Part shown: in pieces, positions 1 to 64,000 of the stretch
Position numbering within the stretch: the first letter of the stretch is position 1
How the letters are laid out: the number at the start of each line of letters is the position of its first letter
Origin: Ranitomeya imitator
Lineage: Eukaryota
DNA: 64,000 bases
Reading direction: 5' to 3'
NCBI RefSeq assembly: GCF_032444005.1
Contig: NC_091291.1
Location: 141,670,001-141,734,000 of the forward strand
Notes under the pieces: generated by a model
Seen by the model: the letters and a program-made list of their open reading frames with translations, nothing else
What the model was told of the DNA's origin: nothing
Database searches by the model: none
Position numbers and translations under genes: made by a program

Positions 1-1095
1 GTTGAGACCGCTTGACCCGAAAGGAGAGTCTGATCGGCCGATCCAGGGAGAAGACCGACCTGTCCCACTGAGACAGAATGGCTTGCTGAAGGGGTCGCGA
101 ATGGAATTGGGCGAAGGGAATCGCTTCCAATGTAGCTACCATCCTCCCCAGAACCTTCATGGCCGAACGGAGGGAGGGAGGTCGAGGACCCTGGAGCAAG
201 CGTATGTCCCGACAGAGAGTGGATCTCTTGTCTGTGGGAAGGAAGACTCTGCTCTGACGAGTATCGAAAAGCATGCCCAGAAAGATGATGCGCTGAGAAG
301 GAATAAGACAGGACTTCTTCCGGTTTACCAGCCACCCGAAATGGGCTAAGGTGTCGAGAACAATGGACAGGCTTTCGTGGGCCTGAGCGAAGGACGGAGC
401 CTTGATGAGGATGTCGTCGAGATATGGAAATAGGACCAGGCCTCTGACTCTCAAGATGGCCATCAGCGCCGCCATGATCTTCGTGAACACTCTTGGCGCG
501 GTTGCGAGACCGAACGGCAGGGCGATGAACTGAAAATGATCTCGTTGCACTGCAAAGCGCAGGAAACGGTGATGTCTGGGAAATATCGGGACATGGAGGT
601 AGGCGTCCTGGATATCTATTGAGCATAGAAACTCCTGAGCCTCCATGGAAGCAATTACTGAACGAAGGGATTCCATCCTGAAGTGTCTCAGGCGAACTCT
701 CCTGTTCAGCAATTTGAGGTCCAGAATGGGGCGAACTTTGCCGTCTTTTCGGTACCACAAAAAGATTCGAGTAGAAACCCGTGAAGCGTTCTTTTTCTGG
801 GACGGGAACGATTACCCCGGATTTGAGCAGAGAAGCGATGGCTGAGAAAAAGCCCGGAACTAGAGCGGGGTCTCTTGGAGGACGGGATTGGAAGAAACGA
901 TCCCGAGGTCGGGAAGCGAACTCTATTTTGTATCCCGAGGATACAACTTCCCTGACCCATGCATCCTCTACTGCGGAAATCCAGACGTCCCTGAAAAGGA
1001 GAAGACGGCCGCCCAATCTGGGAGTTGGGCTGGAGTCTTGCCGAGAGTCATGCCGAGGTGGATCTTCCAGTCCTGGGCCTGGAGGATCTACCCTG
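1..1095 (-). pseudogene. DIRS ORF2 reverse transcriptase (partial, one frameshift near 746-749)
   Basis: Manual translation: RLGGRLLLFRDVW...GFYSNLFVVPK/(fs)/DGKVRPILDLKLLN...IDIQDAYLHVPI...ALPFGLATAPRVFTK...FPYLDDILI (YLDD at 413-424). The frame stays open to base 1 and overlaps the gag 3' end. Confidence 0.9.
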
Positions 1096-2530
1096 GGAGA
1101 AACGAGGACGCCAGGACGGAGTGGGCCTAAAGGACACCGCCTTCTTCTCTTGACGTGCCTGTGGCCTCTGTTGCTGCTGGGAAAAGGAGTTTGACGCAGC
1201 GAAGCGACGAAAAGGCCGAAAAGAACGAAACTGTCGTCTAGGAGGAGGGCGACGAGGCTTAGCCTTGGGGAAAAGAGAACTTGTACCCCCGGTGGCGTCC
1301 TTAATTATTTGGTCCAGCTGGGAACCAAAGAGGCGAGAGCCCTGGAAGGGCAGACTAGTGAGGGACTTTTTGGAGGACAAGTCTGCCTGCCAGGCCTTGA
1401 GCCAAACGGTCCGGCGGATGGCAACGGCATTGCTGGAAGCTTGAGCCGCACAAGACGCGGCATCCAGGGAGGCGGAAACCAGGTATTCACCAGCGTGGGA
1501 AATCTGGTTGGCAAGTTCCGCTAATTGCGCGGGAGGCGCCCCATCCAGGATACCTCGCCGAAGATCCTTGGCCCATTTTGAGATGGATTTTGAAGCCCAA
1601 GTGGACGCAAAAGCTGGACATAGAGCCGCTGAAGCCGCTTCAAAAGCAGATTTCGCGAAGGATTCTATAACTATCGTTAGAATCCTTCAGAGATGCTCCG
1701 CCGGACAGAGGAAGCACCGTGTTGGTGGACAGCCTGGAAACAGGGGGGTCCACCGAGGGAGAGGCCGTCCAATTGGCGGTAAGTTCTGGATGAAAAGGAT
1801 ATAACACACCCAGGCGTTTTCCCCTCTGAAAACGCCTAGTGGGGTTCTCTCTCTCTCTGGACACGATTTCCTCGAATTCAGGATGAGCAGCGAAAAATTT
1901 TGAAGGTGGTTTGGCCCGTCTAAACGAAACCGCCTGATCTGCGGGTTCCGTAGAGGGATCATTGATGCCACATGTTTGGTTTATTGCCCCAATGAGGTTC
2001 TGGACTGTCTCACTCATGGTGGCGATTTGGTTAGGATCCAGCTCCGAAGTATCCTCCGAAGGCGCATCAGATAATGCCTCGCCTGACTCAGGGGAGGAGG
2101 ATCGGTGGGACACCAACCGCGGGGGAGGGCCGAGCGGCGAGATGGAGCGCGAAGAGGACTCAGACCGACGTTCCTGTCTGGACCTTTTGTGGCTTATCAA
2201 GGAGGGCTCGGGCGGCGGTTCCTGCGACCCGCTGGCCTCTGCAGGGGTAACCGATCCAGCGCGGACACTAGGGTTTGAGATACCCGTGTTAAATCGGCCA
2301 CCGATTGTGACAGAGAGGCGGCCCAGCCTGGGATGGGGGGGATCACTCTCGGGCGGAACAGCCGGGGGATCCTGGGCGGTGGGAACAATCGGGTTGCTGC
2401 AGGACTGACACAGCGGTGAGGACTGACCTGAGGGAAGTTTGCTGTTACAGGACGAACATGCAAAGTACGTGACTAAGGCAGAAGATGAAGAGGTAGGGGG
2501 ACGAGAGCGGCCCCCTTTAGAGGTAGACAT
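1048..2530 (-). pseudogene. DIRS ORF1 gag-like protein (one frameshift near 1672)
   Basis: ORF 1640-2530 (N-terminal CxxC...CxxC; VDPPVSRLS...SLKD) continues after a shift as VIESFAKSAFEAASAALCPAFASTW...RRTVWLKAWQAD into ORF 1048-1380, ending RSTSA*. Confidence 0.85.
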
Positions 2531-3923
2531 TTTTAGGGACCCTGAAGATGCCAGTGGGTTAGGGGACAGTGGGCAGAGGGGGGTGTCAGTCTGCAGTGCA
2601 GCTACTCACGGACCCGGTCCTGGAAGATGTCCCACTTGTCGATGGAGTGCCCTGAGGAGCTGTATTCAGCGCAGATAGAGCTGTGCCCACAGAAGATGCG
2701 GGTGCGCTTGCGAGAGCTGGTGCTGCTGCCGGTACAAAGCGGTGCTCACACCAGACGAGTGTCCCAGGAGGAAGGGGGCGGAGCCAGACGCAGGGGCGCC
2801 GGTAGGCAGGGCACAGTAAGTCGGGCGGGAAAAAGCCCGCCCGCAGAACCGGAAGTGAGGAGCCGAGAAACCGGAAGTAGGCCCCGGCCTAAGCCGGGAC
2901 CTAAATTAGAGGCCGGCGCCGCCGGAGAAGGGAACCGCGGCGCCGGAGCAGTGCACCGCAGGGACTGAGAAGAGCGGCAGCCTGCCAAGGCTGTCCGGGA
3001 AAGCGGAAGTGGCGGGGTCGCGGCGCCAGAAGTAGGCCCCGGCAGAAGCCGGGACCTAAATTAGAGGCCGGCGCCGCCGGAAAATCGCAGCGCCGGAGAA
3101 CCGCGGCGCTGGAGCGCCGCCGTAAAATCGCGGCGCCGCCGGAGAATCGCAGCGTCGCAGAAAGTAAGTGGCACGGCATCCTGCCAAGGACGCCGTGCAG
3201 ACACAGGACGCATTGTGGCCCCCGAGCAGTGAGACCGCAGGGGGAAGCGGCGCGGCAGCCTGCTAGGCTGTGACTCTGTAAGGGGCTGTGCGGCTGCAGG
3301 GAGAGAACTGCGGCCGCTAAGGAAGAAGATCTTATGGCTGTCCCTGGGATCCCTCTAAAATAAACGCCATGAGGGAGGACAGGGGGACATCTGGAGAAAA
3401 GATCCCGGGGGAATGGAGGGGAAATACTCACCTAAACATCCCACGCCGTTACTAACCTGAGGGGAATGAGACGTCCACGGAGCTGTGATGGACGTCCTCG
3501 TCTCCTCCAACCGACAGGCTCTGGTAGGCGAGTGGGTGGGGGACGGAGCCAGGACCGGACTTCTGAGCACGCTTCTGTGCTAGGATCTTGGTCCTGGAGA
3601 GGGATCTATGAGGATACGGGGTGGCAGTACACGCCGTACTCATAGTCCGCATTGTGGGAATACAGGTGTGACTGCTCACCTTGTATCCCTCCGGAAAAAA
3701 ACCTGAAAAGAAACGACGCACATTGAGGTAGATAAGGGTCTAATGAAAGACCCGTGTCCACCTCCTACTGACACTAAGCTAAACTGAAGAGTTTAATGCC
3801 AGTCGGTGGGGTGTACACTGCAGAGGAGGAGCTAACTTTTTTATTTGCATAGTGTCAGCCTCCTAGTGGCAGCAGCATACACCCATGGTTCCTGTGTCCC
3901 CCAATGAGAGGCGATAAAGAAAA

Positions 3924-4083
3924 CCGGACAAAACGCAATGTCATCCGGTGCAATCTGGCACTAATACAAGTCTATGGGAAAAAAACCTGATCCGGCGGCA
4001 ACATTCGACTGATCCGGTTTTTTGTTTTTTTTAAATTAGCCGGATTTAGCCTGACACTGAAAACCTGATGTGTGAAAGCAGCC
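3924..4083. mobile_element. Right half of a TTA/TAA-flanked MITE, abutting the DIRS terminus
   Basis: Ends TGTGAAAGCAGCC followed by TTA, similar to other MITE termini in the window (9595, 52561, 60930). Its left part is not visible; the DIRS sits there. Confidence 0.5.
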
Positions 4084-4235
4084 TTAAAAATGGCGTGTAA
4101 GAAGAATGCAACATGTATCATAAGGGGGCCGTGCAATAACCTAATCTGTCAGGATCAGACTCTGCTCCCGAAGCTACTGCCCAGAATGCACTGCACCAGA
4201 ACAAGCTGGGACTGCATTACAGCTGGCGGATTAGG

Positions 4236-4351
4236 ACAGCGCCATACACTATGTAGTGGCCGTTCTTGGTACTGCAGCTTAGATCATATTCACTTCAATA
4301 GGAGCTGACCTGCAGTACCAGGAACGGCCACTACACATTGTATGGCGCTGT
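4236..4351. mobile_element. Short fold-back (MITE-like) element
   Basis: ACAGCGCCATACA...GTAGTGGCCGTTCTTGGTACTGCAG is mirrored by CTGCAGTACCAGGAACGGCCACTAC...TGTATGGCGCTGT. Confidence 0.65.
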
Positions 4352-4585
4352 GCTGGCTCTTTACACTGCGCACATCCAGCTGGAGCTGCTAACCGGTGGC
4401 GGTCCCGAGGTCGGATACTGATGACTCAAACACCGGTGGTTAATCCTTAGTATAAGTAGTGGATAACCCCCTTTAAGTTCAGCTTGCATTCTGCAGGCTC
4501 TTGTGAGTTTGCCAGGAATGCCGTGCAGCTTTATACCCCCGGTATCGAGGACAAGAAGCACAGGACGCGGCGTTGTATCCCCATC

Positions 4586-4591
4586 TTTAAT
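4586..4591 (-). terminator. Candidate STT3A poly(A) signal ATTAAA
   Basis: About 200 nt after the stop codon, followed by a pyrimidine/GU-rich stretch on the minus strand. Confidence 0.5.
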
Positions 4592-4794
4592 TGACCACAC
4601 TGTAAAGGCGAAACCACAATTTCAATCATTTGGTAACAACATTCGCATTGATAAAGTATTCCAACTCGTCAGGAGCGGCGCCATCTGCGGCCAATCAAGT
4701 GCCATTCTTCCCGTCAATAGAAACAGTATAAAAATCTGGTTCCCAGGCGAGGAGGGTTCTGTCAGTGCTGCTTGTGGTGGAGCTGAAGGCATCG

Positions 4795-14619
<9,825 letters not shown>

Positions 14620-14783
14620 TTTCACATGTAGGGAAGGGACACACAACACTCAAACACCTGGGAGAAAGGAGAAAAACAGATCTATAACCAGACGGAGTCA
14701 CCCGCACGAGCGCAGAGAACCAGCTACAGCAAAGCCGCGGAATGTCCAACAGCAGCACAGATGACTGAGCGCTCAATGGCGGC

Positions 14784-16310
14784 ACACGCCAGCACCGGCC
14801 GAGGCTGCCATCAGTGCACTGATCACTATCAGCCAGGGGAGAGCAGATACCCAGGTAATGCCGGAAACACGCCAGCACCAGCCGACGCTGCCATCAGTGC
14901 ACTGATCACTATCAGCCAGGGCAGAGCAGGTACCCAGGTAATGCCGGACACACGCCAGCACCAGCCGACGCTGCCATCAGTGCACTGATCACTATCAGCC
15001 AGGGCAGAGCAGGTACCCAGGTAATGCCGGACACACGCCAGCACCAGCCGATGCTGCCATCAGTGCACTGATCACTATAAGCCAGGGCAGAGCAGATACC
15101 CAGGTAATGCCGGACACACGCCAGCACCAGCCGACGCTGCCATCAGTGCACTGATCACTATCAGCCAGGGCAGAGCAGGTACCCAGGTAATGCCGGACAC
15201 ACGCCAGCACCAGCCGATGCTGCCATCAGTGCACTGATCACTATCAGCCAGGGCAGAGCAGATACCCAGGTAATGCCGGACACACGCCAGCACCAGCCGA
15301 TGCTGCCATCAGTGCACTGATCACTATCAGCCAGGGGAGAGCAGATACCCAGGTAATGCCGGAAACACGCCAGCACCAGCCGACGCTGCCATCAGTGCAC
15401 TGATCACTATCAGCCAGGGCAGAGCAGGTACCCAGGTAATGCCGGACACACGCCAGCACCGGCGGATGCACTGATCACTATCAGCCAGGGCAGAGCAGGT
15501 ACCCAGGTAATGCCGGACACACGCCAGCACCAGCCGACGCTGCCATCAGTGCACTGATCACTATCAGCCAGGGCAGAGCAGGTACCCAGGTAATGCCGGA
15601 CACACGCCAGCACCAGCCGATGCTGCCATCAGTGCACTGATCACTATCAGCCAGGGGAGAGCAGATACCCAGGTAATGCCGGAAACACGCCAGCACCGGC
15701 CGAGGCTGCCATCACTGCACTGATCACTATCAGCCAGGGCAGAGCAGGTACCCAGGTAATGCCGGACACACGCCAGCACCGGCCGACGCTGCCATCAGTG
15801 CACTGATCACTATCAGCCAGGGCAGAGCAGGTACCCAGGTAATGCCGGACACACACCAGCACCGGCCGACGCTGCCATCAGTGCACTGATCACTATCAGC
15901 CAGGGCAGAGCAGGTACCCAGGTAATGCCGGACACACACCAGCACCGGCCGACGCTGCCATCAGTGCACTGATCACTATCAGCCAGGGCAGAGCAGGTAC
16001 CCAGGTAATGCCGGACACACGCCAGCACCGGCGGATGCACTGATCACTATCAGCCAGGGCAGAGCAGGTACCCAGGTAATGCCGGACACACACCAGCACC
16101 GGCCGACGCTGCCATCAGTGCACTGATCACTATCAGCCAGGGGAGAGCAGGTACCCAGGTAATGCCGGACACACGCCAGCACCGCCGGATGCACTGATCA
16201 CTATCAGCCAGGGGAGAGCAGGTACCCAGGTAAAGCCGGACAAACGCCAGCACCGGCCGACGCTGCCATCAGTGCACTGATCACAATCAGCCAGGGCAGA
16301 GCAGGTACCC
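14784..16310. repeat. 83-bp minisatellite, ~18 copies (STT3A intron 1)
   Basis: Unit GCACCAGCCGACGCTGCCATCAGTGCACTGATCACTATCAGCCAGGGCAGAGCAGGTACCCAGGTAATGCCGGACACACGCCA; contains the 14-bp palindrome ATCAGTGCACTGAT; ORF-track spacing of 83. Confidence 0.96.
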
Positions 16311-18158
16311 ATACAGGGCACAGTATATAGTGCTGCCTCCTTCATACAGTGCCATCCAATACAGGGCACAGTATATAGTGCTGCCTCCTTCATACAGTGC
16401 CATCCTGTACAGGGCACAGTATATAGTGCTGCCTCCTTCATACAGGACACAGTATATAGTGCTGCCTCCTTCATACAGTGCCATCCCATACAGGGCACAG
16501 TATATAGTGCCTCCTTCTTACAGTGCCATCCCATACAGGACAAAGTATATAGTGCTGCCTCCTTCATACAGTGCCATCCCATACAGGGCACAGTATATAG
16601 TGCTGCTTCCTTCATACAGGACACAGTATATAGTGCTGCCTCCTTCATACAGTGCCATCCCATACAGGACAAAGTATATAGTGCTGCCTCCTTCATACAG
16701 TGCCATCCCGTACAGGACACAGTATATAGTGCTGCCTCCTTCATACAGGGCACAGTATACAGTGCTGCCTCCTTCGTACAGGGCCATCCCACAGGGCACA
16801 GTATATAGTGCTGCCTCCTTCATACAGTGCCATCCCATACAGGGCACAGTATATAGTGCTGCCTCCTTCATACAGTGCCATCCCATACAGGGCACAGTAT
16901 ATAGTGCTGCCTCCTTCATACAGTGCCATCCTGTACAGTATATAGTGCTGCCTCCTTCATACAGTGCCATCCCATACAGGACACAGTATATATTGCTGCC
17001 TCCTTCATACAGGGCACAGTATACAGTGCTGCCTCCTTCATACAGTGCCATCCCATACAGGGCACAGTATATAGTGCTGCCTCCTTCATACAGTGCCATC
17101 CCATACAGGGCACAGTATATAGTGCTGCCTCCTTCATACAGGACACAGTATATAGTGCTGCCTCCTTCATACAGTGCCAACCCATACAGGGCACAGTATA
17201 TAGTGCTGCCTCCTTCATACAGGGCACAGTATATAGTGCTGCCTCCTGCATATAGTGCCATCCCATACAGGGCACAGAATATAGTGCTGCCTCCTTCATA
17301 CAGTGCCATCCCATACAGGACACAGTATATAGTGCTGCCTCCTGCATATAGTGCCATCCCGTACAGGGCACAGAATATAGTGTTGCCTCCTTCGTACAGG
17401 GCCATCCCATACAGGGCACAGTATATAGTGCTGCCTCCAGCATACAGTGCCATCCCATACAGGGCACAGTATATAGTGCTGCCTCCTTCATACAGTGCCA
17501 TCCCATACAGGACACAGTATATAGTGCTGCCTCCTTCATACAGTGCCATCCCATACAGGACACAGTATATAGTGCTGCCTCCTTCATACAGTGCCATCCC
17601 GTACAGGACACAGTATATAGTGCTGCCTCCTTCATACAGTGCCATCCCATACAGGACACAGTATATAGTACTACCTCCTGCATACAGTGCCGTCCCGTAC
17701 AGGGTACAGTATATAGTGCTGCCTCCTGCATACAGGGTACAGTATATAGTGCTGCCTCCTGCATACAGGGTACAGTATATAGTGCTGCCTCCTGCATACA
17801 GGGTACAGTATATAGTGCTGCCTCCTGCATACAGGGTACAGTATATAGTGCTGCCTCCTGCATACAGGGTACAGTATATAGTGCTGCCTCCTGCATACAG
17901 TGCCATCCCGTACAGGACACAGTATATAGTGCTGCCTCCTGCATACAGTGCCATCCCATACAGGGCACAGTATATAGTGATGCCTCCTTCATACAGTGCC
18001 ATCCCGTACAGGACACAGTATATAGTGCTGCCTCCTTCATACAGTGCCATCCCATACAGGGCACAGTATATAGTGATGCCTCCTTCATACAGTGCCATCC
18101 CGTACAGGACACAGTATACAGTGCTGCCTCCTGCATACAGGGTACAGTATATAATGCT

Positions 18159-18366
18159 AAAAAAAAGAAAGAAATGTCCAGCTTCACCGAGTCCGTAAAA
18201 AAGCGATTTCTTTATTAACAAACTTTAAACATGGAGGATACAGACTTCAGCACAACCATATGGGTAAGAATCTCAACGCGTTTCTGGAGACTAAGCTCCC
18301 TTAATCATGACATTCTAAAAGACCCATGTATCCCACTTAAATAACCCTACACCGGAAAGCACACCC
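18159..18366 (-). mobile_element. 208-bp Penelope-like pseudo-LTR / retrozyme-like insert
   Basis: Non-repeat block inside the array, flanked by ATAATGCT/ATAGTGCT (8-bp duplication, 1 mismatch). Minus strand has TATTTAA (18337-18343), a GAAACGCGT hammerhead-type motif, AATAAA (18211-18216) and a T-rich end. Confidence 0.7.
18267..18316 (-). ncRNA. Minimal type-I hammerhead ribozyme-like motif (A3-U8 variant, palindromic stem III)
   Basis: AGAATGTC-ATGATTA-AG-GGAG-CTTAGT-CTCC-A-GAAA-CGCG-TT-GAGATTCT: stem I 7/8 bp, stem II 4 bp, stem III ACGCGT, GUU cleavage triplet. Confidence 0.6.
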
Positions 18367-20866
18367 ATAGTGCTGCCTCCTGCATACAGGGTACAGTATA
18401 TAGTGCTGCCTCCTGCATACAGTGCCATCCCATACAGGGCACAGTATATAGTGCGGCCTCCTTCATACAGTGCCATCCCATACAGGGCACAGTATATAGT
18501 GATGCCTCCTTCATACAGTGCCATCCCATACAGGGCACAGTATATAGTGATGCCTCCTTCATACAGTGCCATCCCATACAGGGCACAGTATATAGTGCTG
18601 CCTCCTTCATACAGTGCCATCCCATACAGGACACAGTATATAGTACTACCTCCTGCATACAGTGCCGTCCCATACAGGACACAGTATACAGTGCTGCCTC
18701 CTGCATACAGGGTACAGTATATAGTGCTGCCTCCTGCATACAGTGCCGTCCCGTACGAGACAGTATATAGTGCTGCCTCCTGCATACAGTGCCATCCCGT
18801 ACAGTATATAGTGCTGCCTCCTGCATACAGTGCCATCCCGTACAGGGCACAGTATATAGTGCTGCCTCCTGCATACAGTGCCATCCCGTACAGTATATAG
18901 TGCTGCCTCCTGCATACAGTGCCATCCCATACAGGGCACAGTATATAGTGCTGCCTCCTTCATATAGTGCCATCCCGTACAGGACACAGTATATAGTGCT
19001 GCCTCCTGCATACAGTGCCATCCCGTACAGTATTTAGTGCTGCCTCCTGCATACAGTGCCATCCCATACAGGACACAGTATACAGTGCTGCCTCCTGCAT
19101 ACAGTGCCGTCCCGTACAGTATATAGTGCTGCCTCCTGCATACAGTGCCATCCCGTACAGGACACAGTATATAGTGCTGCCTCCTTCATACAGTGCCATC
19201 CCATACAGGACACAGTATATAGTGCTGCCTCCTTCATACAGTGCCATCCCGTACAGGACACAGTATACAGTGCTGCCTCCTGCATACAGTGCCATCCCAT
19301 ACAGGGCACAGTATATAGTGCTGCCTCCTGCATACAGTGCCATCCCGTACAGGACACAGTATATAGTGCTGCCTCCTTCATACAGTGCCATCCCATACAG
19401 GACACAGTATATAGTGCTGTCTCCTTCATACAGGGCCATCCCATACAGAACACAGTATATAGTGCTGCCTCCTTCATACAGGGCCATCCCATACAGGGCA
19501 CAGTATTTAGTGCTGCCTCCTGCATACAGTGCCATCCCATACAGGACACAGTGCTGCCTCCTGCATACAGTGCCATCCCGTACAGGACACAGTATATAGT
19601 GCTGCCTCCGTCATACAGTGCCATCCCATACAGGACACAGTATATAGTGCTGTCTCCTTCATACAGGACACAGTATATAGTGCTGCCTCCTTCATACAGG
19701 GCACAGTATATAGTGCTGCCTCCTTCATACAGTGCCATCCCGTACAGGACACAGTATATAGTGCTGCCTCCTTCATACAGGACACCGTATATAGTGCTGC
19801 CTCCTGCATATAGTGCCATCCCGTACAGGACACAGTATATAGTGCTGCCTCCTTCATACAGTGCCATCCCATACAGGACACAGTATATAGTGCTGCCTCC
19901 TTCATACAGTGCCATCCCATAGAGGACACAGTATATAGTGCTGCCTCCTTCATACAGGGCACAGTATATAGTGCTGCCTCCTTCATACAGTGCCATCCCA
20001 TACAGGACACAGTATATAGTGCTGCCTCCTTCATACAGTGCCATCCCATACAGGACACAGTATATAGTGCTGCCTCCTGCATACAGTGCCATCCCATACA
20101 GGACACCGTATATAGTGCTGCCTCCTTCATACAGTGCCATCCCGTACAGGACACAGTATATAGTGCTGCCTCCTGCATACAGTGCCATCCCATACAGGGC
20201 ACAGTATATAGTGCTGCCTCCTGCATACAGTGCCATCCCATACAGGGCACAGTATATAGTGCTGCCTCCTGCATACAGTGCCATCCCATACAGGGCACAG
20301 TATATAGTGCTGCCTCCTGCATACAGTGCCATCCCATACAGGGCACAGTATATATTGCTGCCTCCTGCATACAGTGCCATCCCATACAGGGCACAGTATA
20401 TAGTGCTGCCTCCTGCATACAGTGCCATCCCATACAGGGCACAGTATATAGTGCTGCCTCCTTCATACAGGACACAGTATATAGTGCTGCCTCCTTCATA
20501 CAGGGCCATCCCGTACAGTATATAGTGCTGCCTCCTGCATACAGTGCCATCCCATACAGGGCACAGTATATAGTGCTGCCTCCTTCATACAGGACACAGT
20601 ATATAGTGCTGCCTCCTTCATACAGGGCCATCCCGTACAGTATATAGTGCTGCCTCCTTCATACAGGGCCATCCCGTACAGTATATAGTGCTGCCTCCTG
20701 CATACAGGGCCATCCCGTACAGGACACAGTATATAGTGCTGCCTCCTTCATACAGGACACAGTATATAGTGCTGCCTCCTTCATACAGTGCCATCCCGTA
20801 CAGGGCACATTATAAGGTGCTGCCTCCTGCATACAGGGCCATCCCATACAGGACACAGTATATAGT

Positions 20867-21711
20867 ATAATAGGTCTCCCTCTTGCAAAACTCTCCCCGC
20901 TCCAATCTGTCCTGAATGCTGCAGCCAGGATCATATTCCTCACCAACCGTTACACCGATGCCTCTACCTTGTGCCAGTCATTACACTGGCTACCCATCCA
21001 CTCCAGAATCAAGCACAAAACTACTACCCTCATCCACAAAGCACTCCATGGCTCAGCACCACCCTACATCTCCTCCCTGGTATCAGTCTACCACTCTACC
21101 CGTGCCCTCCGCTCCGCTAATGACCTCAGGTTAGCATCCTCAATAATCAGAACCTCCCACTCCCGTCTCCAAGACTTTACACGTGCTGCGCCGATTCTTT
21201 GGAATGCACTACCTAGGTTAATACGATTAATCCCCAATCCCCACAGTTTTAAGCGTGCCCTAAAAACTCATTTGTTCAGACTGGCCTACCGCCTCAATGC
21301 ATTAACCTAACGATCCCTGTGTGGCCTATTTATAATAAAAAAAAAAAAAAAAAAAAAAAGTTCCTCGCATCATGTTCTCATACACTTTATGCAGTATTAG
21401 CCCTCTGTGTCTGTACTGCTACATACTTAGGCAGGTAACTGGTTCATGCAGCTTTACATGAACACCTGAGCCTTACACTATGGCCGGTCTGAATAACTAA
21501 AGCAATTGTTACCATCCACCTCTCGTGTCTCCCCTTTTCCCCATAGTTTGTAGCTTGCGAGCAGCAGGGCCCTCACTCCTCCTGGTATCTGTTTTGAACT
21601 GTGATTTCTGTTATGCTGTAATGTTTATTGTCTGTACAAGTCCCCTCTATAATTTGTAAAGCGCTGCGGAATATGTTGGCGCTATATAAATAAAATTATT
21701 ATTATTATTAT
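20867..21711 (+). mobile_element. 5'-truncated L2/CR1-clade LINE (ORF2 C-terminus, 3'UTR, (ATT)n tail)
   Basis: IGLPLAKLSPLQSVLNAAARIIF...SLHWLPIHSRIKHK...RAAPILWNALP...FKRALKTHLF*; tail TGTAAAGCGCTGCGG...ATAAATAAA(ATT)n; TATAGT duplicated at 20861-20866 and 21712-21717. Confidence 0.92.
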
Positions 21712-22984
21712 TATAGTGCTGCCTCCTTCATACAGGGCCATCCCGTACAGGACACAGTATATAGTGCTGCCTCCTGCATACAGTGCCATCCCATACAGGG
21801 CACAGTATATAGTGCTGCCTCCTGCATACAGTGCCATCCCATACAGGGCACAGTATATAGTGCTGCCTCCTGCATACAGTGCCATCCCATACAGGGCACA
21901 GTATATAGTGCTGCCTCCTGCATACAGTGCCATCCCATACAGGGCACAGTATATAGTGCTGCCTCCTTCATACAGGACACAGTATATAGTGCTGCCTCCT
22001 TCATACAGGGCCATCCCGTACAGTATATAGTGCTGCCTCCTTCATACAGTGCCATCCCATACAGTATATAGTGCTGCCTCCTTCATACAGTGCCATCCCA
22101 TACAGGACACAGTATATAGTGCTGCCTCCTGCATACAGTGCCATCCCATACAGGACACCGTATATAGTGCTGCCTCCTTCATACAGTGCCATCCCATACA
22201 GGACACAGTATATAGTGCTGCCTCCTGCATACAGTGCCATCCCATACAGGACACAGTATATAGTGCTGCCTCCTGCATACAGTGCCATCCCGTACAGGGC
22301 ACAGTATATAGTGCTGCCTCCTGCATACAGGGCCATCCCATACAGGACACAGTATATAGTGCTGCCTCCTGCATACAGGGCCATCCCATACAGTATATAG
22401 TGCTGCCTCCTTCATACAGGGCCATCCCGTACAGTATATAGTGCTGCCTCCTTCATACAGTGCCATCCCATACAGGACACAGTATATAGTGCTGCCTCCT
22501 GCATACAGTGCCATCCCATACAGGACACCGTATATAGTGCTGCCTCCTTCATACAGTGCCATCCCATACAGGACACAGTATATAGTGCTGCCTCCTGCAT
22601 ACAGTGCCATCCCGTACAGTATATAGTGCTGCCTCCTTCATACAGGGCCATCCCGTACAGGACACAGTATATAGTGCTGCCTCCTTCATACAGGGCACAG
22701 TATATAGTGCTGCCTCCTTCATACAGTGCCATCCCATACAGGGCACAGTATATAGTGCTGCCTCCTTCATACAGGGCACAGTATATAGTGCTGCTTCCGT
22801 CATACAGGACACAGTATATAGTGCTGCCTCCTTCATACAGTGCCATCCCGTACAGGACACAGTATAAGGTGCTGCCTCCTGCATACAGGGCCGTCCCGTA
22901 CAGGACACGACACGTGCAGTGCAGCCCTCACACAGGACGCCGCACCGTACAGTTACGTCTCGCCGCCCGCCGGCCTCATCTCAC

Positions 22985-23060
22985 CTGGCAGCGGCCGCTC
23001 CTCTCTCCTCACACTCCCCATCAAACTCCCCACACTTTCTCAATCTACCCCGACACCCGA
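22985..23060 (-). other. STT3A: Probable non-coding exon 1 of STT3A (5' end approximate)
   Basis: CAG|GTGAGA donor at 22984 in the only unique CpG-rich island upstream of exon 2; human STT3A also has a non-coding first exon. Confidence 0.7.
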
Positions 23061-23420
23061 GCGGCCCCGCCCTCCCTCTGCCCCGTCACCCGGTTGGTCC
23101 GCCGCTCTGCCACATCTATTCGCATTGGATAAAAACAAACAAGGTTGTCTGAGAGAAGCCGAAGGGGCATTTGCTGATTGGTTCCTCAGTGACTGCGTCA
23201 CGTTACGGAGGCGGAGCTTCCTCATGGACTGTCACAGAGGCGCATGAAAGCCAAGCCAGGTTCGGTTGAGGTGTGAGGAGTGACGTGTCCATTCTAGCCA
23301 GGCGCGCAGCTATAGGGAAGCCGGAGAGGGAGCAGCGCCGCCTGCCGGCTAGGAGTGGCGGAGCGTTTCTCTGAGGCACAATGGGCTGCACAGTGCCACC
23401 TAGCGGCGGAGATAGGTCAC
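23061..23420 (-). promoter_or_regulatory. STT3A CpG-island promoter
   Basis: GC box (23065-23072), two CCAAT boxes on the minus strand (23124-23128, 23177-23181), CGTCACGT (23196-23203), TGACGTGT (23281-23288). Confidence 0.65.
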
Positions 23421-23508
23421 TGCAGCACTCTATTGTTCCACTGTGTCTGCTGTTACTCAGATTCACCAAAGGATGGAGCCAATCCCCGGTGTGTCCACCA
23501 GGAGGCGC
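23393..23508. promoter_or_regulatory. Divergent pair of CTCF-consensus motifs
   Basis: CCGCTAGGTGGCAC (minus, 23393-23406) and CCACCAGGAGGCGC (plus, 23495-23508). Confidence 0.5.
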
Positions 23509-23709
23509 CATGCAGACAGAAATGCTTCTATAAGACAGTAGAAATCGATCATAGAACATTTTGTACGGATACAAGAGACCAATTCATCTTCATGTGGAAA
23601 AGACCCCAAAACCCTCAGTGTGAACTGCGCTTACAACAGCTGTAATAGAAGAGCAGGTCTGAACTGTTCTCCCTGCACCAGAACTAGTCCAGGAAACCCC
23701 AGACTGAGG

Positions 23710-26029
23710 CCTGAGCCCAAAATATCACAGGGGGCTGCCCCCTATATCCTCGGTGCGGGGCTAGAGCCTAAATATCACAGGGGCTGCCCCTATATCCTCG
23801 GTGCGGGGCCTGAGCCCAAAATATCACAGGGGCTGCCCCCTATATCCTCGGTGCGGGACCGGAGCCCAAAATATCACAGGGGCTGCCCCTATATCCTCGG
23901 TGCGGGGCCTGAGCCCAAAATATCACAGGGGCTGCCCCCTATATCCTCGGTGCGGGACCGGAGCCCAAAATATCACAGGGTTTGCCCCCTATATCCTCGG
24001 TGCGGGGCCTGAGCCCAAAATATCACAGGGGCTGCCCCCTATATCCTCGGTGCGGGACCGGAGCCCAAAATATCACAGGGTTTGCCCCCTATATCCTCGG
24101 TGCGGGACCGGAGCCCAAAATATCACAGGGGCTGCCCCCTATATCCTCGGTGCGGGGCCTGAGCCCAAAATATCACAGGGGCTGCCCCCTATATCCTCGG
24201 TGCGGGACCGGAGCCCAAAATATCACAGGGGGCTGCCCCCTATATCCTCGGTGCGAGGCCGGAGCCCAAAATATCACAGGGTTTGCCCCCTATATCCTCG
24301 GTGCGGGACCGGAGCCCAAAATATCACAGGGGCTGCCCCCTATATCCTCGGTGCGGGGCTAGAGCCCAAAATATCACAGGGGGCTGCCCCCTATATCCTC
24401 GGTGCGAGGCTAGAGCCCAAAATATCACAGGGGGCTGCCCCCTATATCCTCGGTGCGGGGCCGGAGCCCAAAATATCACAGGGGCTGCCCCCTATATCCT
24501 TGGTGCGAGGCCGGAGCCCAAAATATCACAGGGTTTGCCCCCTATATCCTCGGTGCGGGACCGGAGCCCAAAATATCACAGGGGCTGCCCCTACATCCTC
24601 GGTGCTAGGCCGTAGCCCAAAATATCACAGGGGCTGCCCCCTATATCCTCGGTGCGGGGCCCAAAATATCACAGGGGCTGCCCCCTATATCCTCGGTGCG
24701 GGGCTAGAGCCTAAATCTCACAGGGGCTGCCCCCTATATCCTCGGTGCAGGGCTAGAGCCCAAATATCACAGGGACTGCCCCCTATATCCTCGGTGCGGG
24801 GCCTGAGCCCGAAATATCACAGGGTTTGCCCCCTATATCCTCGGTGCGGGACCGGAGCCCAAAATATCACAGGGGCTGCCCCTACATCCTCGGTGCTAGG
24901 CCGTAGCCCAAAATATCACAGGGGCTGCCCCCTATATCCTCGGTGCGGGGCCCAAAATATCACAGGGGCTGCCCCCTATATCCTCGGTGCGGGGCTAGAG
25001 CCTAAATCTCACAGGGGCTGCCCCCTATATCCTCGGTGCAGGGCTAGAGCCCAAATATCACAGGGACTGCCCCCTATATCCTCGGTGCGGGGCCTGAGCC
25101 CGAAATATCACAGGGGCTGCCCCCTATATCCTCGGTGCGGGGCCGGAGCCCGAAATATCACAGGGGCTGCCCCCTATATCCTCGGTGCGAGGCCGGAGCC
25201 CAGAATATCACAGGGGCTGCCCCCTATATCCTCGGTGCGGGGCCGGAGCCTAAATATCACAGGGGCTGCCCCCTATCTCCTCGGTGCGGGGCCAGAGCCC
25301 AAAATATCACAGGGGCTGCCCCCTATCTCATCGGTGCGGGGCTAGAGCCCAAAATATCACAGGGGCTGCCGCCTATATCCTCGGTGCGGGGCCTGAGCCC
25401 GAAATATCACGGGGACTGCCCCTTATATCCTCGGTGCGGGGCTAGAGCCTAAATATCACAGGGGCTGCCCCCTATATCCTCGGTGCGGGGCTAGAGCCTA
25501 AATATCACGGGGGCTGCCCCCTATATCCTCGGTGCGGGGCCGGAGCCCAAAATATCACGGGGACTGCCCCCTATATCCTCGGTGCGGGGCCGGAGCCTAA
25601 ATATCACAGGGGCTGCCCCCTATATCCTCGGCGCGGGGCTAGAGCCTAAATATCACAGGGGCTGCCCCCTATATCCTCGGTGCGGGGCTGGAGCCCGAAA
25701 TATCACAGGGGCTGCCCCCTATATCCTCGGTGCGGGGCTAGAGCCTAAATATCACAGGGGCTGCCCCCTATATCCTCGGTGCGGGGCTAGAGCCCGAAAT
25801 ATCACAGGGGCTGCCCCCTATATCCTCGGTGCGGGGCTAGAGCCTAAATATCACAGGGGCTGCCCCCTATATCCTCGGTGCGGGGCTAGAGCCTAAATAT
25901 CACAGGGGCTGCCCCCTATATCCTCGGTGCGGGGCTAGAGCCCGAAATATCACAGGGGCTGCCCCCTATATCCTCGGTGCGGGGCTAGAGCCCGAAATAT
26001 CACGGGGACTGCCCCCTATATCCTCGGTG
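23710..26029. repeat. ~50-bp minisatellite, ~46 copies, between EI24 and STT3A
   Basis: Unit GAGCCCAAAATATCACAGGGGCTGCCCCCTATATCCTCGGTGCGGGGCCT. Confidence 0.96.
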
Positions 26030-27298
26030 TTACATCGTCCAGTGCTGGTGGCAGAAGGAGTGAACGGGGAATCAGTCAGCGAGCTCGTGCTGCTGATGAA
26101 GTTTGTGTCTTTGAGCTCCTCTCGGTTCATGGCCACATTGACCACTGATCTGAGTGCAGATCACGGAGCGACTCCTGCTCCGCTCACTTCCCTATGGAGG
26201 GACAGGTGACGTCACGTCTACAGGTCTCTGCAGGACACGAGCACAATCACGTCACCTGCTCCTCTCCATACAGAAGTAGTCTGCTGGTCCAGTGGCCAAT
26301 GGTGCCGGAGCCCAGTGAGCCGCCTGCCGACATCTTCTGACTAGTAGGACAGGCACAATATGATGTGTACACCCTGAGCTGTAGCCTCCAGCACCATTGG
26401 TCCCTGGACCGGCATACTGAAAGTATTTTTGCTGAACTCCAGTATCTGCGATCGTCCCATTATCAAAACCCTAAAACAGGAAAATCGATCACCACAGACG
26501 CCTGAGGGCTTGTTCCAGGGACCACGCACCCCCCATATGAGGGGCCACGACCATACACCCCCCCTCAAACGTCACCCGTATTCCTGGCTCCCTGCGTAAT
26601 CCACAGGGAGCGGGCGAGAGATCGGAGCCACGACACCTCAGTCACATAGAAATTGTTCATTTGCTTTTTTTTTTTTTCTTTTTGTAAATCACAAAATGGT
26701 CAAATTCAGACAATATTTTTTTTTTGTTCTTTTGTCCGTAGCTCAATTAGACACAAATAATTAACATCAAGATATTAAAAACAGTAATTAACCCCTTCCA
26801 TCCCTGAGTGATGAAGCGCGAGTGCTTAGTAATTACTGGATACCCAAAACCAAAATAAACATAAAAATAACAATTTAACAATAATATTCACTTTTTCTCC
26901 ATTAATCCTGCCTGGGCCGGCGCCGCGGACTGAACGTCATTGTGAGTCACAATCTGCGCCATTCTGCAGGTCGTTCATCCGGATTTTGGGAACCGTGTAA
27001 CACTGTCATGTGGGGGCACCGGCTGGCTCGGACCGCTGTTGGGGGCCATATTGCTTCTTTGCCGTCGGGTTACATCTCGCAGATTTTCTTACAAACCGTA
27101 TAAAGTGGATGATCCAGATCAGGTCTGCACTCGTTGACGAGCGCACAAGTTTTACAGACGTGCAAAAGTCTCAGGATTGAGGGGAAACGAAAAATCATAA
27201 AGTAAGAAAGTGACACCTTGTGCAGAGGAGCCCGGACACTTGTGCCAGTCAGAAAGAGTTAAAAACATGGCGGTCGCCGGGGACGGACGCTTCTCACA

Positions 27299-39703
<12,405 letters not shown>

Positions 39704-40065
39704 TTTCCTCTTCTTTACCCTATAAGCGTCCTGACCATCAGCTGCACGGAGCGGGGAAGTGTGAGGGGCCAGAACGGGTCATCATGGAGGAAGCGGGCGA
39801 ACCAGCCGACCTGAAAGTCAGGGACAAGGAGGTTATAGAGAGTGATCACAGGGAGATCAGGAGGAGGTGCAGCTGAGGCACCAGGTTATTATCGCTCATC
39901 ATACGACACGTCCGTCCTCCAGGAATCCTCATGCTGCAGCCGCAGTCGCTCTATTCCAGGATCTCTGCTTGCTGGGAATTGGTGGAAATATTCCTGCCGA
40001 CCTCCAGACACTGAAAACCTACAACCACGATCCGAGGCCTGAAAAATGTGCCTCTCCAGGCGTAG

Positions 40066-40202
40066 AACTACAACTCCCAGCATTCCCTGACACGATGTAT
40101 GCAGTGTAGATCAGTGATCTCTAAGCTGTGGCTCTCCGGACAGAAAAACTACAACTCCCAGCATCCCCTGACTCCCTGTATACAGTCTAGATCAGTGATC
40201 TA
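40066..40202 (-). repeat. Two diverged, inverted copies of the 58-bp unit
   Basis: AAACTACAACTCCCAGCATCCCCTGACTCCCTGTATACAGTCTAGATCAGTGATCT is approximately the reverse complement of the array unit. Confidence 0.8.
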
Positions 40203-40247
40203 CAATTGTTGACATCCAGAAATTGTAGCAAAATGAAAACTCCCATC

Positions 40248-43200
40248 ATCTGGGCTGTATACAGGGTGTCGGGGCATGCTGGGGGTTGTAGTTTGGAGAT
40301 CACTGATCTGGGCTGTATACAGGGTGTCGGGGAATGCTGGGGGTTGTAGTTTGGAGATCACTGATCTGGGCTGTATGCAGGGTGTCGGGGCATGCTGGGG
40401 GTTGTAGTTTGGAGATCACTGATCTGGGCTGTATACAGGGTGTCGGGGCATGCTGGGGGTTGTAGTTTGGTGATCACTGATCTGGGCTGTATACAGGGTG
40501 TCGGGGCATGCTGGGGGTTGTAGTTTGGTGATCACTGATCTGGGCTGTATACAGGGTGTCGGGGCATGCTGGGGGTTGTAGTCTGGAGATCACTGATCTG
40601 AGCTGTATACAGGGTGTCGGGGCATGCTGGGGGTTGTAGTTTGGAGATCACTGATCTTGGCTGTATACAGGGTGTCGGGGCATGCTGGGGGTTGTAGTTT
40701 GGTGATCACTGATCTGGGCTGTATACAGGGTGTCGGGGCATGCTGGGGGTTGTAGTTTGGTGATCACTGATCTGGGCTGTATACAGGGTGTCGGGGCATG
40801 CTGGGGGTTGTAGTTTGGTGATCACTGATCTGGGCTGTATACAGGGTGTCGGGGCATGCTGGGGGTTGTAGTTTGGTGATCACTGATCTGGGCTGTATAC
40901 AGGGTGTCGGGGCATGCTGGGGGTTGTAGTTTGGTGATCACTGATCTGGGCTGTATACAGGGTGTCGGGGCATGCTGGGAGTTGTAGTTTGGTGATCACT
41001 GATCTGGGCTGTATACAGGGTGTCGGGGCATGCTGGGGGTTGTAGTTTGGTGATCACTGATCTGTATACAGGGTGTCGGGGCATGCTGGGGGTTGTAGTT
41101 TGGAGATCACTGATCTGGGCTGTATACAGGGTGTCGGGGCATGCTGGGGGTTGTAGTTTGGTGATCACTGATCTGGGCTGTATACAGGGTGTCGGGGCAT
41201 GCTGGGGGTTGTAGTTTGGTGATCACTGATCTGGGCTGTATACAGGGTGTCGGGGCATGCTGGGGGTTGTAGTTTGGTGATCACTGATCTGGGCTGTATA
41301 CAGGGTGTCGGGGCATGCTGGGGGTTGTAGTTTGGTGATCACTGATCTGGGCTGTATACAGGGTGTCGGGGCATGCTGGGGGTTGTAGTTTGGAGATCAC
41401 TGATCTGGGCTGTATACAGGGTGTCGGGGCATGCTGGGGGTTGTAGTTTGGTGATCACTGATCTGGGCTGTATACAGGGTGTCGGGGCATGCTGGGGGTT
41501 GTAGTTTGGTGATCACTGATCTGAGCTGTATACAGGGTGTCGGGGCATGCTGGGGGTTGTAGTTTGGTGATCACTGATCTGAGCTGTATACAGGGTGTCG
41601 GGGCATGCTGGGGGTTGTAGTCTGGAGATCACTGATCTGGGCTGTATACAGGGTGTCGGGGCATGCTGGGGGTTGTAGTCTGGAGATCACTGATCTGGGC
41701 TGTATACAGGGTGTCGGGGCATGCTGGGGGTTGTAGTTTGGTGATCACTGATCTGGGCTGTATACAGGGTGTCGGGGCATGCTGGGGGTTGTAGCTTGGT
41801 GATCACTGATCTGGGCTGTATACAGGGTGTCGGGGCATGCTGGGGGTTGTAGTTTGGTGATCACTGATCTGGGCTGTATACAGGGTGTCGGGGCATGCTG
41901 GGGGTTGTAGCTTGGTGATCACTGATCTGGGCTGTATACAGGGTGTCGGGGCATGCTGGGGGTTGTAGTTTGGAGATCACTGATCTGAGCTGTATACAGG
42001 GTGTCGGGGCATGCTGGGGGTTGTAGTTTGGTGATCACTGATCTGGGCTGTATACAGGGTGTCGGGGCATGCTGGGGGTTGTAGTTTGGAGATCACTGAT
42101 CTGGGCTGTATACAGGGTATCGGGGCATGCTGGGGGTTGTAGTTTGGAGATCACTGATCTGGGCTGTATACAGGGTGTCGGGGCATGCTGGGGGTTGTAG
42201 TTTGGTGATCACTGATCTGAGCTGTATACAGGGTGTCGGGGCATGCTGGGGGTTGTAGTTTGGTGATCACTGATCTGAGCTGTATACAGGGTGTCGGGGC
42301 ATGCTGGGGGTTGTAGTCTGGAGATCACTGATCTGGGCTGTATACAGGGTGTCGGGGCATGCTGGGGGTTGTAGTTTGGTGATCACTGATCTGAGCTGTA
42401 TACAGGGTGTCGGGGCATGCTGGGGGTTGTAGTTTGGTGATCACTGATCTGGGCTGTATACAGGGTGTCGGGGCATGCTGGGGGTTGTAGTTTGGAGATC
42501 ACTGATCTGGGCTGTATACAGGGTGTCGGGGCATGCTGGGGGTTGTAGTTTGGAGATCACTGATCTGGGCTGTATACAGGGTGTCGGGGCATGCTGGGGG
42601 TTGTAGTTTGGAGATCACTGATCTGGGCTGTATACAGGGTGTCGGGGCATGCTGGGGGTTGTAGTTTGGAGATCACTGATCTGGGCTGTATACAGGGTGT
42701 CGGGGCATGCTGGGGGTTGTAGTTTGGTGATCACTGATCTGGGCTGTATACAGGGTGTCGGGGCATGCTGGGGGTTGTAGTCTGGAGATCACTGATCTGG
42801 GCTGTATACAGGGTGTCGGGGCATGCTGGGGGTTGTAGTTTGGAGATCACTGATCGGGGCTGTATACAGGGTGTCGGGGCATGCTGGGGGTTGTAGTTTG
42901 GTGATCACTGATCTGGGCTGTATGCAGGGTGTCGGGGCATGCTGGGGGTTGTAGTTTGGTGATCACTGATCTGGGCTGTATACAGGGTGTCGGGGCATGC
43001 TGGGGGTTGTAGTTTGGAGATCACTGATCTGAGCTGTATACAGGGTGTCGGGGCATGCTGGGGGTTGTAGTTTGGTGATCACTGATCTGGGCTGTATGCA
43101 GGGTGTCGGGGCATGCTGGGGGTTGTAGTTTGGAGATCACTGATCTGAGCTGTATACAGGGTGTCGGGGCATGCTGGGGGTTGTAGTTTGGTGATCACTG

Positions 43201-46200
43201 ATCTGGGCTGTATACAGGGTGTCGGGGCATGCTGGGGGTTGTAGTTTGGAGATCACTGATCTGGGCTGTATACAGGGTGTCGGGGCATGCTGGGGGTTGT
43301 AGTCTGGAGATCACTGATCGCGGCTGTATACAGGGTGTCGGGGCATGCTGGGGGTTGTAGTTTGGAGATCACTGATCTGGGCTGTATACAGGGTGTCGGG
43401 GCATGCTGGGGGTTGTAGTTTGGTGATCACTGATCTGAGCTGTATACAGGGTGTCGGGGCATGCTGGGGGTTGTAGTTTGGTGATCACTGATCTGTATAC
43501 AGGGTGTCGGGGCATGCTGGGGGTTGTAGTTTGGTGATCACTGATCTGGGCTGTATACAGGGTGTCGGGGCATGCTGGGGGTTGTAGTCTGGAGATCACT
43601 GATCTGGGCTGTATACAGGGTGTCGGGGCATGCTGGGGGTTGTAGTCTGGAGATCACTGATCTGAGCTGTATACAGGGTGTCGGGGCATGCTGGGGGTTG
43701 TAGTCTGGAGATCACTGATCTGGGCTGTATACAGGGTGTCGGGGCATGCTGGGGGTTGTAGTCTGGAGATCACTGATCTGAGCTGTATACAGGGTGTCGG
43801 GGCATGCTGGGGGTTGTAGTTTGGTGATCACTGATCTGAGCTGTATACAGGGTGTCGGGGCATGCTGGGGGTTGTAGTTTGGTGATCACTGATCTGGGCT
43901 GTATACAGGGTGTCGGGGCATGCTGGGGGTTGTAGTTTGGTGATCACTGATCTGAGATATATACAGGGTGTCGGGGCATGCTGGGAGTTGTAGTTTGGTG
44001 ATCACTGATCTGGGCTGTATACAGGGTGTCGGGGCATGCTGGGGGTTGTAGTTTGGTGATCACTGATCTGTATACAGGGTGTCGGGGCATGCTGGGGGTT
44101 GTAGTTTGGAGATCACTGATCTGGGCTGTATACAGGGTGTCGGGGCATGCTGGGGGTTGTAGTTTGGTGATCACTGATCTGGGCTGTATACAGGGTGTCG
44201 GGGCATGCTGGGGGTTGTAGTTTGGAGATCACTGATCTGAGCTGTATACAGGGTGTCGGGGCATGCTGGGGGTTGTAGTTTGGAGATCACTGATCTGGGC
44301 TGTATACAGGGTGTCGGGGCATGCTGGGGGTTGTAGTTTGGTGATCACTGATCTGGGCTGTATACAGGGTGTCGGGGCATGCTGGGGGTTGTAGCTTGGT
44401 GATCACTGATCTGGGCTGTATACAGGGTGTCGGGGCATGCTGGGAGTTGTAGTTTGGTGATCACTGATCTGGGCTGTATACAGGGTGTCGGGGCATGCTG
44501 GGGGTTGTAGTTTGGTGATCACTGATCGGGGCTGTATACAGGGTGTCGGGGCATGCTGGGGGTTGTAGTTTGGAGATCACTGATCTGAGCTGTATACAGG
44601 GTGTCGGGGCATGCTGGGGGTTGTAGTTTGGAGATCACTGATCTGGGCTGTATACAGGGTGTCGGGGCATGCTGGGGGTTGTAGTCTGGAGATCACTGAT
44701 CGCGGCTGTATACAGGGTGTCGGGGCATGCTGGGGGTTGTAGTTTGGAGATCACTGATCTGGGCTGTATACAGGGTGTCGGGGCATGCTGGGGGTTGTAG
44801 TTTGGTGATCACTGATCTGAGCTGTATACAGGGTGTCGGGGCATGCTGGGGGTTGTAGTTTGGTGATCACTGATCTGGGCTGTATACAGGGTGTCGGGGC
44901 ATGCTGGGGGTTGTAGTTTGGTGATCACTGATCTGAGCTGTATACAGGGTGTCGGGGCATGCTGGGGGTTGTAGTTTGGTGATCACTGATCTGGGCTGTA
45001 TACAGGGTGTCGGGGCATGCTGGGGGTTGTAGTTTGGAGATCACTGATCTGGGCTGTATACAGGGTGTCGGGGCATGCTGGGGGTTGTAGTTTGGAGATC
45101 ACTGATCTGAGCTGTATACAGGGTGTCGGGGCATGCTGGGGGTTGTAGTTTGGAGATCACTGATCTGGGCTGTATACAGGGTGTCGGGGCATGCTGGGGG
45201 TTGTAGTTTGGTGATCACTGATCTGAGCTGTATACAGGGTGTCGGGGCATGCTGGGGGTTGTAGTTTGGAGATCACTGATCTGGGCTGTATACAGGGTGT
45301 CGGGGCATGCTGGGGGTTGTAGTTTGGTGATCACTGATCTGGGCTGTATACAGGGTGTCGGGGCATGCTGGGGGTTGTAGTTTGGTGATCACTGATCTGG
45401 GCTGTATACAGGGTGTCGGGGCATGCTGGGGGTTGTAGTTTGGTGATCACTGATCTGAGCTGTATACAGGGTGTCGGGGCATGCTGGGGGTTGTAGTTTG
45501 GAGATCACTGATCTGGGCTGTATACAGGGTGTCGGGGCATGCTGGGGGTTGTAGTTTGGTGATCACTGATCTGGGCTGTATACAGGGTGTCGGGGCATGC
45601 TGGGGGTTGTAGTTTGGTGATCACTGATCTGGGCTGTATACAGGGTGTCGGGGCATGCTGGGGGTTGTAGTTTGGTGATCACTGATCTGAGCTGTATACA
45701 GGGTGTCGGGGCATGCTGGGGGTTGTAGTTTGGAGATCACTGATCTGGGCTGTATACAGGGTGTCGGGGCATGCTGGGGGTTGTAGTTTGGTGATCACTG
45801 ATCTGGGCTGTATACAGGGTGTCGGGGCATGCTGGGGGTTGTAGTTTGGAGATCACTGATCTGGGCTGTATACAGGGTGTCGGGGCATGCTGGGGGTTGT
45901 AGTTTGGTGATCACTGATCTGAGCTGTATACAGGGTGTCGGGGCATGCTGGGGGTTGTAGTTTGGAGATCACTGATCTGGGCTGTATACAGGGTGTCGGG
46001 GCATGCTGGGGGTTGTAGTCTGGAGATCACTGATCTGGACTGTATACAGGGTGTCGGGGCATGCTGGGGGTTGTAGTTTGGTGATCACTGATCTGGGCTG
46101 TATACAGGGTGTCGGGGCATGCTGGGGGTTGTAGTTTGGTGATCACTGATCTGGGCTGTATACAGGGTGTCGGGGCATGCTGGGGGTTGTAGTTTGGTGA

Positions 46201-58324: not shown

Positions 58325-59171
58325 TTAAAAAAAAAAGGTAAATGTCTCCATCTTCCTAATAAACCATGTTTACTTGGATCTGTCCCCAGCACCCGATGTG
58401 CTGATATGTGGATCATGCCACATCTCTATTTATACAGCACATAGAACGTATGTATTTTACCTCCACTCAGGACTATTTCTCACCCGGCGGAACACTGGAT
58501 CCTCGTTACTATGGAAACTACATTAACATGGCAACCCTGTGATGGTCTGTGAATGGGAAGCGGGTGCATTGTGGGAAAACTCATGATAACGTTCAAGGAA
58601 GGAGGTGAGTGAAATTCTTTCATTTCGTATTGTTCTAAGGGCTGAATAATTAGACCATACAATAGACTGATGTAAAGGGATTCGTCTCACAGTATTGGAT
58701 TTGCAGACGATAGCCGAAAAGTAGCATAAAATGCATATAAATGTCTCTTCTATCTGTGTGCTGCAATCCTAACACAATGACGTCGTCGTAATGTTCCATC
58801 AATGATTGTTTATGTGGTGTCAGTAGACAACAGGGGGCGCCACGTTGGTTGCTAATGTGTGAGGGAAAAAATGCACAGTGTTATTATCAGACCCGGAGGC
58901 TGGTAACAATATAGAGAGCGACAGACACAGTGTTGTAGGGTGTACACCCAATGCCCTGGGCACAGGCCATTGTTAGAAAATGTCTGTGATGTTACAGAAA
59001 TCACAGACAAATATTAAAAATATATATTCCTTGCAAAGAGCATTAGTCACCGTTACATGGGCGCCAGTTCTAAAATAATTTTGCCGGATGTGTAGGGCAT
59101 TGAGTTGGTCAAGCTTTGTTCACTTTCACAAATTGGTTGGGCATTGTTTACTTAACATATTACTAATTTAA

Positions 59172-60178
59172 AGGGAATATGTCTAATAAAAAAAACACTT
59201 AGTCTACAGATACGGGGTTAATCTGCAGGTTTATAGCATTCTGATCCTGCCCTGTGCCCGCACTTAGAGCCCCGATGCCAGGAAGAAATTAACTTTCTAT
59301 CCCCCTCGCTGGCAGCCTCGGTTTTCAGTCATAGGAGTGGTGCTGTCGCGGATTCTGTCACCACTCAGTATATAGAGGGCACTGACTGACAGCTCACTCA
59401 TCATTTGGACCGGCTGTCAGTCAGTGCTGGGGCTTGGTTTCACCCACTGGCGCCACCCCTGTGACTGAAGCCGAGACGCTGCGAGGGGAGTAAAGTCAAT
59501 TTCCTCCCGTCAGCGGGGCTCAAAGTTCAGGTGACGGACAGGTTCAGAACGATATTAAAAGGAGGTTTTTGTTTGTTTTTTTGTTGTTGTTTTTTTAAGG
59601 AAGTAGTATAACTTTTATCATATGTGGACCTTTGGACAAAATGGGCACGTGTTATGTGAATATTTGATGTCTGTCTATGTAGCAATACTGACTGGTGGAT
59701 TATCCACGCTTATATTCATAGAATTTATCCCTGTTTTGATATGTCTGATTATGAGCAGCTATAAGGAGATGGGACACATTAGTATTTAGGGCATTTGCGT
59801 ATATCTAGGGTACCAGTCTCTAGAGTCAGGCAGACACCATAGTAGTGTTTTAGTGGTCAGCCCCTTTCATGCAGACAATCCCTCATAATAATCATAACCA
59901 CAATCTCCTTTTCACCCACACTTTGAGACTTTGAGATATCATCAACTATTGTCAGTTTACTTCATAGTTTGGATATTGTAACCAATTGCTGCTATTTATC
60001 ATTAGGATTATATATTTTTTTGTTTTGTTTGGGGTTGTCTTCTAACTACGGTATATAATTAAAACTGTTTGTTTTTAGGGGATTGTCTTGTAAGTCAGAA
60101 CGCCATTACCTTGCAGATTAACCCCATATCTGCAGGTTATAATAGCATCTTTTTTTTTTTTCACGTAACAGAATCCCT
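59172..60178. mobile_element. T2-type MITE split by a ~530-bp insertion
   Basis: TTAA|AGGGAATATGTC ... ACAGAATCCCT|TTA; TCAGAACG..ATTA is duplicated at ~59544 and ~60095 around an insert that starts with a T-rich run. Confidence 0.5.
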
Positions 60179-60929
60179 TTATTTTAACTATGCTAATACT
60201 AACAGCCATGCCAATGTAAGAAGATCAAGACATTGTGGTTTAAACTTGAAAAAATCAGAAAAATGAGTTTCACATCCTGCTGCACCTGCGGTTTTTTTTT
60301 TTGTTTGTTTTTCAACAAAAAATTATAGCATCATTTTTACACTTACTCATTGCTTTCTAATGGGGTGGAAAAAAACACTGAAAGAATTGACATCGTACTG
60401 TTTTTAAAAACACAGCACTTTTACAATTCACTCAGGAAAAAATTGTGTGTGCATGTTACTTCTGAAATATCGTAACTATTGCTGGTACTGTAAAACGCAG
60501 ATTTAGTTTGCACAGTTTAGCAAAAACGCAATGTGTGAACATAGCCTAAAGGGGCTTTTAAAAGTTTTCAAGGGAGAAGGGATCTTAAACTATACACTTG
60601 TATTCACAGCACCAAATAGACTTGCACACCGCACAGGAGAGAGATGCCATCATGTAAAATATGCCATCGTGCTCCTATAACTCGCATACCGTAATAAGAA
60701 GCTTCATCCATGCACTATACCCTGCTATATTCACACCTTAGTTCAAGTATAGTTATCGGGGTCCACCTGGCACCTTTGGGGTGCACATATTACAGGACAT
60801 TTTTTTTTTTCAAGAGTTTTGTTTTCTTGATTTTTAAATGGAACAGAAGACCCGAATTCTGTGCTCAGTTGTGAACCAAGCCTTACCAATTACATTATTT
60901 GGTTCAGTTGTCTCTTTATATAACTTTAA

Positions 60930-61386
60930 GGGTAAATTCACACTAGCCGTTTTTTAATCCTTTATTTCATGCAATTTTCAGCTGCGTTTTACAGTACTAG
61001 TAATGTCTGAGAATCCAGAAATATCATGCACACACATATTTTTTTTGTCATCAGTATTTTGTGCTATGCATTTTTTTTTTTTTTTTTTGCCCAATAGAGC
61101 ACGTCACTACTTTCATGTTTTTCTTTCTGCGGTTTTTTTTAACCATTTTTCACACATTGACCTGAATGGGTGGTGAAAAAATGCTGAAAATCCGCAGGTA
61201 TCAGGTTTTGCTGTGTTGTTTTGTGCCAAAACCTGATTCTGTAGAATAGGACTTTTTGTTTCCACTAAACGTTATCATGCACAAGAAACAAATCTAGGGT
61301 GCCAAAAACGCAGCAAAAAAACAGGTGTAGGGATCAGCTTTTGCTGCAGAAAAACAATGAAAACAATGCCTAGTGTGATCTTACCC
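60930..61386. mobile_element. TAA/TTA-flanked MITE
   Basis: TAA|GGGTAAATTCACACTAG ... CTAGTGTGATCTTACCC|TTA. Confidence 0.7.
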
Positions 61387-62105
61387 TTAAAGATAACTTT
61401 AAAAGTTTAAACTTGATAGGCCCAAGGATATGCTCACGTCATGGACAGGGACAGCTCCTCCATCTTCAGGTCTGTGCGCCCTGCTAGTGTCCTGGGATAA
61501 AGTCCTGCAGGTGACATCATGTGACCACTGATGATAGTCAGCAGCTGCTGATCGGCTGCAGCATCCTAGTTTCGTCCATACAAGACACCTCAAGCTGTCA
61601 CTTGATTCATGCTTCGTCATTCTTCATGTCTGCTACATTGCCTGTATCCCCCCTGTTCTAGTTCGTTTTTCTGCTGTTGTCTTATGACCTCAATCCATGG
61701 CTTCTTATCTGGTTTTGGCACAGCTGTGTTTTCCCTATAACTACATACTGACTAATAATTATGTCTATAGCGCCAACATATTCTGCAGCACTTTACATTT
61801 CAGAGACAAATATATTTTTGGTCGATATTCTGTCCTTTTAACCAATGTAATTCAAAGGGATTGTGTCATCTGAAAATGAACTGTTGATTAAAGTAAGTTT
61901 TTGTGTTATGCATATACATTTTTTTTTTATTTTGTCAATGTTGTTGTCTTGTTTTTTTTCAAAATCACGATCTTTATAAACAAAAACTAAAATATAGAAA
62001 TCTTGTAATTTTCACACTGGCCACTGGGGCTTTATTACACTCCTACTTAATTTCAGGAAGTTTTCAGAAAACTCATTATCAGGGGCTGAATTATAATAAC
62101 CAGTA

Positions 62106-62455
62106 ACCTCTCTATATACATAGCCACCATTCACAATAGGTGATGTCACAGCTCACCTCCTCCTCCTGTACAATGACTGATAACACCTCTATATACAGTA
62201 GATAACACAGTATCCACCATCCACAATAGGTGATGTCACAGCTCACCTCCTCCCCCTGTACAATGACTGATAACACCTCTATATACAGTAGATAACACAG
62301 TATCCACCATCCACAATAGGGGATGTCACAGCTCACCTCCTCCTGTACAATGACTGATAACACCTCTATATACAGTAGATAACACAGGATCCACCATTCA
62401 CAATAGGTGATGTCACAGCTCACCTCCTCCTCCTGTACAATGACTGACTGATAAC
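62106..62455. repeat. ~90-bp tandem repeat, ~4 copies
   Basis: GATGTCACAGCTCACCTCCTCC...TGTACAATGACTGATAACA at 62141, 62231, 62321 and 62408. Confidence 0.9.
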
Positions 62456-63802
62456 AGGAGCAAGCGACACTACTCTGTCCTCTTCCTGGACCTGTCTTCT
62501 GCCTTCGACACGGTGTACCATTCCCTCCTGTTACAGATTCTCTCCATCTCTTGGCATCACAGACTTGGCCCTATCGTGGATCTCGTCCTATCTAACAGAC
62601 AGAACATTCAGTGTCTCCCTCCCCCACACCACCTCCTCACTTCGCCCCTTGTCCGTCGGTGCTCATCAAGGCTCAGTCCTAGGACCCCTACTCTTCTCCA
62701 TCTACACCTTCGGCCTGGGACAGCTTCTAGAATCCCACGGTATGCAGTACCATCTCTACGCCGATGACACGCAGATCTACCTATCCATTCCTGACCTCAC
62801 CTCCTTACTTGCCAAAATCCCGCACTGTCTGTCTGCTATTTTAGCCTTCTTTTCTGCTCGCTTTCTACAACTGAACATGGACAAAACAGAATTCATCTTT
62901 CCCCCATCTCACTCTACCCCTCCACCAGACCTATCAATCAATGTCAATGGCTGCTCACTTTCCCCAGTCCCACACGCCCGGTGCCTCGGGGTGATCCTCG
63001 ACTCTGCCCTCCCTCTCTTTCAAGCCATATATCCAAGCTCTTGCCTCCTCCTGCCGTTTCAAACTAAAAAATATTTCTCGGATCCGCGCATTCCTTGACC
63101 GCGACACCACAAAAGCACTAGTGCATGCCCTTCTCATCTCCCGCCTCGACTACTGCAACCTCCTCCTCTCTGGCCTCCCCTCTAGCACTCTGGCACCACT
63201 CCAATCCATCCTACACTCTGCTGCCTGACTAATCTTCTTGTCTCCCCGCTATTCCCTGGCCGTTCCCCTATGCCAAGCCCTTCACTGGCTTCCTATTGCC
63301 CAGAGACTCCAGTTCAAAACCCTCACAATGACATACAAAGCCATCCACAACCTGTCTCCTCCATACATCTGTGACATGGTCTCCCGGTACTTACCTACAC
63401 GCAACCTCCGATCCTCACAAGATCTCCTTCTCTACTCCCCTCTCATCTCTTCTTCCCACAACCGCATCCAAGACTTCTCCCGTGCTTCCCCCATACTCTG
63501 GAACTCTCTACCCCAACACATCAGACTCTCGCCTACCATAGAAACCTTCAAAAATAACCTGAAGACCCACCTCTTCCGACAAGCCTACAGCCTGCAGTGA
63601 TCCTGAACTTACTGAACCACCGCACAACCAGCTCTACACTATCCTAGTGTATCCTCACCCATCCCCTGCAGACTGTGAGCCCTCGTGGGCAGGGTCCTCC
63701 CTCCTTATGTACCCGAGTGCCTTGTTTTTTGCTCATGTTTAATGTATTTGTCTATATTTGCCCCGTATTCACATGTAAAGCACCATGGAATAAATGGCGC
63801 TA
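62450..63802 (+). mobile_element. Decayed L2/CR1-clade LINE (RT to 3' end), cut by an assembly gap
   Basis: [33 protein letters not shown] (YADD 62757-62768), LHWLPIAQRLQFK...FKNNLKTHLF; frameshifts and a stop; tail TGTAAAGCACCATGG...GGCGCTA. Confidence 0.92.
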
Positions 63803-63968
63803 NNNNNNNNNNNNNNNNNNNNNNNNNNNNNNNNNNNNNNNNNNNNNNNNNNNNNNNNNNNNNNNNNNNNNNNNNNNNNNNNNNNNNNNNNNNNNNNNNN
63901 NNNNNNNNNNNNNNNNNNNNNNNNNNNNNNNNNNNNNNNNNNNNNNNNNNNNNNNNNNNNNNNNNNNN
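63803..63968. other. Assembly gap (166 N)
   Basis: Run of n. Confidence 0.99.
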
Positions 63969-64000
63969 AGGTACCGTCACACTAGACGATATCGCTAGCG

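What the first reader, a model, noticed from the sequence alone, without database searches (positions are those of the whole stretch)
18159..18366. Hammerhead ribozyme motif with a compensatory A3-U8 core, in a Penelope-type insert sense to the STT3A pre-mRNA
Seen: on the minus (transcribed) strand the insert reads AGAAUGUC | A3 U4 G5 A6 U7 U8 A9 | AG GGAG-CUUAGU-CUCC A | G12 A13 A14 A15.1 C GC G U16.1 U17 | GAGAUUCU. Stem I has 7/8 bp, stem II has 4 bp, stem III is the palindrome ACGCGU, and predicted cleavage falls between 18275 and 18274. The only deviations from the CUGANGA/GAAA/UH core are C3>A and G8>U. Established: positions 3 and 8 form a tertiary Watson-Crick pair in the active hammerhead, and Penelope-like elements carry minimal type-I hammerheads with tiny palindromic stem III that cleave as dimers. 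Inference: the double change looks like covariation rather than decay, so this may be a variant ribozyme family in a frog Penelope/retrozyme-like element (TATA-like box, ribozyme, AATAAA in 208 bp). It sits in sense in an essential gene's first intron. Caveats: the 10.1-11.1 pair is missing in this copy (possible C>A decay), and only one copy is present, so cleavage would need trans-dimerisation.
Basis: partly seen in the sequence, partly recalled or inferred. Interest (0 to 1): 0.82.

Follow-up and report, generated by a model that had tools for sequence, protein, structure and literature searches.

The report
Variant hammerhead motif in frog retroelement
A 209-base dead copy of a very abundant frog mobile element carries a hammerhead-ribozyme-like motif whose two unusual core letters (A3 and U8) are the family's normal sequence, but nothing shows that it cuts RNA, here or elsewhere.

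Summary
The motif is present exactly as described, on the minus strand, with the predicted cut between 18275 and 18274. It lies in a 209-bp insertion (18159-18367) with a 7-bp target duplication, inside a 33/48-bp satellite array.

Contigs of public runs show that 18160-18311 is a very high-copy repeat in several frog species. No alternative letter reaches 3% at A3, U8, 10.1 or 11.1. So AUGAUUA is the family consensus, not decay of this copy. The missing 10.1-11.1 pair is family-wide too.

Points against a working ribozyme:
- No Rfam hammerhead model matches, even at E<=10.
- About 98% of copies begin at 18310-18313 and lack the 5' strand of stem I.
- The stems do not vary, so covariation cannot be assessed.
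- This locus has one copy, so no dimer partner.

Points for descent from a true hammerhead:
- Low chance expectation.
- Traits of Penelope minimal hammerheads: an extra base after A9 and a palindromic helix III.
- A 6-bp extension of stem I.
- A Penelope-like layout.
- Breakpoints in other copies within 2 nt of the predicted cut.

Natural U3-A8 cores are published; I found no paper on A3-U8.

The scan noted this motif about 15 times elsewhere in this genome, none followed up. "First intron" is unverified.

The parts
18159..18367 (-). The insertion: a 209-bp, 5'-truncated copy of a repeated non-coding retroelement
   Evidence: Joining the flanks rebuilds a normal satellite unit. Family similarity runs to 18365, after which other copies continue with a conserved sequence (loose ends).
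18152..18158 (.). Target-site duplication, left copy (TAATGCT on the + strand)
18368..18374 (.). Target-site duplication, right copy (TAGTGCT on the + strand; 1 mismatch)
18160..18311 (-). Very high-copy ~152-bp unit of the family, from the catalytic core to the T-rich end
   Evidence: Word depth is 30,000-200,000 in DNA run X1, against about 1,300 for 18312-18365. Flanks are diverse at 18310-18313.
18337..18343 (-). TATA-like box TATTTAA, about 30 nt upstream of the family's common 5' end
   Evidence: Sequence. The boundary is at 18310-18313. The link to a transcription start is inference.
18322..18327 (-). Outer extension of stem I, 5' strand AUGGGU
   Evidence: MFE folds. Chance of a 6-bp helix there is about 0.024.
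18309..18316 (-). Stem I, 5' strand AGAAUGUC; mostly outside the abundant unit
   Evidence: depth step
18302..18308 (-). Core A3 U4 G5 A6 U7 U8 A9 (canonical CUGANGA)
   Evidence: No alternative letter at 3% or more at 18308 or 18303.
18285..18301 (-). Helix II region: extra A (18301), G10.1 (18300) opposite A11.1 (18285), 4-bp GGAG/CUCC stem, loop CUUAGU
   Evidence: The only common variant is loop U18294>C at 23%.
18282..18284 (-). G12 A13 A14
18276..18281 (-). Minimal helix III: palindrome A15.1-CGCG-U16.1, which can pair only between two molecules
   Evidence: G18277>A occurs in about 4% of depth, a CpG transition.
18274..18275 (-). Predicted cleavage site, between U17 (18275) and G1.1 (18274)
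   Evidence: Follows from the hammerhead numbering. Other copies have structural breakpoints at 18273 and 18276. Cleavage itself is not shown.
18267..18274 (-). Stem I, 3' strand GAGAUUCU
18260..18265 (-). Outer extension of stem I, 3' strand ACCCAU
18211..18216 (-). AATAAA, about 50 nt before the element's end
18159..18178 (-). T-rich 3' end GACATTTCTTTCTTTTTTTT, abutting the target duplication; no poly(A) tail

Best explanation
This is a dead, 5'-truncated 209-bp retrocopy of a very abundant, non-coding retroelement family of poison frogs. Its layout resembles the terminal repeat (pLTR) of a Penelope-like element or a solo 'retrozyme': TATA-type promoter, then a hammerhead-type motif, then about 115 nt to a fixed 3' end.

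The motif most likely descends from a true Penelope-type minimal hammerhead. In this family the C3-G8 core pair has been replaced by A3-U8, and C11.1 by A. Both changes are the family consensus.

Proposed mechanism (inferred, not shown):
1. Long transcripts that read through a complete terminal repeat contain the whole motif: stem I of 7/8 bp plus a 6-bp extension, stem II, and the palindrome ACGCGU. They could cut only by pairing two motifs through the palindrome.
2. Most genomic copies, about 98%, start 2-5 nt before A3. That point is about 30 nt downstream of the TATA box, probably the RNA's 5' end. These copies cannot form stem I.

If the motif is active at all, activity is probably weak. 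At this locus the single copy has no partner, and there is no sign that it acts on STT3A RNA.
For: - Motif and coordinates are confirmed.
- Chance expectation is 0.0025 per 64 kb, with a further factor of about 0.024 for the outer helix.
- The insertion has a 7-bp duplication and the empty site can be rebuilt.
- Family data: 18160-18311 has a depth of 30,000-200,000 in run X1 and is also present in X12, X6 and RNA run X11. Depth drops about 50-fold at 18311/18312, with diverse flanks there. The rarer long form continues beyond 18365 with a conserved sequence. No variant reaches 3% at 18308, 18303, 18301 or 18285.
- Breakpoints in other copies lie at 18273 (8 contigs) and 18276 (1 contig), within 2 nt of the predicted cut.
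- Penelope minimal hammerheads typically have an extra nucleotide between 9 and 10.1 and a palindromic helix III. A U3-A8 covariant core occurs in about 1,300 Schistosoma motifs (PMC4209133).
- Natural U3-A8 cores occur in several hammerhead ribozymes, and 3-8 covariants were earlier shown active in vitro (PMC3088659).
- In the Anolis Penelope element the hammerhead cut site lies about 85-92 nt upstream of the internal reverse-transcription start, and the C3G/G8C double mutant keeps part of the activity (PMC11167929).
- The Penelope promoter lies in the terminal repeat (PMC6765202).
Against: - No Rfam hammerhead model matches, even at E<=10 on 321 bases.
- G10.1.A11.1 replaces the most conserved stem pair. 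Only a U.U mismatch is reported as a natural variant (PMC3088659).
- No stem position varies, so there is no covariation. The motif region has fewer variable sites than the rest, 2/45 against 13/107, but this is not significant (p=0.23).
- Copy depth does not step up at the predicted cut site.
- RNA-run depth mirrors DNA copy number, a ratio of about 64 against about 51, so there is no sign of specific expression.
- No Penelope ORF is in the window, and I could not fetch any other copy of the element.
- The link to Penelope elements therefore rests on layout, plus unchecked scan notes.
Confidence: 0.55

Rival explanations
1. An active variant ribozyme family. The A3-U8 hammerhead cleaves as a dimer in long or tandem transcripts of the element, and this processing is part of the element's life cycle. 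The A-U pair would be a selected compensatory replacement of C3-G8.
For: - A3-U8 is fixed family-wide and both changes are transversions.
- If three random changes hit 15 conserved positions, the chance that two of them hit 3 and 8 and stay Watson-Crick is about 1% (my arithmetic).
- Breakpoints in other copies lie within 2 nt of the predicted cut.
- Stem I has a 6-bp extension with an internal loop, as in extended type I hammerheads.
- Natural U3-A8 cores occur, and other 3-8 exchanges keep activity in vitro.
- A scan note reports another A3:U8 core (AUGAGUA) elsewhere in this genome (unchecked).
Against: - The G10.1.A11.1 mismatch is family-wide.
- Stem I is missing in about 98% of copies.
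- There is no covariation and no Rfam hit.
- Contigs cannot show RNA ends.
- Penelope minimal hammerheads are barely active in vitro even when canonical (PMC4209133), and in Anolis cleavage is not needed for insertion (PMC11167929).
Confidence: 0.3
2. A chance look-alike. The element is an ordinary short retroposon, for example SINE-like with an RNA start at about 18311, whose sequence happens to resemble a hammerhead with two core mismatches. It was noticed repeatedly only because the family is so abundant.
For: - Under the looser descriptor, chance gives 0.0375 hits per 64 kb. Several repeat consensus sequences in a multi-gigabase genome could therefore match by accident.
- Two invariant core positions and the 10.1-11.1 pair are not met, and Rfam models are silent.
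- The abundant unit starts after the stem I 5' strand.
- The stem II hairpin resembles a tRNA A box (GAGCTTAGT), and a weak B-box-like GGTTGTG lies about 55 nt from the start (read from the sequence; weak).
Against: - The tailored descriptor gives 0.0025 per 64 kb, with a further factor of 0.024 for the outer helix.
- Traits specific to Penelope minimal hammerheads are present.
- The layout matches a Penelope terminal repeat.
- Breakpoints lie at the predicted cut.
- ARAGORN finds nothing tRNA-like.
- An internal T6 run would stop Pol III before the element's end.
Confidence: 0.15

Closest known systems
Minimal type I hammerheads of Penelope-like elements (Cervera & de la Pena 2014, PMC4209133)
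   Same: - Type I topology.
- An extra nucleotide between A9 and 10.1.
- A tiny palindromic helix III that needs a dimer.
- Position in a terminal repeat near the element's 3' end.
- Dispersed, mostly single, 5'-truncated copies.
- A covariant 3-8 pair (U3-A8) is already known in Schistosoma Cercyon elements.
   Different: - The pair here is A3-U8, for which I found no published natural example.
- G10.1-C11.1, described as highly conserved in these motifs, is G.A here.
- No RT/GIY-YIG ORF could be linked to the element.
Animal non-LTR retrozymes (Cervera & de la Pena 2020, PMC7229834; Li et al. 2026 preprint, 10.64898/2026.07.22.740005)
   Same: - A small non-coding element with a type I hammerhead-type motif, related to Penelope terminal repeats.
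- Solo monomers are common.
- Frogs are rich in them. Scan notes report canonical 353- and 384-bp retrozymes in this same genome.
   Different: - No tandem arrangement here, and no head-to-tail joints among the laid contigs.
- The abundant unit is only about 152 bp and lacks a complete stem I.
- The core is non-canonical.
Natural U3-A8 hammerhead core variants (Perreault et al. 2011, PMC3088659)
   Same: A Watson-Crick replacement of the tertiary C3-G8 pair with all other core nucleotides kept.
   Different: - The orientation of the pair is reversed: purine at 3, pyrimidine at 8.
- It is combined with a mismatch at 10.1-11.1.
- Activity is untested.

Membership tests
Hammerhead ribozyme (type I) | Conserved core C3 U4 G5 A6 N7 G8 A9 / G12 A13 A14 / A15.1-U16.1 / H17 | tested here: not met
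   11 of 13 positions match. C3 is A and G8 is U. This is the family consensus, not decay.
Hammerhead ribozyme (type I) | Positions 3 and 8 able to form a Watson-Crick pair (covariation accepted in natural U3-A8 variants) | tested here: met
   A3-U8. Precedent for U3-A8 is in PMC3088659 and PMC4209133.
Hammerhead ribozyme (type I) | G10.1-C11.1 pair opening helix II | tested here: not met
   G18300 lies opposite A18285. No variant reaches 3% in the family.
Hammerhead ribozyme (type I) | Helices I and II formed | tested here: inconclusive
   This copy has stem I at 7/8 bp plus a 6-bp extension, and stem II at 4 bp. About 98% of family copies begin at 18310-18313 and lack the stem I 5' strand.
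Hammerhead ribozyme (type I) | Match to a curated covariance model (Rfam Hammerhead families) | tested here: not met
   No hammerhead hit at gathering score or at E<=10.
Hammerhead ribozyme (type I) | Compensatory changes in the stems across relatives | tested here: inconclusive
   No stem position varies at 3% or more. The only variants are a loop II U>C and a CpG transition in helix III.
Hammerhead ribozyme (type I) | Site-specific self-cleavage after H17 | not testable with these tools
   Contigs carry no RNA-end information. Only breakpoints near the site in other copies were seen.
Penelope-type minimal hammerhead | Extra nucleotide between 9 and 10.1, and palindromic 15.2-16.2 / loop 3 | tested here: met
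   A18301, and ACGCGU at 18281-18276. Criteria are from PMC4209133.
Penelope-like element (pLTR) / non-autonomous derivative | Associated ORF with RT and GIY-YIG endonuclease | tested here: not met
   None in the window. The two RT fragments are LINE-like (62565-63098) and DIRS-like (2-811). The full-length element could not be fetched.
Penelope-like element (pLTR) / non-autonomous derivative | 5'-truncated insertion with target duplication, no poly(A) tail, hammerhead about 100 nt from the 3' end, promoter in the repeat | tested here: met
   Layout compared with PMC11167929 and PMC8557442. This is agreement of layout only.
Non-LTR retrozyme | Tandem head-to-tail units, each with a complete hammerhead | tested here: not met
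   There is a single copy in the window, and no head-to-tail joint among the contigs.

The most novel reading that the evidence does not exclude
AUGAUUA...GAAA is a naturally active hammerhead core in which A3-U8 replaces C3-G8. It would be fixed in a family of roughly ten thousand copies shared by several poison-frog species, and it would tolerate a G.A mismatch at 10.1-11.1. That would add a further natural state of the 3-8 tertiary pair beyond C-G and the published U-A.
Probability: 0.3. Interest if true: 0.6.

Novelty: new variant of a known kind. Interest (0 to 1): 0.4.

Why it matters
The C3-G8 pair was the key prediction of the full-length hammerhead structure. So far only U3-A8 is documented as a natural replacement. 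A fixed A3-U8 core in a huge, young retroelement family would be a natural experiment on how much the catalytic core tolerates. It would also show that standard descriptors and Rfam models miss a whole class of motifs in amphibian genomes. For this locus nothing follows: it is one inert, truncated copy upstream of the STT3A coding exons.

Tried and rejected
- Rfam at gathering score, and at E<=10 on the region and on the whole window: no hammerhead.
- Other copies in the window: none.
- Exact-pattern scans of metagenome and viral contigs: none.
- Exact look-up of the 37-aa ORF across the insert: not on record.
- Penelope ORF as a seed for fetching frog loci: the window has none.
- tRNA-like origin: ARAGORN is negative.
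- The loose end at 18254 looked like a junction. It is an alignment offset caused by the 1-nt insertion at 18253.
- Lunse et al. 2017 and Przybilski & Hammann 2007 are not held, so I could not check whether A3-U8 was tested or listed there.
- Conservation of the motif against the rest of the unit: not significant.
- MITE reading: the inverted repeat AGAATGTC/GACATTTCT is not terminal, so I rejected it.

Full report
**1. Observation**

- AGAAUGUC, 18316-18309
- AUGAUUA, 18308-18302
- A, 18301
- G, 18300
- GGAG-CUUAGU-CUCC, 18299-18286
- A, 18285
- GAA, 18284-18282
- ACGCGU, 18281-18276
- U, 18275
- GAGAUUCU, 18274-18267

A descriptor I wrote accepts any Watson-Crick pair at 3-8, up to 2 unpaired bases 5' of helix II and 1 unpaired base 3' of it, a palindromic helix III, and stem I of at least 7/8 bp. 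It finds this site and nothing else in the window. No canonical CUGANGA hammerhead is present.

In 400 dinucleotide-preserving shuffles this descriptor gives 0.0025 hits per window. A looser one (any 3-8, stem I at least 6/8) gives 0.0375. Folding shows a further 6-bp helix, AUGGGU 18327-18322 with ACCCAU 18265-18260, that extends stem I across an internal loop. The chance of that is about 0.024.

No Rfam hammerhead family matches, either at gathering score or at E<=10 on 321 bases or on the whole window.

**2. What carries it**

The motif lies in a 209-bp insertion, 18159-18367, inside a 33/48-bp satellite array that runs from 16311 to beyond 22000. Joining the flanks rebuilds a normal satellite unit. 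The insertion is bounded by a 7-bp duplication, TAATGCT/TAGTGCT on the + strand.

In the sense of the motif, the insert carries in order:
- a TATA-like box, 18343-18337
- the motif
- AATAAA, 18216-18211
- a T-rich end that abuts the duplication, with no poly(A) tail

There is no second copy in the window.

*Abundance.* Positions 18160-18311 have a summed word depth of 30,000-200,000 in DNA run X1. They are also present in DNA runs of other organisms (X12, and one identical 129-nt piece in X6) and in an RNA-labelled run (X11). Contigs that reach into unique flanks have a depth of about 10. The unit therefore has very roughly ten thousand copies (inference).

*Short and long forms.* Depth falls about 50-fold at 18311/18312, and the loose ends at 18310, 18311 and 18313 have diverse continuations. 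Most copies therefore begin 2-5 nt before A3 and lack the 5' strand of stem I. That point is about 30 nt downstream of the TATA box, so it is probably the 5' end of the RNA (inference). The rarer long form, at a depth of about 1,300, continues beyond 18365 with a conserved sequence. This window's copy is thus a 5'-truncated piece of the long form. In X6 and X12 the T-rich end is followed by one and the same sequence, as expected if the unit also stands at the 5' end of a longer element.

*Variation.* No alternative letter reaches 3% of depth at A3 (18308), U8 (18303), the extra A (18301), G10.1 (18300) or A11.1 (18285). The only variants in the motif are loop II U18294>C (23%) and G18277>A (4%, a CpG transition). 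This has three consequences:
- AUGAUUA is the family consensus.
- The missing 10.1-11.1 pair is also consensus, not decay of this copy.
- No stem varies, so covariation cannot be assessed.

The motif region has fewer variable sites than the rest of the unit (2/45 against 13/107), but not significantly (p=0.23).

*Breakpoints.* Two kinds of rearranged copy break close to the predicted cut. Eight contigs share 18311-18273 and then diverge. One contig joins 18276 to 18188. Both breaks lie within 2 nt of 18275|18274. This is suggestive, but the numbers are small.

*Expression.* RNA-run depth mirrors DNA copy number, with short/long ratios of about 64 and about 51. There is no sign of specific expression, and contigs cannot show RNA ends.

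**4. Comparison with what is known**

Cervera & de la Pena (PMC4209133) describe minimal hammerheads in the terminal repeats of Penelope-like elements. Their traits, compared with this motif:
- A nucleotide between 9 and 10.1: present here.
- Palindromic 15.2-16.2 / loop 3: present here.
- A highly conserved G10.1-C11.1: absent here.
- Very low activity in vitro, even as dimers.
- A U3-A8 covariant core in about 1,300 Schistosoma motifs.

Perreault et al. (PMC3088659) report natural U3-A8 cores. They note that 3-8 covariants were already known to be active in vitro. They also report that stem II can open with a U.U mismatch, the best tolerated mispair.

In the Anolis Penelope element (PMC11167929):
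- The cut site lies 26 nt into the ORF, and reverse transcription starts internally at 111-118 nt. That is 85-92 nt downstream of the cut; here the distance to the element's end is 115 nt.
- The C3G/G8C double mutant keeps part of the activity.
- Ribozyme mutants still insert.
- No RNA ends were seen at the cut site.

Full-text searches found no paper on a natural A3-U8 hammerhead. Two relevant papers are not held.

**5. Reading**

The layout, the Penelope-specific traits and the low chance expectation make descent from a true Penelope-type hammerhead the best reading (about 0.8 including the active rival). [quoted passage not shown] A chance look-alike in a SINE-like element stays at about 0.15. 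The looser descriptor would hit several repeat families in a genome of this size, and the repeated sightings by the scan reflect copy number, not independent evidence.

**6. Gene context**

STT3A coding exons lie on the minus strand from about 14.6 kb ([14 protein letters not shown]...) down to about 5.7 kb. The insert is 3.6 kb 5' of the ATG exon, on the same strand. It is in 'intron 1' only if a non-coding first exon lies further upstream. A region resembling a CpG island at 27-29 kb makes that plausible, but I could not test it.

**7. Earlier notes of the scan**

About 15 first-reader notes report an 'A3-U8 hammerhead' elsewhere in this genome. One places it in a Penelope pseudo-LTR, and one reports a different core, AUGAGUA. 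None was followed up. Follow-ups on other windows describe canonical 353/384-bp retrozymes in the same genome, some with junctions at the cut site. I used these notes as leads only.

Noticed in passing
window 16311-22000+: A long array of a 33/48-bp satellite (consensus CATACAGGGCACAGTATATAGTGCTGCCTCCTTCATACAGTGCCATCC) hosts the insertion. It gives long spurious ORFs in several frames.
   Followed up: partly
window 15000-16311: About 16 copies of an 83-bp GC-rich tandem repeat lie just 5' of the STT3A start-codon exon. The unit contains CAGGTAAT, which resembles a splice donor.
   Followed up: no
window 5700-14650 (-): The STT3A coding exons, from the start codon exon (about 14.5-14.6 kb, [14 protein letters not shown]) to the C-terminal exon (about 5.7-5.9 kb). 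Pfam STT3 matches lie at 13611-13832 and 10856-11452.
   Followed up: partly
window 2-1686 (-): A retroelement fragment with an RVT_1 reverse transcriptase (2-811) and a LAP2alpha-like domain (1051-1686). I recall this pairing from DIRS-type elements; it does not look like a Penelope element.
   Followed up: partly
window 62565-63600 (+): A LINE-type reverse transcriptase fragment (RVT_1, YADDTQIY motif), followed by an assembly gap at 63803-63968.
   Followed up: partly
window 29150-29997 (-): A Tc1/mariner-type transposase remnant (HTH_Tnp_Tc3_2, weak DDE_3).
   Followed up: partly
window about 45200-50250: A long tandem array with a 58-bp period, which gives repeated 57-aa ORFs (SPNYNPQHAPTPCIQPRSVI...).
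   Followed up: no
window 53052-53148: A palindromic hairpin scoring 53 bits against the plant family MIR4239, below its gathering score of 100, and matching on both strands. It looks like an inverted-repeat (MITE-like) hairpin.
   Followed up: no
window 27000-29000: The strongest region resembling a CpG island upstream of STT3A (GC 0.62-0.64, CpG o/e about 1.0-1.1). It may hold the promoter and a non-coding exon 1.
   Followed up: no
run X6 record 25: A contig from a differently labelled organism is 100% identical to window 18160-18288 over 129 nt. The family is either very young or shared by closely related species.
   Followed up: no
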